Shown here: piece by piece, positions 1 through 43,699 of the stretch
Layout of the letters: each line of letters opens with the position of its first letter
Position numbering within the stretch: the stretch's first letter is position 1
Virus record (IMG/VR): IMGVR_UViG_2851982317_000004
DNA from: a virus
Lineage: Duplodnaviria; Heunggongvirae; Uroviricota; Caudoviricetes
Length of the DNA stretch: 43,699 nt
Direction: 5' to 3' (one strand)
The notes under the pieces: model-generated
What the model was told of the DNA's origin: nothing
Seen by the model: only the letters and a program-made list of their open reading frames with translations
Database searches by the model: none
Program-made: the position numbers and the translations under genes

Positions 1-1119
1 TCAAATAACCAACTTAACCCATTCCTGACCTCGAGTATCGTTATAGCGATCGGTGGTTGCCTGGACTTTATGCCCCAGTAATGTTTTTGTATCGACACCC
101 TGTGCCCGGTACAGCCGTTCTGACAGGGAACGTTGTTCATGAAATGTTGGTGGTGTTTTTCCTGCTGGTGGAATTATTCCAGCCAGGTCCCGTGCTTTGG
201 CAAAGTAATCGCTCAGGTTGTCTTTACTCATCGGCTTCGGTTGTTTCTGGTGCCGACTATGGATTAGATATGGACTTAATATTCTGTCTCGGCACCCATC
301 AATAACTTCTTTTAACGTTATCCCAATGGCATCACAGCGTAGTGTAAGCGGTAACGCCAGACGCATTCCGGTTTTTCCCTGGGTGATATGCAGGTGTTCG
401 TTCCACACATCTGAAAAACGCATGTGGCAAATGTCATCACGGCGCTGACCAGTAACAATCGCAAGAAGCATTGCGTTACGGATAAAGTGTTTTTCAGGCG
501 TTGCGTTGTAAATTTTTTGCCAGTCTTCCAGGGTGAGCCTGGCTCTGGTTACTTTAGGGATCGGTTTACGGGTAGCCTCCGGAGGATTCCATCCAGGAGG
601 AACTTCCCCTGCATGCTGTGCTTCTTTATAAATATCAACCCATAATCCACGATTTACTCTCGCTGTGCTGACCATGTCTTTATCCAGCCACTCATCCAGT
701 ATTAATGCAAAGTCTCTTACTTCCAGTTCTTTCAATGGGTGGTTTCCCAGACGGGAAACCAGGTATGCAGCCATTCGGGCTTTTTCTTTGTGAGTTGTAG
801 TTGCAATATCCCCATTTTTCAGTCGCGTGTCCTGTATTTTCAGATATCGATCAACCCATGCCTTTAATCTGATACCCCGACGTTTTGTTGCTGACGGACT
901 TTCATCAATTTTGCGCATGAAATATTCAGCTTCTGCTGCAGCTATTCGCTGATTGGCTGTGGAAGCGATTTTTTCTGCTTTGCCTTTGTCTGTTCCGAGA
1001 CCGTGAAATTTTCCAGTCACAGGGTTTTTATACTGGTAGTAAACCCTGCCAGTTCTGCGATCAAACTTTTCGTAAAGACCGGTTACGTCAGTGCTGTTTT
1101 TTCGTGGCCTCGGTGACAT
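1..1119 (-). CDS. int: Phage integrase, tyrosine recombinase
   Basis: 372 aa ORF at the prophage edge with integrase-like length and C-terminal region (HxxR-like ...LLGHKVQATTDRY...); stop codon at window positions 1-3; xis-like ORF overlaps its 5' end. Confidence 0.88.
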   Translation of the reverse strand: MSPRPRKNSTDVTGLYEKFDRRTGRVYYQYKNPVTGKFHGLGTDKGKAEKIASTANQRIAAAEAEYFMRKIDESPSATKRRGIRLKAWVDRYLKIQDTRLKNGDIATTTHKEKARMAAYLVSRLGNHPLKELEVRDFALILDEWLDKDMVSTARVNRGLWVDIYKEAQHAGEVPPGWNPPEATRKPIPKVTRARLTLEDWQKIYNATPEKHFIRNAMLLAIVTGQRRDDICHMRFSDVWNEHLHITQGKTGMRLALPLTLRCDAIGITLKEVIDGCRDRILSPYLIHSRHQKQPKPMSKDNLSDYFAKARDLAGIIPPAGKTPPTFHEQRSLSERLYRAQGVDTKTLLGHKVQATTDRYNDTRGQEWVKLVI

Positions 1120-1366
1120 GAGTTAAAATCTCCTTCAGTGCATCATCATCGCCAGTATGAATTTCCGGCGCAATTCCCGTTTCACCAGGTCCAACAAATA
1201 CTGCCCGGCGATCTATCAGCCAACGCCCACGAATTTTTTGTGGTCTTGGAACGATGTATCCTAGTTTTCCGTATTTCACCAGGGTAGTGTTTGTTATTGG
1301 GAGACTGAACCGTTTTGGTTTCCACTCATCGAGCGTTATCAGGTACTGTTCGCTCATGGCTATCAC
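1088..1366 (-). CDS. xis: Excisionase-like protein
   Basis: 92 aa ORF overlapping the int start by about 30 nt; N-terminal YLITLDEW resembles the YLTLQEW start of lambda Xis (from memory). Confidence 0.7.
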   Translation of the reverse strand: MIAMSEQYLITLDEWKPKRFSLPITNTTLVKYGKLGYIVPRPQKIRGRWLIDRRAVFVGPGETGIAPEIHTGDDDALKEILTHVTEATKKQH

Positions 1367-1418
1367 TCCGGAACGCGCCAGTTGCAGAATACCAACGACA
1401 ACTGGCGACGGTTGAACA

Positions 1419-3890
1419 TTAAAAATCAGCCTGATTCGGAATCAGTTTTTGCCAGATAGCTGAAACGTATTTTGCCTGGTAACGGGCGTCATCAAGTGCA
1501 TTATGGCGCTCACCTTCGAATGGAATAGCCGTTCTGGCATCGAAGTCTATGGCTTTCCCCAGCTCAACGATTGTGCGTACATCGCGATCGTTGTAGTAAC
1601 GCCACGGGCAGGGGATCCCCTGCCGTTCGTATGAACGGCGCAAAATCGTGTTGTCGAAGTTGGCTCCATTTCCCCAGACCTGAACAAAAAATTCACCGGA
1701 GTTTTCGTCGATAAATTCCCGCAATTGTAACAGTGCATCATCTAACGGGATTTCATCGGTCATAATGGCAGATTGCGCTTCGCGTGATTGCTTAAGCCAC
1801 CATTTAATGGTGTCCCGATCAATGACTCCGCCAGCAGTTTCCAGATCGATAGTCTTACTAAATTCCGGTCCCATATCTCCGGTTTGCGGATCGAAAAATA
1901 TTGCACCTATTGAGATAATCGGGGCATCAGGATTTTTTCCCATGGTTTCAAGGTCGATCATTAGATGGTCACACGTCCTACTGGCGGATGTGATTTCGTG
2001 ATGACCGTTCACCTTAATTGAGTGATCTGCCGTCTCGCCAGTTTCATTATCGCTATTGTGATGCTGATTGCCGCCAGTGTTCTTCTTGTTTGGATGTTCA
2101 GCGCCTTCCATTTCCTCCGGATCATCTTCCTGAACTTCAACCTGATACTCTTCATCGAATGTTTCCTGGTATGTTGCGTCGCCCATCACCGCGCCACAAT
2201 CAGGGCAGTTGCCGCCGCCGGTCTGACCGCAGGCGGTGCAGATCTTTTCCGGTTCCTGTTGCACTACTGGTTCAGGTTGTTTCGTTTCTTGCTCGTTTTG
2301 TAACGCATTTGGGCTGTTTTGTTCCGCTTTCTGGCCGTTCTGTTCCGTTTCTTGCTGGTTCTGGTTCACAGAATCGCGGGTTTCCATCCCCTTCACCCAT
2401 TTCGGATCATTCGGATCGCTAATTCCTACAACAAATTCACCACGTGATACTGCAAGCAGTTCATCGGCGTCAGGCTGGCTGATATTGGCTGCCTGCATAA
2501 TGTTGTTTACTTCGTCAGCGGTAACTTTTACCGGCCCTGGTTGTGCGGTCGTGTCAGATGCACCAGTATTTTGTTGTGAACCTGAGTATGTACTGTTTTT
2601 GCGGACGAAATATTCTTCTTTCGTGATTTCAGTAGCCCCGGCAGCCAGTGCCTTATCCAGACCAGAAAGTTTGTTTGCGCGACCGTATTTTTCACCATCC
2701 TTGTCGGTGAAGAGGAAGTAGAACGGCCCCTCACGCTCTACAGATGGTTCGACTTCCACTTTGCATTCGGTTTTTTCGTTGTCCGGAATTGCCGTTTCCA
2801 CTGCATCAGTTTCTGGTACTGGCGACGAGAGAGTATCAGTTGCGATCTGATTTGTTCCTTCATCTTCAAACACGCCCTTTGTAGTCAGGTATTCAGTAAT
2901 GTATTTGTTCAGTGCCACAGGGTCTTTGTGAATGTCGATCGGACGCTCACGGACAAGGCCAAAAATAGTCTGGCGGTCGTAGCGAAGGGCATCAGGCTGT
3001 TTGCGCATTGATGCTGAGATACGCTTCCAGTCTTCGCGGTCGTTGTTGATAACTTCATTTTTTGCCCAGCGATGGATGCTGCCGTCAATGTTTCCGGCAT
3101 CAATGTCACCAGGCCACAGAGCGTAGGCCAGTTCATCATCCAGTGTTTTCCATGTCTGCTTATATTCGCGACGAATGACTGCAGTGACAGGGGGGATATT
3201 TTCTGCTGAGTTTTCAGTGTGCTGTCGGTTGACTCTGGCGCGGGCGAGATCAACAGCAGACGTGTATTTTCCGGTTTCCTTGCGTTCACCTTCGCGACGT
3301 TTTTTCCAGATGCGCATCTCTGCCTGAATTTCGGGCCATTTAGCTCCAGGCTTACATTTATGCTTAACCCACCCGATGGCATGCAACTTAAGTTCTGGAT
3401 ACATGGCGTTAACTTCTGGCATTTTCATCAACGCTTCAACGATATGTCCGTCGAATGTTGCCATGTCTTCCTGCAACAGTTCCTGTGCACTAATCACCAT
3501 ATCAACGGTGATGTTTTCACATGTGTCGAACTTAACCATGACAGCGTTCTGTACTTCAGGGGCCAGCTTGTCAAAAGTGACGTTCATCGGATCTGATTCA
3601 GTCTCAACCGGGACAAAGGAAGCTGACTCCTCATCCCAGCGGTTTTCCTGCATATATTCAGCATCCCAGGAATCGAGGGCAGGGCGGGGTATACCGGGTT
3701 TATCCTCGCAAACAAGAAATTTATAAGCGCAGTCCTGAGCAGCCGGATATTGCTCCAGGAATTGCCAGGTAAATTTGGCACGGGCGCGGCGTTCGTCGCC
3801 AGCTTCAATGGCAGTGGCTACAGCGACTGCACCTTCTTCCTTTATTGCCTGTTCGTCCGGAATAGCGGCGCAAATAAAGACTTTACTCAT
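1419..3890 (-). CDS. Large exonuclease: RecE-like central region plus C-terminal DEDDh 3'-5' exonuclease domain
   Basis: 823 aa. C-terminal ~180 aa carry DnaQ-like motifs (MIDLETMG, WGNGANFD, HNALDDARY). The segment LLAVSRGEFVVGISDPNDPKWVKG resembles, from memory, a conserved stretch of Rac RecE. Sits directly upstream of xis/int. Confidence 0.75.
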   Translation of the reverse strand: MSKVFICAAIPDEQAIKEEGAVAVATAIEAGDERRARAKFTWQFLEQYPAAQDCAYKFLVCEDKPGIPRPALDSWDAEYMQENRWDEESASFVPVETESDPMNVTFDKLAPEVQNAVMVKFDTCENITVDMVISAQELLQEDMATFDGHIVEALMKMPEVNAMYPELKLHAIGWVKHKCKPGAKWPEIQAEMRIWKKRREGERKETGKYTSAVDLARARVNRQHTENSAENIPPVTAVIRREYKQTWKTLDDELAYALWPGDIDAGNIDGSIHRWAKNEVINNDREDWKRISASMRKQPDALRYDRQTIFGLVRERPIDIHKDPVALNKYITEYLTTKGVFEDEGTNQIATDTLSSPVPETDAVETAIPDNEKTECKVEVEPSVEREGPFYFLFTDKDGEKYGRANKLSGLDKALAAGATEITKEEYFVRKNSTYSGSQQNTGASDTTAQPGPVKVTADEVNNIMQAANISQPDADELLAVSRGEFVVGISDPNDPKWVKGMETRDSVNQNQQETEQNGQKAEQNSPNALQNEQETKQPEPVVQQEPEKICTACGQTGGGNCPDCGAVMGDATYQETFDEEYQVEVQEDDPEEMEGAEHPNKKNTGGNQHHNSDNETGETADHSIKVNGHHEITSASRTCDHLMIDLETMGKNPDAPIISIGAIFFDPQTGDMGPEFSKTIDLETAGGVIDRDTIKWWLKQSREAQSAIMTDEIPLDDALLQLREFIDENSGEFFVQVWGNGANFDNTILRRSYERQGIPCPWRYYNDRDVRTIVELGKAIDFDARTAIPFEGERHNALDDARYQAKYVSAIWQKLIPNQADF

Positions 3891-3969
3891 GTTGTTTTAA
3901 CCTCATTACAGATTTAAGGGTGAACAAATCCCTGCCATTGCTGGCATATAAAATGAAACCGGATATTAA

Positions 3970-4227
3970 TTACGGCGCTGTTTTAAGTCCTGCCGGGATT
4001 TCGTTATTATCCATGTGAATAACTTTATCGACCGGATAGCAGTTACCGGGAATTTTTTGTTCTGCTGCGGCAGCTATGCATTCTTTCATTGAACCGTAAA
4101 TGTTAATAACCATGTCAACAGGCTCGCCAGTATTAAGAAAAACAGTCAGAGTGAGGGCAATAGCAGTATTCATTGCCAGTATCCTTTTTGCATCGGGCGT
4201 AAACGGGCCAGCATTGAAAGAATGCAT
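3970..4227 (-). CDS. Small hypothetical protein with hydrophobic N-terminal segment
   Basis: ORF in the leftward early operon. An internal ATG near 4173 forms an ATGA overlap with the stop of the upstream ORF, suggesting the real product is ~67 aa (MNTAIALTLTVF...). Confidence 0.4.
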   Translation of the reverse strand: MHSFNAGPFTPDAKRILAMNTAIALTLTVFLNTGEPVDMVINIYGSMKECIAAAAEQKIPGNCYPVDKVIHMDNNEIPAGLKTAP

Positions 4228-4454
4228 ATTTTATTTAATAGCTCCCGTTCGTATTTTCTCTTATTAATGGCATCTTCAGTAAATACAGGGTTACTGATTC
4301 TGACACCAATTTCAAAACAACCTTCAGACGTATTGACGTTTGGTAATAACGTTTCCATTATCGCGTCCTCAACAATGAATTTTGTGATGCGGCGCCTGGT
4401 GCCTCCAGGTGACGTTAACCAGTTAACAATTAACGCCGGATACAGAGAACCCAC
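4170..4454 (-). CDS. Hypothetical early protein
   Basis: Track ORF starts with GTG; an internal ATG near 4358 has a GAGGA Shine-Dalgarno 6-7 nt upstream (METLLPNV..., ~62 aa). AT-rich. Confidence 0.35.
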   Translation of the reverse strand: MGSLYPALIVNWLTSPGGTRRRITKFIVEDAIMETLLPNVNTSEGCFEIGVRISNPVFTEDAINKRKYERELLNKICILSMLARLRPMQKGYWQ

Positions 4455-4540
4455 CCATAAGAACCAATACGGAAGTCAACTGGCCTTTTTAACTGTTCCG
4501 CGTGCGCTGAGCCGCATTCACCGCATCACAAAATTCACTT

Positions 4541-4587
4541 TAAAAAGGGCGGGTATCACAAGGGAAAACAAAAAACGGATACCCGCC
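4541..4587 (-). terminator. Candidate intrinsic terminator for leftward transcription
   Basis: Perfect 10-bp inverted repeat GGCGGGTATC / GATACCCGCC (about 4548-4557 and 4578-4587) followed on the minus strand by CTTTTTA; the loop is long (20 nt), which lowers confidence. Confidence 0.4.
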
Positions 4588-4927
4588 AAAAGGTAATCAG
4601 CATGGGTTGTTGCAGCGGAGTTGTCACTTAAGCGTATGGTCAACCTGACAACCCGGTGCTCCACAGGGGAGGGAGAATAGTACCCCTGCCATACTTACCG
4701 CCGCGCCATTTCGCGGATTGCCACAACCGGAAGCGTACGGTCGAATTAAATTTAACGACAAGCCTCATAGGTGAAGGCCTTCGCCGTACGCTTTCGTGTT
4801 ATGCCCTGACTTTTCAGGGATATATCCTTTCAGTAAACTGTCAGTGCCGGATGCTCACCCGTGTCCGGCGCACGCACTCCACCTCACCCGTGGAGAACTC
4901 CTTAATTACCAACCCTCAGGAGGGTGA

Positions 4928-5161
4928 ATGTTAAAATCAACTCTTATTGCTAAATGCCTTTATCAAAATCGCATGGTAAGCAGCATTTCAATAGGCGAGT
5001 CTGCAGTTAAAAGTATTTTCGAAGAGTACTTTTCCGGGCATGATTTTAATAAATGGAATACTAAATTACCGCCAGCAGTTTCAACGCGTATTCTGAAAGC
5101 AACTGAAAGAGCAAGTACAATTCGCGTTAACTATTTCATTAAAGATTTGTGGGATCTTTGA
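4928..5161 (+). CDS. Hypothetical 77 aa protein, rightward, opposite to the early-left operon
   Basis: ORF preceded by AGGAGG 5 nt upstream of the ATG; AT-rich coding sequence; 3' end overlaps the convergent 135 aa ORF by about 23 nt. Confidence 0.5.
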   Translation: MLKSTLIAKCLYQNRMVSSISIGESAVKSIFEEYFSGHDFNKWNTKLPPAVSTRILKATERASTIRVNYFIKDLWDL

Positions 5162-5546
5162 TATCCACAGAGCCTAAAGTATGTGCATATGGATGTGCTA
5201 TTGTGCGCCCCTGTAAATTTGCATCGTTTTCTAAATCTTTTGATTTCAACAGAACATCAGCAAGACTCTGAATCATGCAGAGATAATCAAAAGCAGTTGC
5301 CGTTTCTGTTCTGATTGCTGAAATAACATGACCATTCAGGCAAACAGAAATTACCCGTTCATCAATATCGTTTTCCTGTTTTTGATTATCAGAACCATAT
5401 AGCCCTGAAAAAGCATTGCGCACATTACGAACCATATTATCGATGGTTTCTTTTTTGGTGTATGCCGGGTCAATTTTCACCAGACTATCACCGAGTGTCG
5501 TTGCAGCAATTATCTGGATTTCTTTTGGTAAATCTTTAAATTCCAT
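5139..5546 (-). CDS. Hypothetical 135 aa protein
   Basis: ORF with GAGG 7 nt upstream of the ATG; begins right after the stop of the upstream ORF (5569); AT-rich; contains RTIAHPYAH, which only loosely resembles a HEPN-type R-x-H motif. Confidence 0.55.
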   Translation of the reverse strand: MEFKDLPKEIQIIAATTLGDSLVKIDPAYTKKETIDNMVRNVRNAFSGLYGSDNQKQENDIDERVISVCLNGHVISAIRTETATAFDYLCMIQSLADVLLKSKDLENDANLQGRTIAHPYAHTLGSVDIKDPTNL

Positions 5547-5568
5547 TATTAGCCTCGTTGGTTAGCCA

Positions 5569-5787
5569 TTAACGTGGGTATGTAATCATTCTGGCAATGC
5601 TTAATGCCGCTGCTTTTTCCAGATTGGTGATATCCTGCTCCAGAGCGGACAGATTTTCAGCTTGCTTAGCCCTGGCTTCATTGGCCCATTTCAGGTCCTG
5701 CGCAGCCTTAATTTTCTGGTGCATCCACTCATAAAGTTCATCATCGGTATAGTCTGGCGCGATGATGACGGGTTCTCGTTTCTGCAT
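5569..5787 (-). CDS. Hypothetical 72 aa early protein
   Basis: ORF in the leftward operon between the repressor region and the exonuclease; helical, charged composition. Confidence 0.5.
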   Translation of the reverse strand: MQKREPVIIAPDYTDDELYEWMHQKIKAAQDLKWANEARAKQAENLSALEQDITNLEKAAALSIARMITYPR

Positions 5788-5817
5788 ACTGATTCCTCGC
5801 GGTGCTGCTTCGCTTAT

Positions 5818-5945
5818 CAGCCGTTAGATTTTGCCGAGCTGGAAAGCGCCTGTATAAACTCACTGAAGCTGAGAGCTTCTTCGCCTTTGGCAAGGCCTTC
5901 GAAGTATTCTTCGTAAGCCTTTTCCATGATTGTGTCGAAATCCAT
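5818..5945 (-). CDS. Small hypothetical protein, ~42 aa (below track cutoff)
   Basis: Hand-translated minus-strand ORF MDFDTIMEKAYEEYFEGLAKGEEALSFSEFIQALSSSAKSNG; its ATG sits 2 nt after the stop of the upstream ORF (5947). Confidence 0.35.
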
Positions 5946-5946
5946 A

Positions 5947-6183
5947 TCACTCACCTGAGTTTCTTTCCAGCCAGCGACGGGCACCATTTTCGGTTTTAAA
6001 CGTTTTGCTTTTGGTATACGTCATCGCGGTGAACGTACCGTCCTGGTTGGGGAACACGCCACATACCAGAGATTCGTTGTTGCCAAGATCGATAGTATCC
6101 ATGTTGACCTCATTTCCCCTTAACGCCGGGGTAGCGGAACAAAAACCTGCTGCATAGTTATTAAAGTTGAACCCTGCCGTCAT
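5947..6183 (-). CDS. Hypothetical 78 aa protein, first gene of the leftward early operon
   Basis: ORF immediately downstream (leftward) of the candidate PL; not Arg-rich, so not an N-like antiterminator. Confidence 0.5.
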   Translation of the reverse strand: MTAGFNFNNYAAGFCSATPALRGNEVNMDTIDLGNNESLVCGVFPNQDGTFTAMTYTKSKTFKTENGARRWLERNSGE

Positions 6184-6283
6184 GTTCTTACGCCTCGGGC
6201 TGGCTACTTAACCCCTGACCACTGCCTAGTAACTCGAAGTATTGCCCTGCGTTCTGTGGGGCGGGGTGGGTTGATATGCAATA

Positions 6284-6312
6284 AATCTAAAAGTATTTAG
6301 TTTTATAGTCAA
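6284..6312 (-). promoter_or_regulatory. Candidate leftward early promoter (PL-like) overlapping operator repeats
   Basis: Minus strand reads TTGACT, 17 nt, TAGATT; AATCTAAA-type repeats overlap (about 6285 and 6318). Confidence 0.4.
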
Positions 6313-6332
6313 GTAAAAATCTAAATTAATTT

Positions 6333-6357
6333 AAAAAAAGGTCGGCATAACCGACCT
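6333..6357 (-). terminator. Intrinsic terminator downstream of the repressor gene
   Basis: 7-bp stem AGGTCGG / CCGACCT with 5-nt loop, followed on the minus strand by a T6 run. Confidence 0.5.
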
Positions 6358-6379
6358 TAAGTTCAAGAACATGGCAGGG

Positions 6380-7027
6380 TTATAGGTTGAACTGTACACC
6401 CTTTGCTACGGCAACAATTTTACACTCTGGCGTAAGCAAGGATGATTGATAGCGCGGATTGAGAGGGCTTAAATACACAAGTTTTCCATCAATAACTAAT
6501 TTTTTTATAGTCATAGACGGTTCATTTGTAAGAGGATCTGGAACTATTACAGCGACGATACTGCCATTTTTATAACTTTCTCCTGGTCTTAGGATCACAG
6601 TGGCACCAACTGGGATACTTGGCGACCCTGAGGGGTTATGCATAGTGTCATCAGGCATTGAAACGGCAAAATCACCTTCCACTACATCAAAGAATGTGGT
6701 GATCCTATCGACATTTCCCATTGTTTTCTCTCCTTCTAAGATTAGGAAAGAAATCGCGTCACCCCACGAAAAGTAGGGGATCTTGGTGCCTGGATTGCTC
6801 TGCACAAAAGATAGTTCAGGAGACGATACTCCATACAGGAGATAGGACTCAGTAGTTCCTAATGCTTGGGCTAACTTACTTAGAGCTTTGCTGCCGGGTT
6901 CGTTTAGATCTTTCTCCCAGTACCCTATAGTAACCCCAGTCACGCCTGAAAGCTTACCCAGTTCTACTTGGGTGAGTCCCTTATCTTTTCTGAGTTTCTT
7001 AAGCCTGATGCCAAGGCTTTCCATCAT
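6380..7027 (-). CDS. Phage repressor, cI/LexA-like (HTH plus S24 peptidase-like C-terminal domain)
   Basis: 215 aa; N-terminal HTH-like LTQVELGKLSGVTGVTIGYWEK; C-terminal half has the length and Ser...Lys spacing of an autocleaving S24 domain; divergent from the Cro-like gene with operator repeats on both sides. Confidence 0.85.
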   Translation of the reverse strand: MMESLGIRLKKLRKDKGLTQVELGKLSGVTGVTIGYWEKDLNEPGSKALSKLAQALGTTESYLLYGVSSPELSFVQSNPGTKIPYFSWGDAISFLILEGEKTMGNVDRITTFFDVVEGDFAVSMPDDTMHNPSGSPSIPVGATVILRPGESYKNGSIVAVIVPDPLTNEPSMTIKKLVIDGKLVYLSPLNPRYQSSLLTPECKIVAVAKGVQFNL

Positions 7028-7066
7028 TTTCTCCCGCGAGTTGAATATAAATTATTTTAGATTGCA

Positions 7067-7095
7067 TTGACCTAAAAAAAATTATCCTGTAATCT
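7067..7095 (+). promoter_or_regulatory. Candidate rightward early promoter (PR-like) with overlapping operator palindrome
   Basis: TTGACC, 17 nt, TAATCT about 30 nt upstream of the Cro-like ATG; the -10 overlaps the palindrome AATCTAAAAATACTTAGATT. Confidence 0.5.
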
Positions 7096-7123
7096 AAAAA
7101 TACTTAGATTTCAGGAGGGCGAA

Positions 7124-7351
7124 ATGCGAGTTGATGAACTTGTTCAGTTTTTTGGCTCTGTTCAGAGGGTCGCTGATTTTTATGGGATAACCCGCGAAGC
7201 TATTTACATGTGGCGTAAGCGCCCCGGTGAAATAGTTCCGAAAGGGAGAGCTGCGGAAGCTGCTGCATACTCCAAGGGAAAATTATCTTTGAACCCAGAG
7301 CTTTACAAAAAGAAGGATACCACTCAGAGCGAAAGGAAGAGTGATTCATGA
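7124..7351 (+). CDS. Cro-like small DNA-binding regulator
   Basis: 75 aa ORF divergent from the repressor, directly downstream of the PR-like promoter; HTH-like segment FYGITREAIYMWRKR. Confidence 0.65.
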   Translation: MRVDELVQFFGSVQRVADFYGITREAIYMWRKRPGEIVPKGRAAEAAAYSKGKLSLNPELYKKKDTTQSERKSDS

Positions 7352-7773
7352 AAATCAAGCATGAGCATATCCGCATGGCGATGAATGCCTGGGCGCGTCC
7401 TGATGGCGAAAAAGTTCCGGCAGCTGGAATAACCCAGGCTTATTTTGAGTTGGGTATGACGTTTCCTGAACTGTACGACGACAGCCATCCGGAAGCCCTG
7501 TCTCGTAATACCCAGAAAATTTTCCGCTGGGTAGAAAAAGACACCCCTGATGCGGTTAAAAAAATTCAGGCGTTGTTACCGGCGATCGAAAAAGCAATGC
7601 CGCCTCCGCTGGTGGCCCGAATGCGCAGCCACAGTTCGGAATATCACCGGGAGCTTGTCGAGCGACGGGAGCGCCTGGTGAAAGATATCGATGAGTTTGT
7701 TGCGGCAGCGATCGTGTTGTTCGATCAGATGAATCGTGGTGGTCCGGCGGGAAATGCCGTGGTGGCGCATTGA
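7348..7773 (+). CDS. YdaT-like protein (CII-position gene)
   Basis: 141 aa; start overlaps the Cro-like stop; the N-terminus MKIKHEHI matches my recollection of Rac YdaT; sits in the cII position. Confidence 0.5.
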   Translation: MKIKHEHIRMAMNAWARPDGEKVPAAGITQAYFELGMTFPELYDDSHPEALSRNTQKIFRWVEKDTPDAVKKIQALLPAIEKAMPPPLVARMRSHSSEYHRELVERRERLVKDIDEFVAAAIVLFDQMNRGGPAGNAVVAH

Positions 7774-7797
7774 TAACGTGTTCTGGGGGGGGGGAGG

Positions 7798-8763
7798 ATG
7801 AAGCTCCTTTTTGCTGAACGTCCGCTGGTTATAAACACGCAGCTGGCGATGAAAATTGGTCTGAACGAAGCCATCGTGTTGCAGCAGTTGCATTACTGGT
7901 TGAGAGATACCGGTTCCGGCATGGAATGTGATGGTGTTCGCTGGATTTATAACACAACAGAACAATGGCTGGAGCAGTTCCCGTTCTGGTCAGAGTCAAC
8001 GTTAAAACGCGCATTTGCAAGTCTGAAAACGCTGGGGCTTTTGCGTTGCGAAAAGCTCAATAAATCAAAGCGTGATATGACTAATTTTTACACGATTAAT
8101 TACGAGAGCGAGCTTTTAGATGGTGGCAAAGTGAGCGAATCCATCAGGTCAAAATGCGCTGCTCCATCAGGTCAGAATGACACGATGGAAGAGGCCAAAA
8201 TGGCACGTTCCATTGGTTCAAAACGACTCAATGTCATCGGGTCAAAATGGCCTGATGATCTTACAGAGAATACAACAGAGATTACTACAGAGAATAAAAA
8301 CACTTCTCGTCCGGAAGCTTCGCAACCGGACCCGCAGACGGTTGAACAGGATTTTTTAACCCGACACCCTGACGCGGTTGTGTTCAGTGCAAAAAAACGC
8401 CAGTGGGGCAACCAGGAAGATTTGGCGTGTGCGCAGTGGATCTGGGGGCGAATCGTGAGTCTTTACGAGCAGGCCGCCAGCGATGATGGCGAGATTTCGC
8501 GACCGAAAGAACCCAACTGGACCGCATGGGCCAACGACGTGCGCACAATGCGGATGCTGGATGGCAGAACTCACAGACAAATTTGTGAAATGTTTGGTCG
8601 GGTGCAGCGGGATCCATTCTGGGTAAAAAATATCATGAGTCCGTCAAAGCTTCGCGAAAAATGGGATGAACTGGTTATCCGCCTGGGGCGTTCGTCTGTA
8701 CAGCGTTGTGTGAATCATATTTCTGAGCCGGATACCGAAATTCCGCCGGGGTTCAGGGGGTAA
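7798..8763 (+). CDS. Replication initiation protein (lambda O / YdaU-position, replisome organiser-like)
   Basis: 321 aa ORF immediately upstream of the DnaC-like loader gene; central acidic low-complexity linker; position and order typical of initiator/loader pairs. Confidence 0.65.
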   Translation: MKLLFAERPLVINTQLAMKIGLNEAIVLQQLHYWLRDTGSGMECDGVRWIYNTTEQWLEQFPFWSESTLKRAFASLKTLGLLRCEKLNKSKRDMTNFYTINYESELLDGGKVSESIRSKCAAPSGQNDTMEEAKMARSIGSKRLNVIGSKWPDDLTENTTEITTENKNTSRPEASQPDPQTVEQDFLTRHPDAVVFSAKKRQWGNQEDLACAQWIWGRIVSLYEQAASDDGEISRPKEPNWTAWANDVRTMRMLDGRTHRQICEMFGRVQRDPFWVKNIMSPSKLREKWDELVIRLGRSSVQRCVNHISEPDTEIPPGFRG

Positions 8764-8769
8764 CGGGCC

Positions 8770-9516
8770 ATGAAAAATATCGCGGCAGGTGGTGTTCTTG
8801 AGCGTATCCGTAAGCTGACCCCGCAGCATGTAATCGCGCCGTACCGGACAGTGGATGAGTGGCGCGAGTGGCAACTGGCTGAAGGGCGAAAACGTAGCGA
8901 GGAGATCAACCGCCAGAATCGCCAGTTGCGGGTGGAAAAAATCCTGAATCGTTCGGGCATCCAGCCTCTGCACAGCAAATGCTCGTTTGCGAATTATCAG
9001 GTGCAGAACGACGGGCAAAAACATGCGCTGAGCCAGGCAAAATCCATCGCTGACGAACTGATGACCGGGTGCACGAATTTTGTGTTCAGCGGTAAGCCGG
9101 GTACCGGAAAGAACCACCTTGCAGCCGCCATTGGCAATCATCTTCTGGCGAAAGGTCGCAGCGTGATTGTGATAACGGTGGCTGATGTGATGCTGGCGTT
9201 ACACAACAGCTACGACAACAAAAACTCAGGCGAAAAATTTTTACAGGGGTTGTGTGATGTTGACCTGCTTGTCCTGGATGAAATCGGAATGCAGCGGGAT
9301 ACGCGCAACGAGCAGGTCACACTGAACCAGATAGTCGACCGCAGAACGGCTTCGATGCGTAGTGTCGGAATGCTGACGAACCTGAACCACGTAGCGATGA
9401 GTACGCTTCTTGGCGAGCGTGTGATGGACCGCATGGTCATGAACGGTGGTCGCTGGGTGAATTTTAACTGGGAGAGCTGGCGTTCGAATGTCAGACACCT
9501 GAGGGTTGTGAAGTAA
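8770..9516 (+). CDS. DnaC-like helicase loader (IstB-like AAA+ ATPase)
   Basis: Walker A GKPGTGKNHLAAA and Walker B LLVLDEIG visible; 248 aa; follows the initiator gene. Confidence 0.85.
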   Translation: MKNIAAGGVLERIRKLTPQHVIAPYRTVDEWREWQLAEGRKRSEEINRQNRQLRVEKILNRSGIQPLHSKCSFANYQVQNDGQKHALSQAKSIADELMTGCTNFVFSGKPGTGKNHLAAAIGNHLLAKGRSVIVITVADVMLALHNSYDNKNSGEKFLQGLCDVDLLVLDEIGMQRDTRNEQVTLNQIVDRRTASMRSVGMLTNLNHVAMSTLLGERVMDRMVMNGGRWVNFNWESWRSNVRHLRVVK

Positions 9517-9530
9517 TTTCAGGAGGACTT

Positions 9531-9947
9531 ATGGTAAAAGTTTTTACTCCCGAACAACGGGAAGAAGTAAAGGCGCGTATTGTGGAACTGGTACGCAGAG
9601 ATGGTAGGAAAACGCGTAAACAACTGGAAAATGAAACAGGGGCGACGAGACATCTGATTGAAGTTCTGGCGAAAGAACTGGTAGACAGTGGTGTTGTATA
9701 TGGTTCAGGGCATGGAATATTTCCTTCTGAGCAGGTACGTAAAGACTGGATAAAAGCCCATAAAGAGATGTCTAAAGGTGCAGCGAAAAAGAAGAGCGAC
9801 CCTGGCCTGATTTATTCATTACCAGATGGAGAGATACGCCACTACGACAGGCGTCAGAACATAATCTGTCTCGAGTGCCAGAAAAGCAAGGTTATGCAGC
9901 GTGTGCTGGCATTTTATCAGGGTAATTTTCAGGAGGTGATGGCGTGA
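9531..9947 (+). CDS. Hypothetical protein, nin-like region
   Basis: 138 aa ORF with AGGAGG Shine-Dalgarno upstream; no family recognised. Confidence 0.55.
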   Translation: MVKVFTPEQREEVKARIVELVRRDGRKTRKQLENETGATRHLIEVLAKELVDSGVVYGSGHGIFPSEQVRKDWIKAHKEMSKGAAKKKSDPGLIYSLPDGEIRHYDRRQNIICLECQKSKVMQRVLAFYQGNFQEVMA

Positions 9948-10249
9948 GGGTGAGGGTTTATATCGCCGGTCCAATGACGGGGTATGAAAATTTCAACCGT
10001 GAGGCGTTTCACAAGGCAGAAGAGGAACTGAAACGGGAAGGGCATACCGTTTTAAATCCGGCTGTGCTTCCGGATGGGCTGACACAGCCGCACTACATGG
10101 ATATTTGCATGGCAATGATTCGTTGTGTGGATGCGATTTACATGCTGAAAGGCTGGCGGCGGTCAGCAGGCGCTAAGGCAGAACTGGCGCTGGCGGAGAA
10201 ACTGGGGCATGCGGTGATTTTTCAGGAGACAGCCAGTGTGCAAGACTAA
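9944..10249 (+). CDS. Small protein, possibly nucleoside 2-deoxyribosyltransferase-like (DUF4406-type)
   Basis: 101 aa; GTG start overlapping the upstream stop with AGGAGG upstream; the family call is from memory of the motif RVYIAGPMTGYENFNREAF. Confidence 0.5.
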   Translation: MRVRVYIAGPMTGYENFNREAFHKAEEELKREGHTVLNPAVLPDGLTQPHYMDICMAMIRCVDAIYMLKGWRRSAGAKAELALAEKLGHAVIFQETASVQD

Positions 10250-10691
10250 TTACCAGGCATTACGTGAACGTTATTCACCAATTCAGGTGCCGGAATGTCC
10301 TGTTTGTGGCGATGAAATGTCGATACAGCGCATATTTCCCAGAACGCATATTGTGTATGCCTGCACAGGTGAGGGGGATGATGGATATTTTAAAACTGGT
10401 CGAACTTTTGCGGATGAACATTACCTGAAATCGCGCGTAACCGTCGTTGATGTTAGCGATCCTGACGTACTGGCTTTACTGAAAGAGCTGGAAGTTAAAG
10501 ACAAACGCATTGCAGAATTGACAGACGCGCTTACACAAATGATTAATGCGCACAAAACCACAATTCGTTTTGGTCATGAACGCATAACTGAATGTGGTGG
10601 TGATTGCGACTCGCCGGAAAAGATGATTTCAGAAAATCCGGATATCAGAATGGCAGAGGCTGTTTTGAGAGCAGGAATAAAAACTGAATAA
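10236..10691 (+). CDS. Hypothetical protein with N-terminal Cys-x2-Cys zinc-ribbon-like motif
   Basis: 151 aa; CPVCGDE motif followed by a coiled-coil-like segment; GTG start overlapping the upstream gene. Confidence 0.55.
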   Translation: MCKTNYQALRERYSPIQVPECPVCGDEMSIQRIFPRTHIVYACTGEGDDGYFKTGRTFADEHYLKSRVTVVDVSDPDVLALLKELEVKDKRIAELTDALTQMINAHKTTIRFGHERITECGGDCDSPEKMISENPDIRMAEAVLRAGIKTE

Positions 10692-10781
10692 TTAAATTTA
10701 GCACAGCAAATAAAATTTAATCCTTAACCGGAGGGATTTCTGCACCCTCAGAACATCAGGAGGCCGCCTGAAAGGGCGGTA

Positions 10782-11204
10782 ATGAAAATGACTGAATTAA
10801 CAAAAGAACAATTAATCGAAGAAGCCAAATTAAAAATAGCGATTACGAAATGCCACCCCAATTCAGGGATGGCGCGAGTAGAGGGCGAGTTATTCAAAAT
10901 TGCACTGGCATCGCTGGAAGCAGAGCCGATAGCGTGGCGATATCGCTACGTGAAAAAAGGTGTTATGGACTCTCAGGGGGAGTTGTGGGTTGGTGACTGG
11001 AAATATGTACCGAAAAAAGAGGATTGTAACGACAGGCCGAACTATGAAATTCAGGCCTTATTCACTGCCCCACCAGTCCCTGTTACATCAGAAGAACTGG
11101 TTAAAGCTGTGCACTTTTATGAACAACTAAAACGCGAAAATCCACCAGCATCCGGCAACCAGATTAATGGGTTAACTATGCCGGTTAAACGACCAGCCGA
11201 CTGA
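10782..11204 (+). CDS. Hypothetical protein
   Basis: 140 aa ORF with a hairpin plus AGGAGG region upstream; no family recognised. Confidence 0.55.
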   Translation: MKMTELTKEQLIEEAKLKIAITKCHPNSGMARVEGELFKIALASLEAEPIAWRYRYVKKGVMDSQGELWVGDWKYVPKKEDCNDRPNYEIQALFTAPPVPVTSEELVKAVHFYEQLKRENPPASGNQINGLTMPVKRPAD

Positions 11205-11415
11205 AAAACGGAAACCTGATTACAGATTCCCAGATAAGGCAATGAGCTACCTGGCGTAGAGTGGGCTGATAAGTATGGGGAATGTTTTACGATGAATATT
11301 TAGACTAAAGAGTTTGTAACGCTATGTAAGTGATTTTTTCTGGTTTAGATATTTATATGTCCGGCCAAATTGAGGTGTGTTTAAATGTAATTGCACATTG
11401 ATTGTAGGGGGAATA

Positions 11416-11595
11416 ATGAAAAACGCATTGCAGTTTTTGTTTGTTGCGTTCTGGTTGTTCGCATCATGTATGCCCATCATCTTCACAGCAAGGTATATGG
11501 AAAAAATTGATGTTTTGATATTAATGTTTGGACATATAAATGCCCTTTTTTTAGGGGTGTTCATGGCGGTCACGTGCATTGAATACTGGCGGTAA
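11416..11595 (+). CDS. Small hydrophobic membrane protein (~59 aa)
   Basis: Internal ATG of track ORF 11377..11595 with GGGGGA upstream; two hydrophobic segments; AT-rich island. Confidence 0.4.
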   Translation: MKNALQFLFVAFWLFASCMPIIFTARYMEKIDVLILMFGHINALFLGVFMAVTCIEYWR

Positions 11596-11854
11596 ATACA
11601 GCGAACGCTATTGGTTTAGTTGGATATTTACTGTGCCGGACAAAAACGGTTTGCAGGGAAATCTTAGTTAAGTAGAATGACTGTGGGTGCTTGAGGCTAT
11701 CTGTCTCAGGCATGAACACCAAAAGGCAGATAGAGAAAAGCCCCAGTTAACATTACGCGTCCTGCAAGACGCTTAACATTAATCTGAGGCTCAATCCATG
11801 CTGAACACATGTAGGTTAGCCTCTTACGTGCCGAAAGGCAAGGAGAAGCAGGCT

Positions 11855-12010
11855 ATGAAGCAGCAAAAGGCGATGTTAATCGCCCTTATCGTCATCTGTT
11901 TAACCGTCATAGTGACGGCACTGGTAACGAGGAAAGACCTCTGCGAGGTACGAATCCGAACCGGCCAGACGGAGGTCGCTGTCTTCACAGCTTACGAACC
12001 TGAGGAGTAA
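11855..12010 (+). CDS. hok: Hok/Gef-family type I toxin (51 aa)
   Basis: MKQQKAMLIALIVICLTVIVTALVTRKDLCEVRIRTGQTEVAVFTAYEPEE has the Hok/Gef signature (single TM segment, conserved Cys, C-terminal AYE) and matches my recollection of E. coli HokD/RelF; long structured leader upstream and an intrinsic terminator just downstream. Confidence 0.85.
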   Translation: MKQQKAMLIALIVICLTVIVTALVTRKDLCEVRIRTGQTEVAVFTAYEPEE

Positions 12011-12078
12011 GAGACCCGGCGGGGGAGAAATCCCTCGCCACCGCTGATGTGTCAGGCATCCTCAACGCACCCGCACTT

Positions 12079-12106
12079 AACCCGCTTCGGCGGGTTTTGT
12101 TTTTTC
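12079..12106 (+). terminator. Intrinsic terminator after hok
   Basis: Stem AACCCGC / GCGGGTT with loop TTCG followed by a T-rich run. Confidence 0.6.
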
Positions 12107-12177
12107 TGGTCGTTCTGGTTTACAATCCATCCGTCAGCCTGAACAACTGGCACCTGCTGCGCCAGCAGAGAAAACAG

Positions 12178-12456
12178 ATGGCGCACGATACCAAATTTTA
12201 CAATTCGGATAACTCTGCCGCCCCTGCCAGCAGGCACGGGCGGCGTTCTCATGCATTCAAATCTGACTGGTATCAGCACGACCCCTGCACCGAAGAACAG
12301 GCTGAATGGCTGATTCAGCGCTACCGCAGACACGGATACGAGATTAAGAAAGCCCTCAGCCTCGATTATCGTCACTGGATAATTTCCGTCAGACCCCCTT
12401 ATTCCGAACGCCCACCGCGTCCGTCCCGCACATTCCAGCAACGCATCTGGAGGTAA
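12178..12456 (+). CDS. Hypothetical ~92 aa protein
   Basis: The track ORF begins at 12049 and would run through the hok terminator; the internal ATG near 12178 (MAHDTKFYNSDN...) is the more plausible start. Confidence 0.45.
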   Translation: MAHDTKFYNSDNSAAPASRHGRRSHAFKSDWYQHDPCTEEQAEWLIQRYRRHGYEIKKALSLDYRHWIISVRPPYSERPPRPSRTFQQRIWR

Positions 12457-12457
12457 C

Positions 12458-13516
12458 GTGCGGGTATTACTTCGACCTGTTTCGGTACCGGAACTCGGGC
12501 TGGTGATCGTTAAGCCGGGCCGTGAATCCATGCCGGTATTCCACAATACCCGGGTACTGGTGGAGCCGGAACCGAAAAGCATGCGTAATCTGCCGTCCGG
12601 GGTCGTTCCTGCCGTTCGCCAGCCGCTGGCGGAGGATAAATCATTACTGCCATTTTTCAGCGATGAGCGGGTGATTCGTGCTGCTGGTGGTGCTGGTGCA
12701 CTGTCTGACTGGCTGTTACGCCACATTAAATCCTGCCAGTGGCCTCATGGTGACTACCATCACAGCGAAACCGTCATACATCGTTACGGTACCGGTGCAA
12801 TGGTGTTGTGCTGGCACTGCGACAACCAGCTGCGTGACCAGACTTCCGAATCACTCGAGCAACTTGCTCATCAAAACCTGTCAGCATGGATGATTGACGT
12901 CATACGCCATGCAATGAATGGCACGCAGGAGCGGGAATTATCGCTGGCTGAATTATCCTGGTGGGCGGTCTGCAATCAGGTGGCGGACGCGCTACCAGAG
13001 GCAGCATTACGCCGTTCGCTGGGGTTGCGTGCGGAAAAAATCCGCTCAATGTACCGTGAAAGCGACATCGTACCGGGAGAGCAGACCGCCACCAGCATAC
13101 TGAAGCAGCGCACAAAAAATATTGCGCCGTTGCCTCACGCCCACCAGCAACAGAATCCACCACAGGAAAAGACGGTGGTCAGCATTGCCGTTGATCCGGA
13201 GTCACCGGCTCAGTATCTCCAGCGCCAGAAACCACAACGGGAAGAGATGCCTGTATACACGCGTTGGGTAAAAACGCAGAAATGCATGACGTGTGGCAAT
13301 CAGGCAGATGATCCGCATCACATCATGGGTCATGGACTGGGAGGGATGGGAACAAAGGCTGATGATTTGTTTGTTATTCCGCTGTGCCGTAAATGCCATA
13401 GCGAACTACACGCCGGGGTAAAAGATTTTGAAGAAAAACACGGCAGCCAGCTGTTGTTGCTGATTCGTTTTTTAATGCACGCGAGAAATTCGGGTGTCCT
13501 GAAGTGGAAAGCATGA
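12458..13516 (+). CDS. DUF968/YdfU-like protein with C-terminal HNH-like Cys/His cluster
   Basis: 352 aa; GTG start with GGAGG 4 nt upstream; C-terminal CMTCGNQADDPHHIMGH...LCRKCHSELH; sits upstream of rusA as in Qin-like nin regions (from memory). Confidence 0.6.
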   Translation: MRVLLRPVSVPELGLVIVKPGRESMPVFHNTRVLVEPEPKSMRNLPSGVVPAVRQPLAEDKSLLPFFSDERVIRAAGGAGALSDWLLRHIKSCQWPHGDYHHSETVIHRYGTGAMVLCWHCDNQLRDQTSESLEQLAHQNLSAWMIDVIRHAMNGTQERELSLAELSWWAVCNQVADALPEAALRRSLGLRAEKIRSMYRESDIVPGEQTATSILKQRTKNIAPLPHAHQQQNPPQEKTVVSIAVDPESPAQYLQRQKPQREEMPVYTRWVKTQKCMTCGNQADDPHHIMGHGLGGMGTKADDLFVIPLCRKCHSELHAGVKDFEEKHGSQLLLLIRFLMHARNSGVLKWKA

Positions 13517-13882
13517 ATGACTGAACGCATAGAATTTGTTTTGCCTTACCCGCCAACGGTGAACACTTACTGGCGACGTCGTGGCAGCACATATTTTGTA
13601 TCAAAAGCCGGTGAGCGTTATCGCCGGGATGTGGCGCTTATTGTTCGCCAGCAGCGGCTGAAATTAAACCTGTCCGGAAGGCTGGCGATAAAGATTATTG
13701 CAGAGCCACCGGATAAACGTCGTCGTGACCTGGACAATATCCTGAAAGCACCACTGGATGCGCTGACGCATGCCGGACTTCTCATAGACGACGAGCAGTT
13801 TGATGAAATCAATATTGTGCGCGGTCAGCTCGTTCCTGGGGGGCGGCTGGGCGTGAAGATTTACAAAATTGAGAGTGAGTGA
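13517..13882 (+). CDS. rusA: RusA-family Holliday junction resolvase
   Basis: 121 aa with the RusA-type motif RRDLDNILKAPLDAL; typical position just upstream of the antiterminator gene. Confidence 0.88.
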   Translation: MTERIEFVLPYPPTVNTYWRRRGSTYFVSKAGERYRRDVALIVRQQRLKLNLSGRLAIKIIAEPPDKRRRDLDNILKAPLDALTHAGLLIDDEQFDEINIVRGQLVPGGRLGVKIYKIESE

Positions 13883-14433
13883 TCGTAAATATGATATACC
13901 CGGAAATTACAGGCAAAAGCGGCGAGCATTTACGTCTAAAAACGCTGGAAGCCGTCTGGATCCAGGGGAAATTACGGATGTGGGGGCGTTGGTCGTATAT
14001 AGGTGGTGGCAAACCAGGAAATATGTTCAATCAGTTGCTGGCATCCAAAAAACTGACAAAAACCGCAATCAATGAAGCCCTGCGTAGAATCAGAGAGTCA
14101 GGGATTGATAAACCAGAGCTGGAAGCATTCTTGCGAGAGATGATCGCTGGCAGACAGAAGAGCTGGTTGTCTCACTGTACTGATGCAGAGGCGTTACGCA
14201 TTGATGGGGTGATAAGTAAAGCGCTTGCACGTTATCCTGGATTGATTGATATCCTGCGGCAAAGGTACGAAGGGCGGGGGATGAGTAAACGCAAAATGGC
14301 TGAATTGTTGAATGAGGTTCACCCTGAGTGGTGCTATGCAACATGCCGCAATCGTATAGATATGTGGCTGAGAATAGCTGAGTTTATTCTGTATCCACTG
14401 ATGCGAGATGCATTTTCTTTTACTGACGCTTAG
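13879..14433 (+). CDS. Putative late-gene antiterminator (Q-like), called by position
   Basis: 184 aa ORF directly after rusA, followed by an intergenic region ending in a strong intrinsic terminator (tR'-like); not similar to lambda Q itself; GTG at 13879 or ATG at 13891. Confidence 0.45.
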   Translation: MIVNMIYPEITGKSGEHLRLKTLEAVWIQGKLRMWGRWSYIGGGKPGNMFNQLLASKKLTKTAINEALRRIRESGIDKPELEAFLREMIAGRQKSWLSHCTDAEALRIDGVISKALARYPGLIDILRQRYEGRGMSKRKMAELLNEVHPEWCYATCRNRIDMWLRIAEFILYPLMRDAFSFTDA

Positions 14434-14598
14434 AATCTGGAGGGCGTTTGTTGTTGCACGAAGAGGATTTTTGGCTGGTAGTAAGGTTTATGCAGTTTTA
14501 GAAAAAAAGCTTGTATTTTTAGCCATAAACTGTTTCAATCCAGCTACGCTTCGCAAAGCTGTACCGCGAGGCGAATAGCAGACATGGACACCTGAAAG

Positions 14599-14622
14599 AA
14601 CCCGCTTTATGCGGGTTTTTTT
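14599..14622 (+). terminator. Intrinsic terminator (tR'-like) downstream of the Q-like gene
   Basis: Stem AACCCGC / GCGGGTT with loop TTTAT followed by T7. Confidence 0.6.
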
Positions 14623-14745
14623 ATGCCTGAAAAACGGCACAGAACATTAAACGCGCTGGTAGTTGTGAATACTGGTCTTTCAGCTTGCTGGCTTTTTGGA
14701 CAAGAGTTATTGGTATGTCACGTTAACCGGAAAAGGGAAAAAGGC

Positions 14746-14943
14746 ATGCTAAAACAGCAGGATATGACCGAAACCGCCAGAGTGGTGTTTAATGAATTAA
14801 GCGTCACCGAACCGGCGACCGTCGGGGAAATTGCGCAGAATACTTACCTTTCACGCGAACGTTGCCAGTTAATACTGACTCAGCTTGTTATGGCGGGTCT
14901 GGCAGATTATCAGTTCGGTTGTTACAGACGCCTTCCGCAGTGA
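14746..14943 (+). CDS. Small hypothetical protein (~65 aa), first late-region ORF
   Basis: Internal ATG of track ORF 14623..14943 with AAAAGGGAAAAAGG upstream; the track ORF's first 40 codons overlap the terminator. Confidence 0.45.
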   Translation: MLKQQDMTETARVVFNELSVTEPATVGEIAQNTYLSRERCQLILTQLVMAGLADYQFGCYRRLPQ

Positions 14944-15093
14944 AGGCTTTTTAATTTGTGGTAATGGGCGGCTGGTGGGTGTTAGCGGCACCTGCCAGCC
15001 ATCTGCTCATGCGTTGGGGTCACAAGCAAACCTCAGGCCCATCTGCTTTGCGCAAAAGCGGTATGAGCCTATCAGAGAAGTGCTTATTGATCT

Positions 15094-16143
15094 ATGATTA
15101 ATACTGTAAAAATATCCAGTTGTGAGTTAATCAACGCTGATTGCCTGGAGTTTATCCAGACCTTACCGGAAAACTCTGTCGATCTGATAGTCACAGACCC
15201 GCCATACTTTAAAGTGAAGCCCGAGGGCTGGGATAACCAGTGGAAGGGCGACGATGATTACCTGAAATGGCTGGACCAGTGTCTGGCGCAGTTCTGGCGG
15301 GTACTGAAGCCTGCCGGAAGTCTTTACCTGTTCTGTGGTCATCGCCTGGCATCTGACACCGAAATCATGATGCGTGAGCGCTTTAATGTGCTGAACCACA
15401 TTATCTGGGCGAAGCCGTCCGGACGCTGGAACGGGTGCAATAAGGAAAGTCTGCGGGCGTATTTTCCGGCAACAGAGCGCATTCTGTTTGCAGAACATTA
15501 TCAGGGACCGTATCGCCCGAAAGATGATGGCTATGTGGCACAGGGGCGCGAGCTAAAACAGCACGTCATGGCCCCGCTGATTTCTTACTTTCGTGATGCG
15601 CGTAAATCACTGGGAATAACGTCAAAACAGATAGCGGAAGCCACCGGAAAGAAAAACATGGCTTCGCACTGGTTTGGTGCCAGTCAGTGGCAGTTACCGA
15701 ACGAGGGTGATTACAATAAATTGCAGGCGTTGTTTGCGCGTGTTGCGGCAGAAAAACATCAGCGCGGGGAACTGGAAAAGCCACACCACCAGCTGGTCAG
15801 CACATACAGTGAGCTGAACCGGCAGTACACGGAACTGCTGAGTGAATATAAAAATTTGCGGCGGTATTTCGGTGTGACGGCGCAGGTTCCGTACACCGAT
15901 GTCTGGACGCATAAACCGGTGCAGTACTATCCAGGAAAACATCCGTGCGAAAAACCGGCAGAAATGCTGCAGCAGATAATCAACGCGAGCAGTCGTCCGG
16001 GAGACCTGGTTGCAGATTTTTTTATGGGTTCAGGTTCAACGGTAAAAGCGGCGATGGCACTGGGGCGTTGTGCGATTGGTGTTGAGCTGGAGACAGGACG
16101 TTTTGAACAGACAGTCAGGGAAGTTCAGGATTTAATCGTTTGA
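15094..16143 (+). CDS. DNA N6-adenine (or N4-cytosine) methyltransferase, beta-class
   Basis: 349 aa; motif IV DPPY (VTDPPYF) near the N-terminus and motif I FxGxG (FFMGSGST) near the C-terminus. Confidence 0.88.
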   Translation: MINTVKISSCELINADCLEFIQTLPENSVDLIVTDPPYFKVKPEGWDNQWKGDDDYLKWLDQCLAQFWRVLKPAGSLYLFCGHRLASDTEIMMRERFNVLNHIIWAKPSGRWNGCNKESLRAYFPATERILFAEHYQGPYRPKDDGYVAQGRELKQHVMAPLISYFRDARKSLGITSKQIAEATGKKNMASHWFGASQWQLPNEGDYNKLQALFARVAAEKHQRGELEKPHHQLVSTYSELNRQYTELLSEYKNLRRYFGVTAQVPYTDVWTHKPVQYYPGKHPCEKPAEMLQQIINASSRPGDLVADFFMGSGSTVKAAMALGRCAIGVELETGRFEQTVREVQDLIV

Positions 16144-16192
16144 AACGGATGAGATTGCAGAATTAATTACGCACCATTATTATTCTGCTCCC

Positions 16193-16268
16193 GGCCCTTT
16201 AGCTCAGTGGTGAGAGCGAGCGACTCATAATCGCCAGGTCGCTGGTTCAAATCCAGCAAGGGCCACCA
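16193..16268 (+). tRNA. ileZ: tRNA with anticodon CAU, probably tRNA-Ile2 (lysidine type; ileX/ileZ-like), Met not excluded
   Basis: Hand-folded cloverleaf: acceptor GGCCCTT/AAGGGCC, D-arm GCTC/GAGC, anticodon loop CTCATAA, T-arm GCTGG-TTCAAAT-CCAGC, encoded CCA; close to E. coli ileX as I recall it. Confidence 0.85.
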
Positions 16269-16275
16269 TCACATA

Positions 16276-16352
16276 CCGCCATTAGCTCATCGGCAGAGAG
16301 CGTCAGCTTTCGAAACTGGCTGTGTGGGGCTCGGGTCCCCGATGGCAATCCA
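16276..16352 (+). tRNA. tRNA-like gene, non-canonical; possible tRNA-Arg (anticodon UCG, argN-like)
   Basis: Hand fold gives a D-arm GCTC/GAGC, anticodon loop TTTCGAA and encoded CCA, but positions 1-2 are unpaired C-A, the anticodon stem has a mismatch and the T-loop is CTCGGGT instead of TTCRANY. Confidence 0.4.
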
Positions 16353-16365
16353 TTATCTGCATTAT

Positions 16366-16442
16366 GCGTTGTTAGCTCAGCCGGACAGAGCAATTGCCTT
16401 CTAAGCAATCGGTCACTGGTTCGAATCCAGTACAACGCGCCA
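16366..16442 (+). tRNA. argO: tRNA-Arg (anticodon UCU, argU/argO-like)
   Basis: Hand-folded cloverleaf: acceptor GCGTTGT/ACAACGC, anticodon arm ATTGC-CTTCTAA-GCAAT, T-arm ACTGG-TTCGAAT-CCAGT, encoded CCA. Confidence 0.85.
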
Positions 16443-16617
16443 CGCTTATTTTTCCAGGCTCGCTTTGGCGGGCCTTTTTCATATCCGCGCCACGCCCGGC
16501 GCACATCAAAAAACCACAGAGCCTTTCAGGGGTGAGCTTACGGGATGGTCAGTGTGACTTTCTCTGTGGGCTGGTCACCCCCGGGCGCAGGCTCACCCAC
16601 TAAAAGGAAAAGTCACG

Positions 16618-17043
16618 ATGTTTGGTATTTTCAAAAAGAAAACCCGCAAGGCCATTACCGAAGTGAAGAAGATGGAGAACCGTGACGCAGTGGAGGCGAC
16701 CGTCTGGGGCGCGTACTCCATTGCATACGCTGACGGCACCTGTGACGCGAAAGAAATCGCGGTACTGGAAAAAACCATTGCAGCACTTCCTGCCTTTGCG
16801 CCGTTCTCCGGTGAGATTGCACAAATGAGTGCAAATATCCGCGCCCGTTATGAAGCGTCGCCGCGTTCTGCCAATGCCGAAGCTCTTCGTCAGCTGGCTG
16901 ATGTTGCCGGTACTGATGATGCAGTTAATGTGCTGTGCCTGTGTCTGGATATCGCTGACCAGGACGGTATCGCTCAGGAAGAAGAAGCGCAACTGAAGAA
17001 AATTGCGCAGGCGCTGCAGTTGCCGCTGGAGCAGTACCTGTGA
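16618..17043 (+). CDS. TerB-like domain protein (cargo at the late-promoter insertion site)
   Basis: 141 aa ORF immediately downstream of the tRNA block; the TerB-like call is from memory of the overall pattern (acidic helical protein, DGTCDAKEIAVLEKTIA...). Confidence 0.5.
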   Translation: MFGIFKKKTRKAITEVKKMENRDAVEATVWGAYSIAYADGTCDAKEIAVLEKTIAALPAFAPFSGEIAQMSANIRARYEASPRSANAEALRQLADVAGTDDAVNVLCLCLDIADQDGIAQEEEAQLKKIAQALQLPLEQYL

Positions 17044-17279
17044 AAAGTGCGCGCCTTGTGCTGGCTGTCATCCTGTTGTTTCTGGTAGTGGTGGTTGATT
17101 TCACCGGACGACTGATGTCGGTGCTGGCAGATGGTGTGCTGGTGGCGATGGCGCTGGTCGTGCTCCGGCCTTTACTGCGTAAATCTGAATAACATCACAC
17201 AAAAGGCATCTGCGGATGCCTTTGACGGGGTGTTTTTTTACGGGTCGCTGGTGGCCCTTTTTTATTTTCAGGAGGAAGT

Positions 17280-17672
17280 ATGTCTGAACCCTTATCCGGT
17301 TCCGGCACGGCTGCGGCGCTGGGTGGCGCGACGGTATTCGGGCTGTTTACCGGGATGGATTTCGGGATTGTGTTTGGCGCGTTCGCCGGGGCGTTATTTG
17401 TGGCAACAATGCCACAGTCACTTTCAGTCTGGCGCGTGGTGGCACATTTTCTGGTGTCGTTTATTGTCGGCGTGCTGGGAGCGCGTGTGCTGTCAGCCTG
17501 GATTGCATCAAAAACAGGGTATGACGCTACATCAGCAGATGCGCTTTGCGCGGTGCTGGTCTCGGTGGTGTCGGTGAAGATTCTCTCGTTCATCCACCAG
17601 CAGGATATTGCATCGCTGGTGTCCGGTGTGTTCTCCCGCCTGCGGGGTGGAGGAGGCGGCAATGTTAAGTAA
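17280..17672 (+). CDS. Putative holin (three predicted TM segments)
   Basis: 130 aa with three hydrophobic segments and a Gly-rich C-terminus; AGGAGG upstream; two genes upstream of the endolysin. Confidence 0.5.
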   Translation: MSEPLSGSGTAAALGGATVFGLFTGMDFGIVFGAFAGALFVATMPQSLSVWRVVAHFLVSFIVGVLGARVLSAWIASKTGYDATSADALCAVLVSVVSVKILSFIHQQDIASLVSGVFSRLRGGGGGNVK

Positions 17673-17937
17673 CCTTCCCGGATTGCTGAATGTGGCGTTA
17701 TGCGCGGTTATCGTGCTGACGCTCTTTTTTTATCGTCGCCGTGATTCCAGACATAAACCGCTGGTGTCATGGCTGGCCTGGCTGCTGATGCTGCTGTATG
17801 CCTTTGCGCCCCTCAGCTATCTGTGTGGTCGCCCGTTAGCAACGGGCTGGCTGGAAGTGTTTTTTAATCTGCTGTTCTGCGTGCTGGTGATACGCGCACG
17901 CGGGAACGTCACAAAAATCTTTCCATTGTTGAGGTGA
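17661..17937 (+). CDS. Membrane protein, second holin/antiholin-like lysis protein
   Basis: Internal ATG of track ORF 17608..17937, overlapping the upstream stop; three hydrophobic segments; its end overlaps the endolysin start. Confidence 0.45.
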
Positions 17938-18317
17938 ATATGCCGGGTAAATTCAGATTCAGCCGTCGCAGTGAAAAAAATCTGGAGGGTGTCAAACCAC
18001 AGCTGGTTGCTGTAGTTCGCCGTGCGCTGGAGCTGACGGAGGTTGATTTCGGTATTACGGAAGGCCTGCGCAGTAAGTATCGCCAGAAACAGCTGGTTGC
18101 GGAAGGGAAAAGCCAGACCATGAACAGCCGCCACCTGACCGGTGATGCGGTGGATGTTGTGGCCTACATTGGCAGTCAGGTGTCATGGGAGTGGCCTCTG
18201 TACGAGAAAATCGCACAGGCATTTAAGCAGGCTGCCGCAGAGCTGGGGATCGCTATCGAATGGGGCGGGGACTGGAAAACGCTGAAAGACGGACCTCACT
18301 TTCAGCTGAAGCGATAA
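17934..18317 (+). CDS. Endolysin, peptidase M15-type (L-alanyl-D-glutamate peptidase-like)
   Basis: 127 aa with zinc-ligand-like motifs SRHLTGDAVDV and DGPHFQL; follows the holin-like genes. Confidence 0.8.
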   Translation: MNMPGKFRFSRRSEKNLEGVKPQLVAVVRRALELTEVDFGITEGLRSKYRQKQLVAEGKSQTMNSRHLTGDAVDVVAYIGSQVSWEWPLYEKIAQAFKQAAAELGIAIEWGGDWKTLKDGPHFQLKR

Positions 18318-18326
18318 GTAAAACAA

Positions 18327-18358
18327 AACCCCGGCTGGGGGAACAGTCCGGGGTTTTT
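18327..18358 (+). terminator. Intrinsic terminator after the endolysin gene
   Basis: Stem AACCCCGG / CCGGGGTT followed by T5. Confidence 0.5.
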
Positions 18359-18449
18359 AGTTTTCACGTCAAAGGGGAAATTGTGATTAGTGAGTAGGGA
18401 GAAAATCCTCGTGGGAAAGTATAAAAGATTCTTTTTGAGGTTGTCCATT

Positions 18450-18563
18450 ATGAAAGGTATTGAAATGGAAACTCCCGCGAGCCTTGATTTGACAAGGGCT
18501 GCGGCCTTTGCAATTCGCCTTGTGGCGGTCGCTGTTCTGATTTGGGCTGTGCGTTGGTGGTGA
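18450..18563 (+). CDS. Small hydrophobic ORF (~37 aa), possible lysis accessory
   Basis: Hand-translated MKGIEMETPASLDLTRAAAFAIRLVAVAVLIWAVRWW; its stop lies 2 nt before the lipoprotein ATG. Confidence 0.25.
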   Translation: MKGIEMETPASLDLTRAAAFAIRLVAVAVLIWAVRWW

Positions 18564-18564
18564 T

Positions 18565-18747
18565 ATGGCGCGAAAACACTGGACACACAGAATGCCGCGA
18601 ACGGCGGTGAAACGGGCACTGGTAGCGATACTGGTGCCTTTTTTATTGGTGGGGTGCGTCAGCCTGGATAAGGCGCGCCAGCTTTTCGATACCGCGTCTC
18701 AGGTCTGTGAAATTGTCGACGGTGTTCGGCAGTGTCTGCAGAACTGA
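18565..18747 (+). CDS. Small lipoprotein candidate (possible spanin-like)
   Basis: 60 aa with a signal peptide and lipobox-like LLVGC; located after the endolysin where Rz/Rz1 usually sit, but too short for a canonical spanin. Confidence 0.35.
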   Translation: MARKHWTHRMPRTAVKRALVAILVPFLLVGCVSLDKARQLFDTASQVCEIVDGVRQCLQN

Positions 18748-19020
18748 TCGCCTGTAAGAGCAGAATATTTTGCTGAAAAATGAAGGGTGCGTCAGCGTCC
18801 GGAAAGCATGAAATTCTGCTGCGTGTGCCAATTTTATCTTATTCATTCTAAATCTTGCCGAATCAAGATGAACTTTGATCAACTGCCCGGCGGCAAGGGG
18901 CATTAAAACAGGAGAAAATTATGTGGAAACCTACAGGTGATAAGTTAATCACCGCGTTGATTGACGGCAAGCCACAATACTTACGCATTGAAATGAGCGG
19001 TCAACATGCTCGATTGATTC

Positions 19021-19440
19021 GTGAGTAACAGGCATTACAGCAGCTCTTCAGTGAGGGGCTGCGATAATGTCGGTATTAAGGAGATTCCAATGCCATCACG
19101 GATCCCCCGCGCCTGTCGTAAGCGAGGCTGCGCAGGCACAACAACAGACAGTTCTGGCTACTGTGGTAAACATCGTGGTGAAGGCTGGGTGCAGCACCAG
19201 CGCGGACTGAGCCGCCACCAGCGTGGCTATGGCTCAAAATGGACGGTGATTCGTGCCCGTATTCTGAAGCGCGATAAAGGTCTGTGTCAGTTGTGTCTGC
19301 GTGCCGGTGTGGTGAGCGAGGCGAAAACCGTCGACCACATCATCCCGAAAGCGCATGGCGGAACAGACGCAGACAGCAACCTGCAGAGTCTGTGCTGGCC
19401 CTGCCATAAAGCGAAAACAGCGCGCGAACGAATCAGGTGA
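19021..19440 (+). CDS. HNH endonuclease (terminase-associated); likely true start ATG at 19090
   Basis: HNH motif TVDHIIPKAHGGTDADSNLQSLCWPCHKAKT; the track ORF starts with GTG, and the internal ATG at 19090 has AAGGAG upstream; directly upstream of terS as in HK97-type packaging modules. Confidence 0.8.
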   Translation: MSNRHYSSSSVRGCDNVGIKEIPMPSRIPRACRKRGCAGTTTDSSGYCGKHRGEGWVQHQRGLSRHQRGYGSKWTVIRARILKRDKGLCQLCLRAGVVSEAKTVDHIIPKAHGGTDADSNLQSLCWPCHKAKTARERIR

Positions 19441-19555
19441 TAATTATTCTCACTTGTAGGGAGGGGCGGGGCAAATCCCTGCAGCCCTGGCTGTCCGGGA
19501 CCGCCCGCCTCGTCAAATTTTTACACCCGCGAAATTAAAAATTTCAGGATTTGAC

Positions 19556-20026
19556 ATGTCAGAAAAATCTGTTGCGCCCGGAAGAGGGAGAAAGCCGAAG
19601 CCGACTACCCGTAAGGAACTGGCAGGCAATCCCGGCAAGCGGGCATTAAATAAGTTTGAACCAAAATTCACGCCGATCACCCATGCTGAGCCTCCCGAGT
19701 GGTTTGATGAAACCGCTCGTCATATGTGGGACACCATTATTCGTGAGCTCTGTGCCCAGCGAGTTCTTTATGTTACTGATTTGCACAACGTCGTTGCATT
19801 CTGCACTGCTTTTCGCAACTGGCATGAGTCGCAGCAGGAGGTTATGCGCGTTGGGATTACGGTAGAGAGTGAGGCGGGGCCAAAGAAAAACCCGGCACTC
19901 ACGGCGGCAAATGAGGCCGCCAGACAAATGGTGACATTCGGTAGTTTATTAGGACTCGATCCTGCCAGTCGGCAGCGGCTTATCACGCCGAAGCAGGGGA
20001 GCGATAATCCATTTAAAAACCTATGA
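19556..20026 (+). CDS. Terminase small subunit
   Basis: 156 aa ORF immediately upstream of, and overlapping, the large terminase gene; basic N-terminus. Confidence 0.75.
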
Positions 20027-21753
20027 CACGAAAAAATTACGTGAACGTTAATGCCGCAAATCAGTATGCACGTGATGTGGTTCGCGGAAAAATTCAGGTT
20101 TGCCGTTATGTCGTTCTGGCCTGCCAGCGTCACCTTGATGACCTGGAAAATTCAGTTAAAAAAAACTATCCGTTTAAATTTGATAAAGATAAAGCTGAGC
20201 GGGTGGCGAAATTTATCCAGCTTTTGCCACACACCAAAGGGGAGTGGGCATTTAAGCGGATGCCCATTACGCTTGAACCCTGGCAGTTGTTCTGTATCTG
20301 TGTTGTGTTTGGGTGGGTGAGAAAAAAGAGCGGTCTGCGTCGATTTCGCGAGGCTTACAACGAAATACCCCGTAAAAACGGGAAATCAGCAATGTCTGCT
20401 GGCGTTGGTCTGTATATGTTTGCCTGCGATGATGAATTTGGCGCTGAAGTGTATTCCGGGGCCACAACAGAGAAACAGGCGTGGGAAGTTTTTCGTCCAG
20501 CCAGACTGATGGCGCAACGCACGGAGCCATTGCGTGAAGCATTTGGTATTGAAGTACATGCTCAAAGCATGAGCCGTCCGGAGGACGGTGCCCGTTTTGA
20601 ACCGTTGATTGGAGATCCCGGAGACGGCGCGTCGCCGAGTTGCGCTCTCATTGATGAATATCACGAGCATCAGACCGATGCACTTTACCAGACGATGCAA
20701 ACCGGGATGGGGGCGCGTCGTCAGCCGCTGATTTTTGGTATCACCACTGCGGGCTATAACATTGAAGGGCCATGCTACGACAAACGTCGTGAAGTGATCG
20801 AAATGCTTGAAGGGATTGTGCCCAATGATGAACTGTTCGGGATTATTTATACCATTGACGACGGGGATGACTGGACAGATCCGGCGGTATTGCGTAAAGC
20901 GAACCCCAATATGGGGATTTCTGTCTACAGTGATTACCTGTTATCTCAACAGCGCGCGGCAATTAACAACCCACGAAAAGTGGGCGTGTTCAAAACGAAA
21001 CATCTGAATATCTGGGTGGCAGCAAAAGACGCCTTCTTCAATCTTGTGAACTGGCAGAAATGTGAGGACAGGAGTCTGACGCTGGAGCGTTTTGAGGGGC
21101 ATACCTGCATTCTGGCGTTTGACCTTGCGCGAAAGCTGGATTTGAACGCAATGGTACGGCTTTTTACCCGAGAGATTGACGGTAAAACGCATTATTATTG
21201 TGTCGCACCCAAGTTTTTTGTTCCCTACGACACAATCTATAGCGCTGATGTGACAGACAGTCGCACAGCAGAACGTTATCAGAAGTGGGTTGAAGGGGGA
21301 TTTATTACCGTTACCGATGGTGCGGAAATTGATTACCGGGAGATCCTTGAGTCTGCGAAAGAAGCAAATCGCTTAAACGCAGTGGAGGAGTCACCTATAG
21401 ATCCCCACGGAGCCACAAACCTTTCTCACCACCTTGCTGATGAAAACTTAAACCCTATTACCATCATTCAGAACTACACCAATATGTCGGATCCCATGAA
21501 GGAACTTGAGGCGGCTATCGAGGCCGGGCGTTTTCATCATGATGGTAATCCTGTGATGACATGGTGTGTCAGCAACGTGATTGGAAAGCACATTCCCGGC
21601 GACGATGATGTTGTTCGTCCGATCAAACAAGGTAACGAAAACAAAATCGATGGTGCTGTGGCGCTGATTATGGCGATTGGTCGTTGCATGCTATTTGAGA
21701 AAGAAGACACGCTGTCTGATCACATTGAGTCCTACGGGATCCGCTCGCTGTAA
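20023..21753 (+). CDS. Terminase large subunit
   Basis: 576 aa ORF with ATPase N-terminal half and nuclease C-terminal half pattern; followed by the portal gene. Confidence 0.9.
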
Positions 21754-21764
21754 CTGAGGTAATT

Positions 21765-21947
21765 ATGATCATGCTGATTCTCGCGCCTCTGGTGGGCGTG
21801 CTGGGTGCGATTTTGCTGGCGTATGGTGCCTGGCTGATTTATCCCCCGGCGGGGTTTGTTGTTGCCGGGGCGTTGTGCCTGTTCTGGTCGTGGCTGGTGG
21901 CGCGATATCTCGACCGTACACAGTCGTCTGTCGGCGGAGGTAAATAG
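21765..21947 (+). CDS. Small membrane protein (60 aa)
   Basis: Two hydrophobic segments; lies between terL and portal. Confidence 0.4.
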
Positions 21948-23188
21948 TGTTCTTTTCGGGATTATTTCAACGAAAAAGTGACGCACCGGTGACCACGCCA
22001 GCAGAGCTGGCAGATGCTATCGGGCTGTCATACGACACCTATACCGGAAAGCAGATCAGCAGCCAGCGGGCCATGCGACTGACGGCGGTTTTTTCCTGCG
22101 TCAGGGTGCTGGCAGAGTCGGTCGGGATGTTGCCCTGCAATCTGTATCACCTGAACGGCAGCCTGAAACAGAGAGCCACCGGCGAACGTCTGCATAAGCT
22201 GATCTCCACGCATCCTAATGGCTATATGACGCCGCAGGAGTTCTGGGAGCTGGTGGTCACCTGTCTGTGTTTGCGGGGAAACTTTTACGCCTACAAAGTG
22301 AAAGCATTTGGCGAAGTGGCTGAACTGCTGCCCGTCGATCCCGGTTGTGTGGTACCGAAGCTTAACAGTAGCTGGGAGCCGGTCTATCAGGTCACATTCC
22401 CGGACGGCTCCACGGATGTGCTGAGCCAGGAGGATATCTGGCATGTGCGCACGCTGACGCTGGACGGACTGGTGGGGCTGAATCCCGTCGCCTATGCCCG
22501 CGAGGCAATATCGCTGGCGGCAGCGACCGAAGAGCACGGGGCCAGACTGTTCAGCAATGGTGCGGTGACGTCGGGTGTGTTGCGTACAGAGCAAACGCTG
22601 TCAGATCAGGCTTACGAGCGCCTGAAGAAAGATTTTGAGGAGCGTCACACCGGGCTTGGCAATGCTCACCGCCCGATGATCCTTGAGATGGGGCTGGACT
22701 GGAAGTCGATGGCGCTGAACGCCGAGGACAGCCAGTTCCTGGAAACCCGCAAGTTTCAGCTTGAAGAAATCTGTCGTCTGTTCCGGGTGCCGTTGCACAT
22801 GGTGCAGAACACCGATCGCGCCACCTTCAACAATATCGAAGAGCTGGGGCTGGGATTTATCAATTATTCACTGGTGCCGTATCTGACCCGCATCGAACAG
22901 CGGATCAACACCGGACTGGTACGAAAAAGTAAGCAGGGCGTTTATTACGCCAAATTTAACGCCGGGGCGTTACTGCGCGGAGATATGAAGTCCCGTTTTG
23001 AAGCCTACGCCACCGGGATCAACTGGGGAATTTACTCTCCCAATGACTGCCGTGACCTGGAAGATATGAATCCGCGTCCCGGTGGTGATGTCTATCTCAC
23101 ACCGATGAACATGACCACGAAACCCTCCGATGGCAGTAAAGCCGGTAAGCAGAAGGATAACGCCAATGCAGACGAAACAACGTCTTGA
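21947..23188 (+). CDS. Portal protein (HK97 family-like)
   Basis: 413 aa; GTG start with GGAGGT upstream; conserved-looking AVFSCVRVLAESVG near the N-terminus; sits between terL and the prohead protease. Confidence 0.88.
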   Translation: MFFSGLFQRKSDAPVTTPAELADAIGLSYDTYTGKQISSQRAMRLTAVFSCVRVLAESVGMLPCNLYHLNGSLKQRATGERLHKLISTHPNGYMTPQEFWELVVTCLCLRGNFYAYKVKAFGEVAELLPVDPGCVVPKLNSSWEPVYQVTFPDGSTDVLSQEDIWHVRTLTLDGLVGLNPVAYAREAISLAAATEEHGARLFSNGAVTSGVLRTEQTLSDQAYERLKKDFEERHTGLGNAHRPMILEMGLDWKSMALNAEDSQFLETRKFQLEEICRLFRVPLHMVQNTDRATFNNIEELGLGFINYSLVPYLTRIEQRINTGLVRKSKQGVYYAKFNAGALLRGDMKSRFEAYATGINWGIYSPNDCRDLEDMNPRPGGDVYLTPMNMTTKPSDGSKAGKQKDNANADETTS

Positions 23189-23816
23189 TGTACCGCTGAG
23201 TCTGAAGTCTGTCAGTGACTCCGGTGAGTTTGAAGGGTATGGCTCCGTCTTTGGTGTAAAGGACAGCCACGATGATGTGGTGATGTCCGGGGCATTTGCT
23301 GCTTCCCTGCGGGCGTGGAGTGACAGAAAAGCGTTACCTGCGCTGCTCTGGCAGCACCGCATGGATGAACCCATCGGTGTTTACACCGAAATGAAGGAAG
23401 ACGATGTCGGGCTTTACGTCAGGGGACGGTTGCTTATTGATGATGATCCCCTCGCAAAACGCGCACATGCACACATGAAGGCCGGTTCGTTAACCGGCCT
23501 TTCTATTGGGTACGTCCTGAAAGACTGGGAATACGACCGGAGCAAAGAAGCCTTTCTGCTGAAAGAAATCGACCTCTGGGAAGTCAGCCTGGTGACGTTC
23601 CCGTCTAACGACGAGGCGCGGATCAGCGACGTCAAGAACGCACTGGCCCGCGGGGAAATCCCCGAACAGAAAAAAATCGAAAGAGTCCTGCGTGATGTCG
23701 GACTCTCCCGTACCCAGGCCAAAGCATTCATGGCCGGGGGCTATGGCGCACTATCCCTGCGCGACGCTGAGGATGTGGGCTCTGCACTGAATGCACTGAA
23801 AAATCTGAACTTCTAA
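23130..23816 (+). CDS. Prohead protease (HK97 family-like)
   Basis: About 216-228 aa overlapping the portal 3' end (likely start ATG 23166); immediately upstream of the major capsid gene. Confidence 0.8.
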   Translation: MAVKPVSRRITPMQTKQRLDVPLSLKSVSDSGEFEGYGSVFGVKDSHDDVVMSGAFAASLRAWSDRKALPALLWQHRMDEPIGVYTEMKEDDVGLYVRGRLLIDDDPLAKRAHAHMKAGSLTGLSIGYVLKDWEYDRSKEAFLLKEIDLWEVSLVTFPSNDEARISDVKNALARGEIPEQKKIERVLRDVGLSRTQAKAFMAGGYGALSLRDAEDVGSALNALKNLNF

Positions 23817-23830
23817 TCAGGAGAAATACG

Positions 23831-25036
23831 ATGGCGGTTGATATTAAAGATGTCGAACAGGTCGCGCAGGAGCTGCAGCAGAAGTTTGACGACTTCAAAG
23901 CAAAGAACGACAAGCGCGTTGAGGCGATTGAGCAGGAAAAAGGCAAACTTGCCGGGCAGGTGGAAACCCTGAACGGAAAACTCAGCGAGCTGGAAAACCT
24001 CAAAAGCGACCTTGAAAAAGAGCTGCTTGAGCTGAAACGTCCGGCAGGTGGTGCGCAAAATAAACTGGCCACCGAGCACAAAGAGGCGTTTGTGGGCTTT
24101 CTGCGTAAAGGCCGTGAAGACGGTCTGCGCGATCTGGAGCGCAAGGCATTGCAGGTGGGCACCGATGAAGACGGCGGCTATGCCGTGCCGGAAGCACTGG
24201 ATCGCAACATTCTCACCCTGCTGAAAGATGAAGTGGTGATGCGCCAGGAAGCCACGGTGATCACCGTTGGTGGTTCCGACTACAAAAAACTGGTGAATCT
24301 GGGCGGCACGGCTTCCGGATGGGTTGGCGAGACTGACGCGCGCTCCCAGACTGCCACCTCAAAACTGGGACTAATTGAACCTTTCATGGGGGAAATCTAC
24401 GGTAACCCGCAGGCCACCCAGAAAATGCTGGATGATGCCTTTTTCAACGTGGAAGCCTGGATCAACAGCGAGCTGGCAACCGAATTTGCCGAACAGGAAG
24501 AAATTGCCTTTACCACCGGCGATGGCACCAAGAAGCCGAAAGGGTTCCTGGCGTATGAATCCACCAATGAAACCGATAAGGTCCGGGCGTTCGGCAAACT
24601 TCAGCATATTGTATCCGGCGACGCGACTGCGGTGACCGCAGACGCCATTATCAAACTGATTTACACGCTGCGAAAGGCACACCGCACTGGCGCGAAGTTC
24701 ATGATGAACAACAACAGCCTGTTTGCCATCCGTCTGCTGAAAGACACCGAGGGTAACTATCTGTGGCGTCCGGGGCTGGAGCTGGGGCAGCCATCCTCTC
24801 TGGCGGGTTACGGTATCGCTGAAAACGAACAGATGCCGGATATCGCCGCTGATGCGAAAGCCATTGCATTTGGTAACTTCAAACGGGGTTACACCATCGT
24901 TGACCGTATCGGCACCCGCATTCTGCGTGACCCGTACACCAATAAACCGTTTGTCGGTTTTTATACCACCAAGCGCACCGGCGGGATGCTGGTCGATTCG
25001 CAGGCCATCAAACTGCTGAAGATTGCAGCGGCGTAA
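23831..25036 (+). CDS. Major capsid protein, HK97-fold with N-terminal delta (scaffold) domain
   Basis: 401 aa; N-terminal ~100 aa coiled-coil-like then capsid body; follows the protease; hairpin terminator downstream. Confidence 0.9.
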   Translation: MAVDIKDVEQVAQELQQKFDDFKAKNDKRVEAIEQEKGKLAGQVETLNGKLSELENLKSDLEKELLELKRPAGGAQNKLATEHKEAFVGFLRKGREDGLRDLERKALQVGTDEDGGYAVPEALDRNILTLLKDEVVMRQEATVITVGGSDYKKLVNLGGTASGWVGETDARSQTATSKLGLIEPFMGEIYGNPQATQKMLDDAFFNVEAWINSELATEFAEQEEIAFTTGDGTKKPKGFLAYESTNETDKVRAFGKLQHIVSGDATAVTADAIIKLIYTLRKAHRTGAKFMMNNNSLFAIRLLKDTEGNYLWRPGLELGQPSSLAGYGIAENEQMPDIAADAKAIAFGNFKRGYTIVDRIGTRILRDPYTNKPFVGFYTTKRTGGMLVDSQAIKLLKIAAA

Positions 25037-25043
25037 TCATTCA

Positions 25044-25070
25044 GGGGCGCGGAACCGCGCCCCCTGTTCT
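25044..25070 (+). terminator. Hairpin downstream of the capsid gene (candidate partial terminator)
   Basis: GC-rich inverted repeat GGGGCGCGG / CCGCGCCCC followed by a T-rich stretch. Confidence 0.4.
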
Positions 25071-25085
25071 GACGGGTGAAGAATC

Positions 25086-25286
25086 ATGATCCTGAAACAA
25101 GATCTGAAATGGTCACCGGACGGTATGCGTGTTGAGGTCATTCGGGCCGGTGAGTATGACGACGGGGCGCTTCCTGCCCGGGTGCAGGAGATTGCACTTC
25201 AGGCCGGTTTAGCAGAGCGCGGAACCAGTGCAAAAAGCAGTAAAGCGGCAAAAGAGAAAAAAGCCACGGCCAGTAAAGAGGGCTGA
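25086..25286 (+). CDS. Small hypothetical protein with Lys/Ala-rich C-terminus
   Basis: 66 aa ORF between capsid and connector genes. Confidence 0.4.
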   Translation: MILKQDLKWSPDGMRVEVIRAGEYDDGALPARVQEIALQAGLAERGTSAKSSKAAKEKKATASKEG

Positions 25287-25288
25287 GT

Positions 25289-25612
25289 ATGCTTCTGACA
25301 ATGGAAGAGATTAAAGCCCAACTCCGGCTGGATGAGGATTTCGATGCTGATGACCGCCATCTGCAACTGCTGGCCTGTGCGGCACAAAAGCGGACGGAAA
25401 CGTATCTGAACCGGAAGCTCTATGCACCGGATGAAACCATTCCGGACAGCGATCCGGACGGGCTGCACCTGCCGGATGATATTCGTCTGGGGATGCTGAT
25501 GCTTATCAGCCATTTTTACGAAAACCGCTCGTCGGTTACGGAAGTGGAGAAACTCGACATGCCGCAGAGTTTTGGCTGGCTTGTCGGCCCGTACAGGTAC
25601 TTTCCGCAATGA
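25289..25612 (+). CDS. Head-tail connector protein (gp6-like)
   Basis: 107 aa ORF immediately after the capsid region; size and position typical. Confidence 0.65.
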   Translation: MLLTMEEIKAQLRLDEDFDADDRHLQLLACAAQKRTETYLNRKLYAPDETIPDSDPDGLHLPDDIRLGMLMLISHFYENRSSVTEVEKLDMPQSFGWLVGPYRYFPQ

Positions 25613-26019
25613 AAATTCGTCAGGCGCAGACCTGCGCAACCTACATTCTGCCGGACCCCGGCGAACTGAATAAACGCGTCCTGATCCGCCTGCGGGTGGA
25701 TATGCCCGCGGATAACTTTGGCGTGGAGCCTCAATACCCGGTTACGTTCCGGACATGGGCGAAGGTTATCCAGACCAGTGCCACCACCTGGCAGGAAACC
25801 GCGCAGACCGGGGACGCCATCACCCATTACATCACCATTCGTTACCGCCGGGGGATCACCGCTGATTATGAGGTGATCTGCGGTGACAGTGTGTACCGCG
25901 TGAAACGTCAGCGCGATCTGAACGGGGCACGGCGTTTTCTGCTGCTGGAGTGTACGGAGCTGGGCGAATGTAGGCAGAATCACGGAGGCAACAATGACGA
26001 CTTCCTTTTTGCACGTTGA
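25609..26019 (+). CDS. Head closure / head-tail adaptor protein
   Basis: 136 aa ORF overlapping its neighbours in the head-completion block. Confidence 0.55.
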   Translation: MKIRQAQTCATYILPDPGELNKRVLIRLRVDMPADNFGVEPQYPVTFRTWAKVIQTSATTWQETAQTGDAITHYITIRYRRGITADYEVICGDSVYRVKRQRDLNGARRFLLLECTELGECRQNHGGNNDDFLFAR

Positions 26020-26500
26020 TTTTCAGCAGCCCGCGGAGATGCGCTTTAACCGCGCCCGTGTCCGGCGGGCGTTTGTCTCGATTGGTCAGCGTCATATGCG
26101 TGATGCCCGTCGGCTGGTGATGCGCCGTGCGCGGTCGGCACCGGGTGAAAACCCCGGTTATCAGACCGGACGCCTGGCTCGTTCGATTGGTTACATGGTA
26201 CCCAGAGCCAGTAAAAAGCGAGCCGGTTTTATGACACGCATTGCCCCTAACCAGCGCAACGGGAAGGGGAACCGGATGATCTCTGGTGACTTCTATCCGG
26301 CGTTTCTGTTTTTTGGTGTCCGGGGAGGAGCAAAACGTCGTCGTAGTCATCATCGTGGTGCATCCGGTGGCAGCGGCTGGCGACTGGCTCCACGTAATAA
26401 CTTCATGGTGGAAACGCTTGAAAAGAACCGCAGCTGGACACGCTATTTTCTGGCGCGGGAATTGCGTAAATCACTGAAGCCGGAGCGACGACGCAGATGA
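25994..26500 (+). CDS. Virion morphogenesis / tail completion protein (HK97 gp10-like)
   Basis: 168 aa basic protein; the segment ENPGYQTGRLARSIGY is typical of this family as I recall it. Confidence 0.5.
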   Translation: MTTSFLHVDFQQPAEMRFNRARVRRAFVSIGQRHMRDARRLVMRRARSAPGENPGYQTGRLARSIGYMVPRASKKRAGFMTRIAPNQRNGKGNRMISGDFYPAFLFFGVRGGAKRRRSHHRGASGGSGWRLAPRNNFMVETLEKNRSWTRYFLARELRKSLKPERRRR

Positions 26501-27057
26501 AACTGACGCCTGTTATTGCTGCGCTGCGTGTCCGCTGCCCGTATTTTGAAAACCGGGTGGCAGGCGCGGCACAGTTCAAAAATCTGCCGGAGGTCGGAAA
26601 GCTGAGACTCCCGGCGGCGTATGTGGTACCGGGGGATGACTCTCCGGGAGAAAACAAAAGCCAGACCGACTACTGGCAGGAGCTGAAAGAGGGCTTCTCC
26701 GTGGTTGTCATACTGAGTAACGGGCGTGATGAGCGCGGTCAGTTTGCCTCGTATGATGTGGTGGACGATGTCCGGCAGATGCTCTTTAAGGCTCTGCTGG
26801 GCTGGAACCCGGAAGCGTGCGGTAACCCGATTACCTATGACGGCGGCACGCTGCTGGATCTGAATCGTCATGAGCTGATTTATCAGTTCGATTTTTCGGT
26901 CATCAGCGAGCTGACCGAAGACGATACCCGCCAGCAGGATGACCTGAACAGTCTGGATGAACTGCAAACGCTGGCGATTGATGTTGATTATCTCGAGCCC
27001 GGTAACGGGCCTGACGGCGATATCGAACATCACACCGAAATAACCCTTCCTTCCTGA
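26497..27057 (+). CDS. Structural protein, tail terminator/completion-like
   Basis: 186 aa acidic protein between head-completion genes and the sheath-like gene. Confidence 0.45.
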   Translation: MKLTPVIAALRVRCPYFENRVAGAAQFKNLPEVGKLRLPAAYVVPGDDSPGENKSQTDYWQELKEGFSVVVILSNGRDERGQFASYDVVDDVRQMLFKALLGWNPEACGNPITYDGGTLLDLNRHELIYQFDFSVISELTEDDTRQQDDLNSLDELQTLAIDVDYLEPGNGPDGDIEHHTEITLPS

Positions 27058-27065
27058 GGATCCTC

Positions 27066-27236
27066 ATGTTTGTCAAACCTGTTAAAGGGCGGTCAGTGCC
27101 TGACCCTGCCCGCGGCGACCTTTTGCCCGCCGAAGGGCGAAATGTTGACGAGAACAACTACTGGCTGCGCCGTGAAGCAGCGGGTGATATCCGGCGCGTG
27201 AATAAAAAGGTGAATACCGATGACGATAAGCTTTAA
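27066..27236 (+). CDS. Small protein (~56 aa) preceding the sheath-like gene (DUF2635-like)
   Basis: Hand-translated MFVKPVKGRSVPDPARGDLLPAEGRNVDENNYWLRREAAGDIRRVNKKVNTDDDKL; GAGGA upstream; overlaps the next gene start; resembles the small proteins that precede sheath genes in Mu-like tail clusters (from memory). Confidence 0.4.
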   Translation: MFVKPVKGRSVPDPARGDLLPAEGRNVDENNYWLRREAAGDIRRVNKKVNTDDDKL

Positions 27237-28716
27237 CACCATTCCGTCGAATACGCTGGTTCCGTTGTTTTATGCGGAAATGGATAACCAGGCGGCGAAT
27301 ACTGCACAGGACAGCGGAGCATCGCTGCTGATTGGTCATGCCAATAACGGTGCAGAGATTATTGCCAACAGTCTGGTACTGATGCCGTCGGCAGACTATG
27401 CACGCCAGATTTGTGGTGCGGGAAGTCAGCTGGCGCGTATGGTCGAGGCTTATCGCCAGACTGACCCGTTTGGCGAGCTGTATGTGATTGCCGTTCCGGA
27501 AGCCACAGGCGCGGCGGCAACGGTTACGCTGACGGTGACCGGGGCGGCAACCGAAACCGGCACGGTGAATGTTTATGTGGGACGTACCCGCGTGCAGGCA
27601 CCGGTGACCAATGGCGATAACGTCGCGACGATTGCCGGCAGTATCCAGGATGCCATCAATGCTGTTCCGGCCCTGCCGTTTACGGCCTCATCTTCGGCTG
27701 GTGTGGTCACACTGACCGCGCGTCATAAGGGGCTTTGCGGGAATGAAATTCCTGTCAGCCTCAATTACTACGGCTTCGGTGGGGGAGAAGTGCTGCCTGC
27801 GGGCGTACAGATTGCCGTGGCGGCGGGAACCGCCGGAACGGGGGCTCCTGTTCTCACCGGCGCGGTGGCTGCAATGGCGGATGAGCCGTTTGATTATATC
27901 GGTCTGCCGTTCAACGACACGGCCTCCGTTAACACGCTGGTGACCGAGATGAACGATACCAGCGGTCGCTGGAGCTATGCGCGTCAGCTGTATGGTCATG
28001 TGTATACGGCAAAGATCGGCACGCTGTCAGAACTGGTGACCGCAGGTGACCAGTTTAACCAGCAGCACATTACCCTGGCGGGGTACGAAAAAGAGACCCA
28101 GACGCCTGCCGACGAGCTGGCGGCAAGCCGTACCGCCCGCGCAGCGGTGTTTATTCGCAACGATCCGGCACGTCCCACGCAGACCGGTGAGCTGGTGGGT
28201 ATGCTGCCTGCGCCGAAGGGGAAACGGTTCACGATGACCGAACAACAGACCCTGCTGTCTCATGGCGTGGCAACGGCGTATGTCGAAAGCGGGGTACTGC
28301 GCATTCAGCGTGATGTCACCACGTACAGGAAAAACGCTTACGGGGTTGCGGATAACAGTTACCTCGACAGTGAGACGCTGCATACCAGCGCGTATGTACT
28401 GCGCAAACTGAAATCCGTCATTACCAGTAAGTACGGGCGTCACAAGCTTGCCAGCGACGGTACCCGCTTTGGTCCCGGTCAGGCGATTGTCACCCCGGCG
28501 GTAATCAAAGGGGAACTGCTGGCAACCTATCGTCAGCTCGAGCGTGCGGGGATCGTGGAAAACTACGAACTGTTTAAGCAGTACCTGGTTGTGGAGCGTG
28601 ATGCCAGCGATCCGAACCGCCTGAACACGCTGTTCCCGCCTGACTATGTTAACCAGTTGCGTGTCTTTGCCGTGGTTAACCAGTTCCGTCTTCAGTATTC
28701 AGAGGAGTCTGCATAA
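27220..28716 (+). CDS. Tail sheath-like protein (Mu gpL-like); large siphovirus major tail protein not excluded
   Basis: 498 aa; size, position (before a ~118 aa tube-like protein, chaperone and tape measure) and C-terminal region (...YRKNAYGV..., ...RVFAVVNQFRLQY) fit a contractile sheath. Confidence 0.55.
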   Translation: MTISFNTIPSNTLVPLFYAEMDNQAANTAQDSGASLLIGHANNGAEIIANSLVLMPSADYARQICGAGSQLARMVEAYRQTDPFGELYVIAVPEATGAAATVTLTVTGAATETGTVNVYVGRTRVQAPVTNGDNVATIAGSIQDAINAVPALPFTASSSAGVVTLTARHKGLCGNEIPVSLNYYGFGGGEVLPAGVQIAVAAGTAGTGAPVLTGAVAAMADEPFDYIGLPFNDTASVNTLVTEMNDTSGRWSYARQLYGHVYTAKIGTLSELVTAGDQFNQQHITLAGYEKETQTPADELAASRTARAAVFIRNDPARPTQTGELVGMLPAPKGKRFTMTEQQTLLSHGVATAYVESGVLRIQRDVTTYRKNAYGVADNSYLDSETLHTSAYVLRKLKSVITSKYGRHKLASDGTRFGPGQAIVTPAVIKGELLATYRQLERAGIVENYELFKQYLVVERDASDPNRLNTLFPPDYVNQLRVFAVVNQFRLQYSEESA

Positions 28717-29072
28717 TGGCCCGTATCGGGGGAACCTGTTATTTCAAAATTGACGGTCAGCAGCTATCGCTGACCGGCGGCATTGAGGTGCCCATGAACA
28801 GGACGGTCAATGATGACATCATCGGCCTGGACGGTTCAGTGGACCGCAAGGAAACTCACCGTGCGCCTTATGTCAAAGGGACCTTCAAGGTGCCGAAGAA
28901 TTTTCCGGTGGGCAAAATCACCTCGTCTGATGAGATGACCATCACTGCCGAGCTGGCGAACGGTCAGGTCTATGTACTGTCGTCTGCCTGGCTGCACGGC
29001 GAAGCGAACCATAATGCCGAAGAAGGCACGGTTGATCTTGAGTTCCACGGTGAAGAAGGGGATTACCAGTAA
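28716..29072 (+). CDS. Tail tube-like protein (or G-type chaperone)
   Basis: 118 aa, beta-rich composition; start overlaps the sheath stop; stop overlaps the next ATG. Confidence 0.5.
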   Translation: MARIGGTCYFKIDGQQLSLTGGIEVPMNRTVNDDIIGLDGSVDRKETHRAPYVKGTFKVPKNFPVGKITSSDEMTITAELANGQVYVLSSAWLHGEANHNAEEGTVDLEFHGEEGDYQ

Positions 29073-29413
29073 TGAAAGAGCTTGAGTTAAAGAAACCGAT
29101 TACTGCTCATGGCGAGACACTCTCCGTACTGGAGTTTGATGAGCCCACCGGGAAGGATGTCCGCGAGCTGGGGTATCCCTACCAGATGAATCAGGATGAG
29201 TCCGTCAGACTTCTGGCGCATGTGGTGTCGAAATACATTGTGCGGCTGGCGAAAGTGCCGCAAAGCTCTGTCGACCAGATGTCTCCGGCAGATTTCAGCC
29301 TTTTACCGGAAGAGAACGGGATACCGGAGCGAACGGACGAAGAACTGATGCATCTTGGGGAAGGTATTTCCGGAGGTGTGCGTTATGGACCAGATAGCCA
29401 ACCTGGTCATTGA
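29072..29413 (+). CDS. Tail assembly chaperone
   Basis: 113 aa acidic protein immediately upstream of, and overlapping, the tape measure gene; in the -1 frame relative to the preceding ORF. Confidence 0.5.
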   Translation: MKELELKKPITAHGETLSVLEFDEPTGKDVRELGYPYQMNQDESVRLLAHVVSKYIVRLAKVPQSSVDQMSPADFSLLPEENGIPERTDEELMHLGEGISGGVRYGPDSQPGH

Positions 29414-32400
29414 TTTGGGGATTGATGCGGCAGAGTTTAAAAATGAAATTCCCCGTATCAAAAACCTTCTGAATGGTGCAGCCAGCGATGCAGAACGGTC
29501 TTCTGCCCGTATGCAGCGTTTTATGGAGCGTCAGACTCAGGCCGCCCGGCAGACAACGCAGGCGGCTTCTTCGGCTGCAACAGCCGCATCCGTCCATGCG
29601 CAGACGGTGGAGAAGAACGCACAGGCTCATGAACGCATGGCCCGCGAGGTGGAGAAAACCCGCCAGCGCATGGAGGCGCTGAGCCAGAAAATGCGCGAGG
29701 AACAGGCGCAGGCCATGGCTCTGGCGGAGGCTCAGGATAAAGCGGCTGCTGCGTTTTATCGTCAGATTGACAGTGTGAAACAGGCCAGTGCGGGGCTGCA
29801 GGAATTACAGCGTATTCAGCAGCAGATCCGACAGGCCAGAAACAGTGGCGGGATTGGTCAGCAGGATTATCTGGCGCTGATTTCTGAGGTTACGGCGAAA
29901 ACCCGTGTTCTTACGCAGGCTGAGGAAGAGGCTACCCGACAGAAAGTGGCGTTTATCCGTCAGCTTAAAGAGCAGGCAACCCGCCAGAATCTTTCTTCTT
30001 CTGAGTTGCTTCGTGCTAAGGCTGCCCAGCTGGGGGTAAGCAGTGCTGCAGAAGTGTATATCCGCAAAATGGAGCAGGCAGGAAAAGCCACGCATTCGCT
30101 GGGTCTGAAAAGTGCAGCGGCCCGCCAGGAGATAGGCGTTCTGATAGGTGAACTGGCCCGCGGCAATTTAGGTGCGCTGAGGGGATCCGGGATAACGCTG
30201 GCTAACCGTGCCGGATGGATAGACACACTGATGTCACCGAAAGGCATGATGCTTGGCGGGGTTATTGGCGGTATTGCCGCGTCCGTCTATGGTCTGGGTA
30301 AAGCCTGGTATGACGGTCAGAAGGAGGGGGAAGAATTTAACCGCCAGCTGTCGCTGACGGGGCATTATGCCGGAGTCACTGCCGGGCAGCTGTGGACGCT
30401 CAGTCGTGCTATTTCCGGGAATGGTATCACGCAACATGCTGCAGCCGGTGCGCTGGCTCAGGTGGTGGGGAGTGGTGCATTTCGTGGAAACGATATCGGT
30501 ATGGTAGCGAGAGCTGCCGCACAGATGGAGCGATCGGTTGGCCAGTCGGTCAGCGATACCATAAATCAGTTTAAGCGGCTGAAGGATGATCCTGTAAATG
30601 CCGCGAAGGCTCTGGACAATGAGCTGCATTTTCTTACTGCCACTCAGCTTGAGCAGATACGTGTCCTTGGGGATCAGGGACGGTCCAGTGATGCTGCACG
30701 GATAGCCATGTCTGCACTGGCAGAGGAAACCGGTCGGCGTACTGCGGATATTGATAATAACCTCAATGCGCTTGGCAGTACGCTGAAGTATCTGTCTGAT
30801 TTGTGGAGTCGTTTCTGGGATGCGGCCATGAATATTGGTCGTGAAGACTCGCTGGATGAACAGATTGCCGCTTTACAGGAGAAAGTGTCGCGGGCGAAAA
30901 GACTCCCCTGGACGGCATCATCTTCTCAGGTTGAATACGATCAGCAGCGTCTTAACGATCTTCAGGAGAAAAAACGCCAGAAGGATTTGCAGGATGCAAA
31001 AGAGCAGGCAGAGCGGAATTATCAGGAGCAACAGAAACGACGTAATGCTGAAAATGCTGCACTGAACCGGATGAATGAAACGGAAGCAGCACGACATCAG
31101 CGTGAAATTGCGCGTATTAATTCCATGCAGTACGCCGATCAGGCTGTCAGGGATGCAGCGATACAACGTGAAAATGAACGTTACGAGAAAGCCCTGGCAT
31201 CCGGTAAGAAAAAAACACGCGAAACCCGTAATGATGAGGCCACCAGGTTATTGCTGCAGTACAGTCAGCAACAGGCACAGGTGGAAGGACAGATTGCTGC
31301 TGCAAGACAGTCAGCAGGCATTGCCACTGAAAAGATGACAGAAGCGCATAAACAGCTTCTGGCTCTGCAGCAGCGCATCAGCGATCTGGACGGGAAAAAA
31401 CTGACGGCAGATGAAAAGAGTGTGCTGGCCCGTAAAGATGAACTGATTCAGGCACTGATGCTGCTGGATGTAAAACAGCAGGAGCTTCAGAAACAGACGG
31501 CACTCAACGATCTGAAGAAAAAAACAATTCAGCTGACCAGTCAACTGGCTGAAGAAGAGCGCGCTCAGCGTCAGCAACATGACCTGGATATCGCCACGGT
31601 GGGTATGGGTGATCAGCAGCGGCAGCGATATCAGGTACAACTGAGTCTTCGCCAGAAATACCAGCAACAGCTGGAGCAGTTGAGGCGGGATAGTGAGCAG
31701 AAAGGGACATATAACACGGATGACTACAGAAAGGCCGAGCAGGCGCTGACGGAGAGCCTGAACCGACAACTGAATGAGAATCGCCGTTACTGGCAACAGC
31801 TTGAAATTGCTCAGGGTGACTGGAAAAACGGAGTCCTGCGTGCACTCCAGAATGTCACTGAGAATGCGGATAACACAGCCGGGACAGTGGAACAGTTGTT
31901 CACGTCTGCGTTCAGTAGCATGAGTGACTGGCTGGCGACATTCTGTACTACAGGCAAACTCAATTTCAAATCCTTCACCTCTTCTGTGCTGTCAGATATG
32001 TCCAGAATCATGGCTCAGATAGCTTTAATGAAAGCGGTAAAAGGCATTGCTTCCGCGCTGCCTTTTGATTTTGTAGCCAATGCTGATGGCGGTGTTTATC
32101 AGTCGGCTGATTTGAGTCGCTACAGTGGCACGGTGGTTAACCGTCCGACGTTTTTTGCTTTTGCAAAAGGCGCGGGTGTGATGGGGGAAGCTGGACCTGA
32201 AGCCATTCTGCCACTGCGTCGTGGTGCTGACGGTAAGCTGGGGGTTGTGGCGGATATTGGTGGTTCAGGTATGGCGATGTTTGCCCCGCAGTACAACATC
32301 GAGATCAATAACGATGGCACGAACGGGCAGATAGGTCCGGCTGCCCTGAAGGTGGTTTATGACCTTGGGAAAAAAGCGGCAGCGGACTTTATGCAACAGC

Positions 32401-32441
32401 AGGCCCGTGATGGTGGTCGGTTAAGTGGAGCATATCGGTAA
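29355..32441 (+). CDS. H: Tail tape measure protein (lambda H-like); likely true start ATG at 29385
   Basis: 1028 aa, coiled-coil, Ala/Gln/Glu-rich; N-terminal LVIDLGIDAAEF and C-terminal NNDGTNGQIGPAALKVVYD resemble lambda H as I recall it; the track start is TTG, and ATG 29385 has GGAGGT upstream. Confidence 0.85.
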   Translation: MGKVFPEVCVMDQIANLVIDLGIDAAEFKNEIPRIKNLLNGAASDAERSSARMQRFMERQTQAARQTTQAASSAATAASVHAQTVEKNAQAHERMAREVEKTRQRMEALSQKMREEQAQAMALAEAQDKAAAAFYRQIDSVKQASAGLQELQRIQQQIRQARNSGGIGQQDYLALISEVTAKTRVLTQAEEEATRQKVAFIRQLKEQATRQNLSSSELLRAKAAQLGVSSAAEVYIRKMEQAGKATHSLGLKSAAARQEIGVLIGELARGNLGALRGSGITLANRAGWIDTLMSPKGMMLGGVIGGIAASVYGLGKAWYDGQKEGEEFNRQLSLTGHYAGVTAGQLWTLSRAISGNGITQHAAAGALAQVVGSGAFRGNDIGMVARAAAQMERSVGQSVSDTINQFKRLKDDPVNAAKALDNELHFLTATQLEQIRVLGDQGRSSDAARIAMSALAEETGRRTADIDNNLNALGSTLKYLSDLWSRFWDAAMNIGREDSLDEQIAALQEKVSRAKRLPWTASSSQVEYDQQRLNDLQEKKRQKDLQDAKEQAERNYQEQQKRRNAENAALNRMNETEAARHQREIARINSMQYADQAVRDAAIQRENERYEKALASGKKKTRETRNDEATRLLLQYSQQQAQVEGQIAAARQSAGIATEKMTEAHKQLLALQQRISDLDGKKLTADEKSVLARKDELIQALMLLDVKQQELQKQTALNDLKKKTIQLTSQLAEEERAQRQQHDLDIATVGMGDQQRQRYQVQLSLRQKYQQQLEQLRRDSEQKGTYNTDDYRKAEQALTESLNRQLNENRRYWQQLEIAQGDWKNGVLRALQNVTENADNTAGTVEQLFTSAFSSMSDWLATFCTTGKLNFKSFTSSVLSDMSRIMAQIALMKAVKGIASALPFDFVANADGGVYQSADLSRYSGTVVNRPTFFAFAKGAGVMGEAGPEAILPLRRGADGKLGVVADIGGSGMAMFAPQYNIEINNDGTNGQIGPAALKVVYDLGKKAAADFMQQQARDGGRLSGAYR

Positions 32442-32770
32442 TGGAGACGTTTCACTGGAAAGTGCGCCCGGATATGAATGTGGTATCAGAGCCGAAAGTG
32501 GTGACAGTGAAGCTGGGCGATGGTTATGAACAGCGTCGTGCGGCGGGACTGAATAACCAGTTGTCGACTTACAGCGTGACGATACGTGTTCGTAAATGTG
32601 AACACCCATCTTTGAAAGCCTTTCTGGAACGGCACGGTGGCGTCCGCGCATTTCAGTGGATGCCACCTTATGACTGGAAGCCGATCACGGTGGTTTGTCG
32701 TAAATGGTCGGCAAGCGTGGGGGCGCTGTGGGTAACCATAACGGCAGATTTTGAACAGGTCGTGGCATAG
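32441..32770 (+). CDS. M: Minor tail protein M
   Basis: 109 aa, same length as lambda M with matching motifs (WKV.P, GDGY.QR, EFEQVV) as I recall them. Confidence 0.88.
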   Translation: METFHWKVRPDMNVVSEPKVVTVKLGDGYEQRRAAGLNNQLSTYSVTIRVRKCEHPSLKAFLERHGGVRAFQWMPPYDWKPITVVCRKWSASVGALWVTITADFEQVVA

Positions 32771-32779
32771 GAGGCCCTG

Positions 32780-33478
32780 ATGCAGGATATTCCACAGGAA
32801 ACACATCATGAGACGACACGCCTTACTCAGTCAGCCCAGGTGGTGCTCTGGGAAATCGATCTGACAGAGGTCGGTGGTGAACGTTATTTTTTCTGTAATG
32901 AGCAGAACGAAAAAGGTGAGCCGGTCACCTGGCAGGGGCGGCAGTATCAGGCATACCCCATTCAGGGGACGGGATTTGAACTGAACGGTAAGGGCAGTGC
33001 TGCCCGTCCGACACTGACGGTCTCTAACCTGCACGGCATGGTCACCGGGATGGCGGAAGACCTGCAGAGTCTGGTCGGCGGAACGGTGGTCAGGCGTAAG
33101 GTTTACGCCCGTTTTCTGGATGCGGTGAACTTCGTCAACGGAAACAGCGACGCCGATCCGGAGCAGGAGGTGATCAGCCGCTGGCGTATTGAGCAGTGCA
33201 GCGAACTGAGCGCGGTCAGTGCCTCCTTTGTACTGTCCACGCCGACGGAAACGGACGGCGCTGTTTTTCCGGGGCGCATCATGCTTGCTAATACCTGCAC
33301 CTGGACCTATCGCGGTGATGAGTGCGGTTATCACGGTCCGGCTGTCGCGGATGAATATGACCAGCCAACGTCCGATATCACGAAGGATAAATGCAGCAAA
33401 TGCCTGAGCGGTTGTAAGTTCCGCAATAACGTCGGCAACTTTGGCGGCTTCCTTTCCATTAACAAACTTTCGCAGTAA
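32780..33478 (+). CDS. L: Minor tail protein L
   Basis: 232 aa, near-colinear with lambda L as I recall it (VVLWEIDLTEVGGERYFFCNEQNEKGEPVTWQGRQYQ, C-terminal Cys cluster). Confidence 0.9.
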   Translation: MQDIPQETHHETTRLTQSAQVVLWEIDLTEVGGERYFFCNEQNEKGEPVTWQGRQYQAYPIQGTGFELNGKGSAARPTLTVSNLHGMVTGMAEDLQSLVGGTVVRRKVYARFLDAVNFVNGNSDADPEQEVISRWRIEQCSELSAVSASFVLSTPTETDGAVFPGRIMLANTCTWTYRGDECGYHGPAVADEYDQPTSDITKDKCSKCLSGCKFRNNVGNFGGFLSINKLSQ

Positions 33479-33483
33479 ATCCC

Positions 33484-34227
33484 ATGACACAGACAGAATC
33501 AGCGATTCTGGCGCACGCCCGGCGATGTGCGCCAGCGGAGTCGTGCGGCTTCGTGGTGAGAACACCGGAGGGGGAAAGATATTTTCCCTGCGTGAATATT
33601 TCCGGTGAGCCGGAGGAGTATTTCCGGATGGCTCCGGAGGACTGGCTGCAGGCAGAGATGCAGGGTGAGATTGTGGCGCTGGTCCACAGCCACCCCGGTG
33701 GTCTGCCCTGGCTGAGTGAGGCCGACCGGCGGCTGCAGGTGCAGAGTGATTTGTCGTGGTGGCTGGTCTGCCGCGGGGCGATTCATAAGTTCCGCTGTGT
33801 GCCGCATCTCACCGGGCGGCGCTTTGAGCACGGGGTGACGGACTGTTACACGCTGTTCCGGGACGCTTACCATCTGGCGGGAATTGAGATGCCAGATTTT
33901 CATCGTGAGGACGACTGGTGGCGTAATGGTCAGAATCTCTATCTGGATAATCTGGAGGCTACAGGGCTGTATCAGGTGCCGTTGTCAACGGCGCAGCCGG
34001 GCGATGTGCTGCTGTGCTGTTTTGGTTCATCGGTGCCGAATCATGCCGCCATTTACTGTGGTGACGGCGAGCTGCTGCACCATATTCCTGAACAACTGAG
34101 TAAACGAGAGAGGTACACCGACAAATGGCAGCGACGCACACACTCCCTCTGGCGTCACCGGGCATGGCACGCATCTGCCTTTACGGGGATTTGCAGCGAT
34201 TTGGCCGCCGCATCGACCTTCGTGTGA
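33484..34227 (+). CDS. K: Tail assembly protein K (JAB/MPN plus NlpC/P60-like)
   Basis: 247 aa with HSHP metal-binding-like motif (VALVHSHPGG) and a Cys/His peptidase-like C-terminal half; lambda K position. Confidence 0.88.
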   Translation: MTQTESAILAHARRCAPAESCGFVVRTPEGERYFPCVNISGEPEEYFRMAPEDWLQAEMQGEIVALVHSHPGGLPWLSEADRRLQVQSDLSWWLVCRGAIHKFRCVPHLTGRRFEHGVTDCYTLFRDAYHLAGIEMPDFHREDDWWRNGQNLYLDNLEATGLYQVPLSTAQPGDVLLCCFGSSVPNHAAIYCGDGELLHHIPEQLSKRERYTDKWQRRTHSLWRHRAWHASAFTGICSDLAAASTFV

Positions 34228-34772
34228 AAACGGGGGCCGAAGCCATCCGGGCACTGGCCACACAGCTCCCGGCATTTCGTCAGAAACTGAGCGACGGCTG
34301 GTATCAGGTGCGCATTGCCGGGCGTGATGCAGGCGAAAATGAATTATCTGCCCGTCTTAATGAACCGCTGGCAAATGGTGCCGTGATCCACATCGTTCCG
34401 CGTCTGGCGGGTGCCAAAAGTGGCGGTGTGTTTCAGGCGGTGCTGGGTGCGGCGCTGATTGCGGTGGCATGGTGGAACCCTGTGGGCTGGCTGGGGACCG
34501 CGGCTGTATCGGGTATGTATGCAGCAGGAGCCAGTATGATCCTGGGTGGTGTGGCGCAGATGCTGGCACCGAAAGCCAGGACGCCCACGGCAGCCAGTAC
34601 AGATAACGGCAAACAGAACACGTATTTCTCGTCACTGGATAACATGGTTGCCCAGGGTAATGTTCTGCCTGTTCTGTACGGGGAAATGCGCGTGGGGTCA
34701 CGTGTGGTTTCTCAGGAGATCAGCACGGCAGACGAAGGGGATGGTGGTCAGGTTGTGGTGATTGGTCGCTGA
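34125..34772 (+). CDS. I: Tail assembly protein I
   Basis: About 200 aa with a hydrophobic central segment; overlaps the K 3' end (likely start near 34164); lambda I position. Confidence 0.8.
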   Translation: MAATHTLPLASPGMARICLYGDLQRFGRRIDLRVKTGAEAIRALATQLPAFRQKLSDGWYQVRIAGRDAGENELSARLNEPLANGAVIHIVPRLAGAKSGGVFQAVLGAALIAVAWWNPVGWLGTAAVSGMYAAGASMILGGVAQMLAPKARTPTAASTDNGKQNTYFSSLDNMVAQGNVLPVLYGEMRVGSRVVSQEISTADEGDGGQVVVIGR

Positions 34773-34832
34773 TGCAAAATGTTTTATGTGAAACCGCCTG
34801 CGGGCGGTTTTGTCGTTTATGGAGCGTGAGGA

Positions 34833-37800
34833 ATGGGTAAAGGCAGCAGTAAGGGGCATACCCCGCGCGAAGCGAAGGACAACCTGAAGTCCACGCAGCT
34901 GCTGAGTGTGATCGATGCCATCAGTGAAGGGCCGGTTGAAGGTCCGGTGGATGGATTAAAAAGCGTGCTGCTGAACAGTACGCCGGTGCTGGACAATGAG
35001 GGGAATACCAACATCTCCGGCGTCACGGTGGTGTTCCGGGCAGGTGAGCAGGAGCAGTCACCGCCGGAGGGGTTTGAATCCTCCGGCTCCGAGACGGTGC
35101 TGGGTACGGAAGTGAAATATGACACGCCGATCACCCGGACCATCACGTCGGCAAACATCGACCGTCTGCGCTTTACCTTCGGTGTACAGGCACTGGTGGA
35201 AACCACCTCAAAGGGAGACAGGAATCCGTCGGAAGTCCGCCTGCTGGTTCAGATACAGCGTAACGGTGGCTGGGTGACAGAAAAAGACATCACCATTAAG
35301 GGCAAAACCACGTCGCAGTATCTGGCCTCAGTGGTGGTGGATAACCTGCCGCCGCGCCCGTTTAATATCCGGATGCGCAGGATGACGCCGGACAGCACCA
35401 CAGACCAGCTGCAGAACAAAACGCTCTGGTCGTCATACACCGAAATTATCGATGTGAAACAGTGCTACCCGAACACGGCACTGGTCGGCGTGCAGGTGGA
35501 CTCGGAGCAGTTCGGCAGCCAGCAGGTGAGCCGTAATTATCATCTGCGCGGGCGTATTCTGCAGGTGCCGTCGAATTATAACCCGCAGACGCGGCAATAC
35601 AGCGGTATCTGGGACGGAACGTTTAAACCGGCATACAGCAACAACATGGCCTGGTGTCTGTGGGATATGCTGACCCACCCGCGCTACGGCATGGGGAAAC
35701 GTCTTGGTGCGGCAGATGTGGATAAATGGGCGCTGTATGTTATCGGCCACTACTGCGACCAGTCGGTGCCGGACGGCTTTGGCAGCACGGAGCCGCGCAT
35801 CACCTGTAATGCCTGGCTGACCACACAGCGCAAGGCGTGGGATGTGCTCAGCGATTTCTGCTCGGCGATGCGCTGTATGCCGGTATGGAACGGGCAGACG
35901 CTGACGTTCGTGCAGGACCGGCCATCGGATAAGGTGTGGACCTATAACCGCAGTAATGTGGTGATGCCGGATGATGGCGCGCCGTTCCGCTACAGCTTCA
36001 GCGCCCTGAAGGACCGCCATAATGCCGTTGAGGTGAACTGGATTGACCCGAATAACGGCTGGGAGACGGCGACAGAGCTTGTGGAGGACACGCAGGCCAT
36101 TGCCCGTTACGGTCGTAACGTCACGAAGATGGATGCCTTTGGCTGTACCAGCCGGGGGCAGGCACACCGCGCCGGGCTGTGGCTGATTAAAACGGAACTG
36201 CTGGAAACGCAGACCGTGGATTTCAGCGTGGGTGCTGAAGGGCTTCGCCATGTACCGGGCGATGTCATTGAAATCTGTGATGATGACTATGCCGGTATCA
36301 GCATCGGCGGGCGCGTGCTGGCGGTGAACAGCCAGACCCGGACGCTGACGCTCGACCGTGAAATCACGCTGCCATCCTCCGGTACCACGCTGATAAGCCT
36401 GGTTGACGGAAGTGGCAATCCGGTCAGCGTGGAGGTCCAGTCCGTCACCGACGGCGTGAAGGTAAAAGTGAGCCGTGTTCCTGACGGCGTTGCCGGATAC
36501 AGCGTGTGGGGGCTGAAGCTGCCGACGCTGCGCCAGCGCCTGTTCCGCTGCGTGAGTATCCGTGAGAACGACGACGGCACGTATGCCATCACCGCCGTGC
36601 AGCATGTACCGGAAAAAGAAGCCATCGTGGATAACGGGGCGCACTTTGACGGCGACCAGAGCGGCACGGTGAATGGTGTCACGCCGCCAGCAGTGCAGCA
36701 CCTGACTGCCGAAGTCACCGCAGACAGCGGGGAGTATCAGGTACTGGCCCGCTGGGATACGCCGAAGGTGGTGAAGGGCGTGAGCTTCCTGCTCCGTCTG
36801 ACCGTAACAGCGGATGACGGCAGTGAGCGGCTGGTCAGCACGGCCCGGACGACGGAAACCACATACCGCTTCACGCAACTGGCGCTGGGGCGGTACACGC
36901 TGACAGTCCGGGCGGTAAATGCGTGGGGACAGCAGGGCGATCCGGCATCGGTATCGTTCCGGATTGCCGCACCGGTAGCACCGTCGCGGATTGAGCTGAC
37001 GCCGGGGTATTTTCAGATAACCGCCACGCCGCATCTTGCGGTTTATGATCCGACGGTACAGTTTGAGTTCTGGTTCTCGGAAAAGCGGATTACCGATATC
37101 AGGCAGGTTGAAACCAGCGCGCGTTATCTTGGTACGGGGCTGTACTGGATAGCTGCCAGTATCAATATCAAACCGGGCCATGATTATTACTTTTATATCC
37201 GCAGTGTGAACACCGTTGGCAAATCGGCATTCGTGGAGGCTGTTGGTCAGCCGAGTGATGACGCATCCGGCTATCTGGATTTTTTCAAAGGCGAGATAGG
37301 GAAAACCCATCTGGCTCAGGAGCTGTGGACGCAGATTGATAACGGTCAGCTTGCGCCTGACCTGGCTGAAATCAGGACATCCATTACGGATGTCAGCAAT
37401 GAAATCACACAGACCGTCAATAAGAAACTGGAAGACCAGAGTGCAGCGATCCAGCAGATACAGAAGGTTCAGGTTGATACAAATAATAATCTGAACAGCA
37501 TGTGGGCTGTGAAGCTGCAGCAGATGCAGGACGGACGCCTTTATATTGCGGGTATCGGTGCCGGTATTGAGAACACCCCCGACGGCATGCAGAGTCAGGT
37601 GCTGCTGGCGGCAGACAGGATTGCGATGATTAATCCTGCAAATGGCAACACAAAACCGATGTTTGTTGGTCAGGGTGATCAGATATTCATGAACGACGTG
37701 TTCCTGAAACGCCTGACGGCCCCCACCATTACCAGCGGCGGTAATCCTCCGGCATTTTCCCTGACACCGGACGGGCGGCTGACGGCGAAAAATGCCGATA

Positions 37801-38093
37801 TCAGCGGTAACGTGAATGCGAACTCCGGGACGCTCAACAACGTCACGATTAACGAGAACTGTCGGGTTCTGGGAAAATTGTCCGCCAACCAGATTGAAGG
37901 CGATCTCGTTAAAACAGTGGGCAAAGCTTTCCCCGGGACTCCCGTGCACCGGAACGGTGGCCATCAGGGACCATCACCGTCAGGGTTTATGACGATCAGC
38001 CGTTTGACCGGCAGATTGTTATTCCGGCGGTGGCATTCAGCGGCGCTAAACATGAGCGGGAGAATAACGATATTTATTCGTCATGCCGCCTGA
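34833..38093 (+). CDS. J: Host specificity / tip attachment protein J, frame lost near the 3' end
   Basis: 1086 aa ORF with lambda J-like N-terminus; the last ~55 codons read as nonsense, and the conserved J C-terminus continues in a different frame (ORF 38030..38311). Confidence 0.85.
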
Positions 38094-38311
38094 TAGTACG
38101 GAAAAACGGTGCTGAAATTTATAACCGTACCGCGCTGGATAATACGCTGATTTACAGTGGTGTTATTGATATGCCAGCTGGTCGCGGCCACATGACGCTG
38201 GAGTTTTCGGTGTCAGCATGGCTGGTAAATAACTGGTATCCCACAGCAAGTATCAGCGATTTGCTGGTTGTGGTGATGAAGAAAGCCACCGCAGGCATCA
38301 GTATCAGCTGA
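38030..38311 (+). CDS. J: C-terminal segment of J in a shifted frame (pseudogene fragment or sequencing error)
   Basis: The frame reads ...[92 protein letters not shown], matching the lambda J C-terminal receptor-binding end as I recall it. Confidence 0.7.
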
Positions 38312-38329
38312 ATTTTATAACCCATATAC

Positions 38330-38354
38330 GGGCGCCAGAAATGGCGCCTTTTTT
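38330..38354 (+). terminator. Intrinsic terminator after J
   Basis: Stem GGGCGCC / GGCGCC with 6-nt loop followed by T6. Confidence 0.55.
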
Positions 38355-38378
38355 ATTGCAGAAAAGCGAGAGGTAATT

Positions 38379-38978
38379 ATGCGTAAAGTTTGTTCAGCCA
38401 TTTTGTCCGCAGCCATCTGTCTGGCCGTATCCGGTGCACCTGCATGGGCGTCTGAGCAGCAGGCCACACTGAGCGCAGGGTATCTTCATGCCCGTACGAA
38501 CGCTCCCGGCAGCGATAATCTGAACGGGATTAACGTGAAATACCGTTATGAGTTTACGGACACGCTGGGGCTGATTACGTCATTCAGTTATGCCAACGCT
38601 GAAGATGAGCAAAAAACGCATTACAGCGATACCCGCTGGCATGAAGATTCCGTGCGTAACCGCTGGTTCAGCGTGATGGCGGGGCCGTCTGTGCGCGTGA
38701 ATGAATGGTTCAGCGCGTATGCGATGGCGGGTATGGCTTACAGCCGTGTTTCGACTTTCTCCGGAGATTATATCCGCGTAACTGACAACAAGGGGAAAAC
38801 GCACGATGTGCTGACCGGAAGTGATGACGGTCGCCACAGCAACACGTCTCTGGCGTGGGGAGCTGGCGTGCAGTTTAACCCGACCGAATCCGTGGTTATT
38901 GATGTCGCTTATGAAGGCTCCGGCAGTGGTGACTGGCGCACTGACGGTTTCATCGTGGGTGTCGGTTATAAATTCTGA
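38379..38978 (+). CDS. lom: Lom-like outer membrane protein (Ail/Lom/PagC family)
   Basis: 199 aa with N-terminal signal peptide (…[10 protein letters not shown]), beta-barrel-like alternating pattern and C-terminal YKF; lambda lom position between J and stf. Confidence 0.85.
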
Positions 38979-39004
38979 TTAGCCAGGTAACACAGTGTTA
39001 TGAC

Positions 39005-39033
39005 AGCCCGCCGGTTCAGGCGGGCTTTTTTGT
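39005..39033 (+). terminator. Intrinsic terminator after lom
   Basis: Stem AGCCCGCC / GGCGGGCT with 6-nt loop followed by T6. Confidence 0.6.
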
Positions 39034-39036
39034 GGG

Positions 39037-42000
39037 GTGAATATGGCAGTAAAGATTTCAGGTGTACTGAAAGACGGCACAGGAAAACCGGTACAGAACT
39101 GCACAATCCAGCTGAAAGCAAAACGTAACAGTACCACTGTGGTGGTGAACACGCTGGCCTCAGAAAATCCGGATGAAGCCGGGCGTTACAGTATGGACGT
39201 TGAGTACGGTCAGTACAGCGTTATTCTGTTGGTGGAGGGATTCCCGCCGTCACATGCCGGGACCATCACCGTGTATGAAGATTCTCAACCCGGTACGCTG
39301 AATGATTTTCTCGGTGCCATGACGGAGGATGATACCCGTCCGGAGGCACTGCGACGTTTTGAACTGATGGTGGAAGAGGTGGCGCGTAACGCGTCCGCGG
39401 TGGCACAGAACACAGCAGCCGCGAAGAAGTCAGCCAGCAATGCCAGCACATCAGCCCGTGAGGCGGCAACCCATGCGACTGATGCTGCAGGCTCAGCACG
39501 CGCAGCCAGCACGTCAGCCGGACAGGCCGCGTCGTCGGCTCAGTCAGCGTCTTCCAGCGCAGGAACGGCATCAGCAAAGGCCACTGAAGCATCAAAAAGT
39601 GCTGCCGCTGCAGAGTCCTCAAAAAGCGCGGCGGCTACCAGTGCCGGTGCGGCGAAAACGTCAGAAACGAATGCGGCAGCGTCACAACAATCTGCAGCCA
39701 CTTCTGCATCCGCCGCGACCACAAAGGCGTCAGAAGCTGCCACCTCAGCCCGGGATGCGGCGGCCTCAAAAGAGGCAGCGAAATCATCAGAAACGAACGC
39801 ATCATCAAGCGCCAGTAGTGCCGCTTCCTCGGCAACGGCGGCAGGAAATTCCGCGAAGGCGGCAAAGACGTCCGAGACGAACGCCAGGTCTTCTGAAACG
39901 GCAGCGGAACAGAGTGCCTCCGCAGCAGCAGGCTCAAAAACAGCGGCTGCGTCGTCTGCCAGTGCAGCGTCAACAAGTGCCGGGCAGGCCTCAGCCAGTG
40001 CCACTGCCGCCGGAAAATCGGCAGAAAGCGCTGCATCGTCCGCTTCAACAGCTACAACGAAGGCTGGCGAAGCCGCTGAACAGGCCAGCGCAGCAGCGAG
40101 GTCTGCATCCGCAGCGAAGACATCCGAAACGAATGCGAAAGCGTCGGAAACCAGTGCAGAATCCTCAAAAACGGCAGCCGCATCGTCAGCCAGTTCGGCG
40201 GCGTCATCGGCATCATCGGCGTCTGCTTCAAAAGATGAGGCGACCAGACAGGCGTCAGCAGCGAAGGGCAGCGCCACGACGGCATCCACGAAGGCGACAG
40301 AGGCAGCTGGCAGTGCGACGGCGGCAGCACAGAGCAAAAGTACAGCAGAATCCGCGGCAACGCGCGCCGAGACAGCAGCAAAACGGGCAGAGGATATTGC
40401 ATCCGCCGTGGCGCTGGAGGATGCGAGCACGACGAAAAAGGGGATAGTACAGCTCAGCAGTGCAACAAACAGCACCAGTGAAAAGCTGGCGGCAACGCCA
40501 AAGGCAGTTAAAACTGTTAAAGATAGTTCAGTTCAAAAAACTGGCGACACAATGGGAGGGCAGTTAAAAATCAGCACGATAAATGCTCTTCGAATATTCA
40601 ACCAAGCCTTTGGCCTTATTTTTAGGCGTTCCGAAGATCATCTTCATCTTATTCCGACTAATGAAGGAGAGGGGGAAAATGGAGACATCGGTTCATTAAG
40701 ACCATTCTCTATAAACTTAAGATCAGGGTTGGTGTCCATCGGTAATGGACTAAAAGTTGGTGGTAGTGTTACTGGTAATTTGACCGGAAACGCAGATACT
40801 GCGACCAAGATCAAGACAGCACGTAAGATTGGGGGCGTGGCATTTGATGGATCGGCAGATATCAACTTGCCTGGAGTCAACGCTACCGGTAATCAAAACA
40901 CTACAGGTAATGCTGCGACCGCCACGAAACTTCAGGCAGCCAGAACGATTAACGGTGTGTCATTTGATGGTAGTGCAAATATCACATTGACCCCTTCAAA
41001 TATTGGGGCATTGGCATTAACTGGAGGGACTCTTTCAGGTGGTTTAACTGCTGCTGGTGAGGTTATTTCAAGGTCAGCAAATGGTCTGCGTATTGCCTAT
41101 GGCAACTATGGATTCTTTATCCGAAATGATGGATCAAACACATATTTTATGTTGACAGATTCGGGTAACAGTCTTGGTACGTACAATAGCTTAAGGCCGT
41201 TTATAATTAGTAACCATACTGGCAATGTTACAATTGCAACTAAATTAAACGCGAGTGGTGGTATCACTGGATCTTTATCGGGTAATGCAAGCACAGCAAC
41301 CAAATTGCAAACTGCAAGGACAATTAACGGCGTAAAATTTGACGGCTCGGCAAATATTGAAGCGTTTCCGCCAGGTGTTCCGCTGCCGTGGCCATCAGAT
41401 ACACCACCTGCAGGTTATGCAATCATGCAGGGGCAGACGTTTGATAAGGCAGCATATCCGAAACTGGCTATTGCCTATCCTTCAGGTGTTATTCCAGATA
41501 TGCGCGGCTGGACAATCAAGGGCAAACCCGCCAGTGGCCGGGCCGTATTGTCTCAGGAACAGGACGGCATTAAATCGCACACCCACAGCGCCAGCGCATC
41601 CAGTACGGATTTGGGGACGAAAACCACATCGTCGTTTGATTACGGCACTAAATCCACGAATAACACCGGGGCGCATACGCACAGTCTGAGTGGCTCTACG
41701 GGGTCTGCCGGTGTTCATACTCATGGTAATGGTATTCGTTGGCCAGGAGGCGGCGGTTCTGCGTTAGCATTTTATGATGGCGGTGGGTTCACTTATGTCC
41801 AGAATTCACAGTATCAAGTAAGCCCGGAGACTTCTTCCTATAGATCGTATTATCAACGTATTCAGACACAGTCAGCAGGTGCTCATACCCACTCGCTGTC
41901 TGGTACTGCAGCAAGTTCTGGCGCACATGCACATACTGTAGGTATTGGTGCGCATACGCACTCCGTTGCGATTGGTTCACATGGACACACCATCACCGTT

Positions 42001-42069
42001 AACGCTGCGGGTAACGCGGAAAACACCGTCAAAAACATCGCATTTAACTATATTGTGAGGCTTGCATAA
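39037..42069 (+). CDS. stf: Side tail fibre protein Stf (mosaic); likely true start ATG at 39043
   Basis: N-terminus [26 protein letters not shown] matches lambda Stf as I recall it; long Ala/Ser-rich repeat region; three tandem ~45 aa repeats (TGN..TATK..TAR.I.GV.FDGSA.I); C-terminal His-rich GAHTHS repeats ending [11 protein letters not shown]. Confidence 0.9.
39380..40450 (+). repeat. Degenerate in-frame tandem repeats encoding the Ala/Ser/Thr-rich Stf shaft
   Basis: Repeated SA..S.TNA..S..SA-type units in the Stf translation; the GC-rich periodic DNA also creates long spurious ORFs on other frames. Confidence 0.6.
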
Positions 42070-42653
42070 TGGCATTCAGAATGAGTGAACAAGCACGGAC
42101 CATAAAAATTTATAATCTGCTGGCCGGAACTAATGAATTTATTGGTGAAGGTGACGCATATATTCCGCCTCATACAGGTCTGCCAGCAAACAGTACCGAT
42201 ATTGCACCACCAGATATTCCTGCTGGCTTTGTGGCTGTTTTCAACAGTGATGAGGCATCGTGGCATCTCGTTGAAGACCATCGGGGTAAAACGGTTTATG
42301 ACGTAGCGTCAGGGGACGAGTTATTTATTTCTGAACTCGGTCCGTTACCGGAAAATGTTACCTGGTTATCGCCGGAAGGGGAGTTTCAGAAGTGGAACGG
42401 CACAGCCTGGGTGAAGGATACGGAAGCAGAAAAACTGTTCCGGATCCGGGAGGCGGAAGAAACAAAAAACAACCTGATGCAGGTAGCCAGTGAGCATATT
42501 GCGCCGCTTCAGGATGCTGCAGATCTGGAAATTGCAACGGAGGAAGAAACCTCATTGCTGGAAGCCTGGAAAAAGTATCGGGTGTTGCTGAACCGTGTTG
42601 ATACATCAACTGCACCTGATATTGAGTGGCCTACGAACCCTGTCAGGGAGTAA
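42069..42653 (+). CDS. tfa: Tail fibre assembly protein Tfa
   Basis: 194 aa; ATG overlaps the stf stop (TAATG); colinear with lambda Tfa as I recall it (MAFRMSEQ..., C-terminal IAPLQDA...IEWP). Confidence 0.85.
42492..42653 (+). repeat. Direct repeat copy 1 (tfa 3' end)
   Basis: About 160 bp highly similar to 43541..43699 (the reading frame is preserved in both copies). Confidence 0.7.
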
Positions 42654-42667
42654 TCATTGGGATTATG

Positions 42668-42700
42668 CCGCAGCACGTCTTAAGCAAGAACGTGCTGCGG
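42668..42700. terminator. Perfect 11-bp hairpin between convergent tfa and the methyltransferase gene
   Basis: CCGCAGCACGT / ACGTGCTGCGG with 11-nt loop; a T6 run follows about 10 nt downstream on the plus strand. Confidence 0.4.
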
Positions 42701-42707
42701 TTGGATG

Positions 42708-43376
42708 CTATTTTTTCCCTGAAGCGGAAAACATTACTACAGTACCTTGAACCTTGGTTTTAACATTCTCGAAATGCTCTGAGAGTATATGTGTTAAGCC
42801 TTCTTCGGAATCTTTTGTGTTTGAAAAGATGCCTTTCTGATTGTAAATGCGCATCAGTTTTTGACCGAAGCTATTGTGCACAACTCCATCGCCAAGAATT
42901 GTGGCTCCGTATAGAGTTCCATCGTCAGTTAAGGCCTGCGCCGCATTGCGTATTACACAGCTTTTTGTAGATATATTTCCAGGCAGGCAGTGAAGAAGGT
43001 AAAACATGGAAATGGAATCAAATTGACCATGTAACGCCGCGGGATAAGGTTCAAAAACATCATGGCTAATTTTATGTTTAATTTTTGATTCCCCAGCCCT
43101 TGTCGATGCCGCGTTCAGGCTAGCTTCGTTCAAATCCATTAAAGATATCAGACTACTCTCAGGTACGTGAGTAAGGTAAAACCCAGTTCCAACACCAATA
43201 TCCAGATGGTTGTTACCTACATGTTCCAGAAAGTGTGGAAGAAGGTGTTCCTTTGTAGGACATCCCCATGCAAGCCGATTTGATACTCCCAAAACCCACC
43301 AGTCATAAAGCTTTAGGGTAAGTGGTGTGTAAATTTTAGCCCCATCATCTGTGTTTTTTTTCATTGATTTCACCAT
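42708..43376 (-). CDS. Class I SAM-dependent methyltransferase (cargo gene)
   Basis: 222 aa with motif I-like LDIGVGTGFY; AT-rich relative to the flanking tail genes; start may be the second ATG (43364), which has a GGTGA Shine-Dalgarno-like site. Confidence 0.65.
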   Translation of the reverse strand: MVKSMKKNTDDGAKIYTPLTLKLYDWWVLGVSNRLAWGCPTKEHLLPHFLEHVGNNHLDIGVGTGFYLTHVPESSLISLMDLNEASLNAASTRAGESKIKHKISHDVFEPYPAALHGQFDSISMFYLLHCLPGNISTKSCVIRNAAQALTDDGTLYGATILGDGVVHNSFGQKLMRIYNQKGIFSNTKDSEEGLTHILSEHFENVKTKVQGTVVMFSASGKK

Positions 43377-43432
43377 GTTATAGTTTTATTTGTGAATTAA
43401 ATCAATTATGGCGATGAATTACAAGGGGTTAA

Positions 43433-43699
43433 ATGCTGCCGCAGCATAGCGATATTGAAATAGCCTGGTATGCTTCGATACAGCAGGAGCCGAATGGCTG
43501 GAAGACCGTCACCACACAGTTCTACATCCAGGAATTCAGTGAGTATATTGCGCCACTGCAGGATGCTGTAGATCTGGAAATCGCAACGGAGGAAGAAAGA
43601 TCGTTGCTGGAGGCATGGAATAAATATCGGGTATTGTTGAATCGTGTTGATACATCAACTGCACCTGATATTGAGTGGCCGACTTCACCTGCAGAGTAA
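43433..43699 (+). CDS. Tfa-like C-terminal fragment (second, divergent tfa remnant)
   Basis: 88 aa ORF whose last ~52 aa ([52 protein letters not shown]) closely match the Tfa C-terminus; the upstream part is unrelated; the stop coincides with the window end. Confidence 0.55.
43541..43699 (+). repeat. Direct repeat copy 2 (tfa-like 3' end)
   Basis: Matches 42492..42653 with scattered substitutions; the two copies bracket the methyltransferase gene. Confidence 0.7.

Follow-up and report, generated by a model that had tools for sequence, protein, structure and literature searches.

Evidence for a recombined AT-rich central cassette in the side tail fibre gene of a lambdoid prophage

The gene stf, found near the end of a window of 43,699 nucleotides (the whole stretch of DNA analysed), very probably encodes an ordinary mosaic, modular side tail fibre of a lambdoid prophage. 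A recombination origin of its AT-rich central block is strongly supported, because sharp breakpoints shared by several unrelated alleles, a shift in composition at synonymous sites and a discordant divergence along the gene all point to it. The block itself resembles shaft domains and appears to be a swapped-in part of the shaft, not the receptor-binding tip; its role would be structural, setting the length and geometry of the shaft. Module swapping is a well-known route of phage fibre evolution, and the result leaves our understanding of tail-fibre evolution unchanged.

According to the open reading frames and Pfam matches, the genes J, lom, stf and tfa follow each other in this order at the right end of the tail operon, and they are annotated likewise in E. 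coli strains 203740 and E2528-C1. J is frameshifted within the window. The stf frame was called by program as a single open reading frame of 1010 residues, from a GTG at 39037 to 42069 on the plus strand; the RefSeq start is given in Table 1 together with the other features. Its product is 100% identical to WP_072005394.1, carried by the same two strains, which are both ETEC and in which the gene is annotated. Identity to one known allele across the whole gene, named in the preliminary description as an argument against mosaicism, was literally found in these two genomes, but it leaves the mosaicism untouched: it means that the allele is already in databases, not that it is non-mosaic.

The gene tfa lies directly downstream, its start codon overlapping the stop codon of stf. 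It is 98.8-99.1% identical across the alleles of the same architecture, and its product is the folding chaperone. Further downstream, there are only a SAM methyltransferase gene and a tfa remnant, which is marked by a direct repeat of 158 nt (42477-42634 and 43526-43683, 87% identical) and may be the scar of an earlier replacement of the fibre module.

Table 1 Features of the stf region, with positions in the window and the evidence for each
Feature	Position	Strand	Evidence
stf, side tail fibre gene	39043..42069	+	RefSeq ATG at 39043
N-terminal tail-attachment domain, lambda Stf type	39043..39378	+	PF08400; PDB 9e7m_Ta
Ala/Ser-rich shaft, 49 heptads	39379..40416	+	autocorrelation, DNA motif spacing, GC by codon position
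alpha/beta fibre repeat, gp34/gp12 type	40417..40512	+	aligns to Mu S residues 93-150
AT-rich central cassette, putative shaft part, aa 493-783, 873 bp	40513..41385	+	breakpoints, GC3, population distribution
knob 1, aa 502-575	40540..40761	+	internal alignment to knob 2
TATK motif copies 1 and 2, aa 584-609 and 624-649	40786..40983	+	40 aa apart
knob 2, beta-prism, gp34 P4 / Mu S type, aa 668-742	41038..41262	+	PF21446, E 2.7e-27
TATK motif copy 3, aa 749-774	41281..41358	+	internal alignment
collar domain	41386..41580	+	PF07484; 2XGF match
needle, T4 gp37 type	41581..42066	+	2XGF, E 1.2e-79
tip subdomain, aa 892-946	41710..41874	+	aligns to T4 gp37 929-958
tfa, tail fibre assembly chaperone	42069..42653	+	PF02413, E 1.9e-44
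tfa remnant, 3' part of older tfa	43433..43699	+	direct repeat; RefSeq partial tfa pseudogene

The N-terminus is lambda-like, as had been recognised from the sequence at the outset. PF08400 covers residues 3-136 (E 2.4e-71, 238.5 bits versus a cut-off of 26.6), PDB chain 9e7m_Ta is matched over residues 3-96 (E 4.5e-52), and lambda orf-401 is 72.5% identical over residues 3-406, which take in the N-terminus and Ala/Ser shaft sequence. This shaft, first described as a long degenerate repeat, is indeed rich in Ala, Ser and Thr (72-80% in windows of 60 codons starting at residues 121-391). However, it is not a tandem repeat at the DNA level; instead, residues 115-460 form 49 unbroken, strict heptads with the pattern A-[A/S]-x-S-A-x-x. 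The autocorrelation reaches z-scores of 7.4-10 at every multiple of 7 from 7 and 14 up to 63, and copies of the corresponding DNA motif are spaced in multiples of 21 nt. Tandem Repeats Finder returned nothing but a trivial 9-nt array in 38900-42700, so that the repeats of the shaft, like those of the motif described below, exist at the protein level only. We suggest that the shaft forms a trimeric alpha-helical coiled coil. Its high GC content (0.60-0.64) is due to its amino-acid composition, with a GC2 of about 0.8 and a GC3 of about 0.52. The shaft is followed by an alpha/beta repeat of a type described in gp34 and gp12 (PMC5537660), which terminates in the left crossover patch GCTGGCGGCAACGCCAAAGGCAGT (40485-40508).

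The AT-richer block that comes next is real, even if its boundaries had been placed at about 40480-41350 and are those given in Table 1. The GC content of the cassette is 0.432 overall (0.38-0.48 in windows), well below that of the shaft, and its GC3 is 0.337, compared to values of 0.517 for the shaft and 0.69 for J. The three tandem repeats of about 45 residues reported for this block proved to be something else, namely three copies of a 26-residue motif, GNAxTATKxxxARxIxGVxFDGSAxI, spaced by 40 and then 125 residues and interleaved with two knob domains of about 75 residues each. The true duplicated unit is a knob plus a motif (residues 502-614 versus 668-781), and many third-codon positions vary among the three copies of the motif. 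Knob 1 is a diverged copy of knob 2 (alignment score of 95, versus 29 +/- 5 for shuffled sequences); its only resemblance is this internal one to knob 2, with no direct match to a solved structure. Knob 2 strongly matches Mu S 268-350 (5YVQ, about 80% identical; E 9e-26 for this stretch, 1.3e-32 for the match), is 75% identical to P2 H 435-502, and also matches the T4 gp34 structures 4UXE (E 1.8e-17), 5NXF and 5NXH. Copies 1 and 2 of the TATK motif align to the beta-helix region of T4 gp34, which suggests a beta-helix fold in which they would be triple beta-helix segments. A monomer model of residues 460-800 obtained with AlphaFold2 from an alignment of 42 sequences was poor (mean pLDDT 60.4, pTM 0.36), and the fold assignments therefore rest on homology between sequences. 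Five predicted strands occur at model residues 223-274 with a pLDDT of 57-85, in a monomer model whose overall pLDDT is only 60, and Foldseek again placed Mu S and T4 gp34 first; the model lends weak support.

The breakpoints of the cassette are sharp. On the left side, homology to Rac stfR, mEp332, phage 204576, lambda and Cyrano ends in all cases at 40509-40512, and on the right side homology to the first three resumes at 41386, where the collar opens with the conserved patch CCGTGGCCATCAGATAC (41386-41402). The left anchor is a single patch of 24 nt (LAATPKAV) and the right one has 17 nt (PWPSDT), and at both junctions the nucleotides are exactly identical over a stretch on which homologous exchange could act. 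At the site of the 873-bp cassette, Rac stfR, mEp332 and phage 204576 carry one of 1260 bp. In phage 204576, 40513-41385 is unrelated, 41386-41580 is 82% identical and 41581-42653 is 99.8% identical; the 35 mismatches in 41386-41580 are followed by 2 over the next 1073 nt, and the right crossover relative to this phage is truly at about 41540-41580.

Divergence along the gene is equally uneven. Two alleles of the same architecture, from prophages at different chromosomal sites, are 99-100% identical to the present stf over the cassette, the C-terminus and tfa, and 84-88% and 90-96% identical over the N-terminus and the shaft, respectively. For the cassette block alone, identity reaches 99.8-99.9% in prophages that share only 84-96% over the N-terminus and shaft. 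Breakpoints, GC3 and divergence together bear out the initial suggestion that the block was acquired by recombination. We propose that the cassette was installed by homologous recombination, with the LAATPKAV and PWPSDT patches, whose nucleotide sequence is conserved across many otherwise unrelated fibre genes, as anchors, and that it replaced a longer homologous cassette of 420 residues with about 45% protein identity. A precedent for this mechanism is the exchange between lambda and stfR and tfa of Rac, which proceeds across diverged homology at about 2e-6 and depends on Red-beta or RecA (PMC3945230).

Two other origins of this pattern were considered. The GC contrast might be a mere by-product of the Ala/Ser-rich composition of the shaft, with no recombination at all, as the shaft GC of 0.62 is driven by its GC2 and its GC3 is ordinary. 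Nevertheless, GC3 still falls to 0.34 within the block, several alleles lose homology at the same nucleotides and divergence along the gene is discordant, which refutes this explanation and leaves it next to no probability. The cassette might also have been captured without homologous recombination, by an invertase of the Din family (Cin, Gin, Pin) that acted on a crossover site within the gene; such a route has been proposed for fibres of P1, P7, Mu, e14 and Rac. Invertase-driven exchange has been cited as the explanation of old fibre-gene transfers (PMC3945230), Rac has pinR adjoining tfaR, and the best P7 protein match to the cassette begins shortly after cixL, about 58 nt into Sv'. However, the region downstream of tfa holds no invertase gene, and the exact identity at both junctions fits homologous exchange. 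With one mismatch allowed, no crossover core of the AAACCNNGGTTT type was found at the 40512 or 41386 junction; the window contains three matches to this core, versus 1.5 expected by chance, and the one at 42749 falls inside the methyltransferase gene. No inverted repeats were found in 38900-43699. With no core site at the junctions and matches at chance level, the invertase route was rejected for both junctions, and we regard it as very improbable.

Beyond the right junction, the match to 2XGF spans the collar and the needle (residues 745-1010, versus gp37 785-1026), and PF03335 and PF07484 match the C-terminus. The His-rich character noticed earlier in this part corresponds to seven HxH motifs between residues 848 and 984 (at 848, 880, 894, 950, 964, 973 and 982, the first starting at position 41578). 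In T4 gp37, such motifs are the iron sites, of which seven are reported (PMC6957217). The His-lined needle probably binds iron. The receptor-contact tip of T4 gp37 was mapped experimentally to residues 929-958 (PMC6957217), and the subdomain that aligns with it here, with 18 inserted residues and few identities, is the probable receptor-contact region. We rejected the idea that it is the same tip as in T4, and hence has the same OmpC/LPS specificity, given these few identities and insertions. The tip is a separate and independently variable mini-cassette at 41700-41871, which shows no DNA homology to Rac or mEp332 and is common to phage 204576. This block occurs in 718 genomes and only 2 phage records, and no characterised phage was found with the tip subdomain. 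Host specificity would be set jointly by the tip mini-cassette and Tfa.

It had been suggested that the acquired block could have changed receptor specificity, and the block might itself bind a receptor or a glycan, for instance by lateral binding through its beta-prism knobs, thereby changing host range. In favour of this, no other part of the gene is exchanged as sharply as the cassette, which is near invariant in about 420 genomes, globular knobs stick out from the shaft in gp34 (PMC5537660), and some fibres have more than one binding domain (PMC11990801). On the other hand, the cassette is homologous to portions of the shaft in the T4 proximal half-fibre, P2 H and Mu S that lie upstream of the binding domains, and the contact residues of T4 gp37 align elsewhere, in the tip subdomain (PMC6957217). 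Moreover, the fibres of SSU5-like phage-plasmids carry the same block with a different distal end and continue for about 400-500 residues past it, which places the cassette in mid-fibre. A change of receptor specificity through the block is thus unsupported, and we consider a binding role for it unlikely; a swapped-in shaft part remains our preferred reading. Functional chimeras of lambda Stf have been engineered by fusion at R393 or S528, and it is their C-terminal part that retargets them (PMC11338833).

With an identity of at least 99%, the cassette occurs in 430 records, and it was found in 422 of 5,426 E. coli genomes, a count inflated by clonal sampling; in the two compared alleles, the gene upstream of it differs by 4-16%. 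Its nearest relative elsewhere, with 95-99% identity across 40473-41272, lies in the tail fibres of SSU5-like phage-plasmids, namely E. coli NZ_CP070135.1 and NZ_CP146657.1. In their tail gene, these plasmids share 97% identity with Cyrano and CMS-2020a and 74% with SSU5. The cassette belongs to a pool shared with these fibres, which is a candidate donor pool. Such similarity implies exchange between lambdoid prophages and SSU5-like phage-plasmids, the comparison comprising two examples that do not fix the direction of transfer. No close copy was found outside E. coli in a scan of one genome per species, where the best matches were in Kluyvera (40%), Salmonella (59%) and E. ruysiae (77%, partial) and where the TATK motif alone was widespread across phyla. 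A large protein search gave no new architecture, its hits being for the most part E. coli fragments no longer than 510 residues, and a literature search on mEp332 gave qPCR work only. We find it distinctly unlikely that the distal half, from the cassette through collar and tip to tfa (40513-42653), is a recently spreading host-range module, moving between integrated lambdoid prophages and extrachromosomal SSU5-like phage-plasmids via LAATPKAV, with a knob cassette that provides a second, lateral binding and alters the E. coli strains adsorbed.

That lambda, T4, P2, P1 and Mu share mosaic fibre genes has been known since the early 1990s (refs 71-74 of PMC3945230). The present gene provides natural fibre splice points to the nucleotide, the LAATPKAV and PWPSDT patches, both of which are candidate junctions for chimeric Stf in lambda-based delivery particles (PMC11338833), and documents the same shaft cassette in lambdoid prophages and SSU5-like phage-plasmids of E. 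coli.

Ur-lambda has side tail fibres made of Stf and Tfa (Hendrix & Duda 1992, as cited in PMC7291167). As in lambda, stf follows J and lom here and shows the PF08400 N-terminus and the LAATPKAV junction; the gp37-like C-terminus is 65% identical over residues 766-1010, and the nucleotide identity of tfa is 94%. Unlike the present gene, lambda has no counterpart of the 291-residue cassette, homology to it ending at 40511, and its tip subdomain differs; lambda Stf is reported to have 774 residues (PMC7291167), the present protein being about 235 residues longer. Rac StfR (b1372 of E. coli K-12), which is of the same type as the fibres of mEp332 and phage 204576, shares the overall plan, with lom, the N-terminus and the shaft 94-96% identical in DNA up to 40512 and homologous collar, needle and tfa, whereas the protein encoded by its longer middle cassette is only about 45% identical.

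SSU5-like phage-plasmid fibres share 90-97% identity over 39673-40272 of the shaft, which is contiguous there with the cassette (40473-41272), and 5-7 further TATK units of about 40 residues, mostly in tandem, lie distally. However, these fibres differ in the N-terminal attachment domain, and their C-terminal domain is unrelated and lacks the gp37-like needle. Cyrano has the shaft in common but a different cassette, and P7 Sv' and the CMS-2020a fibre show 65-70% protein identity to the cassette. Mu S, P2 H and P1/P7 S are fibres of phages with contractile tails or lie in invertible segments, whereas the present gene has neither an invertase nor an invertible segment. Finally, knob 2 and the beta-helix segments match the region around P4 of T4 gp34 (4UXE, 5NXF, 5NXH), and the collar and needle, the latter with its seven HxH motifs, are like those of T4 gp37 (2XGF), except for a tip loop that is 18 residues longer and dissimilar. 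The chaperone is Tfa, instead of gp38 or gp57A as in T4, and, unlike in T4, the gp34-like and gp37-like parts are fused in one siphovirus side-fibre polypeptide.

The side tail fibre gene stf is 100% identical in nucleotide sequence to that of E. coli strains 203740 and E2528-C1, for which RefSeq places the start at ATG 39043, and lies in the lambda order J-lom-stf-tfa at the right end of a prophage adjoining potB. Its features, with Pfam domains and sequence matches to solved structures, are listed in the table.

Features of stf and its surroundings (residues numbered from the GTG start at 39037)
Feature	Nucleotides	Strand	Residues	Description or match
J tail-tip gene	34833-38311			ORFs 34833..38093 and 38030..38311
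Deletion in J	37925-37935			1 nt, frameshift
Hairpin, lom/stf	39004-39032			GC-rich, with T run
stf	39037..42069	+		1010 aa, single ORF
Tail fibre N-terminal domain			3-136	PF08400
N-terminal structural match			3-96	94-residue tail fibre chain 9e7m, E 4.5e-52
Shaft	39379-40416		115-460	49 unbroken heptads A-[A/S]-x-S-A-x-x
Spurious ORF	39440..40447			335 aa, another frame
Spurious ORF	39540..40475	-		311 aa
Helix-containing repeat			463-492	aligned to repeat of Mu S
Left junction	40485-40508			GCTGGCGGCAACGCCAAAGGCAGT, 24 nt, encodes LAATPKAV
Central block (cassette)	40513-41385		493-783	873 bp
Knob 1			502-575	
gp34-like region			559-755	T4 gp34 C-terminal shaft (4UXE, 5NXF, 5NXH), E 4.8e-18 to 1.5e-14
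26-aa motif, three copies			584-609, 624-649, 749-774	GNAxTATKxxxARxIxGVxFDGSAxI
Gp34_trimer			622-724	PF21446
Knob 2			668-742	
Mu S-like region			672-752	Mu S 268-350 (5YVQ), ~80% identity
gp37-like region			745-1010	T4 gp37 receptor-binding tip (2XGF), E 1.2e-79
Collar			780-827	PF07484
Phage fibre repeat				PF03335
Right junction	41386-41402			CCGTGGCCATCAGATAC, encodes PWPSDT
Needle	41581-42066			
HxH motifs, seven			848 to 984	His-rich C-terminus
Tip mini-block	41700-41871		892-946	
tfa	3' of stf			Tfa chaperone, PF02413
Hairpin, tfa/methyltransferase	42670-42698			GC-rich, with T run
Methyltransferase gene	42708-43376	-		class I SAM-dependent
Second tfa, 3' remnant	43433-43699	+		final 158 nt 87% identical to 42477-42634

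The GC contrast proposed in the preliminary description is borne out by the GC profile (0.60-0.64 in the shaft, 0.38-0.48 in the central block). The shaft value is due to second codon positions, where Ala, Ser and Thr codons raise GC2 to ~0.8, and its GC3 (0.52) is unremarkable, whereas the block is AT-rich at synonymous sites (GC3 0.337, against 0.69 in J and 0.59 in lom). The shaft is repetitive as described, but at the protein level only: TRF found no DNA tandem repeat in it, residue autocorrelation is significant at all multiples of 7 (z = 7.4-10) and at no other offset, and copies of its DNA motif are spaced by multiples of 21 nt. We infer that the shaft forms a trimeric coiled coil whose core residues are small. 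The heptads are perfectly in phase, and their biased codons give rise to long spurious ORFs, akin to the 'orf206b' that is annotated opposite lambda orf-401. The His-rich C-terminus was confirmed. The three tandem repeats of about 45 aa proposed for the block proved to be three copies of a 26-aa motif, of which the first two alone lie side by side, with a period of 40 aa, and the third starts 125 aa after the second. These motifs are interleaved with two knob domains of ~75 aa, so the true duplicated unit is a knob plus motif (aa 502-614 versus 668-781, score 200; knob to knob 95, versus 29 +/- 5 in shuffled sequence).

The proposal that the block was acquired by recombination is strongly supported by this GC3 shift, by sharp breakpoints common to several alleles, and by unequal divergence along the gene. 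In pairwise blastn, Rac stfR of K-12 and phages mEp332 and 204576 are 94-96% identical from lom to 40512, lose homology there and regain it at 41386; in lambda and the phage-plasmid Cyrano, too, homology ends at 40511-40512. The left junction patch is identical in Rac, mEp332 and 204576, with two mismatches in Cyrano and three in lambda. Rac, mEp332 and 204576 carry an intervening cassette of 1260 bp instead of 873 bp, with ~45% protein identity to the one here and a GC3 also lowish (0.41). Relative to 204576, there are 35 mismatches in 41386-41580 versus 2 in the 1073 nt of 41581-42653, so the exchanged piece extends from 40513 to ~41560. The mini-block, which coincides with the tip subdomain, lacks homology to Rac or mEp332 and is shared with 204576. 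The fibre is thus mosaic at nested levels.

Two replicons from the plasmid collection (NZ_CP070135.1 and NZ_CP146657.1, ~108 kb and 198 kb) resemble phages Cyrano and CMS-2020a in their tail gene (97% identity) and Salmonella phage SSU5 less closely (74%). Their fibre gene matches both the shaft (39673-40272, 90-97%) and the cassette (40473-41272, 95-99%) in one continuous alignment. The cassette therefore circulates between the fibres of SSU5-like phage-plasmids and the stf genes of lambdoid prophages. The N-terminus and distal part of the phage-plasmid fibres are wholly unlike those here, and their distal part adds a further 5-7 TATK units of 40 aa, most of them in tandem. Cyrano has the same shaft and another cassette. 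The plasmid fibres, at 3642-7064 of the NZ_CP070135.1 locus (L089) and 3540-7304 of the NZ_CP146657.1 locus (L090), have runs of this ~40-aa unit whose number differs by two between the plasmids, which suggests that fibre length varies by unequal crossing-over. Composition (GC 43% in the cassette, 47% in the phage-plasmid locus, 52% in the window) would lean towards a non-lambdoid origin, with SSU5-like phage-plasmids as a candidate donor pool.

Among 5,426 complete E. coli genomes, 422 contain the cassette, and 430 records match it at 99% identity or more; the tip block is found in 718 genomes, so it also accompanies other cassettes. These counts carry a bias from clonal sampling. Two alleles of the same architecture, from prophages at other chromosomal sites, are 99-100% identical in cassette, C-terminus and tfa, 84-88% in the N-terminus and 90-96% in the shaft. 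The cassette is absent from isolated phages of the phage collection, where the best protein identities are 65-70% (SSU5-like phage CMS-2020a and P7 Sv'), and the tip is present in only two phage records, both prophage-derived. A scan of other species, with one genome for each, found no close copy of the cassette outside E. coli. Predicted fibre proteins of very distantly related bacteria, including Flavobacterium, Clostridia, Saccharibacteria and other candidate phyla (loci include L012, L016, L035 and L041), and of a Prochlorococcus phage share the TATK/FDGS motif with 40-80% local identity; the motif seems to be a fibre building block of very wide distribution.

The structural matches do not support the suggestion that the block changed receptor specificity. 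It matches shaft parts, namely the gp34 region forming a triple beta-helix with beta-prism domains between, which has a structural role (PMC5537660); the helix-containing repeat preceding it is also described for gp34 and gp12 (PMC5537660). In an AlphaFold monomer model of low confidence (pLDDT 60), knob 2 has five strands, and the top Foldseek hits are Mu S and gp34. In T4 gp37, the receptor contacts map to residues 929-958, and the needle has seven histidine-bound iron atoms (PMC6957217). The T4 tip aligns instead with aa 892-946, a segment 18 residues longer than in T4 and mostly dissimilar; the tip is unlike those of T4, lambda and Rac. In engineered lambda Stf chimeras, the N-terminal part accepts heterologous distal parts, which determine the target (PMC11338833). 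We conclude that the AT-rich block is probably a shaft cassette changing fibre length and geometry, and that specificity would be determined by the tip mini-cassette and Tfa.

The route with the best support is homologous recombination between short conserved patches: the cassette would be swapped by exchange at the patches encoding LAATPKAV on the left and PWPSDT on the right. De Paepe et al. measured lambda x Rac recombination in exactly the stf-tfa region, at ~2e-6, through 88-95% identical DNA and requiring Red-beta or RecA (PMC3945230). Capture by a Din-family invertase is hinted at by the homologous segment of P7, which begins just inside cixL, but the sequence here gives it no support: no invertase gene or inverted repeats were found, and the crossover core is absent from both cassette junctions.

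Among the neighbours, J is unbroken in strains 203740 and E2528-C1, with 3480 bp; its frameshift here, in a C run (CCCC versus CCCCC in 203740), is due either to a sequencing error in the homopolymer or to the prophage being defective, without the C-terminal receptor-binding part of J. The methyltransferase gene and tfa remnant, laid out identically in strain E-1246 and replaced after tfa by the Avs2 anti-phage gene in F5505-C1, look like a moron (an accessory gene dispensable for phage growth) plus the scar of an earlier fibre-module replacement. Of the two hairpins, the one that separates tfa from the convergently transcribed methyltransferase gene probably terminates transcription in both directions.

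The cassette, its exact junctions and the phage-plasmid link appear to be undescribed in the papers searchable here. Mosaicism of tail fibres is an old observation, and RefSeq already lists this very stf allele, with a generic name. The fibre is of the lambda Stf/Rac StfR type, a standard mosaic here joined to gp34-like and gp37-like modules.

Follow-up and report, generated by a model that had tools for sequence, protein, structure and literature searches.

The closest described counterpart of the locus analysed here lies in the DLP12 prophage of E. coli K-12 MG1655, in which tfaD, ybcY and tfaX (b0561-b0563) follow one another. This tfa-ybcY-tfaX arrangement is already known: it has been annotated in K-12 for decades and is found in most E. 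coli genomes. The stretch of viral DNA that we analysed (43,699 nucleotides, hereafter the window) carries at its right end these three elements, likewise ordered and oriented, with the same hairpin and the same divergent spacer, and the DLP12 block is 96.9% identical to positions 42215-43679. As in DLP12, the upstream neighbour of ybcY is the 3' end of a tfa gene and its downstream neighbour a tfaX lacking its 5' part. The K-12 copy of ybcY is a frameshifted pseudogene, however, and tfaD is truncated at its 5' end, whereas tfa and ybcY are both intact in the window. The surroundings differ as well: the K-12 block is followed by appY-ompT-envY, whereas the window prophage is not at the argU/ompT (DLP12) location, with appY or a hydrolase gene and then ompT, but at potB, with host DNA directly after it. 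Since the K-12 copy is a pseudogene, ybcY is dispensable in the laboratory, and this is one likely reason why YbcY is unstudied. The literature that we found on ybcY and tfaX consists of gene lists, a SELEX table and descriptions of the ompT context, with no functional study.

The lambdoid morons offer a further comparison. The moron concept is said to come from Hendrix and colleagues, with lambda lom and bor as its examples among lambdoid phages. ybcY resembles lom and bor in being a single accessory gene of lower GC that is present or absent among similar phages, with a putative promoter of its own, a hairpin at its 3' end and a place between the late genes and the attachment site. In contrast, lom and bor encode envelope proteins and YbcY is a cytoplasmic-type enzyme. 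lom itself lies just upstream in the window (38379-38978). Some likeness also exists to the invertible fibre segments of Mu (G, with gin), P1 (C, with cin) and e14 (P, with pin), in that a fibre gene is followed by two neighbouring sequences of the tfa family and that some relatives have a pin-family gene close by.

We think it likely that the window takes in the end of the right arm of a lambda-like prophage at potB, where ybcY would be a moron beside a tfa remnant and the tfa 3' end a recombination joint. Along this arm we would read stf and tfa, both functional, followed by the hairpin, an oppositely oriented ybcY, a dead tfa of the tfaX type, and attR. As a self-contained accessory gene, ybcY would rely on a sigma-70 promoter of its own (43377-43432 spacer) for transcription that does not depend on the late operon, and its transcript would probably end at, or be stabilised by, a hairpin shared with the end of that operon. 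YbcY would act as a stand-alone class I SAM-dependent methyltransferase on a small molecule (metabolite or lipid-like) and not on DNA. The tfa 3' sequence would serve as a homologous-recombination joint at which fibre modules are swapped on the left and cargo on the right, the tfa remnant being a by-product left behind by such an exchange.

The first tfa (42069..42653, plus strand) is an intact lambda-type gene encoding a side-tail-fibre assembly chaperone of 194 aa. Its product matches Pfam Caudo_TAP over profile positions 1-130 of 131 (E=1.9e-44), its start overlaps the stf stop codon by 1 nt (ATAATG), and PGAP labels it 'tail fiber assembly protein' in a genome identical to the window. The second tfa closes the gene order of the prophage; attR and host potB come next. 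The short tfa-like ORF at this point (43433-43699, 88 aa) carries the repeated sequence as its 3' part, just as the original prediction had it, and its Caudo_TAP match is limited to profile positions 75-131 of 131; a full-length domain, as expected of a functional Tfa, is absent. PGAP annotates exactly 43526..43699 in the identical genome as a pseudogene ('tail fiber assembly protein; incomplete; missing N-terminus'). The 31 codons with which the ORF opens (43433..43525, unstranded) are filler not recognisable as tfa: by tblastn and PHROG, the similarity to tfa begins only at residues 27-32, and in Ayreon this segment is present without the subsequent tfa repeat. In strain CE10, PGAP annotates the minus strand of 43451-43531 as a DinI-family fragment, which Pfam, giving no match, did not confirm.

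What the two genes share is a direct repeat. A repeat search aligned 42477-42634 with 43526-43683 over 158 ungapped nt at 87% identity (blastn E=3e-51), the copies being 1049 bp apart, and a global alignment extended the repeat as far as the stop codon of each gene (177 vs 174 nt, with one 3-nt indel near the end). The recurrence of about 160 bp of the tfa end had been predicted correctly, apart from starts at 42492 and 43541 that were 15 nt too late. Copy 1 (42477..42653, plus strand) encodes the conserved C-terminal part of Tfa, and copy 2 (43526..43699, plus strand) is a 5'-truncated tfa pseudogene of the tfaX type by Caudo_TAP, PGAP and likeness to K-12 tfaX. Both are in the same codon register, and their 20 mismatches amount to 11 synonymous and 7 non-synonymous codon differences; divergence that is in frame and mostly synonymous fits two once-functional tfa genes. 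To judge from their sequences, the two copies represent the conserved 3' portions of tfa genes that have diverged, and not a duplication made by insertion. The idea of cargo inserted by recombination survives in part: ybcY has the marks of accessory cargo (low GC, opposite strand, absence from lambda, deletion in Ayreon), but the bracketing repeats do not stem from its insertion. Nor is the repeat an assembly artefact, as had been allowed for, since three independent complete genomes carry the 1700-bp segment at 100% identity; at least 80% of this length was found in 1498 complete genomes.

Both copies are also matched by an Rfam model for a candidate sRNA, RF02111 'IS009', at 42412-42610 (225 bits) and 43456-43659 (112.5 bits). 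Here, however, the first match lies wholly within the intact tfa reading frame, and what the family represents is most likely the conserved coding sequence at the 3' end of tfa, not a separate RNA gene. Apart from IS009, no Rfam family was matched, the hairpin giving sub-threshold noise only. The 9-mer GCCGCAGCA is found on both sides of the cassette, at 42667 and 43438, and occurs three times in the window vs 0.69 expected; it was rejected as an insertion footprint and is probably due to chance, three copies being reached by 4 of 100 shuffles.

Between the repeats lies ybcY (42708..43376, minus strand), annotated at 222 aa as a class I SAM-dependent methyltransferase. Its start is probably the ATG at 43364, with GGTGA just upstream, which gives 218 aa, because all 32 aligned homologues begin at Met5. 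The GC content of the gene is 41.3%, vs 48.0% for tfa, 52.7% for stf and 55.1% for the late region; this distinct composition goes together with presence or absence among homologous phages (lambda, HK629, HK630 and Ayreon). A hairpin of 15 pairs with one bulge (42667..42701, unstranded) lies between the convergent stop codons, 13 nt past that of tfa and 6 nt past that of ybcY. Its folding energy is -28.6 kcal/mol on the plus strand (z = -4.6; none of 200 shuffles was equally stable) and -25.4 kcal/mol on the minus strand (z = -4.2). A methyltransferase gene of lower GC on the opposite strand, with a hairpin of its own between the repeats, is what the original prediction described. A consensus scan did not call the hairpin as a terminator, as neither strand has a U-run immediately after the stem; the two genes may share it as a 3'-end or terminator structure. 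The hairpin moves together with ybcY: homology to the window begins at 42668 in Turner, PhiR68_2 and ECC-1470.

On the other side of the gene, consensus scanning and reading of the sequence point to candidate sigma-70 promoters for ybcY in the divergent spacer (43377..43432, minus strand). These are TTAACC-16-CATAAT at 43432..43405 and TTGATT-17-TATAAC at 43406..43377, both on the minus strand; promoter-like hexamers are thus present, but their regional count is not above that of shuffles. Genomic SELEX in K-12 placed an RpoD-holoenzyme site, flagged for H-NS, in the ybcY/tfaX spacer and assigned TTGATT-17-TATAAC to ybcY, an in-vitro result for the K-12 homologue (PMC3946193). ybcY would use this promoter and the putative terminator and would be expressed in the lysogen, with such benefit to the host as it may bring.

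The fold class of the enzyme is clear. The profile search that had been proposed for it returned Pfam Methyltransf_12/23/25/11, with Methyltransf_12 at 37.5 bits against a cut-off of 30. YbcY has the glycine-rich motif I, the acidic residue ending strand 2 and the seven-stranded alpha/beta fold of a class I Rossmann-fold methyltransferase, and motif I DIGVGTG (D59-x-G61-x-G63-T64-G65), D81, H105-D106 and D120 are invariant in 33 aligned sequences. The structure model has a pLDDT of 89, and YbcY models with confidence as a methyltransferase of the small-molecule type. The proteins nearest to it in structure and in sequence are without exception methyltransferases of small molecules or lipids, namely JHAMT (7ec0), UbiG (4kdr), phosphatidylethanolamine (PE) N-methyltransferase (8ys9), SgvM (8ftr), DhpI (3ou2) and BelI (9fce), with JHAMT and UbiG the best relatives at the sequence level. 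Identity to YbcY is at most 21% throughout, and none of the solved small-molecule class I methyltransferases stands out as its match; the PDB searches by sequence and by fold are flat and give class but no function. The bacterial PE N-methyltransferase is among the better structural matches, which is not specific evidence for a role in lysogenic conversion. No named NCBIfam family applies either, the best models (CpaM, RquA and PmtA) reaching 16-18 bits vs cut-offs of 175-390 (at best 18 bits vs 180). The invariant YDWWVL, HCLPG and YNxKGIFSN motifs define a distinct and uncharacterised family, PHROG 2132. Among distant relatives, one is fused to a P450 domain (at 38% identity) and one to RCC1, which weakly favours a small-molecule role, and a metabolite or lipid-like compound would be the substrate.

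YbcY could instead act on a macromolecule, be it phage or host DNA (in anti-restriction), an RNA (tRNA or rRNA) or a protein, for instance the tail fibre. This would suit its place next to the tail-fibre genes and the fact that DNA methyltransferases are common in phages, but YbcY has no PP dipeptide, no (D/N/S)PP(Y/F) motif, no match to a DNA-methylase Pfam family and, within its 218 aa, no target-recognition domain. The same searches readily recognised a separate DNA methylase already in the prophage (ORF 15094-16143, N6_N4_Mtase, E=2e-44), which served as a positive control. The kinship with JHAMT and UbiG also points away from a macromolecule, and the homologues of YbcY are solitary genes in chromosomal, non-phage contexts, so that the substrate should not be phage-specific. 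No defence link is indicated, since a PADLOC defence-system search gave only a match of 12.9 bits, at chance level. We consider a macromolecular target improbable, and the original call of a small-molecule-type class I enzyme rather than a DNA methyltransferase agrees with the missing PP and DNA-methylase Pfam matches.

The view of ybcY as a moron at a recombination joint draws on the junctions of the module. Extending the locus to the right, as had been suggested, places host potB 232 bp past the window edge in the identical genome, with the gene order potB-potA-pepT, and this 100%-identical genome has no invertase or partner gene right of the window. Any partner genes had been placed there; host genes follow instead, and the homologues of ybcY stand alone. 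On the left, the window and PhiR26_1 have a full lambda-type tfa, and in 2G7b, CE10 and Ayreon no more than the final ~120-145 nt of the gene are present, preceded by a different fibre. Turner, PhiR68_2 and ECC-1470 have a pinR-ydfK/ynaE block inserted between tfa and the hairpin, and O157:H7 has catalase, ferritin and stress genes there. The right junctions vary too (43462, 43519, 43657 and 43680), and beyond them lie ompT, a hydrolase gene and ompT, appY and ompT, or host potB. The conserved tfa 3' end acts as a recombination joint among lambdoid phages.

Lambda, HK629 and HK630 have tfa without ybcY. Ayreon was considered as an empty site and rejected: the body of ybcY is precisely deleted in an internal event with 4-nt microhomology, and it is a deletion because the last 12 codons and the promoter spacer are retained. 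Since comparison with relatives lacking the insert, which had been put forward as a way to define its boundaries, yielded no true empty site, the order of events (ybcY inserted between two tfa genes, or arriving together with one) remains inferred.

These junctions bear on a somewhat less probable alternative than a macromolecular target, in which the tfa repeats are working recombination substrates and the ybcY cassette is gained and lost between them, the bracketing itself being the mechanism. Repeats of 158 nt at 87% identity, direct and 1049 bp apart, are long enough for RecA or Red, and the bracketing by tfa 3' ends persists with different fibre genes in 2G7b and CE10. However, a synthetic deletion junction, in which the 5' part of tfa was joined to the 3' end of tfaX, was matched over its full length at no more than 95.3% identity among 5426 genomes. 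Ayreon, the one ybcY-less relative found, lost the gene by its internal deletion and not through the repeats, and CT30 keeps ybcY without tfaX. We thus hold this mechanism to be very unlikely. It is just as doubtful, and would be offered only as speculation, that YbcY is a lysogenic-conversion enzyme, a phage-spread small-molecule or lipid methyltransferase that methylates the head-group of an envelope lipid or a toxic compound from outside; if so, the lysogen would differ in phage adsorption, in its resistance to antimicrobial peptides or in its tolerance of toxins.

Least credible, and largely refuted already, is the suggestion that the second tfa remains from an alternative fibre cassette that a Pin/Gin invertase once flipped (as in Mu G, P1 C and e14 P), for although a PinQ/PinR-type serine recombinase lies between tfa and ybcY in some relatives and a second tfa downstream of the first recalls the U/U' pairs, the window copies are direct whereas invertible segments carry the alternative tfa inverted, there are no gix/pix-like crossover sites above chance and no alternative fibre C-terminus, inverted repeats are absent from 38000-43699 except for short chance-level pairs (none >19 nt), crossover cores of the AAACCNNGGTTT type show no enrichment (3 in number, a count that 17 of 100 shuffles reach) and the one inside ybcY is without flanking half-sites, no serine invertase is encoded in 38000-43699 or right of the window in the identical genome, and the pinR-ydfK of the relatives is an extra block between an intact tfa and the hairpin.

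With ybcY read as a moron, the locus is a clean illustration of the tfa 3' end as a joint at which lambdoid phages swap fibre modules and cargo. The structure of the locus itself matters little; its interest lies in YbcY as a very widespread, intact, phage-borne methyltransferase, whose substrate, once found, would add one lysogenic-conversion function, with no sign of a new kind of system. A search with the cassette (42654-43525, 872 bp, at least 95% identity) found it in 3797 of 5426 complete E. coli genomes (70%), with 1-4 copies in each and 4956 in all, and it is also present in about 15 sequenced lambdoid phage genomes. With this prevalence, and the K-12 DLP12 module, the reading of the gene as a recent, notable insertion is not supported. 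The identical genome itself has the cassette at a second place. ybcY is intact in 9 of 9 non-K-12 copies examined, and the family is under purifying selection (dN/dS 0.12 vs Enterobacter). The Enterobacter chromosomal homologue aligns as DNA with 42737-43426, a stretch that takes in 50 nt ahead of the start. The homologues that are 56-68% identical stand alone on the chromosome in differing contexts, with no shared neighbour in Salmonella, Enterobacter and Yersinia, and comparison of these sequences suggests that ybcY was probably captured from an enterobacterial chromosome. In the roughly 70% of E. coli that carry it, ybcY is often found beside ompT and lom.

The window is a lambda-like E. 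coli prophage that runs from a lambda-type integrase gene (1-1119, minus strand) through to the tail-fibre region, where lom (38379-38978) and the side tail fibre gene stf (39037-42069) lead into tfa (42069-42653), whose 194-aa product has a full Caudo_TAP domain. Beyond tfa lie a 222-aa ORF on the opposite strand (42708-43376), which matches the Pfam families Methyltransf_12, 23, 25 and 11, and a plus-strand ORF of 88 aa (43433-43699), whose end coincides exactly with the window edge. The repeat finder pairs 42477-42634 with 43526-43683 (158 nt, 87%; E=3e-51 by blastn), confirming the original prediction of a methyltransferase gene bracketed by direct repeats of the tfa 3' end. The repeat is real and not an artefact: three complete genomes have the 1.7-kb stretch at 100% identity, and 1498 have at least 80% of it. 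The alignment of the copies reaches both stop codons with a single 3-nt indel and a shared codon register, and 11 of the codon differences are synonymous and 7 non-synonymous. The Tfa profile match of the 88-aa ORF is limited to its last 57 positions; sequence and profile comparison with tfa found no recognisable tfa in the first 31 codons (43433-43525), and in strain 203740, 100% identical to the window, PGAP annotates 43526-43699 as a tail fibre assembly pseudogene lacking its N-terminus. Judged from sequence, the repeats are the conserved 3' ends of two tfa genes that have diverged, one of which is dead, and the mostly synonymous divergence fits two genes that were once functional.

This reading follows from the relatives, which form a mosaic whose joints gather within or near the 3' ends of the two tfa copies. 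On the left, the window and PhiR26_1 carry a full lambda-type tfa; in K-12 it is cut off at 42215, and 2G7b, CE10 and Ayreon have other fibre genes, behind which stand just the final ~120-145 nt of tfa (from 42533 or 42508). In Turner, PhiR68_2 and ECC-1470 the lambda-type tfa is intact; next come ~1.75 kb with pinR and ydfK/ynaE-like (also ynaM-like) genes (locus 2354-3676 in ECC-1470), and homology restarts at 42668, the hairpin start. In O157:H7 ATCC 43888 (locus 1337-3550), a manganese catalase gene, two ferritin-like genes and a general stress-protein gene occupy this same position, between the stop codon of tfa and the hairpin of ybcY; the short spacer 3' of tfa is a cargo hotspot. On the right, homology ends at 43657 (followed by a hydrolase gene and ompT), 43680 (appY and ompT), 43519 (Ayreon) or 43462 (CT30, where ompT follows directly and tfaX is absent). 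The notion that the repeats are a duplication made by the insertion of ybcY is rejected on these joints. What stands of the cargo claim is that ybcY is most likely a moron, an accessory gene that is probably transcribed independently, on the opposite strand and with a GC content of 41.3% versus 48-55% in neighbouring regions; its insertion did not produce the repeats.

Comparison with prophages lacking the insert, proposed as a way to define its boundaries, yielded a single relative without ybcY, phage Ayreon (MF807953.1, locus 3522-3870), in which window positions 42508-42743 directly adjoin 43403-43519, the two stretches overlapping by 4 nt. Ayreon has cleanly lost 659 bp of the ybcY body and retains the hairpin, the final 12 codons of the gene and the promoter spacer, behind a different fibre gene of the endosialidase-chaperone type; it is rejected as an empty site and represents an internal deletion. 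When a synthetic junction of the tfa 5' part and the tfaX 3' end was searched against 5426 genomes, nothing matched it at full length above 95.3%; a clean deletion via the repeats was not seen. The suggestion of an invertible fibre segment fails, since the tfa copies are in direct orientation, a repeat search of the region found no meaningful inverted repeats, the Hin/Gin/Pin crossover core occurs at chance level, no invertase is present (right flank of the identical genome included) and the pinR of some relatives belongs to an additional inserted block.

Extending rightward, where any partner genes would have to lie, reaches the end of the prophage: in strain 203740 the next genes, 232 bp past the window edge, are host potB, potA and pepT, with no invertase, further fibre segment or partner gene, and E24377A has the same right flank. 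Nor is the arrangement novel. The tfa-ybcY-tfaX module is already known, ordinary and very common: K-12 MG1655 carries tfaD, ybcY (a pseudogene), tfaX, appY and ompT in this order in its cryptic prophage DLP12, with 96.9% identity to window 42215-43679, and the methyltransferase is annotated as YbcY in PhiR26_1. Of 5426 complete E. coli genomes, 3797 have the 872-bp cassette between the repeats (42654-43525) at ≥95% identity, in 1-4 copies each; it also occurs in about 15 sequenced lambdoid phages.

Each of the 32 aligned homologues starts at Met5 of the annotated ybcY ORF, a codon preceded by GGTGA, which makes a protein of 218 aa from 43364 the probable real product. Motif I (D59, G61, G63-T64-G65), D81, H105-D106 and D120 are among the invariant residues, and family-specific motifs are YDWWVL (24-29), HCLPG (129-133) and YNxKGIFSN (178-186); AlphaFold gives a confident model (pLDDT 89.1, pTM 0.86). 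The proposal of a small-molecule-type enzyme rather than a DNA methyltransferase is supported: the only enzymes found in the PDB by sequence and by profile were juvenile-hormone acid methyltransferase and UbiG (E=7e-6 to 1e-3), and YbcY had no DNA-methylase motif or family match, the prophage's separate N6_N4 methylase (15094-16143) serving as positive control. Profile searching gave the class; NCBIfam, PHROGs and PADLOC assigned no function (PHROG family 2132 is of unknown function). At E≤1e-30 the family comprises about 200 representative clusters, and nearly every one is a stand-alone protein of 215-240 aa. Two distant relatives that look eukaryotic carry fusions, to a C-terminal cytochrome P450 in one (P0254, 719 aa, 38% identity) and to an RCC1-repeat domain in the other (P0170, 743 aa), which hint at a role in small-molecule tailoring. 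Homologues of 56-68% identity in Salmonella, Enterobacter and Yersinia sit alone on the chromosome, in three contexts unrelated to one another. The Enterobacter gene aligns at the DNA level with 42737-43426, a stretch that takes in the 50 nt before the start; this fits a chromosomal gene having been captured along with the region upstream of it. Outside K-12, all nine ybcY copies examined in E. coli and phages are intact, and dN/dS against Enterobacter is 0.12 (dS saturated).

Promoter use, terminator function, lysogen expression and substrate class are what we infer for ybcY. Transcription would probably start from its own sigma-70 promoter within the 43377-43432 spacer, where consensus scanning and reading of the sequence give two candidates, TTAACC-16-CATAAT and TTGATT-17-TATAAC. 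The latter was assigned to ybcY by genomic SELEX, which also recorded RpoD holoenzyme binding, flagged for H-NS, in the spacer between ybcY and tfaX of K-12 (PMC3946193). The transcript would converge with the late operon at the shared hairpin (42667-42701; 15 pairs, -28.6 kcal/mol, z = -4.6 on folding of the window sequence), a putative terminator, and YbcY would methylate a small molecule using SAM. The literature on ybcY and tfaX consists of gene lists, a SELEX table, a phenotype-negative mention and descriptions of ompT genomic context; we found no functional study of either gene. YbcY is a very widespread phage-borne methyltransferase.

Several minor features were also seen. In strain CE10 the minus strand equivalent to 43451-43531 carries a PGAP call for an N-terminal fragment of the DinI family; a Pfam search of this fragment gave no match, and its sole non-identical phage match is Ayreon (72%). 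Rfam RF02111 'IS009', a candidate sRNA family tied to phage sequences (bioRxiv 10.64898/2026.05.13.724894), matches 42412-42610 (225 bits) and 43456-43659 (112.5 bits, slightly below the gathering score of 117), and probably merely captures conserved tfa coding sequence. The plus-strand 9-mer GCCGCAGCA occurs at both cassette edges, in the left arm of the hairpin (42667-42675) and in a small palindrome, ATGCTGCCGCAGCAT, at the 88-aa ORF start (43438-43446); with three copies in the window versus 0.69 expected, and at least three in 4/100 shuffles, its placement is probably chance. A 45-aa 'hypothetical protein' (PGAP, WP_001309429.1; 42626-42763, plus strand) reaches across the tfa stop and the hairpin into the 3' end of ybcY and is almost certainly spurious. 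Within stf, 39400-40450 is Ala/Ser/Thr-rich and internally repetitive (GC 60-64%), with many imperfect direct repeats spaced by 21-63 nt (families D2-D7), and its other frames contain long spurious ORFs. J (34833-38311) is split: a 1086-aa ORF (34833-38093) runs out of frame at its end, and a separate ORF (38030-38311) holds the C-terminal receptor-binding domain (Ig_GpJ_C, profile 43-135). Within 37700-38330 the window has 631 nt versus 632 in related phages, indicating a 1-nt deletion, which points to a defective prophage or a sequencing error. Directly after the N6_N4 methylase ORF come three tRNA genes (Met-CAT, Arg-TCG, Arg-TCT; 16193-16442), and this order (15094-16442) is typical of lambdoid or Stx phages.
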